Virus record (IMG/VR): IMGVR_UViG_3300008114_000046 | Span: 6,869 to 70,868 of that record | Length of the DNA stretch: 64,000 nt | DNA from: a virus | Taxonomy: Duplodnaviria; Caudoviricetes | Reading direction: 5' to 3' (one strand) | Part shown: one piece after another, positions 1 to 64,000 of the stretch | Layout of the letters: every line of letters starts with the position of its first letter | How positions within the stretch are numbered: the first letter of the stretch is position 1 | Made by a program: the position numbers and the translations under genes | Notes under the pieces: generated by a model | The model's database searches: none | Seen by the model: the letters and a program-made list of their open reading frames with translations, nothing else | What the model was told of the DNA's origin: nothing

Positions 1-3000
1 TATAGAAGAATTCTTCATATACCGAGCCGTCGTCGCTGCGAGCTGTACTACGCTGAGACTGAATAGCAACTTCAGTTTTCTGAGTAACTACTAGAACTTC
101 AACTGGTCCAGATGTAATCACAGCACCGTCGGTAGCATCATTTTGAGCTACGATTGTGAATTCATTATATGGAAGAGTTACAATACCAGTTGAATTGTCT
201 TCTGGTTTGAATTCAAGATTCAGTTCGGTTAACTTAGGACCAAGTTGATCTTCCTTAATTGTACCATAGTACTCAGGATTTCCAAGATCAGAATAGTTAT
301 AATCTGTAAATGGATCTACAAAGAAACCAAAGCGGAAGCGATCGTTTAGTGAGTCAAGTGACGAAGGAATATATCTTGCTTTTGCAAGAGCTTCAGCCAG
401 CGTAAATGATACGTAGTATTCAAGAGTTTTGATACGATTCTCAAGAGAAGCGATATCAGTCATCTTGTATCCCTTGACTTGGATACGTGAACGATCAGTT
501 GCACTAATAAGTTGAGTTACGGTATAGTTCTTAACTCTTCTTCCAAATGATTCGTTAGCAACTTTAGTATCAATAATCTTAGCCATGTCTGCAGATTTTG
601 ATTCTGGCAGAGAAGGATAAGGTGGAATCTTAAGAATTTGTAGTGTAATGCTGTTTTGTGGCTCTGGTGGAATTTCATCCTGTGCGCCATTCTTACCAGC
701 ACGAACAACAAAGTCTCCGTTGCTATCTACAACAACACGATCTGATCTGCCTAGACAATATACAATGTTAGCAGTTAGATCTGTATCTGGCACAGGGAAA
801 TATTTTTCACCTGCTATGAATCGATTTGAAGAACTTGGTTCAGACGGATTAATAATAGATAGAGCATTTGCTCCAGCTGGCACATTAGAAATGTCTGTAA
901 CCAGTTTAATTGTATTTGCAGAGCGTGGACGGAAGTCATACTGATCACGCAGATCATAGTACTTGCCGCTGGTTCCCAGAACTTCTGGGATTTCCATTGT
1001 GTGCACACTTTCAGAAGCAGATAGCGCTGCAAAGTCTAATGAGTCATCGACTGTATAAGAACTGATAGTTTTAACACCTGCCTCACCGCCGGTAAACACG
1101 TCATACTGTACAAGTAGAATATCATTCGATACAAGTTCAGCTGCACGAGGTTTTCTATACAGATAAGAAGTATCTAGATAGTCTTCCTTTTGATTAATAT
1201 CAATGTAGAAGTCGTTCGTAACATCAGATACACCATAGGTATTTCCAGTAAAGAATACTGGTTGGCCTGTGAGTGTGTGGTTTTCTGATGTTGTAGTTGC
1301 TCCTAGTTGGATATTTGCTCCACCACGAGCAGAAGCAAGAGCCATACCGCTGGTGTTAGCGTATACGGCATAGTATGTTCCAGCATCTGTAAGGTTGGTA
1401 ACCGTTGTTGTACTATCAGCGTAGACTACCGAATCACCATTTGCAAATGGGTTGTTGGATATCTGAATAAACGCAGTTTGAGTACCAGAGTTTATGATGC
1501 CAGTATTAGCATTGAAGTTCAGAGCTCTTGATTGGCCATTTGCTACATATACTTTTCTTAGACGGAAAGCATCAGAAACACCAAGTGCCCAAGGGCCACG
1601 AGTACCACCAGCATTATTTGAACAAACAGCACGTGTATAAATTGAGCGAGTTACGCTTTTTACTGCTGATGCAATATTATTTCTAGTTGCATTATAGACA
1701 ACCATCATGTCAGCAGATGTAGAACTTCCGGTACTCGCATTAGCAATGGTATTTGCTAGAGCAATAACCATAGTGCCTGGCGATGTAACAGTTGCTGTGC
1801 GAGTTGTTTTGCTAGTTAGCGAAATTGGAACATTGGCTGGATAGTAAAGCTTTACTGAACCGCCAGAGTATGTTTGACCAGGACCCGAAGTAAGAATCAT
1901 TGAAGACGCGCCAGTTACCTGAGCAACCTGACTAATAACTTCATTACCACCCGAGCTGTTTAAGAACTTAACAAAGTCACCGGCACTAAATACATTTAAG
2001 AAGTTAGTACCACCGGCACCAGCAACCTGAAGATTTGAAGTAGAGCTTGCGCCAATAGAAATTGTTCCTGATGCGTTTGCTTGTGCCTGATAGTTTCCTT
2101 TAGGAATAACTAGCAGTTCTTTCTTTGCTGAATCGCCAAGAACTCCAGTATACGGGAAAGTTTCACCCGACCCAAGATTTAATGTGATTTCGCCGTTTGT
2201 AAGTGCTTCTTCACTGCTATTAATAGTTCTATATGTGTATGTAATTCTTTCTGCTGTTTGCATAGCAGGAACAGAACTATATAGTAGAGAAGTACCAGCC
2301 GAATCTTCTAGAATAGCTGCACCGCTATCACTTAGTACTACGTCGGCAATACCCTTATTTGTTCCGCCATAATATATTGAGCGAACAAGACCGAAGTTTT
2401 TGCCGGCTTCCATGACAACATCGAAAAGATAGAGTCTGTATACAGCATTCGGCGATCCAACTTCACCTGTTTCAAGTGTGATAGAACGAATTCTTGCTTC
2501 TCCAAGCTTTGTTCCTGGAGCAGCAATTGCACTACCGGCTGGTACACCGGTTGTGATGTACGTAGCAGCAGATCCTTGAAGATCAACCTTGGCACCTTCA
2601 TTGAAAGAAAAGTTTCCGCCAAGTTCTTTTACACGAACATAGTTGCCGTATCCAAGACGAATTCTTGCAGCAGGATTGTTTGATGTTGCAACACCCTTAG
2701 CAATGCTTGTGCTATATTCACCTGTTTCAACTCTGAAACCATTGATATAAGCTTTACCCGGATCAACTGTCATTTTAAATACAGTTTCTGTTTCAGAGAA
2801 AGTCTTAGAATCGCTTACATTTACAATGAACTGATCTAGAACATAGTTACCAGATTCTTCATATGTTCTTTTAGCAATCTCGTTGCCAATTACATTATAT
2901 ACAGTTGTTAGGTTCTTCTTATATGGACGACCATCAGCAAACTCGATAATTGGAAGGAAGTCAGTATTTGCATCTGCAACTTCCTTATCAAGAACGCGAA

Positions 3001-4270
3001 GTTCTGGAGTTAGCTTAAGACGATCAGCACCAGGAGCTGCGTAGTTATAAGTGCCAGTAGCGTTATCAAGAAGTGATGTATCTTCATTGCTATCAATAAT
3101 ATCCTCTGCAGTATAGAATCCAACTGACTTATCAAAGTTTGTGTTGGAATACTTACTTACAACTGCTAGTTGTGGAGATACTCTTGAGAAAAATCCCTTC
3201 TGGTAAATAGTACCTTCATCAACAGTAACACCGTAACCAGTACCAATTGGAATTTGTGCTGTGTTTGCAACAGTAATTGTTGCCATGTAGTTAAGAGCTT
3301 CAACATCTAGATCACCAATTTCTGTCGCAGACAGAGCTGATGTAGATTGCTTCATTACTGTTACGTGTGGTGGTACATAATATCCTGTACCCTGACTAGT
3401 AACAGAGATCGAAGTGATTTTACGTGAAGCATCTGTTACTAGAGATCCAGCTGCGCCTGTACCAATTAGTGCTACAACGTTTGCAGTAGCAAATGGCGCA
3501 GTTGTGTTGCGAATTGTTTCACCAACACCAACACGCCACAATGTAGTATTAGCAGTACCGTCAGCAAGATTGTTTGCATACGGTCTAACTTTTAGAATAA
3601 GAGCTTCTGTATTTGTAGTAGCATCTGTTGATATAATAACAAGATTGGCTACACCGTTTTGAATTGTATGGCCTGCTGAAAATGAACCAGGTGCGAATGT
3701 TTTACCACCGGTTGAGTTCTGTACAGCGAGAGCTGAAACAACTACTACTCCATCAGTATTACTAAACAACGATGAACCGTTATTTACTCGTGCCTTAAAG
3801 ATTGGATAGAGTGGACTGTATACAGTAAGAGTTTGACCTGCAGCAAATGTAAATGTATTCGAATCTGAACCAGATGAATTGTATTTTACATAAAGAGTAT
3901 TTAGATCTGGAGAACGTGATTCGAATCCAGCAACTGTCTTCACAATATGACCAGCTACGTTTGAACTGTTACGTACAGACATGCCTTCGAAAGCAGTAAC
4001 AGAAATTGGTGTTCCATCTGCTTCTGTGTCTTTAATCTTTACATAAGGAAGAACATCGTGGCGAATAATGTTACAACCTTCAATGATTGTACCACGCTTA
4101 AAGATGTTATCGCCAAACTTCTCAACTTGGTTTTGCAGAATACTCTGGAGTTGATTCAGCTCACGTGCCTGAACAGCTACGCCTGGACGGAAAAGAACAC
4201 GATAAAAGTTCTTTGTCGGATCGTAGTCGTCGTAATATGGAAATACGTTTAGGTCTGTTTGCAGAGCCAT
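1..4270 (-). CDS. Large VrlC-like (DUF4815-type) baseplate/tail structural protein, truncated by the window edge
   Basis: Absent from the ORF track because it runs off the window. ATG at 4270 reads MALQTDLNVFPYYDDYDPTKNFYRVLFRPGVAVQARELNQLQSILQNQVEKFG, the typical N-terminus of this family. The same frame reads DRFRFGFFVDPF near position 343. It lies downstream of gp8. Confidence 0.8.
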   Translation of the reverse strand, partial: MALQTDLNVFPYYDDYDPTKNFYRVLFRPGVAVQARELNQLQSILQNQVEKFGDNIFKRGTIIEGCNIIRHDVLPYVKIKDTEADGTPISVTAFEGMSVRNSSNVAGHIVKTVAGFESRSPDLNTLYVKYNSSGSDSNTFTFAAGQTLTVYSPLYPIFKARVNNGSSLFSNTDGVVVVSALAVQNSTGGKTFAPGSFSAGHTIQNGVANLVIISTDATTNTEALILKVRPYANNLADGTANTTLWRVGVGETIRNTTAPFATANVVALIGTGAAGSLVTDASRKITSISVTSQGTGYYVPPHVTVMKQSTSALSATEIGDLDVEALNYMATITVANTAQIPIGTGYGVTVDEGTIYQKGFFSRVSPQLAVVSKYSNTNFDKSVGFYTAEDIIDSNEDTSLLDNATGTYNYAAPGADRLKLTPELRVLDKEVADANTDFLPIIEFADGRPYKKNLTTVYNVIGNEIAKRTYEESGNYVLDQFIVNVSDSKTFSETETVFKMTVDPGKAYINGFRVETGEYSTSIAKGVATSNNPAARIRLGYGNYVRVKELGGNFSFNEGAKVDLQGSAATYITTGVPAGSAIAAPGTKLGEARIRSITLETGEVGSPNAVYRLYLFDVVMEAGKNFGLVRSIYYGGTNKGIADVVLSDSGAAILEDSAGTSLLYSSVPAMQTAERITYTYRTINSSEEALTNGEITLNLGSGETFPYTGVLGDSAKKELLVIPKGNYQAQANASGTISIGASSTSNLQVAGAGGTNFLNVFSAGDFVKFLNSSGGNEVISQVAQVTGASSMILTSGPGQTYSGGSVKLYYPANVPISLTSKTTRTATVTSPGTMVIALANTIANASTGSSTSADMMVVYNATRNNIASAVKSVTRSIYTRAVCSNNAGGTRGPWALGVSDAFRLRKVYVANGQSRALNFNANTGIINSGTQTAFIQISNNPFANGDSVVYADSTTTVTNLTDAGTYYAVYANTSGMALASARGGANIQLGATTTSENHTLTGQPVFFTGNTYGVSDVTNDFYIDINQKEDYLDTSYLYRKPRAAELVSNDILLVQYDVFTGGEAGVKTISSYTVDDSLDFAALSASESVHTMEIPEVLGTSGKYYDLRDQYDFRPRSANTIKLVTDISNVPAGANALSIINPSEPSSSNRFIAGEKYFPVPDTDLTANIVYCLGRSDRVVVDSNGDFVVRAGKNGAQDEIPPEPQNSITLQILKIPPYPSLPESKSADMAKIIDTKVANESFGRRVKNYTVTQLISATDRSRIQVKGYKMTDIASLENRIKTLEYYVSFTLAEALAKARYIPSSLDSLNDRFRFGFFVDPFTDYNYSDLGNPEYYGTIKEDQLGPKLTELNLEFKPEDNSTGIVTLPYNEFTIVAQNDATDGAVITSGPVEVLVVTQKTEVAIQSQRSTARSDDGSVYEEFFY

Positions 4271-4274
4271 TTAA

Positions 4275-6680
4275 TTAAAACTCCAAGATTATCTTTATAA
4301 TTTCTGATTTGTTGCCGCTTCGAGTAATCGGATCTAGATTTTCAAGATATAGAACCTGGCCACTGCCGACAACAAAGTCTCCAGGATATTTATTAGTCAG
4401 ATTATTGAGCGAAGCAAGAGAAGTTACGCCTCTAATAGGTCTTACGCCACCTGGATCTAAATTGTAAATACCAAACTTATTACTGATGTACATATGATCG
4501 TTATCAGATCCGTCTGTAAGTTCGATATGGTGGAAAGCACCACGTGGTTTAGCATATGGTATTAAGCTAGTTTGTTCAATAACTTCATCTTCAAGGAAAC
4601 TTGTTCCACCGGTCGGGAAGGTGCCAGTTAGTCTTGTAAGTTGAACAGCAGTATTAAATCCTCCGGCCGCTTTATCATTTACTTCAATTGGAAGAGATGG
4701 AGAGGCGCCAGCAGTTGTTTGAATAACGCTAGTCGTATTAGAAGTAAGACCAATAACTCTAGAATTTTCTGTGAATACACCCGCAACATTTGAAAGAGTA
4801 ATTCTTCCAGCACTTACAGATGAAACTTTTCCAGACGCTTGAAGAACAAGTGCTGAAACTTCACAGTTATCTCCCGTGAATGTCGAATTTGTTGTTGTAG
4901 TAATTTGGTAATCCTGAGGAACACCTGCCACCTTTGAAAGAAAAAGATTGGTTCCACTTGTAACTAGAACATAATCACCAGCAACAAAGTTATCTTTAAA
5001 CGTAGGTGTCTGTGGATTGGCAAATGCTACAGCCAACTGGCCGTTAGTTCCAGAGGTAGCAGTTACTTGCAAAGTAGGCAATTCAATATAGTTATTACCT
5101 TGATTAGATACAGTAACGCCAGTAATAACATTTGATGTTAAGGTAACAGATACGGCAAGACCATCTCCACCAGAAAGAGGATTAGTTACAGTCACGGCTA
5201 CGTCTGACGAATAGCTTTCGCCGCCATTAATAATACTAACAACAGAAGAAATACGACCTTGATTTGTTTTCTTAATCGTAGTACTGCCGGATGTAACTGA
5301 AACGTTTCCATGAAGCTTAAATTGCTTAAATTGGTGAACTGTTTCACCAATGCTAAATCCAGTGCCAAGTGTATTTGCAGTTTTAAGAATAATATCTACG
5401 TTTGTATATAAAGGATTCTTAATAATACCTACTTGACGGAAATCATTCTCGACTGGAATAGTCGAACCTTCGCTATTTGTAAACTTAGTACTAATGCAAA
5501 CTCTTTTGCCACCCAGCTCGGTAGTTGGATCTGATCCATGACCATTTATAGGCGAAATAATTGGCTGCAATGTTGCCGCAGTAAAGCCAGCGCTACCTGA
5601 TACAGAAGCTGGAAGATCAATAAACACGCTATCAACTGTAACTGGAATACTGTTTGTAGTTTTTCCTGCATATGCTTCGCCATAGCGATAGCCTGCGCCA
5701 ACGGCAAGCATTTCAATTTCTACAATTGAATTAGAACTTGCGCTGTCAATAATAGCTCTACCTTCGGCAGCTGTTGTTTCACTTCCATCTCCCCATATGT
5801 AAACATACGGATAAACTTCATATTCATCGCCGGCTGCAGGAGCAGGATTAAATGGTGAATCTAGAATAAAGATTTTTTGGCCACCTTGGCCACGATAATC
5901 TACAATACGACGATATTGATTTGCAGCACCGGCTGAAGACTCAGTAATCTTAATTACACAACCTGCGTAATAATCATCTTCTGCTTCAGCAGTATCTGGT
6001 GCACCGTAGATTTCATCATTACCACCAACACTGATGTCAGTAGTTCTAAAAATGCCATTATTAATGTAGTTATCATAACCTTTGCCGCGTGTAATAATAT
6101 CAACTACTTCAATAGTGCCTGGAATGGCCGCAGCTTCTACTGTTGTATTTGCAACGACTGGAATATAGTTTGTTGTAGCAAACTTTTCATACTCTGCTTT
6201 GGTAATACTATACATGTACTTCCAAATATATTCATCACCAGTAGGATATGGTTCTAATGATTTTACAGATGGAGCGTCAGTAGAACTTACTTGTACTGTA
6301 CTATTACTAGCATTGAATAAACATTTGAAAACATTAAATTCTGTACCGGCATCTACAACCGTATAGAATTTCTTGGTATCTAAATTGCCATCAGTATGAT
6401 CGTACTTATCGTAGTAAGTACCAGAAGACCAAAGATACTTAGGAATAACATGAGCTACATCGCTAGAAGTAATCCTCTTAGCAAAGATCATATCGTTATA
6501 AACATCAATGTTTGTAGACTTGATGCTATTGTTTGGCGTGGTTAGAACAGCATCACTTCCAGGATACGGAGTATGCTTGCCGGCAAAAACAAAGTAATCA
6601 TTGTTTGCAAAAGAACTCACAAAACTTGCGGCACTTTCTACATTAAAATTTGTTGTTACAAGTTTTTGAGTAACTGACAT
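4275..6680 (-). CDS. gp8: Baseplate wedge subunit gp8-like (extended, 801 aa)
   Basis: Motifs FYTVVDAGTEFNVFKCLFN, YIWKYMYSI, NDFRQVGIIKNP and C-terminal SGQVLYLENLDPITRSGNKSEIIKIILEF; synteny gp6-gp7-gp8. Confidence 0.8.
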   Translation of the reverse strand: MSVTQKLVTTNFNVESAASFVSSFANNDYFVFAGKHTPYPGSDAVLTTPNNSIKSTNIDVYNDMIFAKRITSSDVAHVIPKYLWSSGTYYDKYDHTDGNLDTKKFYTVVDAGTEFNVFKCLFNASNSTVQVSSTDAPSVKSLEPYPTGDEYIWKYMYSITKAEYEKFATTNYIPVVANTTVEAAAIPGTIEVVDIITRGKGYDNYINNGIFRTTDISVGGNDEIYGAPDTAEAEDDYYAGCVIKITESSAGAANQYRRIVDYRGQGGQKIFILDSPFNPAPAAGDEYEVYPYVYIWGDGSETTAAEGRAIIDSASSNSIVEIEMLAVGAGYRYGEAYAGKTTNSIPVTVDSVFIDLPASVSGSAGFTAATLQPIISPINGHGSDPTTELGGKRVCISTKFTNSEGSTIPVENDFRQVGIIKNPLYTNVDIILKTANTLGTGFSIGETVHQFKQFKLHGNVSVTSGSTTIKKTNQGRISSVVSIINGGESYSSDVAVTVTNPLSGGDGLAVSVTLTSNVITGVTVSNQGNNYIELPTLQVTATSGTNGQLAVAFANPQTPTFKDNFVAGDYVLVTSGTNLFLSKVAGVPQDYQITTTTNSTFTGDNCEVSALVLQASGKVSSVSAGRITLSNVAGVFTENSRVIGLTSNTTSVIQTTAGASPSLPIEVNDKAAGGFNTAVQLTRLTGTFPTGGTSFLEDEVIEQTSLIPYAKPRGAFHHIELTDGSDNDHMYISNKFGIYNLDPGGVRPIRGVTSLASLNNLTNKYPGDFVVGSGQVLYLENLDPITRSGNKSEIIKIILEF

Positions 6681-7895
6681 TTATTCCTCGATCGTCTTTG
6701 TCAAGTAATGGCCGGATGTATCTACATCAGGTGTTGTATTAGCTATTATATTTATAGGAGTTCCACCGGCAGATGTTGCAAGTTTAACAGTAGATCCGGA
6801 TGTTTGTACAATATAATAGTTGGTATTATTGGCTAATGGCGAAACAGCAACATTTGCGGTTGCGGTTGTGTATCTTACAATATCACCATTTGCAAATGGA
6901 TTTGATGTAATGTCCGTATCGATTGTTTTATTTGCCGTGCTTACATCACCGGCTGAGTTGAACTTCACTTCTTGACCAGTTGCAATTTCAGAAAGTTCAA
7001 CTGTAATAGAATCTTCCTCGACAACCAGTGCCGAACCAAAGAACTTAGTACCAGCAGTATGCATAACCTTCTTGAACATGTCTGCATAACGATCAACAGA
7101 GATCTTCGACAGAATCTCGTACGAGTATTCTTGATAGTAGTCACCGTCATGAATGTACATGTCTTCAGATAGGAAGCCCTTTGAACTTCTATAATATCCT
7201 TCACCAATGCCGTGTCCATCAACAACAATTTTAATAGACCCTGAACGCGCGCCGTCTGCTGAAGTGTATTGTAGAACATCACTATTCGAATAACCAACAC
7301 CAGAGTCTACAACCTGTAGAGATGTAATTTGGCCATTTGCTGTAATAACGTTAGCTTCAATCTGAGCATTTAAACCAATCGGATAGATAAGGTCTAAATC
7401 TTCAGTAACTCCTGTGATTTGAGCTTCTGCACCAGAAAATTCACCGAGCAGAAGTGAAACACTTGGAGGCGAACCCGGTCTAAATGTATTTTCAAAACTA
7501 AGTCTCTTTACGCGAACTGCAGTGGTATTGGCTGACTTGACAATACCCTTTGCAGTAGATGTAATTTGATACAAGCTTGCAGTAGATACATTTGCACTAA
7601 CATACGGATTTGAATATGAAAGCAGTGTATTTGATGATGTTACATTGATTGTGGATGTATTACCAGATACACGAACATAATCGCCAGTTGTATTTGAGAA
7701 GATTGATTGTACACTGGCATTCATTACTGGAGTTGTGCTTTGATACACGCGATCACCAGGTAGGAATCCAGGAATTGTAGAGAATGTATGTGATTCCAGT
7801 GAGGCCGCAGCTGCATTAATTGCTTTTACTGTTCCACCGCGTGCATCCGACAGTTTGAATCCAATCATTTGCATACTTGACAATGTTATGTCCAT
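6681..7895 (-). CDS. gp7: C-terminal part of gp7-like baseplate wedge initiator (out of frame with the N-terminal part)
   Basis: Contains GYYRSSKGFLSEDMYIHDGDYYQEYSYEI...KKVMHTAGTKFFG, the usual C-terminal motif of long gp7-like proteins. No convincing own start. Confidence 0.7.
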   Translation of the reverse strand: MDITLSSMQMIGFKLSDARGGTVKAINAAAASLESHTFSTIPGFLPGDRVYQSTTPVMNASVQSIFSNTTGDYVRVSGNTSTINVTSSNTLLSYSNPYVSANVSTASLYQITSTAKGIVKSANTTAVRVKRLSFENTFRPGSPPSVSLLLGEFSGAEAQITGVTEDLDLIYPIGLNAQIEANVITANGQITSLQVVDSGVGYSNSDVLQYTSADGARSGSIKIVVDGHGIGEGYYRSSKGFLSEDMYIHDGDYYQEYSYEILSKISVDRYADMFKKVMHTAGTKFFGSALVVEEDSITVELSEIATGQEVKFNSAGDVSTANKTIDTDITSNPFANGDIVRYTTATANVAVSPLANNTNYYIVQTSGSTVKLATSAGGTPINIIANTTPDVDTSGHYLTKTIEE

Positions 7896-10800
7896 TTGCA
7901 GCTGGATTATAATATCTCAGGAAGTGACCGCCGCCACCTGGATCCAAAGCAGTAATATTTACGTTCGCACCGCCAGCAGTCTCAGACAGAGCAAGACCAG
8001 TTGTGTTTGCGTATCTTACATAATACAGTGCGTTGTTTGTTAGACCGGTCACAGCAGTATTGCCGGCACCGGTAATGTATCTTACCTGTTGACCATTTGC
8101 AAACAGTGTATTTGCAGTTGCAATAGTAATAAAATCATTGCTATTTTGAACGTTTGTGTTTGAGTTGAATGTCGCAACATTCGAAGCCTGAGTCAGGTTA
8201 ATATTTGCACCACCCTGACTAGTCGCTAGCGTAATGCCAGACGAGTTAGACATTGCAACATAATAGAATGCATTGTTAGCAAGAGAAGATAATGCCGTGT
8301 TTCCATTATTAGTATAATAGCGAACATATGTATTTACTGGATATATACCATTTGCATTTGTAATAGAAATAAAATCTGTATTGGAATTTACATCATCTGT
8401 TGTATTGAATGTAGAAGAATTTGAAACATACAGAATGAAATCATTTCCACTCTGGATTTCGTCGTCAACATTTACTGTTACAAGCTTTTCATCAAACGTA
8501 TCACTATAAGCACCATTATCTACTTTTAGATCGTAGTACCTTAAATCTGCAAGAGTTTGATTTACTCTTTCTCCAACTGCATATACACCAGTTGCACCGG
8601 AAATATTAATAATAAAATCTCTACGACCAAATGCTGAAATATATGGTTGATAAGCAAGAACATATGGATCGACGTTGTAACCAGCTCCAGGGTCGATGCC
8701 TGAAAGTGCTCCAATAGAACCGAGTGTGAATTTATCAAACGTTAGACATGTAAAGATCTTATTCTTAGAATCACCTTGAGGATTCTTTGGAAATCCGAAT
8801 GCAGCACCAGCAATTGGTAAAGCAGAATATACTTGATTTGCTTGATTAAGTGTAGTGTAAACTGCTACAGCATCAATAGTAGTATTTGTGGATGTTGCAC
8901 CGTACTTAATAATATTACTATTTGCAAATGTGCTTACATCTGCAGTTCCGCCAGTAACAGAAAAGTAATTGTGGTTATCTTTAGTTCTTAATACGCCTGT
9001 TGATTTTTCAAAAACAGTTCCGTGTGCTAACTTATATAAGTAATGTCCCGCTTCATCCACTTTGTTATTAGCAAATGTAGAGAAGTTTGTGGAATTAATT
9101 TGATCAAACTTACGATATGGATGAGAAAGAATTACGTCTGTTGCCGTAGTAGCTGCAACATAGTAGTAATCACCATTATATAAACCATTTAGTGCAGTAT
9201 TTCCAGCAGCAACTTGATATCGTACAATATCGCCAATGTTGAATAGTGTGCTAGCACTTGGAAGAGTAATTTTTCCAGTTGTAGCATTTACAGAACTGCT
9301 TGCATTAAAAGCAATTTTGTTTACTTCTTGATAAACACGATCACCAACAGCAAATGCAGAACTTGATCCGACTGTTAGAGTAACACGGTCGTAATCAAGT
9401 GTTCCTACACCGTTTGCCGAAATTAGATCTGTGCCAATGAAGATGTCTTCTGTATCACCAAGAGTTCCAACATTAAACTGTGCACCGGAACCAAAACTTG
9501 TTGTAAGTGGAATCGCTGTGGTATTGGTTGTTTGTGTAAAGAGTCTTGCATGCTCAGAAGCAATATAGTCACCACCGGCATTTGCTACCGTGTATGTAAC
9601 AACAGTAGCACGACCTGTGTTTGCACCAGTATAGAATGTATCAGTTTCAGTAAAGTAACCTTTGATTGGAACAAAGGTAAGATTACCAGATGAAGTACCA
9701 GCATCGTGAGAGACAGTAAGAAGAAGACCCTCAGCGATCTTCTTTCCGGCACTGTCATAGCGATAGATTCTATTGCTATGTAAAAGTTCACTATTATTCG
9801 CTGTAGAATATTTTAGTGTACTAATGAACTTTCTAATATCATATACACCAACAGTAAGACTTACTGCAGTCACATTAGCAGAGATAGAAGAATCCGTAGA
9901 TACTTCTAATCTTTCTCCAATTGGAAATGCGCCGCGTGTATTATTGATTACAACGGTATTACCAGTACCGTCTGCAGTAATACTCTGAATAGTTCCTCTG
10001 CCTACAATAGCAGAAGTATTTTTATATAGAACAGATTGATTTACAGCAAGCGTACCATTTTGATTTCTTAGAGTTAATGTGTACACTTGTGGTATACCCA
10101 TTACCTTACCACCAATTGTTCTATCTTCAACGGTGTTGGCATGGAATGAAATGACATTGCCAGGTGTAAAGTATGTTGCTGTATTTGTAAACACGCCATT
10201 GACGTGTGAAATCATGATCGTGCCATTTGAACCGGTCTGATCAATATCGACAATCTTACCAGCCCCGGACACCTGACCATTTGATGCATAACGAGATAAT
10301 GTTTGACCAATCGTTAGATTTGCAGTCGCACTCGTAAATGTGGCATTCACAATTGGTTCAACTGCCTGTTCGAACAGACGGAAGTATTGGTCGCTGTTTG
10401 TATTTGCTACAACGCTATCAAGTGTGATTACTTTTTCAGAAATAATTGATTCTGAATTGAGTGTGTATCCATATCCACCATCGATAAAGATAAAGTCTAC
10501 GATACCAGTTGCTTCACTGACAGACTCAACTCGAGCTAAACCACCGAGACCGTTTGAAGTTCCGGTGAATGTAACAATATCACCAACTCTAAAATCGCGG
10601 CTACGATCTTGTAGAATTACACGCTTAACAGAACCAATGAGCTTAGCTCTTTTTGTTCTGTCATAAACTGGATTGTTATTGACATTCAGACCAAGCAATT
10701 CACCATTGGTAAACTCGCCTTGGCGTCCAGAGATATAAAGAATATCTACGTATCCAACCGAGGTACGACGACGAATGAACTTTTCTACGAATGCTTTGGC

Positions 10801-11382
10801 ACCAGAAATAGCACCGATGATTTGCTTACCAACATAGTCAACGTTAAAGCGCTTGTGTGTAACTTCTAGATATTCTGGTCTTTCCCAGATACCATCAGAA
10901 ACACGAAGAATGTTATCGGCTGGATAACGTACTTCAGCAGCTGTACCATATACCAATTTGAAGAACAAGTCAATAGAACGCTCAGTACCCTTTGAACGAT
11001 ACAGGTCGAGCGAGTTCTTAATTAGAAGTTCTTTGTTTGTGGCAGTATCAAACTGAATGTTTTTGAGATACTTTTCTTTGAACTGTAGAATAAACTCATC
11101 TACAGTCGTATCAATATCACGATAGTCTGGAAGCTTGCGAGCTTGGTAGAGAGCAGCAGGACCTATTGCTTTATTTGAGCTATTAGATGTATAACTAATG
11201 TTTGCAGATGAATCAATATAAGGGGTTACAATATCACCGTTGGCCGCCGTATAAGAACCGCTATTCTCCATCCATTCAAAATATGCTTTGGCAAAAGCAA
11301 TGAACTGTGGACCCTCTTCCTGATAGAAAGAAGGAAACTGGTTCTCAACAAATGGAGAAATTATTGCTTCTATTTTCTTCAT
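7816..11382 (-). CDS. gp7: N-terminal part of gp7-like baseplate wedge initiator
   Basis: N-terminus VENQFPSFYQEEGPQFIAFAKAYFEWME...LYRSKGTERSIDLFFKLVYG; directly downstream of gp6. Confidence 0.75.
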   Translation of the reverse strand: MKKIEAIISPFVENQFPSFYQEEGPQFIAFAKAYFEWMENSGSYTAANGDIVTPYIDSSANISYTSNSSNKAIGPAALYQARKLPDYRDIDTTVDEFILQFKEKYLKNIQFDTATNKELLIKNSLDLYRSKGTERSIDLFFKLVYGTAAEVRYPADNILRVSDGIWERPEYLEVTHKRFNVDYVGKQIIGAISGAKAFVEKFIRRRTSVGYVDILYISGRQGEFTNGELLGLNVNNNPVYDRTKRAKLIGSVKRVILQDRSRDFRVGDIVTFTGTSNGLGGLARVESVSEATGIVDFIFIDGGYGYTLNSESIISEKVITLDSVVANTNSDQYFRLFEQAVEPIVNATFTSATANLTIGQTLSRYASNGQVSGAGKIVDIDQTGSNGTIMISHVNGVFTNTATYFTPGNVISFHANTVEDRTIGGKVMGIPQVYTLTLRNQNGTLAVNQSVLYKNTSAIVGRGTIQSITADGTGNTVVINNTRGAFPIGERLEVSTDSSISANVTAVSLTVGVYDIRKFISTLKYSTANNSELLHSNRIYRYDSAGKKIAEGLLLTVSHDAGTSSGNLTFVPIKGYFTETDTFYTGANTGRATVVTYTVANAGGDYIASEHARLFTQTTNTTAIPLTTSFGSGAQFNVGTLGDTEDIFIGTDLISANGVGTLDYDRVTLTVGSSSAFAVGDRVYQEVNKIAFNASSSVNATTGKITLPSASTLFNIGDIVRYQVAAGNTALNGLYNGDYYYVAATTATDVILSHPYRKFDQINSTNFSTFANNKVDEAGHYLYKLAHGTVFEKSTGVLRTKDNHNYFSVTGGTADVSTFANSNIIKYGATSTNTTIDAVAVYTTLNQANQVYSALPIAGAAFGFPKNPQGDSKNKIFTCLTFDKFTLGSIGALSGIDPGAGYNVDPYVLAYQPYISAFGRRDFIINISGATGVYAVGERVNQTLADLRYYDLKVDNGAYSDTFDEKLVTVNVDDEIQSGNDFILYVSNSSTFNTTDDVNSNTDFISITNANGIYPVNTYVRYYTNNGNTALSSLANNAFYYVAMSNSSGITLATSQGGANINLTQASNVATFNSNTNVQNSNDFITIATANTLFANGQQVRYITGAGNTAVTGLTNNALYYVRYANTTGLALSETAGGANVNITALDPGGGGHFLRYYNPAANGHNIVKYANDWIQTVGCTRWNSKSN

Positions 11383-13175
11383 TATTCTCTAATCTGTTCG
11401 ATTGTGATGTTCACGTCTGATTCAATGATATTTAATATCACATTCTGGATGGCAGTAATATCGCGTGATCTTGGCTCAGCATAGATCTTCAGTGATGTAC
11501 CTACATAGTTTTGAATATTAAAGTTATTCAGTCTTACTACGCCTGTGTCGTAATCAACAGTTCCAATATCAATAATCTTCTTATGGTTTGCTCCAGTAGG
11601 AGTTACAATTCTCATAACACCATCACCGTTATCTTCTAGAACACAGTTCTGGATTCCATTATATGTAAACGCGGTTGATGTTACACCATGTACGTCAATA
11701 ATAGGATGCTCATCACCTAATAGAGGAATTTCATAAGTCAGCGGACACTTAAAATCTATTGTTAAGTTTAAAGCAGTGCCGATTTGTGGAGTAAGATATT
11801 TTACTAGATTGATATCTGTTTCATTACTAATAATGCTGGCATCTGTTGCATCGACTGCTTGAACAAGCTTAGAGTATCTAAATGTTTTTGCAAAGCTATT
11901 TAGATTTGTTGATGCATAGTTTAGAATAGCATCAATAACATAAGCGCGAAGATCTTCAGGATTTAGACCTGTTCTGTTAATGTTATAACGAACAGTACTA
12001 TCAACTTTAAGATAGGTATAATCTGGAGTAATGAAAAGTGGTTCCATTGCAACCGAAGAGCGTGAACGAAGGAATCTTTTGTATTCGTCTTCTTTAATCT
12101 TTGGTAGACCATCAACATCTGTCAGATCAACAGAAACAAAGATACGACCATATTGTGGAGGAGTTGCATCCTCACCACCGTATGCTATGACAGCATTAAT
12201 TTCTGGATAGTTGGCCTTCAATAGATTCTCATAATCTTCAGCCGTGACTGCACGTTCTTGAGTTGTGAAAGCTCTTGGAGCATTGAACTTGATTGAGTTC
12301 AGATCTTCTGCAACGGTTCCATCTGCGGCTGCTGATAATGTTGTAATAGCTACATTGGCTTCATTATCAATACGAGCAGCATTAATAAATCTAAATGCGC
12401 CGTTCGGAAGTTCACCATTTGATGTTCTGTATTCGATTACTACAATCGAGTTATTCTTTGGCTTGCGTCCAACAACACCATCGCCAAATACTACTTCATA
12501 TGTATCACCGACTGCTGGCTGTAAGAAGAATACTTTAGCATTTTCATCATGACCGAATAGCGAAGTAGCACGTGAATATTCTAGTGTTGTAGATCCATTG
12601 TCTTCAAGTACAGTAACAGTAACGCTGGAAATGTCAACGGTTTTGTTGTTAATCTTATAAATTAATGGATTGCCATAATCTACGGCATATGTGTCTGTAA
12701 GATAAACACCTTCATAGATATCAATAGATTCACTTACAAAAGAACTATTTGTTTTTGTAGTAAGTACTACGTTTTCATTTGTAGTAAACGTATAAGAAAA
12801 ATCATTCACTCTTGAAATAAAGGTCGTGCCTTTAGGAACTACAATTGAGTTCTTTGTAGTATCCGTTGGAGTAATTCTTAGTTGAACTTTTGCTTTAGAT
12901 GATGTAAACGAACGAGGAAGATAGTTCAATTCTTTTGCGTGTGAAACTACGCTATCACGAAGTCTTGCACTATCAAGAAACATCTCATTACCAACCATGT
13001 TCATATAGAAAGCATTTTGGTATGTATTATAAGCAAGCAGGTCCATAAGCACTGACATGTTACTAGAATCAAAATCATAATCCTTGAACTCAGTCTGTTC
13101 TTGGAGATATGCTTTTAATGATGTCTTGTAAGACGCAAAGTCTAACTGTGTTAGTATGATACTTGAATTAGCCAT
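11382..13175 (-). CDS. gp6: Baseplate wedge subunit gp6
   Basis: LDFASYKTSLKAYL...DYDFDSSNMSVLMDLLAYNTY...FLDSARLRDSVVSHAKELNYLP and RAVTAEDY motifs. Confidence 0.92.
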   Translation of the reverse strand: MANSSIILTQLDFASYKTSLKAYLQEQTEFKDYDFDSSNMSVLMDLLAYNTYQNAFYMNMVGNEMFLDSARLRDSVVSHAKELNYLPRSFTSSKAKVQLRITPTDTTKNSIVVPKGTTFISRVNDFSYTFTTNENVVLTTKTNSSFVSESIDIYEGVYLTDTYAVDYGNPLIYKINNKTVDISSVTVTVLEDNGSTTLEYSRATSLFGHDENAKVFFLQPAVGDTYEVVFGDGVVGRKPKNNSIVVIEYRTSNGELPNGAFRFINAARIDNEANVAITTLSAAADGTVAEDLNSIKFNAPRAFTTQERAVTAEDYENLLKANYPEINAVIAYGGEDATPPQYGRIFVSVDLTDVDGLPKIKEDEYKRFLRSRSSVAMEPLFITPDYTYLKVDSTVRYNINRTGLNPEDLRAYVIDAILNYASTNLNSFAKTFRYSKLVQAVDATDASIISNETDINLVKYLTPQIGTALNLTIDFKCPLTYEIPLLGDEHPIIDVHGVTSTAFTYNGIQNCVLEDNGDGVMRIVTPTGANHKKIIDIGTVDYDTGVVRLNNFNIQNYVGTSLKIYAEPRSRDITAIQNVILNIIESDVNITIEQIRE

Positions 13176-13606
13176 TATCTCGCTCTGTACAGTGTGAGGT
13201 TAAGAGTTACCGGATTAACATTATTTATTACTTCAAAAACGATGAATACATCATATGCTTGGCGAGCTTCAAATGGATAAATCTCAACGCTAAGAACTCG
13301 TGCTCTTTTTTCAAATTTAGAAATAGTATCTTCAATCATGTCTTTCATGCGAATGGAAGTTGTTTCCACCATTGGCTCGAAAAGCAATGATCGAATGTTG
13401 CATCCAACTTCAGGCTGAAAAAAGCGTTCGCCTTTATCAGTTTGAATAAGATTTCGAATTGATCTCTTGACAGACTCTTCGTTTACGTATTTTACTAAAC
13501 GCTTGGTTTGAGGATGCGCGTTGAAGTTATTATAGAAGTCACTATAATAAGGTTCGCCGGTCTTCTCGGTCCTAGTAATCCTATCAATTCTAGAAATGTC
13601 TGCCAT
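13175..13606 (-). CDS. gp25: Baseplate wedge subunit gp25
   Basis: SVKRSIRNLIQTDKGERFFQPEVGCNIRSLLFE motif; upstream of gp6. Confidence 0.92.
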   Translation of the reverse strand: MADISRIDRITRTEKTGEPYYSDFYNNFNAHPQTKRLVKYVNEESVKRSIRNLIQTDKGERFFQPEVGCNIRSLLFEPMVETTSIRMKDMIEDTISKFEKRARVLSVEIYPFEARQAYDVFIVFEVINNVNPVTLNLTLYRAR

Positions 13607-13626
13607 CTAATTCTCTTTATTTTTAT

Positions 13627-14892
13627 TTATTCTACGTAAATGACTTCTACACAATCTGGAAGTAAGTTCTCAATTAAACTGCCAAAACTAAAGATTGGTG
13701 GTAAGAGTATGCTCAGTACTTCACATTCAGTCAGTGGATTCTTACCTGAAAGAATATCTGCTACTCTTTTAATAATCTTAAAGATCTTACCAACAATAGG
13801 AAACTGCTCTAAGATATAACCAGGAGCTTTGGTAATAATTTCATTAATCTTGACAATCAATCCACCCTTGAAGAACCTACGAGCTTTCTGGATAAACTCT
13901 TTGAAGGCATCTTCCAACTCATGAAAGATATCTTCTTTCATGACGATATCTCTCTTGTTTGTATCGACATCGATCAGATCGCCGAGCGTTCCGATCAGTG
14001 GAATCTGAATCGCCAGGATCTTTTCAATCACTTCATCTAATATCTTTTGGCCAAGATCCTCAACTGCTTTACCAGATAAGACATCTTCCTTGGCCTTCTT
14101 AATCTTGGCCTTGTACTCAGCAACCATCTTATCAAAAGCTTGTTCAACCGTAATGGTAGGATCCACTGCAGCAGTAACCAGATCATAGATTGGTTTACCA
14201 ATAATCGGAATAGCCTTTACTGCTTTTGCAATAGCATTAGCCACAGATCCAATAAAGTCATTGATAAGTTCGTTAAACCAGTTCTTTACCTTATGCCATA
14301 CTTCTTCTGCTTCAAGATCCGGTGCCTTAATTCCTAGACTTCCATCATACTTAGAATCAATACCAAGGAACTTTTTTACCTCTTCAAGATCTTCTTTAAG
14401 GGCTGCCTTTATCTTTTTTTGGCCGGCCTTTGTGAACATATCAATAATCAAAGGATCGTACTTGTATGGATTGCCTTTGTCATCTACTAGCGTTGCTGTT
14501 CCAATAAAAGGAATCGGAACGATAAAAGGATTAGGAACGCCAAGAAGCTTGGCAACGTCTAGAAGGATCTCTACGATACTTTTCTTAAAGTATTCTTCAA
14601 TGTCTTTACCAAGTTCCCGTGCACGGTATCGAAACTCGAGCTCTTTTGATTTCAGTCTATCAAATGGCTTTGTTGTTATAGCGTCAACTGGTTGCAATAT
14701 CTCTTCGATAGCAAGCACGGCAGCAATAACAGCCAACGAACACCCATCATCGACATCAGATGCAGACGCATTAAGTCTGCCCATTGTTCTACCAATGTTC
14801 TTAAAGTACGCGTTTAGTTCTTTCTTTCCAATTTTGCCGTCTGGTGGGCATTCCAACTTTGGAATCTTTGGAAGCTCAATAGTGATCGTCAT
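13627..14892 (-). CDS. Hypothetical protein (421 aa) with repeated IPxIG motifs, between gp5 and gp25
   Basis: Long ORF translationally coupled to gp5 (ATGA overlap). Confidence 0.75.
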   Translation of the reverse strand: MTITIELPKIPKLECPPDGKIGKKELNAYFKNIGRTMGRLNASASDVDDGCSLAVIAAVLAIEEILQPVDAITTKPFDRLKSKELEFRYRARELGKDIEEYFKKSIVEILLDVAKLLGVPNPFIVPIPFIGTATLVDDKGNPYKYDPLIIDMFTKAGQKKIKAALKEDLEEVKKFLGIDSKYDGSLGIKAPDLEAEEVWHKVKNWFNELINDFIGSVANAIAKAVKAIPIIGKPIYDLVTAAVDPTITVEQAFDKMVAEYKAKIKKAKEDVLSGKAVEDLGQKILDEVIEKILAIQIPLIGTLGDLIDVDTNKRDIVMKEDIFHELEDAFKEFIQKARRFFKGGLIVKINEIITKAPGYILEQFPIVGKIFKIIKRVADILSGKNPLTECEVLSILLPPIFSFGSLIENLLPDCVEVIYVE

Positions 14893-15593
14893 CCATTAAG
14901 TCCGATTATGGTGCCTTGAATATTAACAACGCCGTTTGCCGATTTTATATTGATATCTTTATCAGCTACAATCTCAATCTTGCCATCAGCAGCTATAATC
15001 TGTAAACCGCCTTTAACAACAGAAATTTTATGGTCCTCCATTGTGACACTTACAGAATCTTTCATAGACTTTGTAATGATAGTGCCATCTGGAAAGATCT
15101 CAACATAAGATCCGGACTTATGATATACATGAATACGTTCTGCTTTTGGTGTATCGTCTAACTCTAGAACATGACCGCTCTCAGTTGTAATAGTTTTATT
15201 GTGCGGATATTTTGCAGCGTATTTGGTCTCTTCTTCGTGCAATCCGGTAACGTAATCCTTCTGTACAGGACCGACGCCTCGAGCATAACTGGAAATCGAA
15301 TGGTTGTTATCATCCTGTGCATAAGCAATTGTACCAACTACATATGACAAAGCATCATTGATTTTGAATCCCAACACCTTTGAATCTACTGTAAGTCCAT
15401 GTGGACTCATTCCCACGCCTTTTGCATTTGCACTGGCTGGAGACATAAGAACATGAGACCAGAATAGATTGTCTGGATTTTCACGATATTTACCTACAGA
15501 GTGGCCAAGCACTTCTTCAACCTGAACTCTACCAAGCTTTTCAGGATCGTCGATGCTATGAATCTTTCCTTCAAACCACTTTTGGATATCCAT
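14889..15593 (-). CDS. gp5: Baseplate hub/spike gp5-like (OB-fold plus beta-helix, no lysozyme domain)
   Basis: WFEGKIHSIDDPEKLGRVQV and YPHNKTITTESGHVLELDDTPKAERIHVYHKSGSYVEIFPDG motifs; only 234 aa. Confidence 0.88.
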   Translation of the reverse strand: MDIQKWFEGKIHSIDDPEKLGRVQVEEVLGHSVGKYRENPDNLFWSHVLMSPASANAKGVGMSPHGLTVDSKVLGFKINDALSYVVGTIAYAQDDNNHSISSYARGVGPVQKDYVTGLHEEETKYAAKYPHNKTITTESGHVLELDDTPKAERIHVYHKSGSYVEIFPDGTIITKSMKDSVSVTMEDHKISVVKGGLQIIAADGKIEIVADKDINIKSANGVVNIQGTIIGLNG

Positions 15594-15603
15594 TATATCT
15601 TCC

Positions 15604-16881
15604 TTATATTAACTTAGCTGTTGGCAATTCGCCATAGATACCATCTTTTACAATTTCAAGTGCTTGTAAATACTGAGCGTTTTCATTGAAGTTTAGAATG
15701 TGGCGACATGACGTTACTAGATAATTACCAGCCAGAGTCTTACTTGATTCTCTGTAAGCGTTGTTTTCACCTGTAGTCAAACCATCATGAATTGGAATGT
15801 CTGCAGTAATTACATCACCAACAGTAATTGTTGAATCTCCGTAAATTGTAATATGAGCAATAGTGTTTAAAAGATGCGCCATATAATATAGTCTAACAGC
15901 TTCAGCATTTCCACTGTCAGATTCTTCTACGGTAGGATCGTAGTATGTTAACTTACATGTAGTTTCATTTTCAGATAAATCGTTCTGTGTTTTGGCAGAA
16001 AGATTAATCGAACCTTCGTTTAAGTTTACAAAGTCCAGCTTTGTAGAATCAACTTCGATGTCTTCAACTTCACCTGTAATGATATTCTTTCTTTTAATAA
16101 GAACTTTACCAGCACCAATTGCACGGGCAGCCGCTTGACCACCGGTTTGAACTACTTTACAAGCAAGAATGTTTCTCCACTTTGAAGCAGTGATATCTGC
16201 TTCTCCAACTGGCATCTGAACAAAGTACTTATCACCAATCTTGTCTTTGCCTTCTTTAATCAAAGCTTCAAAAGACTTGAAGTGATATCCCTTACTGTTT
16301 TCAAAGAAAGTAAAGCAATGGCCTTTATAAGTACTCGACATTGCTTTCAAACGAATCTTATCAATTGCCACAAATGGATTCAGTCCGGTAAAATTAAAAG
16401 CTTGAAGTCCTTGGGTTTTCTCGAAGAATAGTGGTTTACTACTATCTAAGATACTTAGATGTTCTCGAATTGCTGTTTCACATTCGATTTTGGATTTCAC
16501 ATAAGGAGCATTCTTGATTTGTGTTGATTTAATAGCTTCTTTTGAAACACAAACCAAGGTGAACACAACACCCTTATCGTCTGGTAAAACAGTGCTCGGG
16601 TTTTGTTCTACGGGATAGAATTCATACTTGACAGAAGCTTCTGCATTGTCTTCATATGTAGTATAATTGATACTAATCTTTTGATCTAAAAAGTTAAAGT
16701 GACCGAACAATCCTATACGATCAACAATAATAAATTCAGCAATAGTTGTAGACTCTAGAACATTTTCATAGATGTCGGCTCGAGAACAATATGGTCCCAA
16801 GTGAATAATTCTACCAGTAGAAGTGGTGAGCTCAAACGTGTTTAGTTTGAACTGGCCTTCCCGCATAGAAACAGTCGTCAT
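15604..16881 (-). CDS. Probable baseplate hub protein (gp27-like by position)
   Basis: Between gp53 and gp5; FTFFENSKGYHFKSFEAL and GDSTITVGDVI...LAGNYLVTSCRH resemble hub/late-control-D family motifs. Confidence 0.55.
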   Translation of the reverse strand: MTTVSMREGQFKLNTFELTTSTGRIIHLGPYCSRADIYENVLESTTIAEFIIVDRIGLFGHFNFLDQKISINYTTYEDNAEASVKYEFYPVEQNPSTVLPDDKGVVFTLVCVSKEAIKSTQIKNAPYVKSKIECETAIREHLSILDSSKPLFFEKTQGLQAFNFTGLNPFVAIDKIRLKAMSSTYKGHCFTFFENSKGYHFKSFEALIKEGKDKIGDKYFVQMPVGEADITASKWRNILACKVVQTGGQAAARAIGAGKVLIKRKNIITGEVEDIEVDSTKLDFVNLNEGSINLSAKTQNDLSENETTCKLTYYDPTVEESDSGNAEAVRLYYMAHLLNTIAHITIYGDSTITVGDVITADIPIHDGLTTGENNAYRESSKTLAGNYLVTSCRHILNFNENAQYLQALEIVKDGIYGELPTAKLI

Positions 16882-17699
16882 CTCTTAATTAACTCAACAA
16901 ATTGCTTTTCAATGTCTGGCAAATAACTTGCTTTAATAATATTCACATATCTCTTTAGTTCGTTTTGCTCTTCTTCATAATCATATGCTGTTACAGGCGA
17001 CCAGAAAGAAGCTTCTAAATCCGAAATATTTTTATTAAGAATTGTAGCAGAAGTAATACCATCTGCAGTGTTAGCAACAAACGCTCCAGTAATATGCTGA
17101 AGTGTGATTGAATTATCATCAGCATTCTTTAGAATGACAGTTCCTTCAGCAGTATCTTGCTCGACAACATCTCCAATATTGAAGTTATCAAGATTGCTGG
17201 TAATCACTAACTTTACAATCTGGTTTGTTGAAACTGTCCAATCTTCTTTTACTCTTTCGTAACCGACAATCTGGCTGGTATTGTTTAGTTTAGGCTTCCA
17301 GTATTTTTTAATTACCGGTTGAAGATTATCATATACTGATTCATTGATTAGACTCTCGTCAGACGACCAATCGTTTCTATAGAAAAGTATATTTCTTCTA
17401 GCAATAGTAGTTGATCCGTATTTTGCAGTAATGTAACTTTGAAAGTCTTCTGCCGATCTGTAATAATCGTGATACGGATCTATTACTCCATTTGACAAAT
17501 AAATCAACCAGTCATAATACGGCGAGTTATAGTAGTTGTTTGAAATAACATCTGGTCTAGAAGAACCTTCTTCTAGAACATAGTCAAAATTCGAGTAAAT
17601 GTCTCTCTTTGAAGAATCAATAAAATCAACTCGTGCTAAAATATTCTTAGCAACCTTACCATCATATTCTACAACTGGAAATCTGTTAAAGTATTTCAT
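16878..17699 (-). CDS. gp53: Baseplate wedge subunit gp53
   Basis: MKYFNRFPVVEY, RPDVISNNYYNSPYYDWLI and YDYEEEQNELKRYVNII motifs. Confidence 0.88.
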   Translation of the reverse strand: MKYFNRFPVVEYDGKVAKNILARVDFIDSSKRDIYSNFDYVLEEGSSRPDVISNNYYNSPYYDWLIYLSNGVIDPYHDYYRSAEDFQSYITAKYGSTTIARRNILFYRNDWSSDESLINESVYDNLQPVIKKYWKPKLNNTSQIVGYERVKEDWTVSTNQIVKLVITSNLDNFNIGDVVEQDTAEGTVILKNADDNSITLQHITGAFVANTADGITSATILNKNISDLEASFWSPVTAYDYEEEQNELKRYVNIIKASYLPDIEKQFVELIKR

Positions 17700-18949
17700 C
17701 GATTATTTGCTCCTGCAGCACCTTCGGCAAATGCACTCATTACTCCACTTACACCAGTTTCAACCAAGCGTTTTGCTTCTGCTACACCAGGAAGACGATC
17801 TGATCCACTGTCAGCCATTTTAACAATCTTAGTAGCACCATCTTCTCTTTCAGGAGTTCCAGCTCCAACACCATATTTGTTGGCTGTCTGGATTTCAGTT
17901 TCAATGAGCTCAATAGATAGTTGAATCATTGTTGGTTGCTTTGTGCCATGGAAAAATGATGGCAAACCTTGTGGAGCATAATTGATACTCACATCCTTTA
18001 CCATACACGTATTAAATTTAATAAGGTCGCTGATCTCTGATGGAACAAATTTAATGTCAACCAGTGGAGGATATTGAAGAACAGGTGTACCAAGTTTACT
18101 AAATGCAGGTAAGCAATTCTGCTTGAAAAGATCAATCATAGCTCTTAATGATCTACTTTCATCTGCATTTCTTGGTGTGAATGTCCATTGGAAACTATGG
18201 TTTCTTAATTCAACACCTTCAAAGATTGCTTGCATGTGAGGGTTAGGAATAGCACCGGCCAGTTGTCCAAGAATTTCTCCACCTTGAGCAGAGAGTTCGC
18301 CAATTTTAGTAACAGCAGCATTGTACAATAGAGCATCTAACTGTGAGTTTGCTCTTGCACCATTTCCACCAGCAGCTGTAAATCCAACATCAGCCAAACC
18401 ACCAGCAAATCCTTGTGCACTTGACTTTACATTAATTCCAAACTGCTCTTTAATTTCTCTTGGAATAGGAACCGCAAAGGTATCATATGGTACCAGTTCT
18501 GCGTTATAATGAGGATTTGGTCTTTTATATTGCTTAAATCGCATAAGCATATAGTACTCGCCAAGTCTCTCTGGGAACTGATAAAACTTTTCTCTGTTTG
18601 CTGCACCACCAGTGGAAATGTTTTTAGTAGCGTCTGATGCGCTTTCACCACCAGTTTTAGCGGTCATATTCTCGACAATATATCGAGGAGCCAAACGATT
18701 CTGTTCCGCTTTTGAATCTCTAAAGAAATCATCTTCAGCACCATTGGCCTTGGCATCACCAAAGCGAGATACGAAGTTAGATACGCCAGAAGAAGACAAA
18801 CCTATTTTGCTTAGGCCTTTACCAATTAGATCTTCTACTGTGTTTTCTAGTTTTTGTTCAAGCTTATTCACGGCTTTATCAAGCAGGCGATTAGCAATTC
18901 CGCCACCATTCTTTTTAAAGCTTTTGATATTAAGATTGATAAGTGCCAT
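17696..18949 (-). CDS. gp48: Baseplate tail-tube cap gp48 (start revised to ATG 18949)
   Basis: NPHMQAIFEGVELRNHSFQWTFTPRNADES motif. The track start at 19060 overlaps gp4 and the late promoter, so MALINL at 18949 is preferred. Confidence 0.82.
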   Translation of the reverse strand: MALINLNIKSFKKNGGGIANRLLDKAVNKLEQKLENTVEDLIGKGLSKIGLSSSGVSNFVSRFGDAKANGAEDDFFRDSKAEQNRLAPRYIVENMTAKTGGESASDATKNISTGGAANREKFYQFPERLGEYYMLMRFKQYKRPNPHYNAELVPYDTFAVPIPREIKEQFGINVKSSAQGFAGGLADVGFTAAGGNGARANSQLDALLYNAAVTKIGELSAQGGEILGQLAGAIPNPHMQAIFEGVELRNHSFQWTFTPRNADESRSLRAMIDLFKQNCLPAFSKLGTPVLQYPPLVDIKFVPSEISDLIKFNTCMVKDVSINYAPQGLPSFFHGTKQPTMIQLSIELIETEIQTANKYGVGAGTPEREDGATKIVKMADSGSDRLPGVAEAKRLVETGVSGVMSAFAEGAAGANNR

Positions 18950-18978
18950 TGGCTTCTCTTCTTTGAAAGTTCTCCTCT

Positions 18979-18990
18979 TATTTATAAATA
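18979..18990. promoter_or_regulatory. Overlapping bidirectional T4-type late promoter TATTTATAAATA
   Basis: TATAAATA on + (18983-18990) and on - (18986-18979), between the divergent gp48 and gp4 genes. Confidence 0.85.
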
Positions 18991-18995
18991 GCTCT

Positions 18996-19436
18996 ATGGC
19001 GTACAAAGGCTTTTTCAAACCACTTAACCCTTCGAAATACAGAGGTGATCCCACGAACATAGTGTATCGTTCAAGGTGGGAGCTCGTTTACATGTCTAGA
19101 TTAGATAAAGATCCGAGTATTGTTGAATGGTCCAGTGAAGAACATGTGATTCCGTATCGTTCTCCAATTGATAATAGGATGCATCGATACTTTGTAGACT
19201 TCTATATTAAGAAGAAGATGCCAGATGGCAAGACAAGAGTTGCGCTTATTGAGATTAAACCAAAAGCCCAGACACGCCCGCCAGCTGTAATAAATAAACC
19301 AAATAAGCGTTACATTAATGAAGTGATGACGTGGGGCGTAAATGAAGCCAAGTGGAAAGCAGCAACGGCGTTCTGTAAAGATCGTGGTTGGGATTTTGAG
19401 ATATTAACAGAAGATCATCTAGGATTAACATTTTAG
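18996..19436 (+). CDS. gp4: Head completion protein gp4 (TnsA-like endonuclease fold; start revised to 18996)
   Basis: MAYKGFFKPLNPSKYRGDPTNIVYRSRWE...WSSEE..IPY...HRYFVDF...EIKP...NEAKWKAA. Confidence 0.92.
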   Translation: MAYKGFFKPLNPSKYRGDPTNIVYRSRWELVYMSRLDKDPSIVEWSSEEHVIPYRSPIDNRMHRYFVDFYIKKKMPDGKTRVALIEIKPKAQTRPPAVINKPNKRYINEVMTWGVNEAKWKAATAFCKDRGWDFEILTEDHLGLTF

Positions 19437-20035
19437 TGGCAACTATATTTGATACAATCATTACACAAGGTGTTCGTTCTGGACAGATTCCAGCGCGTAC
19501 TCAAGGTGCACGTGATTGGTTTCGTGAAACAGCCGGTGCAATGCGTAATGTAAATGAACGTACACTGATGAAGGGTGACAATGCTCGCCTGACAACTTCG
19601 CCAATTGTTGGTTCAATGTACATGTTCAACTACGATCCAAAGTGGAAAGATGAACTTCCTTATTACGATAGATTCCCTCTGGTCTTTCCATTTCGTAAAG
19701 TACCTGGTGGATTCTATGGTCTTAACCTTCACTATCTTCCACCACAACTCAGAGCCAAGTTAATGGATGGTCTATATGACTATGCCAACAACACTCGATA
19801 TGACGAGTCAACAAAGATTAAACTTAACTACCAGCTTCTTACAAGTATTGCAAAGATGAGATTCTTCTCTCCTTGTGTGAAGCATTATCTTAACGAGCAT
19901 GTACGTTCTCGCTTTATGTATGTGTACCCTTCCGAATGGGACATTGCTCTCTTTTTACCAACCGAACGTTTTACCAAGCAATCAAAGACTCAGGTATGGA
20001 ACGATTCGAAGAGAATGCTAGGGATTAGAAAGTAA
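19436..20035 (+). CDS. gp2: DNA end protector protein gp2
   Basis: GSMYMFNYDPKWKDELPYYDRFPLV...GLNLHYLPP...CVKHYL motifs. Confidence 0.92.
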   Translation: MATIFDTIITQGVRSGQIPARTQGARDWFRETAGAMRNVNERTLMKGDNARLTTSPIVGSMYMFNYDPKWKDELPYYDRFPLVFPFRKVPGGFYGLNLHYLPPQLRAKLMDGLYDYANNTRYDESTKIKLNYQLLTSIAKMRFFSPCVKHYLNEHVRSRFMYVYPSEWDIALFLPTERFTKQSKTQVWNDSKRMLGIRK

Positions 20036-21369
20036 TGACCACTCCTGCACAACAAGAAAGAGATCCATTAGCAGACGCTAGATCTGGTGGATCAGTTCCA
20101 GCAAAAGCACTTGGAAACGGAAATACGGTAAGATACGACAAAAAATCTAACAGATATTATGTTTCAAACGCGCGCACCAGTGGCACAAGCATTTCAACAA
20201 ACTTGGAAAGAGATGCTGCAGCGGGAAGAATATCAATTATTAGTCGGAGCGAAGCTCTAACACTGGTCCGCCCTCCAGTTACTTCCACACCACCAGCAAC
20301 TTCTACTAAAGAAGAAAGACCAACTCGTTCAACTGGTGGAGGAAGTTCCTCGGCACCTGTAGCTCCTCCAGCCCCTACAAAATTTGCTAACACTTCTACT
20401 CCTACACAAGAGCTAGGACCAATTTCAAACAAAGCAGTTACATTTGCAGATTCTCCTTCGAATGTAAATGTATCCACTCCTTCTAGATCTTTTGCAATTA
20501 GCAACTTTAGAGCTGAACTTGACAGTGGAAGTGTTCTACCGTCTCACAGTTATTTGGTTACTTTCTCGCCATTTAGAAATAGTCCAGATACTCTTGTACT
20601 AAATCAAATGATGTCGGCCTATCGTGATCCTCTTACACTTCGTTGTGAAAACGTAGTATTGCCTACTCTTCAACTTCTAGAAGAAGAGAACGTTCGTAGA
20701 TACGGATATGGTCCAGTTGAAAAGATTCCATACGGTGTGCAGTTTGGAGACTTAACACTTACATGGATCGTTGATAGATATTCAGAAGTTCCAGATTTCT
20801 TTCATCATTGGATGAATTCTATTGTAACGTATGAAGCCAAAGGCGCTCTTATGAGAGAAGGTGTAAGCACTCGCCAGGGACTTACATCTAGAGGTGCATA
20901 CGAAGTAGGATTCAAGGATGATTATACATGTCCTGTACTGACTGTAAACGTTTATAATCAACAGCTGGTTGCAGTTGCAGACTACGTTATGTATGATGTG
21001 TTTCCAATGAATATTCAATCTGCTAATCTTTCTTGGGCAGAAGAAAATCAATATCAAAAGTTTACAGTAACTTTTGCTTTTACTGATATGGAAACACGTG
21101 CTCCAGTCAAAGGATATCGTGAACTGGTAAATGCCTTTGAAACTGGTAAAATAAATCCAAATGAAGAAAAGAAGCAGTCTACAAATAAAGGCAGAGATGC
21201 TGCAAGAGACGGTGTTCAATCTGAATCAGATCCTAGACTGACAGCGCTAGCATCAAGTCCTTTCTCTGGAGTTACTAAAGCTCCTCCAAAAACATCACCA
21301 GCAAAAGCGGCACCGCCCGGACCTGGCGCTGAAAAGAAAAATACGCTCGGACAACCAACTACACCTTAA
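20035..21369 (+). CDS. Tail tube initiator gp54 / tube-like protein with long P/T/S-rich extensions
   Basis: Core LRCENVVLP...YGPVEKIPYGVQFGDLTLTW...FFHHWMNSI...DVFPMNI...FTVTFAF; position between gp2 and gp26. Confidence 0.65.
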   Translation: MTTPAQQERDPLADARSGGSVPAKALGNGNTVRYDKKSNRYYVSNARTSGTSISTNLERDAAAGRISIISRSEALTLVRPPVTSTPPATSTKEERPTRSTGGGSSSAPVAPPAPTKFANTSTPTQELGPISNKAVTFADSPSNVNVSTPSRSFAISNFRAELDSGSVLPSHSYLVTFSPFRNSPDTLVLNQMMSAYRDPLTLRCENVVLPTLQLLEEENVRRYGYGPVEKIPYGVQFGDLTLTWIVDRYSEVPDFFHHWMNSIVTYEAKGALMREGVSTRQGLTSRGAYEVGFKDDYTCPVLTVNVYNQQLVAVADYVMYDVFPMNIQSANLSWAEENQYQKFTVTFAFTDMETRAPVKGYRELVNAFETGKINPNEEKKQSTNKGRDAARDGVQSESDPRLTALASSPFSGVTKAPPKTSPAKAAPPGPGAEKKNTLGQPTTP

Positions 21370-21387
21370 TATTATGGAGAATACATA

Positions 21388-22095
21388 ATGCCATTACCAA
21401 AAATCGATCAACCACTATTTGATGTAACCATTCCTTCTACAAAACAAAAGGTTGTTTTCAGACCTTTTCTTGTAAAAGAAGAAAAGATTCTATTGATTGC
21501 TCAACAAAGTGGAAATGATACTGAAATCATTCGTGCAATCAAGCAGATCTTAATTAATTGTCTTCAAGACAATGTTGATGTTGATTCATTAGCAGTATTT
21601 GATCTTGAATATCTGTTTCTAAAGCTTCGTGCAAAGTCAGTAAACAACGTTGTAAAGCTTTCTTATCGTGATACAGAAGATGATACCATTTACGATTTCG
21701 AAGTAAATCTTGACGACATTGAAGTTCAGTTGCCAGAAAATCTAAATTCCAAAATTGAAATCAATAAGAATGTTGGAATGATGATGAAGTATCCTACTGC
21801 AGACATCACTGATAAAATGGGCCAATTTGAAACTGAAGTTGATCTCATGACTTTCTTCATCATTAACTGTATTGATACCATTTATGACGAAGACAATGTT
21901 TATGCTGCAAGTGATTATACAGAAGCAGAAATTACTGAGTTTCTTGATAGTTTGGATGTAAGTACATTTGATAAGATTCGTAAGTTCTTTGAGAATATTC
22001 CAAAGCTCTATCACAAGATCGAGTATAAGAATTCTCTAGGAAGCAAAAGGGAAATTGAGTTAACAAATCTCAAAGATTTTTTTATGTGGGGCTGA
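21388..22095 (+). CDS. gp26: Baseplate hub assembly protein gp26
   Basis: MPLPKI...FRPFLVKEEKILLIA...FDLEYLFLKLRAKSV motif; RBS GGAG upstream. Confidence 0.9.
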   Translation: MPLPKIDQPLFDVTIPSTKQKVVFRPFLVKEEKILLIAQQSGNDTEIIRAIKQILINCLQDNVDVDSLAVFDLEYLFLKLRAKSVNNVVKLSYRDTEDDTIYDFEVNLDDIEVQLPENLNSKIEINKNVGMMMKYPTADITDKMGQFETEVDLMTFFIINCIDTIYDEDNVYAASDYTEAEITEFLDSLDVSTFDKIRKFFENIPKLYHKIEYKNSLGSKREIELTNLKDFFMWG

Positions 22096-22268
22096 GTCAT
22101 ACGAGTTTAACTCGATATTATTCGATGGTTTTCTCGTTAGCTCAGCATCATAAATATTCTATTACAGAAGTTGAAAATCTGATACCATATGAACGGGATC
22201 TGTATGTCGACATGCTAATGGAATATTTGGAAGAGCAGAAAGCGCAGATAGAAAGTAGAAATCGTTAA
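22086..22268 (+). CDS. gp51: Baseplate hub assembly catalyst gp51-like (possibly reached by -1 frameshift from gp26)
   Basis: FSLAQHHKYSITEVENLIPYERDLYVDML motif; lies in the -1 frame of gp26 with no visible SD before GTG 22086. Confidence 0.8.
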   Translation: MGLSHTSLTRYYSMVFSLAQHHKYSITEVENLIPYERDLYVDMLMEYLEEQKAQIESRNR

Positions 22269-24409
22269 TGGCAAGAGGAAGAGTACTTGGTCGTCTAGGT
22301 AGAAATGCTGCAATGTCAGCGGCTGGAGACGTGCTCTCTTCTGGCTTTAGTGCTGTAAAAGGACTGGCTGGATCTATTGCTGGTGCTGCTAGAGGTTTAT
22401 CAAATCTAGCAGATCAACAAGACCAGCCTGTACAACAAAATAAAACTAGCAACGTAATCTACGTAAACTTTGGCATGGCAGGAACTGCTGGTAAACAAAA
22501 GGTTGCCGGTGGTGGAACTTTACCACCTCCAAAAGCCGTGAAAGCTTCTGGTGTAAATCAAAACATGCCAACTGATAAGCTACTTAATGTGGCTATCAAG
22601 CAACTGACTTCTATTAATAGTACTCTGAAAAAACAACTCGAGTTTGATAAGAAAGTCTATGACCAAGCTATTGCTGCAGAAAGAGAAGCAGCAATTGAAT
22701 CTCCAACCAGCCCGTTTGGTAATATTAAAGACAGATTGTCTGGGTTAGTTGATACTCAAGGAGCTGCAGACAGAGCAAAGGGTTTGTTCAGCGGTAAAAC
22801 TCTACTTGCTGGTCTTGGTCTCTTAGGTGCTGGGTCTCTTATTCTTGGATCGCTAGACAACTCAGAGTTCAATAAGCTTACTGCAAACGTTGAACAATTC
22901 AAAACTGATTACAAGTGGTTGTTTGATCTATCTAAATCTATTGGCACCGGACTTGGTGTGGGTGGATTCATGGGTTATGTTCTTGGAGGTGTGAAAGGCA
23001 TACTTCCAGGAATGGTAATTGGTGTAGTTGCAGATTATCTTGGCATTGAAAATACCGCAGGTGCTGTGGCCGGTGGATATGCAGCATACAGAGTCGGTAA
23101 AACTGGCTTTGATATTTACAAGCGTACACAAAAAATCCAAAAGATACGTTCAGCTCCACGCGCTGATCCGCGACTAAGAGGAACCGGATTTAGAGATCCA
23201 AAAACTGGAAGAATTGCTTCTCGCCAAGCGGTTCAAGCTGGTGGTGGTTGGTTATCAGGCACAACTGGAAGAAAATTTGTAGCATACATCTCTAGAAAAA
23301 AAGGCGCTGTCTTCTTAAAAGCAATTATTCGACTTCTTGGAAGAGTAACAGCAGGACTGGCTGTTACAGCAACTGGTGTTGGTGTGATTCCAGGTCTATT
23401 GTGGACTGCTCTATCAGTTGCATTTGCAATTACCGATGTAATGGATATTATTGATCTATGGAATGGATTTCAGGAAGAAGAAGAGCTTAAAAAAGATGCA
23501 GAAGCGGTAACTGCTGGAGCTGCAGCAGAACCTGACGCAACAAGAACTGCTGGGTCAGCGGCAGCTCCAGCCTTAGCTGCAGAAAGAATTAAAAGTAGAT
23601 CTGAAACAGGACAGCCTGAAGAAGCACAAGCTTTCTTTGAGAGTCGTGGATGGACAAAAGAACAAGCTGCTGGTATTGTTGGTAACCTAGTTGTAGAATC
23701 AGGTCTTAGAACTGATGCTGTAGGTGATGGTGGACAAGCATATGGTATTGCTCAATGGCACCCAGATCGTCAGAATGCATTTAGACAAGTGTATGGCAAA
23801 GACATCCGCAACTCAAGTTTCCAAGAACAATTAAACTATGTAGACTGGGAACTCAGAAATACTGAAGCTCGTGCTGGTAATCTTCTTCGAAATGCTACGA
23901 CTGCTGAAGAAGCAGCAGCAATCGTTGATCGTAGTTATGAAAGATCTGCTGGTTACCACTTAGCTGAGCGTCAAGCAAATGCTGCTGCAATCATGGCTGG
24001 CGACTATGCAAAGGTATCAACTGGCGGTGCTGCAGGATACGAAGGACCTGGCGGCGCTGTTGGAGCTATGGCAATAAACGCTATAGAAACTACAGCCAGA
24101 CTTCTTGGTGGTGTTGCTGGTCAACTCGTAGGCCCTACAAGTCTTAGAAATACTGCAGAGCCTCTTACTTCTGGAACAGATCGATCAAAAGAAATTGGCC
24201 AAAAGTCTACTGAGCTAGATGCAATTATGAAATTTGGATCACTTGATGCTCGTCAAAAATCAATTTCAACACCATCAACTCCAACCGCAGTTCTTCAAGC
24301 GGCAAATCCAAGTGGAACTATTTCAGTAATCGATCCAAACTGGCATGGACTTGGAGATTCTAAGAATCCACTTTACAAGTATCTAGCAAATTCTAAGATG
24401 GCAGCATGA
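22268..24409 (+). CDS. Tape-measure-like protein with a phage tail lysozyme domain
   Basis: Ala/Gly-rich helical protein with hydrophobic segments; AAGIVGNLVVESGLRTDAVGDGGQAYGIAQW...QLNYVDWEL matches the phage tail-lysozyme pattern; follows gp26/gp51. Confidence 0.72.
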   Translation: MARGRVLGRLGRNAAMSAAGDVLSSGFSAVKGLAGSIAGAARGLSNLADQQDQPVQQNKTSNVIYVNFGMAGTAGKQKVAGGGTLPPPKAVKASGVNQNMPTDKLLNVAIKQLTSINSTLKKQLEFDKKVYDQAIAAEREAAIESPTSPFGNIKDRLSGLVDTQGAADRAKGLFSGKTLLAGLGLLGAGSLILGSLDNSEFNKLTANVEQFKTDYKWLFDLSKSIGTGLGVGGFMGYVLGGVKGILPGMVIGVVADYLGIENTAGAVAGGYAAYRVGKTGFDIYKRTQKIQKIRSAPRADPRLRGTGFRDPKTGRIASRQAVQAGGGWLSGTTGRKFVAYISRKKGAVFLKAIIRLLGRVTAGLAVTATGVGVIPGLLWTALSVAFAITDVMDIIDLWNGFQEEEELKKDAEAVTAGAAAEPDATRTAGSAAAPALAAERIKSRSETGQPEEAQAFFESRGWTKEQAAGIVGNLVVESGLRTDAVGDGGQAYGIAQWHPDRQNAFRQVYGKDIRNSSFQEQLNYVDWELRNTEARAGNLLRNATTAEEAAAIVDRSYERSAGYHLAERQANAAAIMAGDYAKVSTGGAAGYEGPGGAVGAMAINAIETTARLLGGVAGQLVGPTSLRNTAEPLTSGTDRSKEIGQKSTELDAIMKFGSLDARQKSISTPSTPTAVLQAANPSGTISVIDPNWHGLGDSKNPLYKYLANSKMAA

Positions 24410-25959
24410 GAAACTTATACACAACATCAGATGTAAAAGCATTTTCTCAAGCGTTCGGTTCAATAGGAATGAATCGAGCGCAATTGGCTGCTATTCAAAA
24501 TTCTGCGGCAAATGAAAACGAATTAGAAGTAATACCAATCAAAACACTGAATACTTCTTTAGTTAAGATGATTGACCAGTTATCTGTCTTAGATGGATAC
24601 CTAAAGCAAAAACTAGATAATCAAAAAATTGTTGATAAAAATCTTCAATTGTCTGAAAGAGAAGCTGAGCTTGAAAAACAAGTTCAACCACCAGAAATTA
24701 TTCGACAGGACGCCGAAAAAGTAGATGGTTCTTCTATGGGTGGTCTTGGACTGCTTGGTCTTGGAGCTGCAGGATTACTTGCATTCGAACCAGTAAGAGA
24801 AGCCTTGAGTGGATTAGTAAGCCTTGCAGTAGATGCTGGTAAGTTTGCTACAAACGTTCTAAAGTCTATCAATGGACTTTTTGCTTCGATGTTTTCTGGA
24901 ACTCCAGATGCTTCTGTACAACAACCGGCTGAAGGTGGTGTAGCTCCATCAAGTGCTGGAATGGCTTCTGTTGGTGAAGGTGCAACATCAACCGACGCTC
25001 AACCAGTACCACCAGCTCCACAAGAACAAAGACCAGGATTTATTGCTAGTACTCTTACTGGTGCTATAACTGGTGGAGCGGCAGGTGCAGTATTACCATT
25101 TGTGAGTGCTCGTACTGGAGCAGTTGCGGGTGCTGCTATGGGAGCATATAGTTATTTCACATCTCCAAGCGCGCCATCAGAAACTTCTTCACCGACAACT
25201 GGTGGAGCTACTACACCTGTAACTACATCACCATCAAGTTCTACAACAGGATCTTCTCAAGAACAAGCAACACCAGCCGGAGAAATTCCAAAGAATGATA
25301 TTGTCGCTCTTGGAAATTATCTAGCTGGTAGAGGTGCCGAAAAAAGTAAAATGGAACATCCAGCTCTTAGTGGTAGAGTAGGAGATCATAGTGAAAATTC
25401 ACGCCATTATCGTGGCATGGCAATCGATGTAAATTTCCCGGGTCCGGGTGAAGCTGCTACACTCGATGCTCTAGAACCACAACTACGCGCTGCTGGTTAT
25501 AATACTATTTGGAGACAAAAGGACCACTATACGCATATGCACGTATCAGTTGGTGGACCAGAAGGTGGCGGATCATATGGAGATACTAACAATAGTAGTA
25601 TACTCGGCCAAGCCGCAACAGCCATTTCAAATGGCATAGAAGAAACTGCCAAAATTATTGGAGCAGTGGCTGGAGTTTTAGTAGGTAAAACAAGTCTGAA
25701 AGATTTAAGTACACCACTAACAGATGTATCTTCAATTATTCGAGATAGTAGTGTAAGAGAAAATGCTGCTATTGCTAGCGCAAACATTCCAAAAGTACCA
25801 CCGAGACCATCTCCTCCGAACATCAATATGTCGGGTACAACTAGTACTATTCAGAATCCGCCAACCATGTCTGATAGAAATCGTCTATACTATTATATAG
25901 ATAGATTTAATTTCACTGATGTGAAAAAACCATTTTCACCAAAAACTGTTATGGCATAA
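24406..25959 (+). CDS. Second tape-measure-like paralogue with a Zn-peptidase (M15-like) domain
   Basis: HSENSRHYRGMAIDVNF...HYTHMHVSV fits the H-x6-D...HxH pattern; N- and C-terminal blocks resemble the upstream gene. Confidence 0.62.
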   Translation: MRNLYTTSDVKAFSQAFGSIGMNRAQLAAIQNSAANENELEVIPIKTLNTSLVKMIDQLSVLDGYLKQKLDNQKIVDKNLQLSEREAELEKQVQPPEIIRQDAEKVDGSSMGGLGLLGLGAAGLLAFEPVREALSGLVSLAVDAGKFATNVLKSINGLFASMFSGTPDASVQQPAEGGVAPSSAGMASVGEGATSTDAQPVPPAPQEQRPGFIASTLTGAITGGAAGAVLPFVSARTGAVAGAAMGAYSYFTSPSAPSETSSPTTGGATTPVTTSPSSSTTGSSQEQATPAGEIPKNDIVALGNYLAGRGAEKSKMEHPALSGRVGDHSENSRHYRGMAIDVNFPGPGEAATLDALEPQLRAAGYNTIWRQKDHYTHMHVSVGGPEGGGSYGDTNNSSILGQAATAISNGIEETAKIIGAVAGVLVGKTSLKDLSTPLTDVSSIIRDSSVRENAAIASANIPKVPPRPSPPNINMSGTTSTIQNPPTMSDRNRLYYYIDRFNFTDVKKPFSPKTVMA

Positions 25960-25990
25960 AAAGAAAGGGGACCCGAAGGCCCCCTTTCCC
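25958..25990 (-). terminator. Intrinsic terminator with cUUCGg tetraloop after gp32 (may also act on the convergent + operon)
   Basis: - strand reads GAAAGGGGGCC-TTCG-GGTCCCCTTTC-TTTT. Confidence 0.85.
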
Positions 25991-25995
25991 ACCGA

Positions 25996-26901
25996 TCAAT
26001 CTTCGTCAGCAAGTCGCTTGAAGAAAGCCAGATCCTCGTCGTCATCATCGACGCCTGCCGAAGCAACGGGAGCGGCTGGAGCAGCAGCTGCCTGGAAGAC
26101 TGGGGCCGGAGCCTTGTACTCTTCCTCGTCAAGTTCAACACCACGAATCTTTGCCGGAGCGGCATTGAGACCCAGAACATTGTTGAGACGAGTCTTTAGC
26201 TCATCATAAGACTTAAAGTGCTTTGGATCTACAAGGTCCTGGAGCGAATGCTCCTGCTTGTATACCGCTTCAAGTTCAGCGTCATCATCGAGCAGTGGTG
26301 CGGGAGAGTCGAATTCAGACTTATCGTAGTTGCGGTAACCCTCAACCTTACGAATCTTGAGCTTGAAGTTAGCACCCGTCCAAAGATCGAACGGATTTAC
26401 TGGTTGTTCGTCCTGAAATTGAGGGTTCATCAGGTCGTTCAACTTGTCAAAGATCTTCTTGCCATACTTGTACAGGAAGACCTTACCTTCGTTGTCACGA
26501 TTACCAGGATCGCTAACAACGTAGATGTTTGAGATGTAAGACAGGCGACGCTTCTGGTCACGTGCCTTTTCCTTGTCCGATTCCAGACCAGTATTCCAGA
26601 GAACAGAGTTGTGCTCAGAAACAGGATCTGGCTTACCAAGAGTCGTCAGCGACTTCTCGATATACCAAAGACCGGTTGGCCCTTTAAAGCCATGGTCCCA
26701 GATGCGAACAAAAGGAAGATCTTCACCGCCCGGTGCAGGAAGGAAACGAATGACAGCGTAGCCATTTTCAGCCTTGTCCAATGTAGGCTTCCAATACTTG
26801 TCATCGTCGGAACGGTCGAAGGTAGTGGTCTGCTTCTGAAGCTCCTTGGTGAGCTTTTCAAATGAGGTAGCAGACGAGCGCTTGAGATCAGCGAAAGACA
26901 T
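25996..26901 (-). CDS. gp32: Single-stranded DNA-binding protein gp32
   Basis: NGYAVIRFLPAP...WYIEKSLTTLG...KVFLYKYGKKIFDK...GANFKLKIRKVEGYRNYDKSEF; acidic tail. Confidence 0.95.
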   Translation of the reverse strand: MSFADLKRSSATSFEKLTKELQKQTTTFDRSDDDKYWKPTLDKAENGYAVIRFLPAPGGEDLPFVRIWDHGFKGPTGLWYIEKSLTTLGKPDPVSEHNSVLWNTGLESDKEKARDQKRRLSYISNIYVVSDPGNRDNEGKVFLYKYGKKIFDKLNDLMNPQFQDEQPVNPFDLWTGANFKLKIRKVEGYRNYDKSEFDSPAPLLDDDAELEAVYKQEHSLQDLVDPKHFKSYDELKTRLNNVLGLNAAPAKIRGVELDEEEYKAPAPVFQAAAAPAAPVASAGVDDDDEDLAFFKRLADED

Positions 26902-26936
26902 AATTATTCTCCTTGTATGTCGTTGTGTACGTTATA

Positions 26937-27821
26937 TTAGTCGTTATATTTAATTGAGAGATATTTAGCCCCGCCATCCCAAGGCATGAATGGAATATCA
27001 GAATATTCGATATCATGGTTGGTAAAACGTGGGACAAATTCCTCTCGTATGTATTTATCATTATCGATACCAAAGATCTCATTAGAATATGCAATTAGCC
27101 AATTTTTTGTTTGGCCGATCTTTGACATGATATCATTACGAAGGTCGACTGGCATCTCGGTGAATGACCAAGTACCAATCATTAGATCTGCATCAAACAG
27201 ATCATTCACATCAGAAGTATGTACGATGTTGGTATGTCCCAACTGATCGTGATACCACTTCTGAACTGCACCGACTTCAGCAAAATCGTAAATTACGTAC
27301 TTGCCTTTGAAGCCGAGCTTGTAGACGATATCAGCCATGTCGCCAATGCCGCCGCCAAGTTCTACAATCGTATCCAGCTTTGCTAGATCTTCTGGAGTCC
27401 ACTTGTTCAAAACAAGGTGAGCCATATGTTGGATACGATTCATTGAGGTTGTAAAGTCTTCGAACAGATTGTAGATACCACGATCTTGTTCGGTAATCCC
27501 TACATCGGGATCTTCGAGTGCGTAACGAATTCGACGATCTTCTTTTGCAGCTGGAAGAACTGCAGCAAAGTAATCGAAGAATCGAGCTCGAGTCATAAAA
27601 GGAACTGACATCACAGATGCCCAGACCTTAAAGCGTTCTTTAGGAAGATTCTCAAAATCCTCAGCAAACACTTCACACATCACACTCCAATAGTTGCCAT
27701 CATTTACTTGCTTGGCAGCCATCATCTTTTCAAATGTTTCTTTGGAAGAAGCTAGAGGAGCTTGAGCAGTCATTGCCGGATTAGCCGGCTCAGTAGAGTA
27801 ACGAAAATATTCAGACATCAA
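26937..27821 (-). CDS. SAM-dependent methyltransferase, putative sugar O-methyltransferase
   Basis: IVELGGGIGDMA (motif I), YVIYDF and DLMIGTWSFTEMP. Confidence 0.65.
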   Translation of the reverse strand: MMSEYFRYSTEPANPAMTAQAPLASSKETFEKMMAAKQVNDGNYWSVMCEVFAEDFENLPKERFKVWASVMSVPFMTRARFFDYFAAVLPAAKEDRRIRYALEDPDVGITEQDRGIYNLFEDFTTSMNRIQHMAHLVLNKWTPEDLAKLDTIVELGGGIGDMADIVYKLGFKGKYVIYDFAEVGAVQKWYHDQLGHTNIVHTSDVNDLFDADLMIGTWSFTEMPVDLRNDIMSKIGQTKNWLIAYSNEIFGIDNDKYIREEFVPRFTNHDIEYSDIPFMPWDGGAKYLSIKYND

Positions 27822-28396
27822 TCACCTGCAAATTTGTCTTTCAGTATTTTACGACACTTGAACATGTCATAATGAAAGAATGGTTTATACTTACTTAGCT
27901 TTTTATATATGCTCGGCCAAAGAACACCATCTTCAATCTTCTTATTCCAGTGGCCAAAGAAACCAAGAATATCATTTAGAATAATAATAGTCTCAATCGA
28001 GATTTCTCTACGTAAGTATTGTTTAAGTAAATATGGGTGTTGCCCATTCTTTACAATAACATTATCGTCAAAATCTGTCAACAGTTTATTTAGGTCTTGC
28101 TCAAAAATATACGAAAGAGATTGCTGTCGCTTGAGCCAGTCAGCATAGAGCTTTTCAGACTTATCATCAAACAAATCGCCAATCCATTTCAAGTCACCAT
28201 CAACAAAGTTGGCAACTAGATATTGGAGTGGGTTCTTATGTTTGGAGAGTTTGTAAAATTGGTACTTGTCTTTACGAGTCTCGAAGCTCGTAGAACTTGC
28301 ATTCACTTTACCATTGTACTTAATGTAATCATAACTATCACTGGTAAAGTGGCTTTTGACCGCAAGGAAAGTCTTATAAGACTCGAACGGCGTCAT
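27818..28396 (-). CDS. gp59: Helicase loader gp59
   Basis: YKTFLAVKSHFTSDSYDYIKYNGKV...FETRKDKYQFYKLS; gp33-59-32 synteny. Confidence 0.9.
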   Translation of the reverse strand: MTPFESYKTFLAVKSHFTSDSYDYIKYNGKVNASSTSFETRKDKYQFYKLSKHKNPLQYLVANFVDGDLKWIGDLFDDKSEKLYADWLKRQQSLSYIFEQDLNKLLTDFDDNVIVKNGQHPYLLKQYLRREISIETIIILNDILGFFGHWNKKIEDGVLWPSIYKKLSKYKPFFHYDMFKCRKILKDKFAGD

Positions 28397-28638
28397 ACTG
28401 GCAGTCGGGCTGTCTTAGGAAGATAGTTAAGATCTTCAGCGGCCGACTGAAGTTTTGATTTGATTTTAATATTGTTCTTGATAATTGAAGCAGCAGCCTC
28501 AATTTCAATATTATTCTTTTCACAAAGGTGGACGACGGCATCCATGTAATCTAAATTATACGTCTTCACAAGATTTTCGATCTCTTTAATAAACTTTTCA
28601 TTAGACATAGTCTTTTGAAAGATAACGTCGTCCACCAT
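28393..28638 (-). CDS. gp33: Late transcription coactivator gp33
   Basis: FIKEIENLV...YMDAVVHLCEKNNIEIE...KSKLQSAAEDLNYL. Confidence 0.88.
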   Translation of the reverse strand: MVDDVIFQKTMSNEKFIKEIENLVKTYNLDYMDAVVHLCEKNNIEIEAAASIIKNNIKIKSKLQSAAEDLNYLPKTARLPV

Positions 28639-28644
28639 AATAAA

Positions 28645-29223
28645 TCATCCTCTATAAAAAATATGTGCACCAATCTTAGTTGTACGATCAAAGACTCTAC
28701 CCCAACGAGGACTTACGTAGTCGGCGTGGTAGAACTTTGCACCTTTAGTTACGTCACCGTAATTTCCTAGGTACACGTGTTCGGCGATTTCTTTTGCTTT
28801 TGCGAAAGCTACACCGTCACGAATTCGCTTTCCTCCCTCACACTTCCATGAAAATTGGCATACGCCTCGAGCTTTTTGGTTAATTACTCCGCATGGTGTT
28901 TTTGGGAATCTATCATCTTTGACGCGGTTTAACACGACATTGTTAACCGCAATCCTACCTTTGTAGGGTTCATGGCCAGCTTCGAAGTAGGTATTCTCGG
29001 CCATGCATTGGATTTGTTTTTTATCGTTTGCGCTCAGATAAACTGGCTTTTTTACGATAACTTCTTTTTCGATTACCTTGACTTCAGGTACCTTAACAAT
29101 CTTGACTTCTGGTTCCTTAGTTGGCATTGCAACAGCTGCACCTGCAGCAAGAGCAAGACCAAGGCAGAATCCTTCAGCCCAGCGTAGGTACGGGAAATCT
29201 TTTCTATTTTCGAAAAGTTTCAT
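28645..29223 (-). CDS. SleB/Hydrolase_2-family cell wall hydrolase with N-terminal membrane anchor or signal
   Basis: CMAENTYFEAGHEP...AVNNVVLNRV...FP...C...CQFSW...GAKFYHADYVSPRW...IGAHIFY. Confidence 0.88.
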   Translation of the reverse strand: MKLFENRKDFPYLRWAEGFCLGLALAAGAAVAMPTKEPEVKIVKVPEVKVIEKEVIVKKPVYLSANDKKQIQCMAENTYFEAGHEPYKGRIAVNNVVLNRVKDDRFPKTPCGVINQKARGVCQFSWKCEGGKRIRDGVAFAKAKEIAEHVYLGNYGDVTKGAKFYHADYVSPRWGRVFDRTTKIGAHIFYRG

Positions 29224-29239
29224 TTGTATCCTCTAATCT

Positions 29240-29490
29240 TAAATGACTTTGGCAAACAGAGACTACTGTGCAGGCATCTCAGCCTATAGTTTTTCTGTCG
29301 CTATGAGAAGATACAAAAAGAAATAACGAAGGTATCTTCCATCCATTTCCCTCTTACTGGAAATGCAAAATCATTATGGTTTCGTCGGTGGAATTATTGT
29401 GCATCTGAGATGTTAGATAATTCCGCTTTCTATAGCCCTAAGACTTGAAGCTTTGTAAGAGTCAATGGAGGTTCCAACCTCCGTTGCGAT
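29240..29490 (-). ncRNA. Candidate structured RNA / long 5' leader of the cell wall hydrolase gene
   Basis: ~270 nt with no substantial ORF, its own promoter, and at least five visible stems (see findings). Confidence 0.5.
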
Positions 29491-29494
29491 ATTT

Positions 29495-29525
29495 TATTTA
29501 TACACCATAGATCTATAAATGTCAA
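29495..29525 (-). promoter_or_regulatory. Composite sigma70-like plus T4 late promoter
   Basis: TTGACA-17 nt-TATAAATA on the - strand. Confidence 0.8.
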
Positions 29526-29559
29526 CCACTCGTGGTGTTTCTAGAACAACTCGTGGTAT

Positions 29560-29876
29560 GTGTGGGCCCGTTCTGTTGCTAGGTGGAACCCATCCCCCGA
29601 AAAATCATGCAGCTAGTGCAAGACCTTCATATGCAGTGTTATCGTTTGCATTTACGTTTAGTGGCACTTTGCCAGTCAATCAGTCTCGAACCTTCCTATT
29701 ACACGAAAATCGAATTCCAAGGTCACCCCCATCAAAGACACACTGCCGGCCGCAAAAGGCGATCTCGTTGGCTAAGCCCAGAACTTTCGTCCCTGTCTAA
29801 ACAATGTGTCTATGGTGGAGGTGCGGGGAGTCGAACCCCGGTCTTTCCGCCTTTACTGTTGATTGTCATCAACTGA
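29560..29876 (-). ncRNA. ssrA: Circularly permuted two-piece tmRNA (alphaproteobacterial type); outer ends approximate
   Basis: Acceptor piece ends ...GACCGGGGTTCGACTCCCCGCACCTCCACCA at 29813. Intervening segment 29812-29731. Coding piece starts GGGGGTGA at 29730. Tag reading frame 29649-29605 = ANDNTAYEGLALAA*, followed by GCAACAGAA. Confidence 0.93.
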
Positions 29877-29881
29877 TATTC

Positions 29882-29912
29882 TATTTATATACTAGATTGA
29901 TTTAAATGTCAA
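29882..29912 (-). promoter_or_regulatory. Composite sigma70-like plus T4 late promoter of the tmRNA
   Basis: TTGACA-17 nt-TATAAATA on the - strand, immediately before the acceptor piece. Confidence 0.8.
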
Positions 29913-29915
29913 CCA

Positions 29916-30353
29916 TTAATTGCACCAAGATTGCTTTGCGTCGCCATAATATTCACGAGCAAAACCATTCTTGATAAGCAGATCACGAAGGCTCATACCA
30001 TCAAGCAAGATATCGCCAAGAATACGGCCACCAAACTTGTCCCAATCGTATAGAACAACCTGGTGCTTCTTTGTCGCAGCAATTACGTCCTTTGTAAAGA
30101 CAGAAGCCTGCTCACCGCGCTTCTTTTCGCTTTCACATTTAGCACGGAAGCTTTTCTCTGGAGTGTCGACACCAAAGATACGAACACCGAGCTCAGGCTT
30201 GAGTGGTGCTGGAAGATATGGCGCAATAACAACAACTGTATCACCATCGACTGCGCGAACAATGGTAGTATCATAGGTAACACCAACTGGTGTCTTCTGA
30301 GCAATAGCTGGAGTGGCTAGCATTACAAGTGCTAGTGCAATAAACTTCTTCAT
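29916..30353 (-). CDS. Thermonuclease (SNase-like) with signal peptide
   Basis: RAVDGDTV...VRIFGVDTPE...DKFGGRILG...LLIKNGFAREY; N-terminus MKKFIALALVMLATPAIA. Confidence 0.88.
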   Translation of the reverse strand: MKKFIALALVMLATPAIAQKTPVGVTYDTTIVRAVDGDTVVVIAPYLPAPLKPELGVRIFGVDTPEKSFRAKCESEKKRGEQASVFTKDVIAATKKHQVVLYDWDKFGGRILGDILLDGMSLRDLLIKNGFAREYYGDAKQSWCN

Positions 30354-30363
30354 ATATTATTCC

Positions 30364-30684
30364 TTAATTACAGGTAGTTTGCCAGTAGATGTATCGTTCA
30401 CCACGATGCCATTCTACAATTTGTTCGCGAACGCAATAACGTCTATCATAACGATAATCTGGTGGGTAGTAACGGTTATCGTATTCTTGTTCTCTGCGTT
30501 CTCTACGATCAGAGGAAAGAGCACCTACAACAACACCGCCAATGATTGCTCCACAAAGCCAGCCACAACCACCTTTACGGCGTTCATGTTGGCTATAGTC
30601 TCTGTCTCGTTTGCGGTGTTCGGCAAAAGCCGGAGTGGTAATTAACATGCTAGCAGCAAGAACAGATGCAATAAGCTTTTTCAT
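30364..30684 (-). CDS. Exported glycine-zipper hypothetical protein (start revised to 30684)
   Basis: MKKLIASVLAASMLITTPAFA signal peptide; GAIIGGVVVGAL segment; Arg/Tyr-rich tail. Confidence 0.65.
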   Translation of the reverse strand: MKKLIASVLAASMLITTPAFAEHRKRDRDYSQHERRKGGCGWLCGAIIGGVVVGALSSDRRERREQEYDNRYYPPDYRYDRRYCVREQIVEWHRGERYIYWQTTCN

Positions 30685-30685
30685 A

Positions 30686-30868
30686 TTAGAATTCCTCATC
30701 AATATCAGCAAACATAACTCGCTTACGAGGGTCACCTGATGTGATACAGCGAGTAAGTATGAGAGCTTCTTTGTAATTCTTTGTATGAAATCTTACCGGA
30801 AAGATGATTTCATCATCCTCGGTTTCTAAAGACATTCCTACAAAGTAAGTACCGTTTTCTTCTGTCAT
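30686..30868 (-). CDS. Hypothetical protein
   Basis: Fills the operon; AATAAATA late-like box just upstream. Confidence 0.55.
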   Translation of the reverse strand: MTEENGTYFVGMSLETEDDEIIFPVRFHTKNYKEALILTRCITSGDPRKRVMFADIDEEF

Positions 30869-30871
30869 GCA

Positions 30872-31120
30872 TTATTTATTATCGACAGATTCTTTCTTTT
30901 CCTCCACAGTATTCCATTTGAAGTGATTGCGGGCATAAACGATTCCAAGCGCAATGCTCATCGGAATCAATCCCCACGTTTGGCTGGCAATAATCCATGT
31001 AATCCAAAGGACTTGATTGCCGAGTCCAACTGCCCATGCACGTGGGTGATTGTTACCTGCCAGCAACGTCATCCAAATGGTAAGGCATGACATTAGCCAT
31101 GGCAGGTAAGTTACAATCAT
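30872..31120 (-). CDS. Small three-TM membrane protein (PnuC/SWEET-like half unit?)
   Basis: Three Trp-rich hydrophobic segments; coupled to the upstream gene. Confidence 0.5.
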   Translation of the reverse strand: MIVTYLPWLMSCLTIWMTLLAGNNHPRAWAVGLGNQVLWITWIIASQTWGLIPMSIALGIVYARNHFKWNTVEEKKESVDNK

Positions 31121-32064
31121 GCTGCGTCTGCAAATTCAACAGCGGTTTCCAAGGCCTTGGTCTTAAGGTTCTTATTAGCACCATACCAAGCCGAAGTCAG
31201 ACGATTGTCAGAATTACGACCAATCATGTGATCGGTCATGAAAGTGACAGCGTTGAATGCCTGCCACCAGCTACCTTCAGCAAATTCTGCACCAGGTTGC
31301 TGGTCCATGATTTCCAGAGCGATACCAGCATTCTTGCTGATTTCCTTCTTAGAACCAGATACTGGGAAGACACGAGTGAAGTAATCTACAATCGACTCGT
31401 CTGTGAAACGCTTCGAACCGAGATAAGCAGCCATTTCTTTGTACTTGGCAAGCTTTTCCTTGGCAACACCAAGAGTTTCCTTGACCAGATCACCATCGAA
31501 TTCACGACGGTGGCTTACCTTTACAATCTTGCTCGACTGAGTATTGAGCGAGAGAGTCAGAGTGTTGTTGCAAACAACGCGAATTGGAGTGAACCGGACA
31601 TCGATTGACCAGCCATATTTGTGAGGATTGGTGAAGAGGAGGTAGGACTCTACTGTATCACCCTTGAAAAGCTCGAAGCTTTCCTTGACCTTGGCAAGAG
31701 CCCAGACCAGCTGGCCATCACGAAGCGAACCAGCAGTATGCATTTCCATTTCACCGGCTGCAACGAAATCATTGAAGAATTCGAAAGCAGATTCGTTCTG
31801 ATTCGGAATCCAGTCGTCAGTGATAACGTCCAAGATCTTATTGTCAACATCACGAACCAGAGCAGAGTGGCCGACTGAAACCTGCTTACCAGCAATTTCA
31901 GCAAAGGCAGGAACCGGAGTCACTCGCCAATCAAGACCGGCAGCCTTGAGCATATCAACAGGAGTAATATCGGCAGGAACTTCAGTACCAAGACCGTGCC
32001 ACGGAGTTTCACCAGCATAAGCCATCGAAGCCTTGCCATCCATAAATTCAATCATATGTGCCAT
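31117..32064 (-). CDS. DUF932-family phage/plasmid protein
   Basis: MAYAGETPWHGLG...AGLDW...TAGSLRDG..VWALAK...TPIRVVCNNTL...WWQAFNAVT. Confidence 0.88.
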   Translation of the reverse strand: MAHMIEFMDGKASMAYAGETPWHGLGTEVPADITPVDMLKAAGLDWRVTPVPAFAEIAGKQVSVGHSALVRDVDNKILDVITDDWIPNQNESAFEFFNDFVAAGEMEMHTAGSLRDGQLVWALAKVKESFELFKGDTVESYLLFTNPHKYGWSIDVRFTPIRVVCNNTLTLSLNTQSSKIVKVSHRREFDGDLVKETLGVAKEKLAKYKEMAAYLGSKRFTDESIVDYFTRVFPVSGSKKEISKNAGIALEIMDQQPGAEFAEGSWWQAFNAVTFMTDHMIGRNSDNRLTSAWYGANKNLKTKALETAVEFADAA

Positions 32065-32091
32065 AACAAAAACCTTTCCAATTGATAATTA

Positions 32092-32120
32092 AATATAGTC
32101 TATTTTCAAAATAATGTCAA
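32092..32120 (-). promoter_or_regulatory. sigma70-like early promoter
   Basis: TTGACA-17-TATATT. Confidence 0.75.
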
Positions 32121-32125
32121 CAACA

Positions 32126-32284
32126 TTATGCATTATTTTCTTCAAGAGCAATCAGCGTACCGAAGCCGAACATGCTGAGACCAAGGCCACCTTGAAGAGC
32201 GAACCGAAGAAAACCAGCTTCTTCAGGTACACACATTGTAATCAAACCGGCAATCATAAGAACATAATGCATAACAATCTCCAT
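32126..32284 (-). CDS. Small membrane protein (52 aa, not in ORF track)
   Basis: MEIVMHYVLMIAGLITMCVPEEAGFLRFALQGGLGLSMFGFGTLIALEENNA*, downstream of its own promoter. Confidence 0.55.
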   Translation of the reverse strand: MEIVMHYVLMIAGLITMCVPEEAGFLRFALQGGLGLSMFGFGTLIALEENNA

Positions 32285-32297
32285 TCCTTATATTATT

Positions 32298-32326
32298 AGT
32301 ATAGTATATTTTGATAAAAATGTCAA
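32298..32326 (-). promoter_or_regulatory. sigma70-like early promoter
   Basis: TTGACA-17-TATACT. Confidence 0.78.
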
Positions 32327-32502
32327 CCGTTTTTTTCAATAAAATCACATACTAGCTGAAAAAAATCATCAGGCTTTTCGACTTCAAGGACCATCAAATA
32401 GTCACGAACATCCTCAGTGACTCCATGCTTTGCAAAGTAATTTGCAATGGCCTGTTCAACGGTTGGCATTCCAAAGTATTCAATGGTAGGAGAATTGCTC
32501 AT
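32323..32502 (-). CDS. Hypothetical protein (59 aa, not in ORF track)
   Basis: MSNSPTIEYFGMPTVEQAIANYFAKHG...; ATGA-coupled to the upstream ORF. Confidence 0.6.
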   Translation of the reverse strand: MSNSPTIEYFGMPTVEQAIANYFAKHGVTEDVRDYLMVLEVEKPDDFFQLVCDFIEKNG

Positions 32503-32705
32503 ACATCTTCTTCCATATGGTTAACCATGATCTCGATGATCTTTTCAAAGTCATCATCAGGGTGCAGCATATGATCTGCAGAGATATCACTATACATTTC
32601 AGTGCAAGTCTTCATGGCTTCAACACCATGAGTTCCACCAAGAGCTTCATAGATAAAATCATACGGATCATCCTGAGCAAGAATATATTCATACAAACGA
32701 GTCAT
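32499..32705 (-). CDS. Acidic hypothetical early protein
   Basis: RBS AGGA and promoter upstream. Confidence 0.65.
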   Translation of the reverse strand: MTRLYEYILAQDDPYDFIYEALGGTHGVEAMKTCTEMYSDISADHMLHPDDDFEKIIEIMVNHMEEDV

Positions 32706-32734
32706 AATGTTTTCCTTTCATTCCTTATATTCTT

Positions 32735-32763
32735 AGTATAGTTTATTTTCATAATAATGTACA
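32735..32763 (-). promoter_or_regulatory. sigma70-like early promoter (variant -35)
   Basis: TGTACA-17-TATACT, with a spacer similar to the neighbouring promoters. Confidence 0.65.
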
Positions 32764-32764
32764 T

Positions 32765-32806
32765 AAAAAAATGCACCCCAGAAACCCAGGGTGCATTTTT
32801 ATTTTT
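32765..32806 (-). terminator. Intrinsic terminator
   Basis: AAAAATGCACCC-loop-GGGTGCATTTTT inverted repeat with T tracts, after the 2OG oxygenase gene. Confidence 0.8.
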
Positions 32807-32822
32807 CAATACTATGAATGGT

Positions 32823-33389
32823 TTATCTAAACTTTGGTCCTTCAATCCAGGATACCAAGGAACGGCGAACACCTTTTGTTACAGGAGTAACTCGATGAGG
32901 AATAAAAGATGGGAATACTAGAACAGATCCTTTTTCTCTAATCTCTTCTTTTGGCAGCTGTGGATATTGCGGATCAATTTCAAAGTCACCACCTTCATAT
33001 TCACTAGGATCTGTAAGTTGAATTACTATAGAAATCTTACGATCAAATGTCGTAGGGTTAGCCCAAAACGCATCGTGATGCCAATCGTACTTGCCATTTT
33101 CTGTAGCATTATATGTGGTGTATTGAATATCATTTAGATAGGTGATATCAAATCCAAACGCATTGCGATTTGCAGCCTGTGCATAGTACCATAGCATGTT
33201 AGTAATGTCTGGACTGGTTGAAGTTGGAATCCATCTAATTTCACTTGATCGATATTCAAGATTCTTAGTAGATCCGTCAAAGCCTATTCCGGCAACCGTT
33301 GTTGGTTGAAGATTTCCGGTTTCAATGATATGTGAGATTTGCTGCTCAGAAGCTGCAGCTCTCCAATATTGCCATAATTGATTCATCAT
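32823..33389 (-). CDS. 2OG-Fe(II) oxygenase (prolyl-4-hydroxylase/PKHD-like)
   Basis: YDWHHD (HxD), RKISIVIQL, YEGGDF, FPSFIPHRVTPVTKGVRRSLVSW. Confidence 0.9.
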   Translation of the reverse strand: MMNQLWQYWRAAASEQQISHIIETGNLQPTTVAGIGFDGSTKNLEYRSSEIRWIPTSTSPDITNMLWYYAQAANRNAFGFDITYLNDIQYTTYNATENGKYDWHHDAFWANPTTFDRKISIVIQLTDPSEYEGGDFEIDPQYPQLPKEEIREKGSVLVFPSFIPHRVTPVTKGVRRSLVSWIEGPKFR

Positions 33390-34084
33390 TTGTTTCCATA
33401 TAATTGGTGATAGCTACGAACAAGATCAGCAGCTTTTTCGATATAATTGGAAGGCCGTTCAACAAAGACCTGTGCATCGATTTCATCATCAACACCAATT
33501 ATAATCACGATGTCTTTGATTGCAATTCCAGTCATTTCCCAGAGCATGTAGGCATAGAGGCTACACTGTAAGAAGTAACCTTCAATCCAGTCTTTACGCT
33601 TACGCTTAGTGGATGTCTTATAATCGATAATGGAAAGCCTACCATCGTAGTCTGCAATCAAGTCACAGGTACCAGCAATCTTGAGATGATGGCTGAAGAG
33701 TGTGCATTCAGTAGCACGAATCATATCAACCTTTTCGTCAAGGATTCCTTTAATCTGACGGAAAATTACCATGTTATGTGGCAACGAAGTATCAAATTCT
33801 TGATCAAGAATGTACTTCTCACACATGTTATGGATAGACGTCCCACGAGATGCGGCTCGCGCAGAAACCCTATTGGCTTCCTCATCACCTACTCTCTTGC
33901 GCCATTCGTTGAGCGCAGTCTTATCAGACATCTTACCGAGAACGGTAGTGACCGATGGATACCGTTGACCGGTAGGAGTCTCGTACAAACGAGCAGTTTC
34001 ACCATCAATGCGATTTAGATTTGCAAACTCGAGCAGATCAAATTCGAAATGTTTACGGTTGTAGTCCAAGCTTTTGGCGTGCAA
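33386..34084 (-). CDS. PD-(D/E)XK (Cas4-like) exonuclease
   Basis: YPSVTTVL...WRKRVG...RGTSIH...AGTCDLIA...IIDYKTS...YFLQCSLYA. Confidence 0.85.
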   Translation of the reverse strand: MHAKSLDYNRKHFEFDLLEFANLNRIDGETARLYETPTGQRYPSVTTVLGKMSDKTALNEWRKRVGDEEANRVSARAASRGTSIHNMCEKYILDQEFDTSLPHNMVIFRQIKGILDEKVDMIRATECTLFSHHLKIAGTCDLIADYDGRLSIIDYKTSTKRKRKDWIEGYFLQCSLYAYMLWEMTGIAIKDIVIIIGVDDEIDAQVFVERPSNYIEKAADLVRSYHQLYGNK

Positions 34085-34808
34085 TTATGTATTCCTTCAC
34101 AAGTTTAGAGCGCACAATATCGGCCTCTAAGAAATCAATATAATCAAAATCGGATAATCTGTCAATCACTTTTATGAACTCTTTTAAGCCATTACGCTCT
34201 TGTTCACGAGATAAGTCAGACTGACGGAAGTCTCCACAAAAAATCACTCGGCAATTCTTACCGATACGTGTGATAACAGAATCAAGTTCATGAAACGTCA
34301 TGTTATTGATCTCATCAACGATCACATAACAATTGTTCAGTGTAGTACCACGAACAAATGAGGTACTCATAAACTCAATGGCATTCTTTTGTTTTAGAAT
34401 GTCGTAAGCATCTCCACGTTCAAAAAGCTCGCTGCAAATTGCATAGTACGGAGCTTCATAGACCTTCATCTTTTCTTTCTGAGATCCTGGCAGGAATCCC
34501 ATGTCACGAGTCGGAACAACAGAACGGATTACGTAGATCTTTTCTTGTTCGCTTGTTCCACCAATCAAATCTTTAATTGCCAGATACATTGAAAGAAAAG
34601 TCTTACCAGTACCAGCCATGCCGTGAAGCATTAGATGTTTACCACTATGGAATGCATCAAACGTTTTCTTTTGGTTGTCTGTAAGTGGATGAACTCGTTT
34701 TAGATTAAAGTTTGGAGAGTTGAAACTTGGTTTGTTGTTCAGCAGATCTTGTTCTCCGTTTTGACGTAGAATTCTCTTTTGTCTTTTGGTAAGTCTTGCT
34801 TCAGTCAC
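34053..34808 (-). CDS. phoH: PhoH-family ATPase
   Basis: GMAGTGKT Walker A; RSVVPTRDMGFLPG; RGTTL; IVDE; GDFRQSDL. Confidence 0.92.
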   Translation of the reverse strand: MTEARLTKRQKRILRQNGEQDLLNNKPSFNSPNFNLKRVHPLTDNQKKTFDAFHSGKHLMLHGMAGTGKTFLSMYLAIKDLIGGTSEQEKIYVIRSVVPTRDMGFLPGSQKEKMKVYEAPYYAICSELFERGDAYDILKQKNAIEFMSTSFVRGTTLNNCYVIVDEINNMTFHELDSVITRIGKNCRVIFCGDFRQSDLSREQERNGLKEFIKVIDRLSDFDYIDFLEADIVRSKLVKEYIIARQKLGLQP

Positions 34809-34817
34809 GAATCATCC

Positions 34818-35117
34818 TTATTTTTTGTTTTTAGCTTTATTAACGGCGTCGCGAATCTTAGTGGCTTTAATGCTCTTATCTCCATGTTGCTGTCCGAGAG
34901 GAGAAGCCGGATTTGCTGTTCCAATCCTATTTAACAGATCTTTAAAGCCATCGTCGTTTTTATGAGTAACGCCTGCAATTCCAGAAATGAAAGCAGGAGC
35001 ACCAATGACTAGTTCTGCGTGTGGATTTTCTGCAAGGTATTCTTCTCGTGCAGACATAGAAAGGAACTCTTCCCAGGTTTCCCCAGTTTCTTTGTCCCTA
35101 AACTCATAGATTGGCAT
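34818..35117 (-). CDS. Conserved hypothetical protein (FmdB-like N-terminus)
   Basis: MPIYEFRDKETGE...YLAENPH pattern, common next to phoH in T4-like phages. Confidence 0.65.
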   Translation of the reverse strand: MPIYEFRDKETGETWEEFLSMSAREEYLAENPHAELVIGAPAFISGIAGVTHKNDDGFKDLLNRIGTANPASPLGQQHGDKSIKATKIRDAVNKAKNKK

Positions 35118-35287
35118 TAATAATCTTCTTCAATTAAATCAAACAAACCGCTTTTGGTTCGAGAACGAAGAGCTGAACGAATTCGTTTCTCTAAAAGCTT
35201 TTGGCCATGAGTTTCGTAGTGGTGGTCTTCGTAAAGATCATCGTCATGGCTATAGTACTTATTATTCCGCTTAATTGACTTGCTCAT
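35117..35287 (-). CDS. Hypothetical protein (56 aa, not in ORF track)
   Basis: MSKSIKRNNKYYSHDDDLYEDHHYETHGQKLLEKRIRSALRSR...; TAATG coupling to the next gene. Confidence 0.55.
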   Translation of the reverse strand: MSKSIKRNNKYYSHDDDLYEDHHYETHGQKLLEKRIRSALRSRTKSGLFDLIEEDY

Positions 35288-35696
35288 TGATTAACCCTGG
35301 AAATGCGAGGTTGACAACTTTGGTGGAGATAGTACGAGGTAGTTTCTTGTCTTTGACGGCAATCAATAGATTGGCATCACGCTTATCAATGGACTCAAGA
35401 AGACCAATGAAAAGCATTTCACGTTTCAATTGTGTAAGACCGGGTTGGTTTCCTTTAAGGTACATGTAAAGAGTACGAGCTTCTTGGTGAAGTCGACCTT
35501 CTACATCTAAGTACTCACATGGTTTAAATGGTGGAGCTCCTTCAGGAATTTCCCACTCGACACCTGGCACAAGAGCCAGTTCAAGAATATAACGAAGAGT
35601 TGATGAATCGTTGTCACGAAGATACTGAGCACGATCTTCTATAACTTCGATCTTTGATGCTGTTTCTATAATTTGTGCAATTGTTTGTCTTGGCAT
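35271..35696 (-). CDS. Conserved T4-like hypothetical protein (start revised to 35696)
   Basis: IPEGAPPFKP...LKREMLFIGLLESID..DANLLIAVKDKKL motif; follows rnh. Confidence 0.7.
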   Translation of the reverse strand: MPRQTIAQIIETASKIEVIEDRAQYLRDNDSSTLRYILELALVPGVEWEIPEGAPPFKPCEYLDVEGRLHQEARTLYMYLKGNQPGLTQLKREMLFIGLLESIDKRDANLLIAVKDKKLPRTISTKVVNLAFPGLINEQVN

Positions 35697-35697
35697 A

Positions 35698-36549
35698 TTA
35701 AAACTCATTGATACTTTCGAGGAGGTTTTTGAGACGCTTTTCAATGAAGTAATTGAAAAGCTTGCTACGACCCTTGCCTGCCTGAGCTTCATACTCAACA
35801 AGCACTTGGTCACGTAGATTTTCTGGAATGAAGTTTAAATCAACAAGTTGTTGATTACGAAGGTAACCACGAAGCATGTTCTCATCGCAGAAGTCGCGAG
35901 GATCTTGGTTAAGCCATTCATCCAGTTTCTTTTGGCTAATTGGCTTTTGACGAGCGCCAACTACAAACGTGTTGTCAGCTGAAAGGAAGTTAGGAACACC
36001 ATCACCAACGTCGCCACGAATGATATGCTCCTTCATGAAGCGATCAGGATCGTTAGTGGTACGCCACTTCTTCTGAACAGGATCGTATTGCTTGACATTC
36101 ATGTAACGCTGCAGCTGAACAAAGTCCTTATCACCGGACATGATCAGAATCTTTTCTGAGGTATTACCAAACTTATCGACTAGAGTACCAATGACATCAT
36201 CGGCCTCGGCACCATCAATTTGAATAACGCGATAAGGGAAGTATTCTTTGAGTTCCTCACGAACCTTGCCGAGTGTGTCAAAGATCTGAGTCCAGTTGAG
36301 CTCAGACTTCTCACGGTTCTTACGGCGATTGGCTTTATAGTAAGGAAAGATTTGACGACGCCAGTTGTTACCAGCATCGCATGCAATAATCATCTCACCG
36401 TATTCATTCTTAAACTTTTGGTTATATGAACGAATTGAATTGAGAATCATATGGCGAAGAAGATCTTCTTCAAGCTCGGTGTTTGTATGGTTACCAAGCT
36501 GAACCATCAGATTGGAAATCATCACCTGAGACAAATCAACAATAATCAT
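35698..36549 (-). CDS. rnh: T4-type RNase H (5'-3' exonuclease)
   Basis: IIVDLSQV...WRRQIFPYYKANR...EADDVIG...SGDKDFVQLQ...GDVGDGVPN. Confidence 0.93.
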   Translation of the reverse strand: MIIVDLSQVMISNLMVQLGNHTNTELEEDLLRHMILNSIRSYNQKFKNEYGEMIIACDAGNNWRRQIFPYYKANRRKNREKSELNWTQIFDTLGKVREELKEYFPYRVIQIDGAEADDVIGTLVDKFGNTSEKILIMSGDKDFVQLQRYMNVKQYDPVQKKWRTTNDPDRFMKEHIIRGDVGDGVPNFLSADNTFVVGARQKPISQKKLDEWLNQDPRDFCDENMLRGYLRNQQLVDLNFIPENLRDQVLVEYEAQAGKGRSKLFNYFIEKRLKNLLESINEF

Positions 36550-36555
36550 AATATA

Positions 36556-36909
36556 TTACTCTTCATCCTTGTTGGGAAATTTGTATGTGTATGCAACCGT
36601 ATTATCTTCATTATAACTAAAATCAAAAATATTGTCAACCATAGAATGAAAAGGATGTTCAAGGCGATATTGTCTGCTAATCATCGCCTTGATGGATTCC
36701 ATTACCATAGCAACATCTTTGATATAATCGTCCGAGTTGATGTCAAGTCCATAAGACCCAAACATATGAATGAGATCTGGAATGACGTCATTCAGTACAC
36801 CATCAACATGGTCTTTACGATTCTGCGTAACCTGATCTGCAATTTCTTCTACTGATTGCGGAGGAGATTCACGTTTGAATCCAGGAAAGAGAACGATGTT
36901 ATCTGTCAC
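36556..36909 (-). CDS. Hypothetical protein
   Basis: ORF coupled within the operon. Confidence 0.65.
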   Translation of the reverse strand: MTDNIVLFPGFKRESPPQSVEEIADQVTQNRKDHVDGVLNDVIPDLIHMFGSYGLDINSDDYIKDVAMVMESIKAMISRQYRLEHPFHSMVDNIFDFSYNEDNTVAYTYKFPNKDEE

Positions 36910-38000
36910 TTAACTACCCTTAGCAGAATACATTCTTGATTGAGTCGACCATTAGGCTTGCTTTCCGCTGTCTTTATATTTGACATAAACGACCTCAGTC
37001 CAACCTTGCCTACTGACAAGAGACCCGTCAGGGATTCTTCTGGCTTTCGTAGAGTCTTCGACGTACTGGATTCGACATCCCATCCAGTAAGAGTCGTTCC
37101 CTTGACTTGAATACCCGCAGGTCCCACCGCTAGGTACTGAGTCAGTTTGCGATATTTGGTGTTGTACACCCATAGCTGTTGACATCCAATAATTTCTGCC
37201 GGATGTACCGACACAATCTTCAGTGAAGGTTCTTCCTTCTGGTACTTCAGGCTTTTGACCAGATCAACGGCCGACTTGACCTTCTTCTCTCTTGGCTTAC
37301 GAACCTTTACTACCTTTTTATTATTTAGGTATCTTTCGATGTCAGCGAAGAAATTATTCCAAAAATTTAACCAAAACTTTTGACGCTTGCCAAATGCTTC
37401 CTTAACCTGTTCATCATTAGAACGAATCTCATCCCATTGTGGACGATAGTAGTCAGAAACAATGTTTAGGATTTGAGGATTAAGTTCCTTGGCCTGACAG
37501 AAGTTATACATGGAGAAGTCTTTGCCATCCATGACAAGATCAATTTCTTCTTCAAGATTCGTGATAATGATATTGGCCTTATCACGAACACGTGCTTGAA
37601 TATCAACAACCGGCTTAGGTGCTTCTTCGACTTCGTCTACTACCTGCTTGCCAGCTTGAATTAGATCACGTACGCTATTCTTGAAGTACTCCACATTCTT
37701 TTCTGGTAGTTCATTACCATTCGAAAGAATACGAGCAACACTACCAAGAGTCTTAGAGATCTTCCACTTAGGAAGCTTCCGAATGAAAGCAATATCACTC
37801 TTGGTATAGTTCTTCTTCATGTAGTCAAAGAACCATTCACGAGCATCATCATCGTTGCCCATGTAGTTGTACCAATTCAGAGCGTCTGTAAAGCTACCAA
37901 CAACAATTGGTTCTGGTCCATAGTGCTTGTCATCGATCGATTTGATCGTTGCACGTGACTTTTGCTTTGGTTTAGCTTTGGTCTTAATACTGATAGCCAT
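36906..38000 (-). CDS. Conserved hypothetical early protein (364 aa)
   Basis: Own promoter and RBS GAGGA; C-terminal LWVYNTKYRKL...KTLRKPEE...NGRLNQECILL. Confidence 0.75.
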   Translation of the reverse strand: MAISIKTKAKPKQKSRATIKSIDDKHYGPEPIVVGSFTDALNWYNYMGNDDDAREWFFDYMKKNYTKSDIAFIRKLPKWKISKTLGSVARILSNGNELPEKNVEYFKNSVRDLIQAGKQVVDEVEEAPKPVVDIQARVRDKANIIITNLEEEIDLVMDGKDFSMYNFCQAKELNPQILNIVSDYYRPQWDEIRSNDEQVKEAFGKRQKFWLNFWNNFFADIERYLNNKKVVKVRKPREKKVKSAVDLVKSLKYQKEEPSLKIVSVHPAEIIGCQQLWVYNTKYRKLTQYLAVGPAGIQVKGTTLTGWDVESSTSKTLRKPEESLTGLLSVGKVGLRSFMSNIKTAESKPNGRLNQECILLRVVK

Positions 38001-38025
38001 AGTTTTCCTCTTTGATTATAGATTA

Positions 38026-38054
38026 AATCTACATCAATTTCAAAAAAATGTCAA
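38026..38054 (-). promoter_or_regulatory. sigma70-like early promoter
   Basis: TTGACA-17-TAGATT. Confidence 0.7.
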
Positions 38055-38644
38055 CCACTAATTTCTGTGCGCAAATATTTTGCAATCATATGCATGATCG
38101 CTTGGTGCACATCTTCAGCGGCTTCGTATTCTTGAATGTCAACATGGAGAGAAATGTCTGCAAGCTGAGCACATTTGTTATCACGTGAAAATCCTGTCAG
38201 AGCAATAGTTTTTACTTTTAGCTTCTTTGCAGTCTCAATTGCCTTGACAACATTAGGAGAGTTACCACTCGATGAGATGGCTACAAGCACATCGCCTTCT
38301 TGACCAAGTGCTTCGAGTTGGAATGAATATACATCATCATAACTAATATCATTGGAGATGGCAGTCATGAGAGGAATATTAGCAGCCAACGAGATCACTC
38401 GTGGTCTCATGCCACCCTTCTTACATCCCTTGGTATAATCACATGCCCAGTGCTGAGCAATCGCAGCAGAAGCACCATTACCAATCGTATAGATGTTATT
38501 ACGATAATTTGAAATACTCGTTAACCGAATAAGTTCAGCGGCCTTTTTAAATTCGTCATGATCGATACTGGCAAACCCAATATTAATCAGGCCTAGATGA
38601 TCGAATATGATATCAGTCTCTATAGACAACTCTTGCTCCTTCAT
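38051..38644 (-). CDS. gmhA: Phosphoheptose (sedoheptulose-7-P) isomerase, SIS family
   Basis: IGNGASAAIAQHWACD, TAISNDISYDDVYSFQL, GDVLVAISSSGNSPNVVKAI, EDVHQ. Confidence 0.85.
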   Translation of the reverse strand: MKEQELSIETDIIFDHLGLINIGFASIDHDEFKKAAELIRLTSISNYRNNIYTIGNGASAAIAQHWACDYTKGCKKGGMRPRVISLAANIPLMTAISNDISYDDVYSFQLEALGQEGDVLVAISSSGNSPNVVKAIETAKKLKVKTIALTGFSRDNKCAQLADISLHVDIQEYEAAEDVHQAIMHMIAKYLRTEISG

Positions 38645-39563
38645 GTGAAATACCTACGTCAAGGCAAGTATGATCTGAGAATTCTTGGCGAATCTTACTC
38701 TTGGCATCTGTGAGTGCCAGCATATAACCACCACCGCCTGCACCAAGCAATTTAGCTCCAAGTGCGCCGGCTTGTTGGCATCGATCGTACATACTATCTA
38801 TCTCTTCAGAAGAGATGCCTTCAGTTATTTGTTTCTTTAATATCCACGCAGCATTAAGCAAGCGACCATAATCATTGATATCTACCTGCTGAGTGCCTTG
38901 CATCCTTGCCATGTCGGCAAGTTGGCGAATGACAAACGTCTTGGCTTCAAAGTTGATGTTATCCAAGATCTTTGCGGCATGGTGTTCTACATTAGTAGGA
39001 ATCAAAATCATATAGTTCTCAATTGCATTTGAGTCTAAACGTTTGACATCTACACGGCCATTGCCAAGTTCATTAGCATACTCAATGTAGTTCATACCAC
39101 CAAATGCAGATGCAAACTGGTCCTGCATACCAATCTTCCAACCACAGAGATCGATCTCGATATGACACGCAGTTTTAGCAATAGTATATGGATTGACGTA
39201 TTCATAACCAAGATAGGCAGATAATGCCTTGACAAGAGCACAAGTAAAAGCAGACGATCCACCAAGACCGTTGCCGATCGTGGGAATGTCTGCGAATGAT
39301 GTGATCTCGATGTTGGATTTGATTCCAAAGAATTTCAAAGCATTCCGAACGATTTCATTCTGAATGTCTTCTACGTCGGTAACACATTCTAACTTTGAAT
39401 ATGTTACCTTAATATGATCGTGAGGAGTATGCATGACTGCTACATAGACATACTTGTCGATAGCAGTCGAGATAGTTGCTCCACCCCATTGGGCAAAGTG
39501 GGTGGGGATATCACTACCCCCACCGAAGAACGATACTCTAAGAGGCGCTTTTGCCAAGATCAC
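38613..39563 (-). CDS. hddA: GHMP kinase, D-glycero-D-manno-heptose-7-phosphate kinase-like
   Basis: APLRVSFFGGGSD, STAIDKYVYV, GLGGSSAF, GMQDQFASAFGG, GAKLLGAGGGG. Confidence 0.82.
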   Translation of the reverse strand: MILAKAPLRVSFFGGGSDIPTHFAQWGGATISTAIDKYVYVAVMHTPHDHIKVTYSKLECVTDVEDIQNEIVRNALKFFGIKSNIEITSFADIPTIGNGLGGSSAFTCALVKALSAYLGYEYVNPYTIAKTACHIEIDLCGWKIGMQDQFASAFGGMNYIEYANELGNGRVDVKRLDSNAIENYMILIPTNVEHHAAKILDNINFEAKTFVIRQLADMARMQGTQQVDINDYGRLLNAAWILKKQITEGISSEEIDSMYDRCQQAGALGAKLLGAGGGGYMLALTDAKSKIRQEFSDHTCLDVGISHEGARVVYRD

Positions 39564-40521
39564 TGTGTTGTTCCTTCAATGATGCAATCAGACCCTTCCA
39601 CTTAGGCATAATTGATTCCCAAGAGAATCGAGTATCAGCATATGCCTTGATGAATGTAAGAAGGTTTGTCAAGTCGTTATTCTGTACGTTTTCAATAGCA
39701 TACATTAGAGTATGAGCAAAGATGTTGGCATGAAGATTCATGTCTTCATGATCGCCATCATACTGTACAGTCAAACCAGCAGAGGTATCAGTCAATGCAG
39801 AGAAGTTAGGATGAACTGCCAAACAACCAGCAGACATTGCTTCAATCAATGAGCGGCAAGACGTCTCTGGCCAGATACATGGATACGCAAAGATGTGAGC
39901 CTTTTGATATGCTGCACGTACTGTTTCCTGATCTGCCCAACCGTGATAGTTGATTTGTGGATGGTCTCTCATTTTCTGGAAGAGTGGTTCATATTGAGCA
40001 TCACGCCCTTCCCAGTTCTTACCATAGATACCAAACGAGCTAAAGACATCTAGTTCGATGTTTGGATACTTTTCTGCGAGAGCGCAAAAAACAGGAACCA
40101 GAATCTCCAATCCGCGATGAGGTGTGGATGTATAAATGAGGCGTATCTTGTCCTTTGGCTTCTCAACGAGTGGGATAGGTTCGACACCTGTTTCAATAAC
40201 GCACGATTGATGGCTATATGGAATTCCAAGATAGTCGCGATATTGCTGATATTGCCAGTTAGAGCTGAAGACCAACTTGTGGAAGCGATCTCGAGAAGCT
40301 GGATCTTTGAGGTGTTCAGCTTCCGGATCGAGAGGTAGGTCGTGAAGATGATAGATTCTAATTCGCTCTGAATCAAGTTCGCGGACGCGAGCAGTGATAA
40401 TTTGGACGCCATCGAGTTCATCACGTGTAAGTCGGTGGAAGAGATTCCGGGTGGTAAGTTCTGTTCCACCATTCGACTCCTTGTTCAGTTCATTCAATTC
40501 AATTAGGTCTTGGTTATTCAT
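39538..40521 (-). CDS. GT-B (GT4-like) glycosyltransferase (start revised to 40521)
   Basis: GGTE, LIYTSTPHRGL, and ETSCRSLIEAMSAG (E-x7-E motif). Confidence 0.85.
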   Translation of the reverse strand: MNNQDLIELNELNKESNGGTELTTRNLFHRLTRDELDGVQIITARVRELDSERIRIYHLHDLPLDPEAEHLKDPASRDRFHKLVFSSNWQYQQYRDYLGIPYSHQSCVIETGVEPIPLVEKPKDKIRLIYTSTPHRGLEILVPVFCALAEKYPNIELDVFSSFGIYGKNWEGRDAQYEPLFQKMRDHPQINYHGWADQETVRAAYQKAHIFAYPCIWPETSCRSLIEAMSAGCLAVHPNFSALTDTSAGLTVQYDGDHEDMNLHANIFAHTLMYAIENVQNNDLTNLLTFIKAYADTRFSWESIMPKWKGLIASLKEQHSDLGKSAS

Positions 40522-40855
40522 TATGTTCTCCGCGAATTTCATAATCTGCAATATGGAAGAATTGCCGATCACTAAGCGCTTTGTCATCAATCCATACATC
40601 ATAGGAAGGCTTTCCTAGACGGACTTCATGAAACTTGCAGCCCCAGTCATTTAGTTGTTTGTTTGTAAGTTCGGTCCAGTCGATTCCCGACCCTGAACCA
40701 CGGGCCGTCCAATAGATAATGGTATGGCCTTGATCGTATAGTCTATTTATTGCTTCAATTCTATGGCGCAATGGGCTGGAATGTTCATACATGTGTTTGC
40801 CACTCACATATGGTGTCAGACAAATAGTCTGGTCAATATCTACCATGTAAATCAT
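40514..40855 (-). CDS. HAD-family phosphatase (small, capless)
   Basis: VDIDQTIC (DxDxT), WTARG, GKP, WIDDK. Confidence 0.82.
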   Translation of the reverse strand: MIYMVDIDQTICLTPYVSGKHMYEHSSPLRHRIEAINRLYDQGHTIIYWTARGSGSGIDWTELTNKQLNDWGCKFHEVRLGKPSYDVWIDDKALSDRQFFHIADYEIRGEHNE

Positions 40856-41154
40856 GATTCTTTAGTAAATCCAATGACCGAGTCATAGCGGAATGAACGC
40901 CATCCTTGGTTCTCAAGATCCCATACTGCCAGAACATCTGGATTAGGAGTCTTCTTTTGTACTGCTTCTTCAAGATCAGTTTGTGCAGGAAGAAGATCTG
41001 GCTTCAGTGTGCAGACCATCCTGCGCTCTGTTCCATCCTTCTTCACAAAAAGCACTTCAACTACATCACTGAGTAGTGCTTGCTTGAGATAATCATTCCG
41101 CCAGGAAGTGTTGCTCTGGTCGGTTGTAGTATTCAACGAGTCTGTCATAACCAC
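40852..41154 (-). CDS. WYL/SH3-like small protein
   Basis: FVKKDGTERRMVCTL...VWDLENQGWRSFR motif. Confidence 0.65.
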   Translation of the reverse strand: MVMTDSLNTTTDQSNTSWRNDYLKQALLSDVVEVLFVKKDGTERRMVCTLKPDLLPAQTDLEEAVQKKTPNPDVLAVWDLENQGWRSFRYDSVIGFTKES

Positions 41155-41344
41155 CTACTTCTTCTCCATCAATAATAATAAAAGGAACTGTTCTCACGTT
41201 TGGAAAGATTTCCATAAACTCTTCACGAGTTAATTCTGCACCAATCTTCATCTCTTGATAGGTGACACCTTTTGCAGAAAATAGATTTTTAGCCTGCACA
41301 CAAAATGGACAATTGTCTTTAGTGTAGATAATAACCTTATTCAT
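41093..41344 (-). CDS. Glutaredoxin
   Basis: CPFC, TVPFI and GGYD motifs. Confidence 0.92.
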   Translation of the reverse strand: MNKVIIYTKDNCPFCVQAKNLFSAKGVTYQEMKIGAELTREEFMEIFPNVRTVPFIIIDGEEVGGYDRLVEYYNRPEQHFLAE

Positions 41345-41603
41345 CTGCATTCTTTCCTCTGTAAATGTTTGCTACATAACGAGGATCGCCCCATGCAGTA
41401 TTTGCACGGACACGAATAAAGCGCATATTTGAACTTGGTCCTGGAACGGTAACCCAAGGATTCTGACCTCTCTTCCAAGCCTTTAGCTTGTTCATTGCTT
41501 TCTCAAGAGGTGTCGTATCTCTACGCATTTCCTTTACACCAGCAACGATATTACGGCGCTGGCCTTTTGATACAACTGTTTTACGAGTTCTCTTCTTACC
41601 CAT
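41337..41603 (-). CDS. Basic hypothetical protein
   Basis: RBS GAGG; operon continuity. Confidence 0.65.
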   Translation of the reverse strand: MGKKRTRKTVVSKGQRRNIVAGVKEMRRDTTPLEKAMNKLKAWKRGQNPWVTVPGPSSNMRFIRVRANTAWGDPRYVANIYRGKNADE

Positions 41604-41612
41604 TATATAACC

Positions 41613-41708
41613 TCACTTCTTGTTTTTACGAGCACCACGTGCTTTGCGCTTAGTTGAGCCGATTTTACGGCGACCCTTACGTGGTCTATTTTTTGCTGGA
41701 TGTGGCAT
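41613..41708 (-). CDS. Very basic 31-aa peptide (not in ORF track)
   Basis: MPHPAKNRPRKGRRKIGSTKRKARGARKNKK*; AAGGTG RBS and promoter upstream. Confidence 0.55.
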   Translation of the reverse strand: MPHPAKNRPRKGRRKIGSTKRKARGARKNKK

Positions 41709-41724
41709 ATCACTTCACCTTCTT

Positions 41725-41755
41725 ATTATATAACATTCTTCTCAATTAATGTCAA
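41725..41755 (-). promoter_or_regulatory. sigma70-like promoter inside the 3' end of speD, reading into the grx/heptose cluster
   Basis: TTGACA-17-TATATAAT. Confidence 0.6.
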
Positions 41756-42112
41756 CTCATTTTCTCTATCAATATACTTATACTCTACTTTTGTTGGGTT
41801 CCAAGCTTCAATGGCTTGAAATACATCTTGAATATTCAGAGTACTACATGTATAGACGTCCAATTGAGCAAGTGCTGGTTCGCACTCGTCCCAAACATGA
41901 AGAGCAATATGACTAGTTTCAATGATGGTTACTGCAGTCAAGCCACGGTTACCAACCATATCTGAATAGACCGAATAAGGTCCCATCAGAATCTTCATAT
42001 CAATAGCTTCCACAAGGTTTTTCATCCATGCTTCAATAGCAGTCGTGCACTGTGGAGGATTACTTAATTCTGCTCTTACAATTAAGTGCTTATGTTCTAG
42101 TACTTTGCCCAC
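41726..42112 (-). CDS. speD: Pyruvoyl-dependent decarboxylase, SAM decarboxylase (SpeD) family
   Basis: GLTAVTIIETSHIALHVWDE...LDVYTC. Confidence 0.8.
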   Translation of the reverse strand: MGKVLEHKHLIVRAELSNPPQCTTAIEAWMKNLVEAIDMKILMGPYSVYSDMVGNRGLTAVTIIETSHIALHVWDECEPALAQLDVYTCSTLNIQDVFQAIEAWNPTKVEYKYIDRENELTLIEKNVI

Positions 42113-42113
42113 C

Positions 42114-42536
42114 TCATAAAGTCTCCTGTTTGGGGTTAAAAAGTAAAGCCTTCACATGGCTTGCTTGAATCTTACAACTTACCCAAGTATTATAGTAGTT
42201 TGGATCTAATATTGCATCGTAATCAAAGATGTATTTTGTTTCAAAGTAATTACATTCACCACGGGATTTACATAGACGGAGAATAGTTCTTTTGAAATTC
42301 TCTTTGCCGAGCTTTTCAATGTCCTCTTTTAGAGCAGAAGAAGACCCGTAATAGGAATCCCAATCGGACTCTACTCGGATCTTCTTACGTTTGCCTTTGA
42401 CAGTCTTGTATCCAGCTTTTGTGAGATACTTGCGACCTATGTATTTTTTACCATTGGTCAAGTTTTCAATGAGATATACGAAGCCGTACCATTCATCGTC
42501 GTGAGTAAACTCTTTGTCTTCGTATAACCAACCCAT
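42114..42536 (-). CDS. GIY-YIG (Seg-like) endonuclease
   Basis: GFVYLIENLTNGKKYIGRK...YYGSS...FKRTIL...E; start set at MGWLY. Confidence 0.8.
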   Translation of the reverse strand: MGWLYEDKEFTHDDEWYGFVYLIENLTNGKKYIGRKYLTKAGYKTVKGKRKKIRVESDWDSYYGSSSALKEDIEKLGKENFKRTILRLCKSRGECNYFETKYIFDYDAILDPNYYNTWVSCKIQASHVKALLFNPKQETL

Positions 42537-42568
42537 AAATCTATTCCATAACAAGCGGAAAGATTTAT

Positions 42569-42706
42569 TTATTCATCTTCTTCGTCATCAAAAAGATCTT
42601 CAATATCAAGTTCTTCAGAACAAAAGGGACAATAAACTGGTTTTATAGTACTGTCCGTGATGATTTTAAATTCCTCATCGCATGAGGGGCAGGTTATCCA
42701 ATCCAT
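42569..42706 (-). CDS. Small zinc-ribbon protein (45 aa, not in ORF track)
   Basis: MDWITCPSCDEEF...YCPFCSEELDIEDLFDDEEDE*; TAATG overlap with the nrdB stop. Confidence 0.7.
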   Translation of the reverse strand: MDWITCPSCDEEFKIITDSTIKPVYCPFCSEELDIEDLFDDEEDE

Positions 42707-43788
42707 TAAAGTGAGAATCCTTTGAAAGTGTTTTCGTCTACATCCTTTTTAACACCACCAATTACATAACTAGTAATTTCTGTTTCTTGTGGAGCAACCT
42801 GAACTTCGGAACCTGAGATCCACTTTTGAGTCCATGGCAAAGGATTCGCTCCAGGCTTACCATTGAGTCCAATAGCACCCATACGCTTTGCGGCAATATG
42901 ATCTACGTACTGGCAAAGAAGTTCTTCCTTCAGACCAATCATCGACCCGTTCTGAAATAGGTAATGTGCCCAGCTTTTTTCTTGTTCGACCACTCGGTAA
43001 AACATGCTGATGCACTCATCCCGTGTTTCTTCTTGTATGCGAGCAAAGTCTTCATCCTCTTTCGGTAGAATTTTGAGGAGCTGCTGAGTTGAGGCAAGAT
43101 GAACGTTCTCGTCCCGCGCGATAAGCTTGATGATTTTGGCGTTTCCTTCCATCTTCTTAACTTCCGCAAAAGCCCAACTGCATGCAAACGAGACATAGAA
43201 CCTTACTCCTTCTAAAGCATTCACGGCATTTAGACAGAGCCAAAGTGCTTTCTTATGATCGTATTCATTATAAAATTCGCCGGGATCATATGCCAGATTA
43301 TTCCACTTAATCAGATCATCATAGTACTTACTAATGTCTTGTGCGCAATCAGCTATTTCCTGGATGTCCAGCATCTCATCAAAGACTCTGGAAGGATCAG
43401 AATAGACGTTACGAATGATATGAGTGTAGGAACGGGAATGAATCGTCTCACTAAACGCCCAAGTCTGGATCCAGGTTTCCAGCTCAGGAAGCGAACATAT
43501 TGGAAGAAAAGCCAGAGATGGAGCTCTACCCTGAACAGAATCAAGGAGGATTTGCCTCTTGAGATTGCTTGTGAAAATATGTTTCTCATTCTCTGTCAAT
43601 CCTTTAAAGTCTTTACTATCACGTGACAGATCAACTTCCTCTGGTCTCCAAAAGAAACCGAGTTGCTTATCAGTTAGTTTTTCAAAAATAGAATAACGCT
43701 GTTTGTCATAGCGAGCAATATTTACTGGCTCGCCAAAGAAACAATTCTGTTGTGTCGCATCTTCAAACTTGATGCTAAATACTGTCAT
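42706..43788 (-). CDS. nrdB: Ribonucleotide reductase class Ia beta subunit
   Basis: FFWRPEE, LLDSVQG, ETIHSRSY, LEGVRFYVSF, DENVH, APQETE. Confidence 0.96.
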   Translation of the reverse strand: MTVFSIKFEDATQQNCFFGEPVNIARYDKQRYSIFEKLTDKQLGFFWRPEEVDLSRDSKDFKGLTENEKHIFTSNLKRQILLDSVQGRAPSLAFLPICSLPELETWIQTWAFSETIHSRSYTHIIRNVYSDPSRVFDEMLDIQEIADCAQDISKYYDDLIKWNNLAYDPGEFYNEYDHKKALWLCLNAVNALEGVRFYVSFACSWAFAEVKKMEGNAKIIKLIARDENVHLASTQQLLKILPKEDEDFARIQEETRDECISMFYRVVEQEKSWAHYLFQNGSMIGLKEELLCQYVDHIAAKRMGAIGLNGKPGANPLPWTQKWISGSEVQVAPQETEITSYVIGGVKKDVDENTFKGFSL

Positions 43789-44330
43789 TCTACTCTCCAG
43801 GTACTGTCGTTAAGTTTGAGATCCTTAGGCCAATCGCCTTCGGTGTATGACTTATCATGGAATCGAAGTTCATTCGTTGGCATGATAGTAAGTCTACCAT
43901 TGTCAAGTTGAATGAACATGAATTCTTTTGATTGAGACGGGTGTTGTGTATATCCATCGTTCATTGGAACGACTGTAAAAAGATAACGACCGTAAAGGCC
44001 GCTTCTTCGAATCTCTGCTTGTTGGCTGTGCAGATAACTATATATCAATACAGAAAACTGATCGCCATAACAATCCCATATTTGTGTGTCTTTAAGACGC
44101 CAACTTTTTTCTGGATCTGGTGCAAATGCTAATGCATGAGGAGGAACACCTCTCCAAACTGCACCACATTCAAGCATTACATGACATCCCCATGAATGAC
44201 CTGCTTTTGCATGTAGTGCAAACCAAATACAAGGCTCATATGTATTAGGCTTAGCATCTTTGCGAATAAATGAAGAATCTACCCAACAGTAAATGTGGTG
44301 AGGAAGATTCCCTGAGCCTGTGTATAGCAT
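43785..44330 (-). CDS. Hypothetical protein between nrdA and nrdB
   Basis: 181-aa ORF, ATGA-coupled to nrdB. Confidence 0.7.
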   Translation of the reverse strand: MLYTGSGNLPHHIYCWVDSSFIRKDAKPNTYEPCIWFALHAKAGHSWGCHVMLECGAVWRGVPPHALAFAPDPEKSWRLKDTQIWDCYGDQFSVLIYSYLHSQQAEIRRSGLYGRYLFTVVPMNDGYTQHPSQSKEFMFIQLDNGRLTIMPTNELRFHDKSYTEGDWPKDLKLNDSTWRVE

Positions 44331-44331
44331 T

Positions 44332-44511
44332 CTAACCCTTTTCTTCTAAAAACTGAATGTTATGGTAAGCTTCCACTCTATGAATAACCTGTCCATTATA
44401 TTCAAGTTCTAGTTCAACGGCCGTGCTTTCAGAACGACGATTCAAAGAAATCAGTTTATACTTCTTTCCGGCGTCATCCCATTTGTCGTTATCAATCATA
44501 ATATAATCCAT
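44332..44511 (-). CDS. Hypothetical protein (start probably MDYIMI)
   Basis: RBS AGGAG before ATG 44511. Confidence 0.55.
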   Translation of the reverse strand: MDYIMIDNDKWDDAGKKYKLISLNRRSESTAVELELEYNGQVIHRVEAYHNIQFLEEKG

Positions 44512-44524
44512 TTTCACTCTCCTG

Positions 44525-44671
44525 TCAACGGCCTTGGCCACGGTATGCTTTAAAATTTCTCTTCTTATGCTTATTCATTGACGACAGTTTTGGTCGACGT
44601 GTATCTTGCGATGTACCAGTTACAATTTTTACGTGTTGTACAGCTGATGCTGCTGGCGCTTTTCTTGCCAT
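44525..44671 (-). CDS. Basic 48-aa peptide (not in ORF track)
   Basis: MARKAPAASAVQHVKIVTGTSQDTRRPKLSSMNKHKKRNFKAYRGQGR*; RBS AGGAG. Confidence 0.65.
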   Translation of the reverse strand: MARKAPAASAVQHVKIVTGTSQDTRRPKLSSMNKHKKRNFKAYRGQGR

Positions 44672-44683
44672 TGAATACTCCTG

Positions 44684-46954
44684 TTAGATTTTACAAGAGT
44701 CACAATCCTCATCATCTACTTGCCCTTGTGCTAGTGGTTTTGGTTCTTCAATTTCACCAGCACCGTCGAAGGTGTTGAAATAGTACAGAGTCTTACCGCC
44801 GTACTTATAATGCATCAAAAGGTGTTTAATCATTTCAGACATCGGAATCTTTTCATCCTCATAATGACGAGGATTGTAAGAAGTATTTACCGAGATTGCC
44901 TGATCGATAAACTTTTGTAGGACAGCCATAATCTTGAGATAACCCTCAGGAGATTTTTGATCCCATAGTAGTTCGTATTTATTCTTAAGCTTCTGAATAC
45001 CAGGGACAACCTGCTTTAGCACGCCGTCCTTCGACTGCTTGATCGATACCAGAGCACGAGGGGGTTCGATACCATTGGTCGAGTTTGAGATCTGAGCAGA
45101 GGTTTCTGCAGGCATGAGAGCCATCAGAGTCGAGTTACGTATGCCAGTTGATAGCGCTCTACTTGCAAGAATGCTCCATGGCATCTTATAGTTAGGAGCA
45201 ACCAACTCATCGACATCTTTCTTGTATGTATCGATTGGCATATACCCGTGCCCGTATTTGGTTTCATGGTCGAGCGGACATGCTCCTACTTCTTCAGCCA
45301 AGTCGACCGAGGCTTTAATAAGATAGTAGCTCCATGCTTCAGCATACTCATGCACCAGATCAAGGTCTGGATTAGAATAATTGGTGTCATTGCGAGCCAA
45401 CCAATAAGCAAAGTTGATGATACCAATGCCCAGAGGCCGACGATTCCGAGTACCAATAGCAGCGGCACGAACAGGATAGTCCTGATAATCCAATAGGGCA
45501 TCCAAAGCGCGTACTGCAATGGTGCATGGCTTTTCGAAATCAGACGGCTTTTTAATTCTTCCCCAATTGATTGCTGCAAGCGTGCAAAGGCTAATTTCGC
45601 CTGACTCATCATGAATATCCTTTAGCGGTGTAGTTGGCAGTGTAATCTCGCAGCATAGATTGCTCATCTTGATTGGAGCTGCTTCAGTAAACGAACCATG
45701 CTCATTGGCATGGTCTACGTTCATCAGATAGATTCGACCTGTGTCTTTTCTTTCGGTAACGAAGGCTGAGAAGAGATCAATCGCAGGGATGGTCTTTTTT
45801 CTGAGCTTGGTGTTTCTTTCTGCTCTTTCATAGAGTTCTCTAAACGTATCAACGCTCGTGTAAAACGCTTCATAGAGATCCGGTACATCACCAGGTGAGA
45901 AGAGGGTGATATTACCTCCAGATAGAAGTCTTTCATACATTACCTTATTAAACTGGACACCATAGTCCAAATGACGAATACGATTATCTTCTGTGCCCTT
46001 GTTATTCTTTAGGACAAGTAGATCCTCCACTTCGTAATGCCAAAGGGGGTAATAGAGTGTCGCCGCTCCACCACGGACACCACCTTGGCTACAAGATTTA
46101 ACAGCAGATTGAAAATGCTTCCAGAAAGGAATAACACCAGTGTGAGAAGCATCACCATTGCGTATAGGAGATCCAACAGCCCTAATACGACCGCCGCCAA
46201 TACCAATTCCAGCTTTCTGGCTAACGTACTTGACGATTGCTGAGGAGGTTGCATTTATTGAGTCCAGCGAGTCGTCAGTTTCGATAAGTACACACGAACT
46301 AAACTGACGTTGAGGGGAGCGCACGCCTGCCATGATAGGAGTAGGAAGACTAATGTCAAAAGTACTAATTGCGTCATAAAGTTCCTTTACCCATTTGAGA
46401 CGATCTTTTTTGTAATTTTGGAAGAGTGTCATGGCAATTAACATGAAAGCCATTTGAGGAGTTTCGTAAAACTTATTGGTTACACGATTACGGATAAGAT
46501 ACTTACCACGGAACTGTTCCATAGCAGCATAGGTCAGAAGATCATCACGAGTGTGGTCGATGTAATTGCCGAGTTCAATCCATTCCTCTGGCCAATACTT
46601 AGTTCCCAGTTCCTTGTCATAATACCCAGCATCAAAAACGTTTTCATAATGTTGCCATAGACGTTCTGGCTCATACTTACCATAGACTTCTTTACGAAGC
46701 TGGTAGTTGATTAGTCGACCTGCGACATACTGATAGTTGGGGTGATCTTCATCAATCAGATCAGCTGCTGCTTTGATGAGAGTTTCCTGGATATCTCCAG
46801 TTTTAATACCGTTGTAGAACTGAATGTGTGTTTTAATTTCTAGATCAGATACGGAAACGCCGGATAGACCTTCACATGCGTGCATAGCAACTTTGTGGAA
46901 CTTATTAATATCGAGAGGTTCGCGTGTTCCATCACGCTTCGTTACTTGAATCAT
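44684..46954 (-). CDS. nrdA: Ribonucleotide reductase class Ia alpha subunit with ATP cone
   Basis: VTKRDG, QFSSCVL, SNLCCEI, TLYY and C-terminal CDSC; uninterrupted. Confidence 0.97.
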   Translation of the reverse strand: MIQVTKRDGTREPLDINKFHKVAMHACEGLSGVSVSDLEIKTHIQFYNGIKTGDIQETLIKAAADLIDEDHPNYQYVAGRLINYQLRKEVYGKYEPERLWQHYENVFDAGYYDKELGTKYWPEEWIELGNYIDHTRDDLLTYAAMEQFRGKYLIRNRVTNKFYETPQMAFMLIAMTLFQNYKKDRLKWVKELYDAISTFDISLPTPIMAGVRSPQRQFSSCVLIETDDSLDSINATSSAIVKYVSQKAGIGIGGGRIRAVGSPIRNGDASHTGVIPFWKHFQSAVKSCSQGGVRGGAATLYYPLWHYEVEDLLVLKNNKGTEDNRIRHLDYGVQFNKVMYERLLSGGNITLFSPGDVPDLYEAFYTSVDTFRELYERAERNTKLRKKTIPAIDLFSAFVTERKDTGRIYLMNVDHANEHGSFTEAAPIKMSNLCCEITLPTTPLKDIHDESGEISLCTLAAINWGRIKKPSDFEKPCTIAVRALDALLDYQDYPVRAAAIGTRNRRPLGIGIINFAYWLARNDTNYSNPDLDLVHEYAEAWSYYLIKASVDLAEEVGACPLDHETKYGHGYMPIDTYKKDVDELVAPNYKMPWSILASRALSTGIRNSTLMALMPAETSAQISNSTNGIEPPRALVSIKQSKDGVLKQVVPGIQKLKNKYELLWDQKSPEGYLKIMAVLQKFIDQAISVNTSYNPRHYEDEKIPMSEMIKHLLMHYKYGGKTLYYFNTFDGAGEIEEPKPLAQGQVDDEDCDSCKI

Positions 46955-47102
46955 CCGCTTTCCCTAATGCCATAGTACCGTCTTCATAAATTCGCCATTC
47001 AAGGACTGTGTCTTCGTCCCATCCCATAGCTTCTATCGTTTCCGGTGGTAAATCTATATATAACTCGCCGTCTTCTGTTTGCTTAACAATTGTTCGCGTC
47101 AT
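46932..47102 (-). CDS. AbrB/MazE-like small DNA-binding protein
   Basis: EDGELYIDLPPETIEAMGWDEDTVLEW pattern. Confidence 0.6.
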   Translation of the reverse strand: MTRTIVKQTEDGELYIDLPPETIEAMGWDEDTVLEWRIYEDGTMALGKADDSSNEA

Positions 47103-47245
47103 GGCAACATCTCTATTCGATAAGGCGCTTCGTCTTTCCACCACGGATCTTCTGTAAGATCTTCTGCGACTTCGAGAGCTTCTTCTTCAGACTCAACATC
47201 TGCAACGACGATATCATTTTTATTATATACTAACCAATTGATCAT
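47099..47245 (-). CDS. Acidic hypothetical protein (48 aa, not in ORF track)
   Basis: MINWLVYNKNDIVVADVESEEEALEVAEDL...; ATGA overlaps at both ends. Confidence 0.55.
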   Translation of the reverse strand: MINWLVYNKNDIVVADVESEEEALEVAEDLTEDPWWKDEAPYRIEMLP

Positions 47246-47940
47246 GGAAGTTTCCTTTCGAATTCTGCTTGTGCTGCCATACTATCCATAGCAGCCTTCA
47301 CATCTGGAAAGTGGTGACAAATAATATCCCAGCACTGTTCGGCAACAATACGATGTTCTTTTTGAGTTGCCTTATCCATACGAAGTTCGCAGTAATGAAC
47401 CCATGAACGAAGCGAACCTGACATAATCATTACAGATTCTGTATTACCCTCAGGAAGAACCGCACGAGCCTGTTCCTTGGCAATACCATTATCAATAGCC
47501 CACTCATATGCATCTAATGCAGCATCAGTTGCAGCAACCTGTCTCATTGCCCACTCTTCTTGCAGGCGAGAGTCTTCAACATCTACTGAATTCTGTCGGT
47601 TCTTGGCATCCTGCAGGCGTGCTTCCCGTACAACAAATCCCAGATCCTGGGTTGGATCGGCGTAACGCTGACTGTACTCTTGGAATCTGAAAGAACTATG
47701 CCGCAAAATCTGGCGGGCAATATCTCTTGTTGTTCTGATTTCCATTGATACATGGACCATCTCCAAAGGTGACCAATGCTTGTTCTTAATCAGATACTGA
47801 ACAAGCTTCGGTGCTGTTGCTATGTTATTTTGATTGCTTGGATTAGATACTCGTGCTGCCCATGCAACCAGTTCATTAGCAGTCGAACACCCGGTGTATG
47901 CACTCGGCTTAGTAAGGCCGACCAAATTTACTTCACTCAT
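47242..47940 (-). CDS. thyX: Flavin-dependent thymidylate synthase
   Basis: HWSPLE, RQILRHSSFRFQEYSQRY (RHx8S-type ThyX motif), EQARAVLP. Confidence 0.93.
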   Translation of the reverse strand: MSEVNLVGLTKPSAYTGCSTANELVAWAARVSNPSNQNNIATAPKLVQYLIKNKHWSPLEMVHVSMEIRTTRDIARQILRHSSFRFQEYSQRYADPTQDLGFVVREARLQDAKNRQNSVDVEDSRLQEEWAMRQVAATDAALDAYEWAIDNGIAKEQARAVLPEGNTESVMIMSGSLRSWVHYCELRMDKATQKEHRIVAEQCWDIICHHFPDVKAAMDSMAAQAEFERKLP

Positions 47941-48066
47941 TTTTTACCCTTTATATGTGCTTCACAATATCGCTGACCATTGGTGGCTTTATCACCAAGG
48001 AGAGTAACTTTCCATACTTCACCGGTGATAGTCTTCATTTCATATTCATCTATCTTCGTGATTGGT

Positions 48067-48333
48067 TCACTCAATTACAAATTCCTTCACCTTCTGGAAT
48101 CGTGCAATGTTTACGTATCCATTGTCTGTTAGTTCTTTTACTCGACCAAGAGCATCATAGTACTCAACATACTGTCCATCATTGTACCACCAGAAGTAAT
48201 CCCACGGTGCCCATAGACGAGGAGTACGCTGATACTCTACAAGCCACTGCTTGCCTACTCGGAAGATTCGAAGTTTCTTGATTACAATCTTTTCGTACTC
48301 GATTCCGAATTCATTGATTACTAAATCATCCAT
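48067..48333 (-). CDS. Hypothetical protein
   Basis: Operon continuity. Confidence 0.55.
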   Translation of the reverse strand: MDDLVINEFGIEYEKIVIKKLRIFRVGKQWLVEYQRTPRLWAPWDYFWWYNDGQYVEYYDALGRVKELTDNGYVNIARFQKVKEFVIE

Positions 48334-48559
48334 ATCCGTTTCCTATGTGATTAAACAAGTTAGGGTCGAAATAAACAATGCCTTCACCACACGATTCAAT
48401 ATCTTCTATATCACGAGATGATACTCTGACATACTTTGAAAAGAATTCAATACCACGTAGATCGATAATCAACTTAGTTGCAGTTGGCACCATGTTGGCA
48501 TTGTAAACAACCCAAGTCAGATCTTTCTCTGGCAACGTCAGAATTCTATCAACGGTCAC
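48326..48559 (-). CDS. Hypothetical protein (start uncertain)
   Basis: The track ORF 48326-48616 overlaps primase; GTG 48559 is more plausible. Confidence 0.45.
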   Translation of the reverse strand: MTVDRILTLPEKDLTWVVYNANMVPTATKLIIDLRGIEFFSKYVRVSSRDIEDIESCGEGIVYFDPNLFNHIGNGYG

Positions 48560-49568
48560 GGCGCCATAAAGCGAAATGTAGTTTCGCAGTCGGTCCGGAG
48601 TAAGTGCATTCATCAATAATTTCCTTCACTTGTTCTGGTGTGTATCCAGCCAAGACCATGTCATTGATGTCTTTGTGCTCGATACTTCTGGGCCAGATAC
48701 AAACTCGATATCCAGCCTCAATTGTTTTTTCTACCTTCTTGACAATTTCTTTGTTACGAGGTTCATTATCGTATATTACAACCATACTATCTTTTGGTAA
48801 ATCTGTCAACAACAATTGTGAAATTAAATCACTACCAGCAGATGCAATTGCATTTGGAATAAATAATGAGTCAATTGGACCCTCAACTAAATATATATCT
48901 TTAGTTCGATCAACAGTATCCATCCCGAAAATTTTTGGTTTACTTTCATCTAACATGATGGTAATATAGCGTAGGCCGTTCTTCTTGAACGATCTACCCT
49001 GGAAACCAAAGAGCTTTTTATCTTCATCGAGGAATGGAATGACGAGTCGAGGTTCGTTCTCCACCTCAGCTTTGAACTTATCAGGAATCATAGAGTTCAC
49101 CCATGAGGCAAACTTCTTAGAATAAAAGAGCTTATAATGAGAAGTAGTTGGAATTAGTCGACCATCAACCCATTGCTTCACAGGATGATCTGGCTTTAAC
49201 TTACTCACTTTAATGAGCTCGGCGAGTTGAGTCTCTTTGACAAAGACCGGCGGCTTCATCTTCTGAGCAAACTCGTGCGTCTCGTTAGTTTGATTATTCT
49301 CTTTAATTTTTTCCTTGACATATTCCAGATATAGTGTAGGATCTATAGACTTGATCAGATACTGGAATCGCATAGAGGCGCCACAGTTGTGACAGAAATA
49401 ACGAAGCTTACCACCACGCTGAAAGACGTAACCACGAGTCTTTCTTTTATCCTTCTCGGAGTCACCGCAGATAGGACAACGGAATCGATAGGTCTCAGAT
49501 CCGACTCGAGCAAATCTTTCTAACCTACCGGATAACAGATTAATGTATTTGTGATCTAACCAAATCAA
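48549..49568 (-). CDS. gp61: DNA primase gp61
   Basis: RCPICGDS...CHNCG zinc finger; RLVIPF, FQGR, VEGPIDSLF, YDNEPRN, KDINDM. Confidence 0.95.
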   Translation of the reverse strand: MIWLDHKYINLLSGRLERFARVGSETYRFRCPICGDSEKDKRKTRGYVFQRGGKLRYFCHNCGASMRFQYLIKSIDPTLYLEYVKEKIKENNQTNETHEFAQKMKPPVFVKETQLAELIKVSKLKPDHPVKQWVDGRLIPTTSHYKLFYSKKFASWVNSMIPDKFKAEVENEPRLVIPFLDEDKKLFGFQGRSFKKNGLRYITIMLDESKPKIFGMDTVDRTKDIYLVEGPIDSLFIPNAIASAGSDLISQLLLTDLPKDSMVVIYDNEPRNKEIVKKVEKTIEAGYRVCIWPRSIEHKDINDMVLAGYTPEQVKEIIDECTYSGPTAKLHFALWRRDR

Positions 49569-49594
49569 GGTATTACTCCAAAGCTGATAGTATC

Positions 49595-49623
49595 ATTATA
49601 CTCAGTTTGGAAAATAAGTACAC
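49595..49623 (-). promoter_or_regulatory. Probable sigma70-like promoter of primase
   Basis: GTGTAC-17-TATAAT, similar to the TGTACA variant at 32735. Confidence 0.5.
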
Positions 49624-49638
49624 AAAAAAGTGCTGTGA

Positions 49639-50112
49639 TTAGAAAAATTTATCCCACGGGATAAGAGTAATAAGTCCACCTACAATAGCGGATCCACCAA
49701 TCACAGTCCACATCCACTTTTCCATGGTTGTAATGCGATTGCTGAGTGTATTATGTTGTACTGTAGATTCAGCACGCATCTCTTTGATTTCTTTCATCAA
49801 GTCGTCGTACTGATTGTCGATGCTCTCTTTGAGCTCGCGTTCGCCTGAAGAAATACGTTCGTGCAGGATTTGAATCTTGTCGTCTGTTTCCACTCTACGT
49901 GCTTCCACTAAATCTGCTAGTTGTTTACTTATTATCTCTTGAGAAGTCAGTTTAGTTTCATGCACAGCTAATAGACTTGATACGCTGTTTGAAATGTCTG
50001 TAAGTTTATCAATAGTAGTATCCAAACGATCAACAAGCGCGCCAACAACTGCCATATCTTTACGTAGATACGACATGTCCTCAGCTAGCTTGTTGACGTT
50101 TGTAGCAGCCAT
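49639..50112 (-). CDS. Coiled-coil protein with C-terminal TM helix
   Basis: Heptad-rich body, then WMWTVIGGSAIVGGLITLI. Confidence 0.7.
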   Translation of the reverse strand: MAATNVNKLAEDMSYLRKDMAVVGALVDRLDTTIDKLTDISNSVSSLLAVHETKLTSQEIISKQLADLVEARRVETDDKIQILHERISSGERELKESIDNQYDDLMKEIKEMRAESTVQHNTLSNRITTMEKWMWTVIGGSAIVGGLITLIPWDKFF

Positions 50113-50351
50113 TATTCAGTTGGTTCCGTTCCAGCTTTCATAGCAAGAGCAGCGCCACCGGCAGCAAGTACTGCACCTAGACCAATACCCCATGTTGATG
50201 CATCAAATGCAGCACCACGATAGATATCATAGATCGAGAGGCCAAAGAAGATGATTACTCCTTTGGCCCACAAGATTCTACCTAGGTCAAGCGTCTTATT
50301 ATCTTTTCCAGTGAATGTCTGGAAAATCAGATTCTTTAACTTAGCAAACAT
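50112..50351 (-). CDS. Two-TM membrane protein, holin candidate
   Basis: Two hydrophobic helices; close to the spanins; start MFAKLK with RBS GGAG. Confidence 0.5.
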   Translation of the reverse strand: MFAKLKNLIFQTFTGKDNKTLDLGRILWAKGVIIFFGLSIYDIYRGAAFDASTWGIGLGAVLAAGGAALAMKAGTEPTE

Positions 50352-50384
50352 TTTTGAGACTCCGTTTGAAAACGAAATCATAAT

Positions 50385-50834
50385 TTAGAAAGGACCGTGG
50401 TCCTCGTCAGAGTCACGATATTTGTCGATTGCAGCCATCATCTTGATTTCATTGTCAGTTTCAATTGACTCGGCTTGAGCATTGATAACATGAGCTTCTG
50501 CAAGTGCTTTATGATCTGTCTTACCAAGCTCTTGTGTCTTGATATTTGGATCGAATTCAGTTACCTTCATACCCATCATCGTAGCAAAGGCACCAACAAA
50601 GGCACCAACGATGGTCGAGAATGCAGGACCAATAATCTTAAAGATCTCGTTATTGTCAATCAGTTCATTTGGCATGAACATACCAACAAGGAAGATTGCA
50701 ACAACTGCAAGCATGATTGCGCCAAGAATAGTAGCAGCCATCTTCATGATGGTTAGCTGAATCTTGCCTTTTTCAAGTTCTAGTTGTTCGAACGATGTAA
50801 TTGGCGGTGTTGAGAAAAACGACATTAAACTCAT
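50385..50834 (-). CDS. Two-TM membrane protein
   Basis: ILGAIMLAVVAIFLVGMF and FSTIVGAFVGAFATMMG segments. Confidence 0.65.
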   Translation of the reverse strand: MSLMSFFSTPPITSFEQLELEKGKIQLTIMKMAATILGAIMLAVVAIFLVGMFMPNELIDNNEIFKIIGPAFSTIVGAFVGAFATMMGMKVTEFDPNIKTQELGKTDHKALAEAHVINAQAESIETDNEIKMMAAIDKYRDSDEDHGPF

Positions 50835-51034
50835 TTCTTTTTTACACCCTTTACTACTTTCTTCACGGCAGCTGCAGCTTCAGCAACTTCGTTGATTGCT
50901 TCATTTGCAGCTTTTGCATTCTTATCAGCAAGTGCTTTTGCAACTTCAAGATCTTCTGCTGTTACTTTACCGTCTTTGTTTAGGTCAAGTAGACCAAACC
51001 ACTTTTTAATTTTTTCCCACATGGTTATCTCCAT
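50831..51034 (-). CDS. Small EF-hand-motif protein
   Basis: DLNKDGKVTAED loop. Confidence 0.6.
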   Translation of the reverse strand: MEITMWEKIKKWFGLLDLNKDGKVTAEDLEVAKALADKNAKAANEAINEVAEAAAAVKKVVKGVKKK

Positions 51035-51255
51035 TACTTTTTTATTGTTGTAGCAAGTTTACGAGCAACACTGAGTGGAAGACCATCTTTAGAAGTATTT
51101 AATAGTCCGAGTGCTGCAATCAAAGCGAGCATAGTCTTAGAATCATCTTTACCGCCTACGCGATTAAGAGAGTTAGCAATGACGTTGACAAGGTTATCCT
51201 TTGAAGGAGTATCTTCTGTGTCTTCTGGCTTGTCAAAATCTTTAAACTTCTTCAT
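51034..51255 (-). CDS. Hypothetical protein with MKKFKDF N-terminus
   Basis: Coupled at both ends. Confidence 0.6.
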   Translation of the reverse strand: MKKFKDFDKPEDTEDTPSKDNLVNVIANSLNRVGGKDDSKTMLALIAALGLLNTSKDGLPLSVARKLATTIKK

Positions 51256-51764
51256 TTCTTTTTCTCTTTGGCCATGGCATCAACTGCTTCTTTATTCTGA
51301 ATTATCCATTGCTGGAGTTGTCTGATGTGCTCGGCGTTGGCTTGGCATCTGGAGTAGTTGCCGATGATGGCGAGGAGGGCTGTAGTGTCTGTAATTCCTG
51401 AGGGGGACGCATCAGAAGCTCTGGCGGTGTCGGCATCACCGGATGTGGCACTAAGGTCGTGCGTGTACACCCAGCCGTTAGACATATCGTGCTGAGTAGG
51501 AACAGAGTCTTTAACGATGTCGCGGTATACATATTCTTTCTCTCTAATTGTGTTAACTCTATCAACATATTCAGTGACTACCTGAGTAGAAATTGCAGAA
51601 TTCTTCCGCTCCAGTTCCGCAACTTGCGCACTCTTTTCGGCAGAAAATCTAGCCAACTCAGCTTCTGCATAAGCAGATCCCTTCATATATCCAAATACAA
51701 ATACCCCTACAAGAGCACCGCCGATAGCAAGTAGCTTATATGGTAGAGGAATCATACCCAACAT
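51252..51764 (-). CDS. Inner-membrane spanin (Rz-like)
   Basis: N-terminal TM helix, periplasmic coiled coil, NYSRCQANAEHIRQLQQWI C-terminus; contains an embedded lipoprotein ORF. Confidence 0.78.
   Translation of the reverse strand: MLGMIPLPYKLLAIGGALVGVFVFGYMKGSAYAEAELARFSAEKSAQVAELERKNSAISTQVVTEYVDRVNTIREKEYVYRDIVKDSVPTQHDMSNGWVYTHDLSATSGDADTARASDASPSGITDTTALLAIIGNYSRCQANAEHIRQLQQWIIQNKEAVDAMAKEKKK
51302..51532 (-). CDS. Outer-membrane spanin lipoprotein (Rz1-like), fully embedded
   Basis: MYTATSLKTLFLLSTICLTAG|C lipobox followed by Pro-rich PHPVMPTPPELLMRPP. Confidence 0.78.
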   Translation of the reverse strand: MYTATSLKTLFLLSTICLTAGCTRTTLVPHPVMPTPPELLMRPPQELQTLQPSSPSSATTPDAKPTPSTSDNSSNG

Positions 51765-51767
51765 AAT

Positions 51768-52511
51768 TTATTTCCTTGCAAATCTTTTAAAACTCGCGAG
51801 TACTACTTTCTTCTTTTTCTTCATGTGTACGCCCGGTTCACCTTGTGGACCTACACCAATTCCAGCAACATTACCAGCACCAGCAGCGTTCACTGCAACT
51901 TCTTCATGCATATCATGTTCTGAATCAAGTTCTTTAAACTTTGATTGAACACCACGATGAAACGCTGCAGCATGTGAGTGCGAAGCAAACTTGAATGCTG
52001 CGCCTTTATCAGATGCATAATCTAATTTACCGCCGTGCGCTTCAATGTGCTTCTTAAACTCTGGTGAATTCATTTGCTTTTCACCCTGAGAGTCGTATGT
52101 CTTGACATGTACAGAGTGAGCAACTTCTTCCCCAAATGTTGCAGCTACTTTGGTAAGTTTATAACCGCCACGTGCAGGGTTAGTTTTTTTACTTGCAAGC
52201 AAACGGCCACGCGCTCGATGCATAGGTTCATCGCGCTTTTCAGCTTCTTTTCTTGCTTTCTTACCATAATTAAAAAGAGTCTTACTTGAAAGTTCATCAA
52301 TCTGAACTTCTTCTTGCATCTCAGTTGCCATGTAGTCAGCAGCGGTTTGCATATAGTCATAGGCAAGTGTCACCTTTGACTGCACCCACTCAGGAAGATC
52401 TGTATCTGGCTTCAGCATATCATGCATTTGATTGGCGTGATTCATAATGCCTTTGAGTTGAGACATTACCATCTCACCTTCATAGCCGTATTCTCTTGGA
52501 TCTTTAGCCAT
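51768..52511 (-). CDS. Probable virion-internal protein with modular segments
   Basis: EGEMVMSQL...LPEWVQSKVTLAYDY block; IDELSSKTLFNYGKKA repeat unit; EE-delimited segments. Confidence 0.6.
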   Translation of the reverse strand: MAKDPREYGYEGEMVMSQLKGIMNHANQMHDMLKPDTDLPEWVQSKVTLAYDYMQTAADYMATEMQEEVQIDELSSKTLFNYGKKARKEAEKRDEPMHRARGRLLASKKTNPARGGYKLTKVAATFGEEVAHSVHVKTYDSQGEKQMNSPEFKKHIEAHGGKLDYASDKGAAFKFASHSHAAAFHRGVQSKFKELDSEHDMHEEVAVNAAGAGNVAGIGVGPQGEPGVHMKKKKKVVLASFKRFARK

Positions 52512-52900
52512 TAAATCTTCCTTAGAATCTTGATTATATTCTCGTCCATCGCAATGTCTGAACTAAATATGGTTTTGTTCTGGAACCCGATACCTTTGAC
52601 TATATCAGGCATATGTCCTAATAATACAATGAATGGTTTCAACATATGATGATAACCATCTAACTTAAAGAAAAGCATTCGTGTAGCTGGTGGACCAAAT
52701 ACATTATAAAGAATAATCAAATGATTGATTACCAGTCTTTCTTTGAGTTCACCAGTTTCTTCATAACGATTAAACAATCTTTTGATATATTTGAATCGAG
52801 CTAGATCCTCATAAAATTCAAGTGTATCAAAACATTGTGGGTTATCATAATGTTTTGCGGCGTATAACAAAAAGTTTGTTTCATCAAGTTTATCAATCAT
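52511..52900 (-). CDS. Conserved T4-like hypothetical protein
   Basis: NFLLYAAKHYDNPQC...EFYEDLARFKYIKRL...LKERLVINHLIILYNVFG motif. Confidence 0.8.
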   Translation of the reverse strand: MIDKLDETNFLLYAAKHYDNPQCFDTLEFYEDLARFKYIKRLFNRYEETGELKERLVINHLIILYNVFGPPATRMLFFKLDGYHHMLKPFIVLLGHMPDIVKGIGFQNKTIFSSDIAMDENIIKILRKI

Positions 52901-53151
52901 TATGCAATTCTTACTTTGACAACCCCTGCAGCAGTATAGTATAGTTGTCCGAGTGCAACACCCGCGGTGTTGGCAGCTGTATCATCTGCATAAGGACCTT
53001 GTACGATAGCTTTACGTAGTGTGGATAATGTAGCAGACTTGGTCGTGTTAGCGGAGACATCCTCAACAATGAAGAGGTCCCCGCTAGCAATCGACGTGTT
53101 GGCCGTGCCAATCGAAGTGAATTCAGTTATTTTTTTGGCACGATCAGTCAT
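52900..53151 (-). CDS. Small structural-type hypothetical protein
   Basis: KKITEF..., GPYADDTAANTAGVALGQLYY. Confidence 0.6.
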   Translation of the reverse strand: MTDRAKKITEFTSIGTANTSIASGDLFIVEDVSANTTKSATLSTLRKAIVQGPYADDTAANTAGVALGQLYYTAAGVVKVRIA

Positions 53152-53160
53152 GAGTTATCC

Positions 53161-54006
53161 TTATGCGTCTGGCAGGATTGCGTCGTCAGATGCGTCATCC
53201 GAGAAGTTGCCACCAAATGCAACTAGTGTTTCGTACTGTACGCGACCTGCACGACCACCAGTACCAACTGTGCGCATTACCCAACCAGTATGAGCTGCAC
53301 CCTTGGTGTAACCGGCTTCAGTCAGTTCAGCAACTGCAGTAGCAGTTTCACCTGTCAGAGAGTGACCGGTTTCTGTTAGGCCCTTTGTCAGGTCGATCGT
53401 ATCACCGTTAGGAACAGTTGTAAGTGTAACAGCTGTTGAGTTCGATGTCTTGATAAAATATGCTGTGCCTGATGCCAGGTTTGTCAGCGCAGTATTACCA
53501 GCAGCAACAGTATAGGTTACTCTGTCGCCAGCAAGGAAGATACTATTTGCAGATGAGATTGCAATAGCGTCTGTTGCGTTTGTGACAGCTGAGTTAGCAT
53601 TGAAGCTTTGTGCACCTGGTGCAGCAATTGTTACTGAAGGAGCAGATGTATATCCACCAACAGTTACGTTAGCTGTGACTGCAGTAATGCGACCACCTGT
53701 TGCTGCAGAATTAGCAAGCTGTGTATTTGCGCCGCCAGATGTATTTGCAACTGTTACAGCAGCATTTGCAGCGTAACCAGAACCTGGGTTGGTAATAATA
53801 TACTGTTGAACTGCAGCATTGCCAGAAACACGAATTTCTGTAGCATCTAGACCAAATTGGCCTACTGCTTCATTAGCAATAAATGCACCAACAGTTGTGT
53901 TACCAAACAGAGCTGATTGGTTTGTTGTGTTAGGTGTTTTGTTAACTAACGCTGTAGCCCATAGGACCGAGTTTGCAGCGTCATCTGTATTGCCCCATTG
54001 AGCCAT
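53161..54006 (-). CDS. Virion structural protein carrying the repeated baseplate module
   Basis: MAQWGNTD...HTGWV...GRAGRVQYETLVA; AATAAATA late-like box and GGAGG RBS upstream. Confidence 0.7.
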   Translation of the reverse strand: MAQWGNTDDAANSVLWATALVNKTPNTTNQSALFGNTTVGAFIANEAVGQFGLDATEIRVSGNAAVQQYIITNPGSGYAANAAVTVANTSGGANTQLANSAATGGRITAVTANVTVGGYTSAPSVTIAAPGAQSFNANSAVTNATDAIAISSANSIFLAGDRVTYTVAAGNTALTNLASGTAYFIKTSNSTAVTLTTVPNGDTIDLTKGLTETGHSLTGETATAVAELTEAGYTKGAAHTGWVMRTVGTGGRAGRVQYETLVAFGGNFSDDASDDAILPDA

Positions 54007-54039
54007 TGTAGTTTCCTCCTAAGAACTTTCTTTTATTTA

Positions 54040-54234
54040 TTATTCTTCTGTAGTGAGCATGTCGATCATGTACTGAGACATTTTCTTATGAAATCTTTTT
54101 GGTCGACCATTGACCATCACGGTGTGTTCAGGCATAGGCTTCTCAGAAAGAATAATCTCCTTTGTAGCAGATTCTTCCTGTGCCTTTACGACATCTACAC
54201 CATTAACTACTAAACCGCCTACGTTGATAGCCAT
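54040..54234 (-). CDS. Hypothetical protein
   Basis: Operon continuity. Confidence 0.55.
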   Translation of the reverse strand: MAINVGGLVVNGVDVVKAQEESATKEIILSEKPMPEHTVMVNGRPKRFHKKMSQYMIDMLTTEE

Positions 54235-54235
54235 A

Positions 54236-54600
54236 TTAGTGCCTATATCTTACGATCTCGCCAGTGTCCTTCGAAGCCTTAGGAACTGGAGCAGATACAG
54301 CTTTGACAAATTCTGCGTGTGACTTATGAGCTTGCTTTTGGAAAGCAGCTTTTTCTTGAGTAGTTCTGCGAGCAGCCATGTGATCTTCAAAGCGATCTGC
54401 ATGGTTAGCAGAAATTTCATGTTCCTTATTGTCCATGAAACGAACTTTTTTGTTCATTGACTTGGCTTTACGAAGTTGCATACCAAGAGCTACCATATCG
54501 TCGCTGGCTTGATTTTGCTTTGCATGCCAAGCAGCCGAACCTTCCTTTGGTGGACGGCCACGACCTTCTTCAAGTTCTACTTCTTCTTTAGCAAGATTGT
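54236..54600 (-). CDS. C-terminal fragment of the 55584 protein (out of frame)
   Basis: The frame is open upstream of the track ATG: NLAKEEVELEEGRGRPPKEGSAAWHAK...MVALG; continues the KEEVExxE repeat style. Confidence 0.6.
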
Positions 54601-55584
54601 ATTACCTTCATCAATTTCTACTTCTTCTGCCATGCTCTTATGAACTGACCATTTGCCTTTTCGAGTATCGCTACCGTATTCAGCAAACTTCTTTGCACGA
54701 TCTTCAGAATCAAAATGCTTTGATACACGCTTGCCATTTAGTTGAACATGCCACATGTTTGCTTCTTCAAGTGTATCAACATTCAGCGCATCGATAAAGT
54801 CTTGCTCTTCCTTGGTCAGCTTGCTCACAGCAAGTTTAATACCTTTTTCGCGCTTGCCCATGTCCTTGAAGTTCTTGCTTGACTTTTCGTCTGCAGCAAT
54901 CTTGAGACCGGCTGTAACACCTTGACTACCCATTTTTGTGGCAGCCTTGTTGATGTAACGACCCATTGTTCCCTTTGAAAGCTCATCGATCTGCTCGGCA
55001 TCTTCCTTCGTCAGTTTGTTGACTGCAGTCTCAATACCCTTGTGACGCTTTGTCAATTTCTTTTCAAGCGGTTTAGAAGAACTGCCATGGGCTTCTTTAT
55101 GACCTTGTCTATACGAAGCCATGTCAATCGAGTCTTTTGCTTTATTGATATAACGGCCAAGTGTAGCTTTCGAAACTTCGTCAACCTGCTCAGCTTCTTC
55201 CTTGACTGGCTTCTTTTCTTTTGCCATCATATCACGAACCTTTTGAGCAGTCTTTTTATTTGCTTCAGTTGGTTCGTCAGCGGTTGGCATTACACCTTCA
55301 CTTGCGGCTTTAAAGTCAGCATTTGTAGGAGCACCTTCAGATCCAGGCTTGCGCATACGCTCACCAGATCCTGCTTTGATTCTTTTACGCTTGGCATGGA
55401 TGTTATCCCATAGGCCACGCTTGCCTTCCTTCATTTCTTCCTTGTCATCTTCTTCTTCATCATCTTCTTTTTCACACTTTTCGCATTCACAATCTTTTGG
55501 GCATTTCTTGGCCTCGCCTAGAATACCTTTTACGGTATTCAGAAGGTCGGCAGAAAATTGATCTTCGAGTTTCTTTGTAAACAT
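54577..55584 (-). CDS. Probable virion-internal repeat polyprotein
   Basis: Two ~65-aa repeats (DE(V/L)SKxTxGRYINKA...KRxKGIxxAVxKLTKE); many (I/L/V)xE sites. Confidence 0.65.
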   Translation of the reverse strand: MFTKKLEDQFSADLLNTVKGILGEAKKCPKDCECEKCEKEDDEEEDDKEEMKEGKRGLWDNIHAKRKRIKAGSGERMRKPGSEGAPTNADFKAASEGVMPTADEPTEANKKTAQKVRDMMAKEKKPVKEEAEQVDEVSKATLGRYINKAKDSIDMASYRQGHKEAHGSSSKPLEKKLTKRHKGIETAVNKLTKEDAEQIDELSKGTMGRYINKAATKMGSQGVTAGLKIAADEKSSKNFKDMGKREKGIKLAVSKLTKEEQDFIDALNVDTLEEANMWHVQLNGKRVSKHFDSEDRAKKFAEYGSDTRKGKWSVHKSMAEEVEIDEGNTILLKKK

Positions 55585-55596
55585 TTAATTAGTCCT

Positions 55597-56187
55597 TTAG
55601 TCTGCATCTATAATTTTAATTTTGCGTTCTGCCGCACGAGACCTTTTGATAAGGTATCTTTTTAGGTTATCTATATCTTTATCACCTTGGGGTCCTGCAA
55701 TCGGATCAGGAGCATTTCCTTTTGGTGGGTTATAAAATCTTTTATCATCGGCCGGATGGTAATCAGCGTTTGGATCAATTTCATTATCATGTTCACCGGA
55801 TTGAGTATGAAGTGAATCCATTGCAGCTTTTACAATAGCTTCATGTTCTTTTTCAAGCTTCATTCCAACGGCGTGTCTCATTACAATATCACCATGCATA
55901 GTAGCACGAGCAATATGTGCTAATGTTGCTTTACCAGTATGATGAACATCCTTGACAATATCAAATAATTTATCTAAATTCTCAGCCGCTGTCTGAGCAT
56001 CAGAAGCATTCGTATCTTTTGGAAGATCCGCATAAAGCTTCTGTGCTTCAGGTGAAACCTCAAATGCCTTGGTGGTATATGAACCAACTGAAATCTGATC
56101 GTTCTGATCAGACTCAACAGCACCCAAAGCAATGTGATTACCTTCGTATATATCTCGAATTTTAGATTCTAAAGATCTATAACTCAT
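55597..56187 (-). CDS. Hypothetical protein (start revised to MSYRSLE)
   Basis: ATGA-coupled to dps; ends RKIKIIDAD. Confidence 0.65.
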   Translation of the reverse strand: MSYRSLESKIRDIYEGNHIALGAVESDQNDQISVGSYTTKAFEVSPEAQKLYADLPKDTNASDAQTAAENLDKLFDIVKDVHHTGKATLAHIARATMHGDIVMRHAVGMKLEKEHEAIVKAAMDSLHTQSGEHDNEIDPNADYHPADDKRFYNPPKGNAPDPIAGPQGDKDIDNLKRYLIKRSRAAERKIKIIDAD

Positions 56188-56618
56188 TTCGTTGAAGCCC
56201 TTAGCATCCAAGCATGTTTATTGTGTTGGTCAAGTCTTTCTTCAATGAAATTTACCAAACCGTTCTGACCATACTTATCAGCTTCGTCTCTTGCACGTTG
56301 AAGAGAAGCAAGAACAATAGCATTATCTGCAAACAGTGTTGCAACCATTGTCTCTGGTTTGATAATCAAAACTTCATCTCTAATGTTTGTCAGTTCACTA
56401 AATCTACTAAATGCGCCTGGAGCATAAGCGTTCTGAGCACGAATTTCTTCGGCGAACTGGTCAATAGCTCCACCTACCTCTTCGTAGATCTTACCAAAGA
56501 AGTCATGATACATTGCAAACATAGGACCTTCTACATTCCAGTGATAGTTTTGAGCTTTCACATAGAATGCATAAGTATCTGCAAATGCGATTTTAAGAGG
56601 GTTAATCACTTCTTCCAT
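56184..56618 (-). CDS. dps: Dps-family ferritin-like protein
   Basis: KAQNYHWNVEGPMFAMYHDFFGKIYEE...DQFAEEIRA...HNKHAWMLR. Confidence 0.9.
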   Translation of the reverse strand: MEEVINPLKIAFADTYAFYVKAQNYHWNVEGPMFAMYHDFFGKIYEEVGGAIDQFAEEIRAQNAYAPGAFSRFSELTNIRDEVLIIKPETMVATLFADNAIVLASLQRARDEADKYGQNGLVNFIEERLDQHNKHAWMLRASTK

Positions 56619-56917
56619 TATGTTCTACATCTCCATCTACGAAGTGACATTGCCTTACGTGTAGGACGCCCCTTCTCATCTTTCATTGGTCCTGGCATGC
56701 CACCCATACGAGCACAGAAAGACTTACGTCTCTTGGCATCTTTCGATCCAGGCTTGGCTTTACCAGTTACAGCTGTTTGAATCTTCGATCCAGGATTATC
56801 TCTGCGAACAGCTTCAATCCCTTTTTGAGTCATACCTGCGCCAGACTCTGTGGATCTATAGTGACCCTTAGAATCTTCGCCACGAGCTTCTGAAATGAAA
56901 TTCTTAAACCGTATCAT
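56618..56917 (-). CDS. Small basic phage protein with capsid-targeting-like N-terminus
   Basis: MIRFKNFISE-ARG; GMTQKG...NPGSK...RRKSFCARM...SLRRWRC. Confidence 0.7.
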   Translation of the reverse strand: MIRFKNFISEARGEDSKGHYRSTESGAGMTQKGIEAVRRDNPGSKIQTAVTGKAKPGSKDAKRRKSFCARMGGMPGPMKDEKGRPTRKAMSLRRWRCRT

Positions 56918-57520
56918 CTGGCTTCCCATCTGTTAAGTTACCGGTTCCAATAATCTTTCTATTTCTTTTTTGCTTACGTACAATTGTTTTACCATCGCTG
57001 GTTCTAACAACTACACCTTCAACATCAGCAGAACGAACTTCTTCCATTGCATCAACTACATCTGGATGAAGTTCAAATGCTGGCTTCATTTTAATGCCGC
57101 ATTCTTCTGCAGAAAGAGTTACACCAATACCTGCAGTCCAAGCCATATTGAATGTTTCATTGAGGCTAGAATTATCTTGGCCTGGAGTATCTTTCTTGTA
57201 CTTCTTTGTCAGAGAGTCTGTACCAATTTCTCTCTTGTCAGCTGTATCTTCAGAAATACCAGCATGCTTATGTGCTGAAGCCTTAAAGTCCATGCCAAAG
57301 TACTTGACCTTGCCATGCTTGTTTGAAGCTTTCCAGCCACGCTGTGTTGTGCTTCCTTTTTCAACAAATGGCTTTACATAAGGTGTATTACCAGATTCGT
57401 CAATGATCTTTTTTTGAACTTCTTGTTGACGTCTTTTTGTTTTGAGAGTAATAGGACGACGATCTACAATTTCTTGACCGCACATATCATTCTTTTCTAG
57501 AAGTGATTTGAAAGTACATA
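56904..57520 (-). CDS. C-terminal part of a probable virion-internal protein (out of frame with the 58297 ORF; 5' limit approximate)
   Basis: The frame is open upstream of MCGQ (..TFKSLLEKND..); EIGTDSLTKKYKKDTPGQ block. Confidence 0.55.
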
Positions 57521-58297
57521 TAGCGAAAGACCGCGCTCGAATACTTCTTTCAAAGTCGAGAACGGAACACCAGTTTTTTCAGCTTTTTTAATAAGAGTCT
57601 CTGTAATTGGATCTGTACCAACCGTAGAGTTTAGCATTCTACGTAGAGTAATGCTAACTGGATTACCTTCTTTTTCAAACTTGGTAATCGCATTCTCAAT
57701 GATGTCAACAAGTTCAAGTGTTGACTTGGCATTCAGATCATTAAACAAACCAGAAAATTCTTCACTTGCAGTAACCGTATGAAGACTCTTCATTGGTTCA
57801 CCAGAGTGGAATGACTTGAGTCTTTCGAATTCGGCTTTTCTCAGCTTTGGTAGAAGACGTGCAGCGATTCTCTTAATCAGCTTTGTCTTCTTGGCAACGG
57901 CCGTATCTACCTGAATCTTTTCAGATGTTGTCAGCTCTGCGTAAGGAATATCCTTGCGAGCAGAAATTCTTGATTTGAGGAACGCACGTGCTTTGGCTTC
58001 AGCACGTCTTTGTAGCTTTTCTGGTCCAGCAAGACGAGCTTGTGAGATCTCTTTGGCTCTCTGAATCTTTGGCTGAATGCGCTTGAGTTGGCGACCTCTT
58101 TGTTGACGTTGTGCTAACGTCAATGCCTTACGCTCTTGTAAGGTTGCGGTTAGGACGGCAAAGTCCTCGTTTGTACGGCGCTTGTCATCTAGCTGAGGAT
58201 TGATTTCAATGCCGTCTAGTGGTTTACCAGTTGCAGACTTGCCCGTAGGCTTCTTGATATTCTTTTCTGGTACCGGTTTATTCTTCTTATCTTCCAT
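57497..58297 (-). CDS. Basic probable virion-internal protein, N-terminal part
   Basis: Late promoter upstream; LQERKALTLAQRQQRG..., LIKKAEKTGVPFSTLKEVFERG. Confidence 0.65.
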   Translation of the reverse strand: MEDKKNKPVPEKNIKKPTGKSATGKPLDGIEINPQLDDKRRTNEDFAVLTATLQERKALTLAQRQQRGRQLKRIQPKIQRAKEISQARLAGPEKLQRRAEAKARAFLKSRISARKDIPYAELTTSEKIQVDTAVAKKTKLIKRIAARLLPKLRKAEFERLKSFHSGEPMKSLHTVTASEEFSGLFNDLNAKSTLELVDIIENAITKFEKEGNPVSITLRRMLNSTVGTDPITETLIKKAEKTGVPFSTLKEVFERGLSLYVLSNHF

Positions 58298-58357
58298 CAG
58301 AGTTTCCCTTGGGCTTATCTGTAAACAAACGGGATTGCCGTAGCCTAACCGCCATGT

Positions 58358-58365
58358 TATTTATA
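58358..58365 (-). promoter_or_regulatory. T4-type late promoter
   Basis: TATAAATA on the - strand, intergenic. Confidence 0.8.
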
Positions 58366-58377
58366 AGAAAGAAACTC

Positions 58378-59721
58378 TTATCTAGAAATTTCTTCCCAGT
58401 CCATTGAAGCATATATGTCTGCGCCATTGGAGTTTGATGCAGCCACCAACGATAGTTCAAAAGGCTCGCCTGTAAGACCATTTCTTTCTAATTGAAACTT
58501 GAAGAGAGCTTCTTTTAGAATATCAACAGATGTTGATCCCTGGTTTGAACCTGAAGTATAACCAGATGCCAGAATTCTACCGCCATCATAAGTGCCACCA
58601 TCAATCTTGTATTCAACCGCACTGTTTGTGCCAGCATCAACCCATGTTCCACCATTTGATGTGCCACTCGCTCTTACTTGCCAGTTATAATGAGCATTGT
58701 TTGTAATACCAAGAACTGAAAGAGCCGTAAGAATTACAATAGCATCTAATCGATTCGGAGATGCTTTTAACCGAATCGAAAGAACAGTGTAATAAGTTCC
58801 AGCCGTCGGTAGATCTACAGGCGCAGTAATAGGAACTGTTGCAGCTTGTTGTAATCCACGTAGTTCATATCCACCTTCTGAAACAACAGATGTGCAAACT
58901 TGTCCCATTGTAGATGAACTGGCAGTAGTTCCTGTATTCTTCATCTCATAGCGAAGTGGCAACGATGCAGTTGTAATATACGTAGATGCAATTAAGTTAG
59001 CATGATGGAATGAATGACAATGAACCAACTTACCATCAATTACAAACCCACAACGAACTGTACCAAGACCAAGCCATTCGATATCCATCCAAAAGATCTG
59101 AGCTTTCGTCAGATCAAGTTCAATGTTTGATGGGCATGGACCAAGTCCCTGTCCTGGTATGTTAACAGCCGAACCTTGAAGTGTATCGTTATTCCAATTA
59201 GCCTGTGCAACTCGAGTTTCTACTAATTCACCGGTAACATAAGAACGCTCTACAAGATATGCTGTCGTGCCGTCAATCTCAAAATAAATTCCGTTCTCTG
59301 CACCAAAATAACCTACACGTTGACGTAGATTTGCTTTTGGTGTAGCAGGAACAAATGTATTGAGAACAAACAGTGATTTACCTGGTTGATAAGAACATGT
59401 CTTAGTAGACTCGCGAATAATTTCTGCGTCTGCAGTCGTTGGCAATGTAAGATTTATGAGACCTTGATTAGTACTATGGGCAACCGTCGTACCAGCCGTA
59501 TTTGATGTGGACCAAAGTCCGTTGTCTCTATAACGGTGGGATGAATCAAAAAGAGTCAATGGAGTTGACGTACGCATGCGTCCAAACGCATCAACTGCTA
59601 CACCTGAAGGATTTGCCGGTCCTACTAGATTTCCATAAGGATCCGCTAACATAACAGCTTCGAAGAGTGTTACGTTATGTGGTTGTTTCCATTCGTGTGA
59701 GTCAATACGCCATTGAGCCAT
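58378..59721 (-). CDS. Beta-rich conserved phage protein (probably structural)
   Basis: DAFGRMRTSTPLTLFDS, YQPGKS, QRVGYF, DIEWLGLGTVRCGF motifs. Confidence 0.65.
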   Translation of the reverse strand: MAQWRIDSHEWKQPHNVTLFEAVMLADPYGNLVGPANPSGVAVDAFGRMRTSTPLTLFDSSHRYRDNGLWSTSNTAGTTVAHSTNQGLINLTLPTTADAEIIRESTKTCSYQPGKSLFVLNTFVPATPKANLRQRVGYFGAENGIYFEIDGTTAYLVERSYVTGELVETRVAQANWNNDTLQGSAVNIPGQGLGPCPSNIELDLTKAQIFWMDIEWLGLGTVRCGFVIDGKLVHCHSFHHANLIASTYITTASLPLRYEMKNTGTTASSSTMGQVCTSVVSEGGYELRGLQQAATVPITAPVDLPTAGTYYTVLSIRLKASPNRLDAIVILTALSVLGITNNAHYNWQVRASGTSNGGTWVDAGTNSAVEYKIDGGTYDGGRILASGYTSGSNQGSTSVDILKEALFKFQLERNGLTGEPFELSLVAASNSNGADIYASMDWEEISR

Positions 59722-60332
59722 TAATTAATCCAGTTCTTAAATCTTGCAATAAATGATTCGTGGATACCCATGCCCTTACGAACATCATGATACAATTCAT
59801 CTTTATGCGCTTTGCTCATGCCAGATGGAGCCATTTTGTGGAATGATTCTTTATCACCAGCAGTGGCATGTTTACGCATTGAAGTACCAGAAGCGGATTC
59901 AACTCCGCCTCCACCTTCTTTGCGTTCACCACCTACTGACTTGACCTTGATGCTCTTAAAGTTGTAGTGTCCATGTCTCCCTTCAGTTCCATTGTACTTG
60001 TGTAACAAGTTATGAAACTCATGGACACGATCTGAGCCAACATGCATAGTTACATGTGAGTAACCAGCCTTGTGTAGCTTAGACATCTGATGAAGAAGTG
60101 TAGGATGGTCCTTTGTCATAGCCTCGACATGAGAACCTTTGACAGCACGAGAAAGATGCTTGACCTTCTGTTCAGGTGTCAGAGGATTCTTCTTGGCATC
60201 ATGAGATCCTGTTGTCAGAATCTTATGATCCGCACCTTCCTTTTGAGCAGCACCCATTACATGTCTAACGACCATCTCGTGGCCAGCATGCACTGGGTTG
60301 AATCTTCCTTGAGTGATATGAATCGACTTCAT
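59721..60332 (-). CDS. HxGH nucleotidyltransferase (cytidylyltransferase-like)
   Basis: GRFNPVHAGH, KNPL, VGSDR, SGTSMRK. Confidence 0.85.
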   Translation of the reverse strand: MKSIHITQGRFNPVHAGHEMVVRHVMGAAQKEGADHKILTTGSHDAKKNPLTPEQKVKHLSRAVKGSHVEAMTKDHPTLLHQMSKLHKAGYSHVTMHVGSDRVHEFHNLLHKYNGTEGRHGHYNFKSIKVKSVGGERKEGGGGVESASGTSMRKHATAGDKESFHKMAPSGMSKAHKDELYHDVRKGMGIHESFIARFKNWIN

Positions 60333-61498
60333 AGTGCTTTGTCCCTATTAAAGTTAGCAGCTGAGAACTCAGCACGATCTACGATCTTAGTAGGACGATT
60401 ATGTCTTACTACAACAAATCCTTCAGGCTTAGATTTCTTACCACTAATACTATGGCCAAACTCAGCGTGGCTCGAGAGTGTGTTAGCCAATACATCCTTG
60501 GCTTTTTGCAGATGGCTATGCATCTGAAGAACACGCTCAAAATGACCACGATTACGTTGAATGTGAGCTACATCACTTTCCATAGCAGCCGTTTTCATAG
60601 CTTTAGCTTTATCTGTCTTAACAGAATCAACTTTTTTCTGATGAGACTTAGCAAGGTGAGCCATAAACTCGTTCACATTTGGCTTAGTGCCAGTACGAAC
60701 TGTATGGTTGATATAAGTCTTCAAAGGAATACGGTGGCTCTCAATGGCTGTATGAGTCTCCGGACCAGTCTTAGCGTGAAGCTTAGCAGCGGCTGCCATA
60801 TGCTTTACAAACTTAGTTTGATGATGTGGCTTGTAATCAATGCCAGACATGTCATGCTCAGTTGAAATCAGGTGAACATCTTTATGAAGACCAAACTCAT
60901 CGAGATTCGGAGCATACTCAGCTTTCATATCCTCTAGGTTCTTACCATTGTACTTGGTATGAACAGCCACGCCAATTCTAGATCTCGAAGCAGCTTTGCC
61001 ATGAGATGAATTCTTGTCAGCAGAATACGTAATGGTATTCGGAGTAAAGTGAATCTTGTTACCAGACTCGTGCACATCATTTGGTGTGTGCATGATATCA
61101 CCTTGGAAGACACCCTTCTTTGGAGTTACCTTCGGAAAGTGATCAAGAGCTGCTTTGAGCTTTTCAACAAGACCAGGAGCATGACCATGATTACGCTGAA
61201 TATCTTCGTGCGTATAGTTGATCTTTGGATTCTTATTGAATGCAGACTTGGAAGCCACAAAGAACTTACCAGTTTCTGGATGGCGACCAAACACAACAGA
61301 AGGTGAACCATCATACTTCATGGTTACCTTAGTGGCATTATCTTTACCAGTTAGTCTGTCATGCACATCTTTGAGATTGTGATAGGCATGCGAGAAACCC
61401 TCGCCACCAGCATTAATCACATGATCTTCTGCGTGTTCGAGGTGCTTCAGCTTTTCTTCGCTGGCTTCTTCTGTGAGGAAATTTTTAAATGCTGTCAT
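60329..61498 (-). CDS. Ligase-fold nucleotidyltransferase-like protein (DUF6267-type as recalled)
   Basis: HLEHAED; KYDGSP (KxDG), FQGDIM, PEGFVV, TKIV; N-terminus MTAFKNFLTEE. Confidence 0.65.
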   Translation of the reverse strand: MTAFKNFLTEEASEEKLKHLEHAEDHVINAGGEGFSHAYHNLKDVHDRLTGKDNATKVTMKYDGSPSVVFGRHPETGKFFVASKSAFNKNPKINYTHEDIQRNHGHAPGLVEKLKAALDHFPKVTPKKGVFQGDIMHTPNDVHESGNKIHFTPNTITYSADKNSSHGKAASRSRIGVAVHTKYNGKNLEDMKAEYAPNLDEFGLHKDVHLISTEHDMSGIDYKPHHQTKFVKHMAAAAKLHAKTGPETHTAIESHRIPLKTYINHTVRTGTKPNVNEFMAHLAKSHQKKVDSVKTDKAKAMKTAAMESDVAHIQRNRGHFERVLQMHSHLQKAKDVLANTLSSHAEFGHSISGKKSKPEGFVVVRHNRPTKIVDRAEFSAANFNRDKAL

Positions 61499-62100
61499 TT
61501 GATTGTCTTTATCGATCCATCTGGTTTCACGAAATAAGCTTCGAACTTAACATTAGGGTATTCCTTTTGGAGTTCAAGGAATGCCTTCAGGTTACTCATC
61601 GCATCGTCGTATAAACGAGTTTTAGTGTAGTTTTGAGTATTTAGGTATTTGCGAAACACAACTTTCTTTGCTTCAGCAGGTGAATCCATTCCTAGATTAC
61701 CTGAACGCTCAACGTGCATTGAGTCGATTGGAAGACCATGATCGCGGAAAGTCTGAAGGAACATTTCCTTATCGTCAAAGTCAGCTCGAGCAGTTACAAT
61801 AATTGCTCGGCTATGAACGTTCTTTTTGGCTTTGACAATAGCCTTTGCCTTTTCGATCATTCTTACAATTGGTGTAGAGGTCTTACGAAACACTTCAGCA
61901 GATGCAAACTCTCTGAAGTCGTATTCTTCACCAGCCTTACGTTTGTAGGTATTGAATTCCTGGTTGTCCAACATCCGAACAACCTTGCCATCCTTTACTA
62001 CAGCAACTTTGGCTTTGGTATGAAAGAGCGTCTCATCGATATCAAAGATCGTGAGAGTTCCGGAACCTACAAAATTTCTAAATCTGTTTATCTTTTTCAT
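61495..62100 (-). CDS. HAD-family phosphatase
   Basis: IFDIDETLF (DxDxT), IVTAR, K, LYDDAMSNL. Confidence 0.8.
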   Translation of the reverse strand: MKKINRFRNFVGSGTLTIFDIDETLFHTKAKVAVVKDGKVVRMLDNQEFNTYKRKAGEEYDFREFASAEVFRKTSTPIVRMIEKAKAIVKAKKNVHSRAIIVTARADFDDKEMFLQTFRDHGLPIDSMHVERSGNLGMDSPAEAKKVVFRKYLNTQNYTKTRLYDDAMSNLKAFLELQKEYPNVKFEAYFVKPDGSIKTIK

Positions 62101-62106
62101 ATTATC

Positions 62107-62135
62107 TTTATATCTTGTTTTGAAAAAAATGTCAA
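62107..62135 (-). promoter_or_regulatory. sigma70-like promoter
   Basis: TTGACA-17-TATAAA. Confidence 0.72.
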
Positions 62136-62141
62136 CTTATT

Positions 62142-62876
62142 TTAGCGTAAAAATGGATTTTTTTTCGCAGTTCCTGGCTTGACCGAATATTTGCTATCAG
62201 GCATTTTGGTGATTTTAATCTCGGCCTGAACTTCATAAAATTGCGAGCGAGTCGATACACGAACTTTAAAGTCACCTTCTCCAGATAAAACTGGAATGGC
62301 GGTGTTAAGCCCAAGCGGATTACCTTTACCAATCATGTAAAAGTCGTCTCCAGCTTGCATATAGTATGCTGGTTCTCTCTTGCCTTCTAAATAGTGGCGA
62401 GTTACAAGTGCACCTAGATTCATACCAGGTTCATTAGCAATATAACGATTAACATTTGACTGAGAGAAATAAGATTTCATAACGTGTAATGGAACAGCAC
62501 CCGGTTCATTTAGTCCACCTTTGCTGGTAGGAATCTTAATCACTTTCTCAGGAATGCCAGAGTATTTAGAAATGTCTTTAATGAACTGCTTTGCTTTAGC
62601 TGATGAGTTCAAAATCTTAACTGCTTCGGCTGCAGCTGGAGTTTTATATGTTGTTTGCCACTTACCATCACTATAAAATACACGAGGATTAGATAGATTG
62701 TCGGTGTGCGACATCTTGACTTCTACCCAAACTTTATCAATACGTCTATTATTATAGGAAGTGATTTTAACATCAGATAAGTCAGTAGCACCAGGAGGAC
62801 GCGTAGCTGTAACACCAGGAATACTATTGATGTTGTCGGCTACGTCTTTTTCGTACTTGTCAGATGCTGCACTCAT
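62142..62876 (-). CDS. Hypothetical protein, possible PD-(D/E)XK nuclease fold
   Basis: KYE...SDVKI...WVEVKM spacing; RBS GAGGAG; GATAAATA late-like box upstream. Confidence 0.5.
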   Translation of the reverse strand: MSAASDKYEKDVADNINSIPGVTATRPPGATDLSDVKITSYNNRRIDKVWVEVKMSHTDNLSNPRVFYSDGKWQTTYKTPAAAEAVKILNSSAKAKQFIKDISKYSGIPEKVIKIPTSKGGLNEPGAVPLHVMKSYFSQSNVNRYIANEPGMNLGALVTRHYLEGKREPAYYMQAGDDFYMIGKGNPLGLNTAIPVLSGEGDFKVRVSTRSQFYEVQAEIKITKMPDSKYSVKPGTAKKNPFLR

Positions 62877-62904
62877 AAAAAACTCCTCAGTCTATTTATC
62901 ATAT

Positions 62905-62947
62905 AAAAAAAGGCCAGCCCTTGTGCAACGCAACAGAGGGGCTGGCC
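62905..62947 (-). terminator. Intrinsic terminator
   Basis: - strand GGCCAGCCC-loop-GGGCTGGCC-TTTTTTT. Confidence 0.82.
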
Positions 62948-62968
62948 ATATTAATCTTATTTATACTA

Positions 62969-63523
62969 TTAAGCGGCAATAAACCATTCTGGAGTTGGCC
63001 GCTTGGTCCATGCCATCTTGAATCGATCCTGTTTGGTCTGATAGAACTTACGATAAGATCCTACGATGTCATTGTAGTTAATACACTCAGGATTAGCCTT
63101 CATGGCTAGTGGCTGAGGAGTCTTGTAACCAACGGGAATGTTACGAGGCAATTGCTTAAGTACCTCACGTAGCAACGTATCGGTGGCATGAACCTTACCA
63201 TAACGATACGTATACTCGTCACAGAGAGCTACAAAATGGACATAATGCCAGTTGTAGTTGTTGTTGCTCTCGGCCGTCCAGATGGTACAAGGGTGATGCA
63301 TATGAACTGCACGATAGAGAACATCCTCACGGCTGTCAGGAAGAGTCCATGCCTTTGACATGGTCTTGCCAGACTTTGATGGCACACGAGTCTGTACGCC
63401 GTCAAGCATACGATGAACTGTCGAAAGCATTTGAGCTGACTCGACAATCATCTTGACAACGTGCTTATCGCACTGCAATTGAGCGGCTACAACTGGATCA
63501 CTATCAAGAACAAATAAATTCAT
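62969..63523 (-). CDS. Pyrimidine-dimer DNA glycosylase (DenV-related) family protein
   Basis: MNLFVLDSDP...CDKHVVKMIVESAQMLST...HHPCTIW...EYTYRYGKVH. Confidence 0.72.
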   Translation of the reverse strand: MNLFVLDSDPVVAAQLQCDKHVVKMIVESAQMLSTVHRMLDGVQTRVPSKSGKTMSKAWTLPDSREDVLYRAVHMHHPCTIWTAESNNNYNWHYVHFVALCDEYTYRYGKVHATDTLLREVLKQLPRNIPVGYKTPQPLAMKANPECINYNDIVGSYRKFYQTKQDRFKMAWTKRPTPEWFIAA

Positions 63524-63566
63524 AATAATACCTTAATACATCAAACACGAAATATTGTACACCGTT

Positions 63567-63833
63567 TTATATCTGAATTCCTGTGGTCTGCTTAATATAC
63601 TGATTTGCTACCATCTGGCCAGTTTTCACAGCACCAACAATAGTAGTATCAGAGATCAATACGTTACTATCAGGTGCAGACACCAACCATGGCATCATAC
63701 CGAATCCACCATTACCAGTCATGGCAATAGATCGTGGCTTAATAAGCTCAGTCACTCCACCTTCTTGCTTCACTCGTGCAATGATTTCCTCACCCGAGAT
63801 AAGCTTAATTGTATAAACTTCATTCTGTTCCAT
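63567..63833 (-). CDS. Small Sm-like hypothetical protein
   Basis: TIKLISGEEIIARV...MMPW pattern. Confidence 0.6.
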   Translation of the reverse strand: MEQNEVYTIKLISGEEIIARVKQEGGVTELIKPRSIAMTGNGGFGMMPWLVSAPDSNVLISDTTIVGAVKTGQMVANQYIKQTTGIQI

Positions 63834-63999
63834 TGTCTTCTACCTTATGCACGTATTTAAATTTCTGTTCTTCTGGCCAAGCTTTAAGATAGTCATTGTC
63901 CTCGTCAAACAAGCGAAGATACTCTGCATCATCGATAACACGAGTAGAAGTGATTGTCTCGTCAAGATGTAACTGACTAAACTCTTCAGCCTCTTTGAA
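63820..63999 (-). CDS. 3' end of a hypothetical gene truncated by the window edge
   Basis: Open frame FKEAEEFSQLHLDETITSTRVIDDAEYLRLFDEDNDYL...GTE*. Confidence 0.55.
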   Translation of the reverse strand, partial: FKEAEEFSQLHLDETITSTRVIDDAEYLRLFDEDNDYLKAWPEEQKFKYVHKVEDNGTE

Positions 64000-64000
64000 A

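Follow-up and report, generated by a model that had tools for sequence, protein, structure and literature searches.

The window analyzed here (the whole stretch of 64,000 nucleotides, from a viral record of 70.9 kb estimated to be 40% complete) contains, between a permuted tmRNA and a gene for a cell wall hydrolase, a stretch free of open reading frames. What this stretch is, and whether it belongs with the stable RNA on one side or with the gene on the other, is the question raised by the locus. A first-pass annotation of the sequence had described it as a highly structured RNA, either a cis-acting regulator of the lytic enzyme or a standalone non-coding RNA.

The locus and the distribution of the RNA

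The genes around the leader RNA all lie on the minus strand. The permuted tmRNA upstream was located by ARAGORN at 29514-29908 and, on the minus strand, by the Rfam models alpha_tmRNA (RF01849, 29561-29916, 76.9 bits) and tmRNA_permuted (RF04321, 29605-29874, 89.8 bits). The whole leader, about 265 nt from its predicted start to the base before the start codon, occupies 29224-29488 of the minus strand. It is followed by the hydrolase gene (28645-29223, minus strand), a gene for a gp33-like late transcription coactivator (PF16805, E 1.4e-16) and a gene for a gp59-like helicase loader. Based on this gene order, with gp33-like and gp59-like genes beside the hydrolase, the phage is T4-like; the nearest cultured homologs of its gp59 were found in cyanophages (43-47% identity).

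The hydrolase (192 amino acids; PF07486, E 2.1e-24) has a Hydrolase_2 (SleB-type) domain, preceded by a hydrophobic segment at the N terminus, and matches PHROG families annotated as endolysin. In four related, incomplete records this protein gave the only Hydrolase_2 match of each record, and Phage_lysozyme (PF00959) gave none. Its cultured homologs are at most 46% identical. Two of these, from RcXuper and DSS3_MAL1, were inspected; their hydrolases are of the same Pfam family and shorter, lacking the N-terminal anchor, and are preceded by 17-80 nt, which leaves no room for the leader and holds no such RNA. Against isolated phages, a blastn search with 1401 nt of the locus returned a 34-nt match to the tmRNA only.

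Homologs of the RNA were collected in two ways. A search anchored on the hydrolase protein gave 152 viral stretches, 80 of which were kept, and in all 80 loci a non-coding stretch with 74-100% nucleotide identity was present directly 5' of the start codon. Searches with the RNA motif only were added to remove the bias of protein anchoring. The first RNA pattern was present in 107 viral stretches; the hydrolase was directly downstream in 97 of the 102 new loci, and the other five have less than 190 nt before the contig end. A second pattern, for the 5' domain, was present in at least 118 viral stretches, the 19 new loci listed being 18 divergent members and L200, which was rejected as a coding false positive. 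Nine divergent loci were translated, and the next gene always encoded the anchor-plus-hydrolase protein, down to 41% identical to that of the window; the product of L203 is cut to 23 amino acids by the contig end, and that of L188 was confirmed as Hydrolase_2. Among metagenome contigs, a third pattern identified 71 stretches, with the hydrolase downstream in 60 of the 60 that had at least 450 nt of room. Because both collections draw in part on common source projects, the viral and metagenome counts are not independent. With one strict pattern, no true copy was found in 185,579 species-representative bacterial genomes, an absence which, given the strictness of the pattern, is weak evidence; the two matches obtained were false positives inside a protein-coding region of Aquimarina assemblies. 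The leader is single-copy in the window (nhmmer) and in five large related records. Wherever enough sequence follows to judge, the RNA is tied to the hydrolase.

The surroundings of this pair are less constant. In 136 of 145 contexts the gene after the hydrolase is gp33; the nine exceptions all belong to the clade of L188, in which the 12.7-kb locus has no tmRNA and a tRNA follows the hydrolase gene. At L190 a tRNA instead of the tmRNA is located upstream of the RNA. At L002-type loci the RNA and the hydrolase are 99.6-100% identical to those of the window; the tmRNA there, an allele with 73% identity, is separated from the RNA by about 530 nt that include a homing endonuclease gene. From these three contexts it follows that the RNA and the hydrolase, rather than the tmRNA and the RNA, form the conserved unit. 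The leader was also considered as a 3' extension of the tmRNA; this was rejected since the tmRNA models end at 29561, and the L188, L190 and L002-type arrangements speak against it as well.

Strand and secondary structure

A total of 182 copies, many on contigs carrying two locus identifiers, were collapsed to 66 distinct sequences, and alignments of 45, then 62, then 66 distinct sequences were made. Dropped before the last of these were L004/L158 (a deletion variant), L200, and L196 together with others that are cut by contig ends or contain N; for L055 the end coordinate was adjusted manually.

The minus strand of the 271-nt stretch folds at -74.3 kcal/mol (z -3.88) and the plus strand at -78.9 kcal/mol (z -4.56), each better than all 200 shuffles; the energy of a single sequence confirms structure and cannot choose the strand. 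The strand was decided by the asymmetry of wobble pairs across the relatives, in which 379 G.U cells stand against 28 A.C cells, and the functional molecule is hence an RNA read from the minus strand. The first-pass annotation had regarded the G-U polarity as mixed and had let the strand rest on the promoter, and on both points it is superseded by these counts. The stretch is free of open reading frames, as described there, and its highly structured nature was borne out by the shuffles and by covariation across the 66 sequences. Since 506 of the 514 indel runs have a length not divisible by three, there is no conserved reading frame, and a conserved leader peptide was not found either, the short frames varying in length and frame between lineages. 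Overall the leader is no better conserved than the gene that follows it (identity 0.749 vs 0.756 for the coding sequence, the leader being higher in 32 of 64), and the case for the RNA therefore rests on covariation, invariant junctions and linkage. On this evidence, the sequence at 29224-29488 is a real, conserved, structured RNA.

RNAalifold predicted helices P1 to P6, including the long-range helix, from the first 45 sequences. In the alignment of 66 sequences, 96.9% of 4043 cells pair according to the model, compared with 45-55% in controls whose 3' partners were displaced by 1-3 columns (slid controls), and changes on both sides were found for 25 pairs (194 cells) as opposed to 6-12 pairs (14-40 cells) in the slid controls. 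None of 500 shuffles reached any of five measures, and the 62-sequence set gave the same picture. Along the minus strand the elements follow in the order P1, J1/2, P2, P3, J3/4, P4 5' strand, P5, P6, P7-P8 and P4 3' strand, where J1/2 includes AUUGACUCUUAC and J3/4 includes ACCGACGAAA. The fold comprises two domains, a 5' domain of P1, P2 and P3 and a 3' domain formed by a four-way junction, which is closed by P4 and carries P5, P6 and the P7-P8 arm.

Within the 5' domain, P1 (29467-29482, minus strand) is a hairpin with a GGAGG/CCUCC core and a variable loop, and 98.8% of its cells are paired. Two of its five pairs change on both sides: the clade of L188 has GGAAG/CUUCC as its core, and L203 has GGGGG/CCCCC. 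All six pairings listed in the first-pass annotation are literally present in the window, and this helix was among them at 29463-29486; the 5-bp core is supported by the compensatory changes in divergent clades, and the outer 3-4 pairs are not retained. P2 (29428-29449, minus strand), predicted by RNAalifold, is composed of UUC/GAA and AGUC/GGCU around a variable loop. It is 100% paired and essentially invariant, showing only U-A to U-G changes in 12 sequences, and the pairing is therefore compatible with the data and unproven. P3 (29390-29424, minus strand), another of the six, was confirmed: 97.7% of its cells pair, all six pairs change on both sides, and at least eight stem sequences occur, several with UUCG-type loops. 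The P3 of the window has an extra tip insertion and inner stem.

The 3' domain is closed by P4, whose 5' strand (AAUGAUUUUG) is at 29366-29375 and whose 3' strand (CAAAGUCAUU) is at 29242-29251, both on the minus strand, the latter ending 18 nt before the AUG. P4 is 99-100% paired, with a value of 99.2% for its ten pairs; at five of these the variation is confined to one strand and is always A/G facing a U, and one compensatory change, U-A to C-G, was identified in L198. The closing helix proposed earlier at these positions thus stands, with changes that are almost all wobble-compatible. P5 (29344-29365, minus strand) has an invariant 8-nt loop, AGUAAGAG, and is 100% paired; three of its seven pairs, in 12, 2 and 7 sequences, change on both sides, in agreement with the first-pass pairing of the same coordinates. 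P6 (29306-29340, minus strand; GGAAGAUA/UAUCUUCU) is 94.7% paired, and two of its eight pairs change on both sides. It had been listed at 29307-29339 and likewise holds up, with a nearly invariant stem and a variable loop of 7 to about 25 nt. The P7-P8 arm (29252-29301, minus strand) is a long irregular stem-loop with the hexaloop UGAGAU in the window. Seven of eight pairs covary in P7a and four of four in P8, and P7b was 33.9% paired on the 62-sequence set, where it was misaligned by MAFFT. When the arm was folded alone, 43 of 47 distinct sequences gave one unbranched stem-loop, made from different bases; P7b rests on single-sequence folds and not on a structure-guided alignment. In four divergent clades the arm is shortened and has no hexaloop.

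An 8-bp pseudoknot between 29275-29282 and 29405-29412, put forward in the first-pass annotation, is present in the window and did not survive comparison with the relatives. The first of its arms is the P8 hexaloop, absent from the four divergent clades, and the second lies in the P3-tip insertion, present in 6 of the 66 distinct sequences; with both partners in dispensable tips, the pairing is not conserved. Kissing of the P8 loop with the P2 loop or J1/2 was dropped too, as the third loop base is A, G or U without a change in the partner and the loop is dispensable. A different candidate, PK1, would pair the sequence CUCUUAC of J1/2 (29455-29461, minus strand) with the bases GUAAGAG of the P5 loop (29351-29357, minus strand). 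All seven pairs are complementary in 66 of 66 sequences, six of them invariant and one with an A-to-G change that keeps a G.U pair in nine sequences; the strands are near-invariant and show no covariation, and we infer PK1 from their complementarity. By this pairing the 5' and 3' domains are probably tied together. A loop of 7-8 nt can pair fully in solved kissing-loop complexes, and on that ground P5 and PK1 could coexist; they could equally be alternatives. In an all-against-all search of alignment columns, the signals outside the model looked like two-clade phylogenetic correlation, and none was adopted.

Promoter, transcript and ribosome-binding site

A box with the sequence TATAAATA was identified at 29495-29502 on the minus strand, and TATAAAT is given in PMC9004378 as the T4-type late promoter motif. 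Based on this box, transcription would start about 6-7 nt downstream, near 29488. The promoter has the arrangement of a T4-type late unit, with the TATAAATA box at about -10 with no -35 element needed. Late-type boxes were found in 66 of 66 distinct relatives (TATAAATA in 57, TAAATA in 9), always 22-32 nt before the J1/2 anchor. In the window the motif occurs seven times against an expectation of 3.75, a modest enrichment, seven being reached by 4 of 100 shuffles. The first-pass annotation had recognized a dual promoter. Both parts are indeed present in the window, where a sigma-70-like -35 hexamer, TTGACA (29520-29525, minus strand), is located 17 nt upstream of a TATAAA that is overlapped by TATAAATA. 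Of the two, the relatives as a whole keep the TATAAATA/TAAATA box alone, and a perfect TTGACA at the 17-nt spacing, present in 8 of 66 sequences, is a feature of the window's own lineage.

At the other end, all 66 sequences have P4 ending 14-18 nt ahead of the AUG, and for 61 of them this gap measures 17-18 nt. The Shine-Dalgarno sequence AGAGG (29230-29234, minus strand) begins about 7 nt after P4. AGAGG is present in 60 of 66 sequences, another GAGG form in four and AGAGA in two. Of the 62 sequences with a scored motif, 61 have a spacer of 5-7 nt between it and the AUG. Inside the hydrolase gene, codons 3-9 can form a further hairpin, P10 (29199-29217, minus strand), with 85.9% of cells paired in the 62-sequence set, a figure of raw pairing to which codon constraint may contribute. 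As read off the alignment, lineages with another N-terminal peptide keep a hairpin made from different bases. Between 28400 and 30500 no terminator-like site was found on the minus strand, and the leader does not have the makeup of an attenuator.

Contigs from RNA libraries of three studies bridge the junction between RNA and gene: X2 (29167-29454, 2 differences in 288 nt), X13 (29177-29356, 2 differences in 180 nt) and X1 (29077-29294, 4 differences in 218 nt). A further RNA-library contig, X4, covers part of the hydrolase gene only. None of the contigs extends over 29480-29533 or over the first 35 nt of the RNA, a gap that counts neither for nor against a transcript there. X1, X2 and X13 are compatible with a single leader-plus-gene transcript, bearing in mind that RNA libraries can hold DNA and that such contigs show neither ends nor strand.

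Relation to known RNAs and possible function

The first-pass annotation had recognized no known RNA class in the stretch, and the comparison with Rfam 15 (4227 models) agrees. At gathering thresholds only the two tmRNA models matched in the whole window; with E values up to 10, nothing was found in 29224-29494 when 4 kb were searched, and a search of 341 nt gave only mir-423, on the other strand, at 18.8 bits against a threshold of 71, which is a chance match far below threshold. The glnA RNA and Downstream-peptide models, both assumed to be in the library, gave no match at E values up to 10. In the literature, searched at the level of listings and abstracts, no published description of the motif was found. 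We conclude that the leader represents a true family of structured RNAs, one not catalogued before, and that it is locked to the gene for a phage cell wall hydrolase.

Several known systems resemble it in part. The glnA motif is several times smaller than this leader, which matches neither the glnA nor the Downstream-peptide model. By position, the closest analogue is the glutamine riboswitch that, according to PMC9004378, follows a two-piece tmRNA in marine relatives, namely OM43 phage Melnitz and pelagimyophages. There, too, a permuted tmRNA and then a structured RNA are found upstream of the region of the late transcription coactivator, in T4-like aquatic myophages (PMC9004378); its passages on the glnA locus place no hydrolase there, whereas the leader described here is tied to one. 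This leader is set apart from a further group of RNAs by its two domains, four-way junction and candidate loop-to-strand pseudoknot. These are the c-di-AMP (ydaO) and c-di-GMP-I riboswitches, which have been reported upstream of cell wall hydrolases or phage lysis genes and thus share with it a structured 5' leader before a peptidoglycan hydrolase and, for c-di-GMP, the phage setting; their Rfam models gave no match. In T4 itself, the ribosome-binding sites of late genes (lysozyme gene e, soc) are hidden by mRNA secondary structure. Phage type, late promoter, lytic enzyme and the proposed control of translation initiation through RNA pairing are alike, but the T4 structures are simple hairpins, with an effect that varies with the promoter in use, while the leader is a conserved fold of 265 nt wholly downstream of the late promoter. 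The tRNA region of T4 also encodes small stable RNAs of unknown function. Compared by description only, these are likewise structured non-coding RNAs among the stable RNA genes of a T4-like phage; unlike them, the leader keeps a fixed distance from a protein-coding gene, to which it is locked.

Because the folded body abuts the ribosome-binding site, control of translation initiation is pointed to, and a conserved, covarying fold in the 5' leader of a gene, as found here, is one feature of riboswitches. On balance we lean to a leader that acts in cis, riboswitch-like or bound by a protein, and controls translation of the hydrolase; its mode of action would come closest to that of a riboswitch or of a translational operator bound by a protein. 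The glutamine riboswitch at the equivalent place in the marine relatives is an analogy in favor of this reading. The first-pass annotation is upheld in that the stretch is an RNA-level element, and of the two roles it envisaged, the linkage to the hydrolase with the 14-18-nt gap favors the cis-acting one. In the proposed mechanism, the leader would be the 5' part of the hydrolase mRNA, transcribed on the minus strand from the T4-type late promoter, and its folded body would act in cis on the initiation of hydrolase translation. Three pyrimidine tracts, CCUCC (P1 3' strand), CUCUUAC (J1/2) and UAUCUUCU (P6 3' strand), are each complementary to the true Shine-Dalgarno region, which their internal purine partners resemble. 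In the native fold these partners would hold the tracts and leave the ribosome-binding site free; a ligand, a protein or a change of folding state, including misfolding, may release one tract, which would pair with the Shine-Dalgarno region and shut off translation. More specifically, and quite tentatively, the leader may represent a new riboswitch class, in which a large pseudoknotted aptamer would, late in infection, respond to a host metabolite or signaling nucleotide and in this way gate how the membrane-anchored hydrolase is translated.

Against this mechanism, none of the alternative pairings tested showed covariation. CUCUUA and the Shine-Dalgarno region pair in 90.5% of cells with no change on both sides, slid controls reaching 82%, and the P6 3' strand pairs with it in 83.5%; the anti-Shine-Dalgarno pairings were set aside as inseparable from pyrimidine-versus-purine base composition. 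In nearest-neighbor ensembles computed without pseudoknots, the Shine-Dalgarno sequence was mostly paired, with a mean unpaired probability of 0.21, and with P4 blocked it was also 0.21. P9, a hairpin in which the P4 3' strand would pair with bases just 5' of the Shine-Dalgarno sequence, was rejected, being 29.7% paired by alignment column as opposed to 57-63% for slid controls. By eye, the clades of L186 and L190 can form a P9-type hairpin, which is not general.

The missing covariation of the alternative pairings, and a predicted site accessibility that stays unchanged when P4 is blocked, would suit a passive structural leader that protects the late hydrolase mRNA from nucleases or serves as a landing platform for ribosomes, with no sensing and no switch. 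The same linkage to the hydrolase and the same geometry at the AUG would be expected of it. We nonetheless regard this reading as unlikely, since protection and standby functions rarely need invariant junction sequences, and in this leader a junction of several helices and a 7-nt complement between loop and strand stay identical while the hydrolase falls to 41% identity. The neighborhood suggests another role, that of a stable RNA of the tRNA/tmRNA cluster which acts in trans and shares a promoter with the hydrolase, being either released from the transcript by cleavage or terminated ahead of the gene. The RNA is single-copy, compact and strongly structured, and has a tmRNA or tRNAs as neighbors in every clade looked at; yet it was never found apart from the hydrolase, it keeps its 14-18-nt gap to the AUG, its strand has no terminator-like site and, as a weak further point, the RNA-library contigs of three studies cross the junction. 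These observations make a stand-alone function rather improbable.

The highly conserved junction nucleotides and the pseudoknotted multi-helix fold might also be those of a catalytic RNA, for example a self-cleaving ribozyme that processes the transcript from the upstream tmRNA gene. No Rfam ribozyme family matched 341 nt of the locus at E values up to 10, however, and the leader has its own promoter and exists without an upstream tmRNA, all of which makes catalysis very improbable. The idea that the conserved entity is not an RNA at all can practically be dismissed, whether as a DNA-level element (inverted repeats or a plus-strand terminator) or as a small protein-coding or upstream reading frame. 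The slightly better single-sequence fold of the plus strand (z -4.56) and P1 with the following T-run, which scores as a plus-strand terminator-like site, could be cited for the former, but the excess of G.U over A.C cells is sensible only for a minus-strand RNA, and no plus-strand gene ends at the site. For the latter, all sequences examined by eye have a short frame that starts at an AUG behind the P5 loop; this AUG lies inside the covarying P5 stem, the frame is 5 to 30 codons long and shifts between lineages, and nearly all indel runs break any frame.

The leader is large and belongs to no catalogued family. In aquatic viral metagenomes it is abundant, and the gene to which it is locked encodes a muralytic enzyme of T4-like phages. 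Structured leaders with such covariation and invariant junctions are a source of new riboswitch and ribozyme classes. Even if it were passive, RNA and hydrolase form a conserved module and a possible marker for a group of uncultured phages. Should the leader sense a signal, the phage would carry a sensor of its own for the lysis or cell wall step, a control point poorly understood outside model phages, and if it is a riboswitch, the physiological state of the host would set the time of lysis or wall remodeling.

The tmRNA and its boundary with the leader

The tmRNA of the phage, encoded at 29561-29916 on the minus strand, is permuted into two pieces and belongs to the alphaproteobacterial type. 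Its tag was read as ANDNTAYEGLALAA and its own promoter box, TATAAATA, lies at 29882-29889 (minus strand). Among the relatives the tag peptides vary, and include ANDNESIALAA, ANDNNAYGAFALAA, AANDNSPVEFALAA and ANDNDSFADIRLAA. On the upstream side the tmRNA is adjoined by a gene for a staphylococcal-nuclease-like secreted protein (29916-30353, minus strand; PF00565, E 3.9e-10), which was present upstream in 114 of the 134 related contexts.

In some close relatives, loci L002 and L004 among them, the tmRNA is separated from the leader (the structured RNA directly 5' of the hydrolase start codon) by an oppositely oriented gene for a homing-endonuclease-like protein of 182 aa (L002:2092-2640 and L004:2258-2806, minus strand of each contig; phrog_314, E 1.4e-10). 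No match to this protein was found in Pfam. The tmRNA allele beside this gene is only 73% identical to that of the window, whereas the leader and hydrolase gene there are 99.6-100% identical, a difference in sequence identity which suggests that recombination took place at the tmRNA/leader boundary in these loci.

A 9-nt direct repeat (ACCACGAGT, minus-strand reading) is placed between the tmRNA end and the leader promoter in the window, with copies at 29528-29536 and 29549-29557, spaced 21 nt apart. One copy of this repeat forms one breakpoint of a deletion of approximately 166 nt in L004 (L004:2807-3000; a single contig), which is bounded by two similar short repeats and has removed the late promoter box together with the 5'-domain hairpins P1-P3. 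Only the 3' domain of the leader is retained, ahead of an intact hydrolase gene. L004 could be a natural mutant or the product of an assembly error.

Divergent relatives and bacterial matches

The hydrolase gene of L188, which represents the most divergent clade, lies within a group of tRNA genes, and 25 nt past its stop codon a gene for tRNA-Ile begins (anticodon tat; L188:7816-7908). No homolog of gp33, the late-transcription coactivator-like gene, follows the hydrolase gene at this locus.

Two matches to the strict RNA pattern in bacterial contigs (L184:4916-4957 and L185:78-119) were attributed to chance, being part of a conserved protein-coding region of two Aquimarina assemblies which is unrelated to the leader RNA.

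Hairpins of the leader and hydrolase start

The tip of P3 in the window carries a 19-nt insertion (29398-29416, minus strand) with a small inner stem of its own. A similar insertion was identified at the P3 tip in L056, L065 and L066, which belong to another clade, and there the inner stem shows a compensatory change. A further, putative hairpin lies in codons 3-9 of the hydrolase gene (29199-29217, minus strand), and it is retained, from different bases, where the N-terminal peptide differs (e.g. L112, L172 and L199). This hairpin may be part of the region controlling initiation of hydrolase translation.
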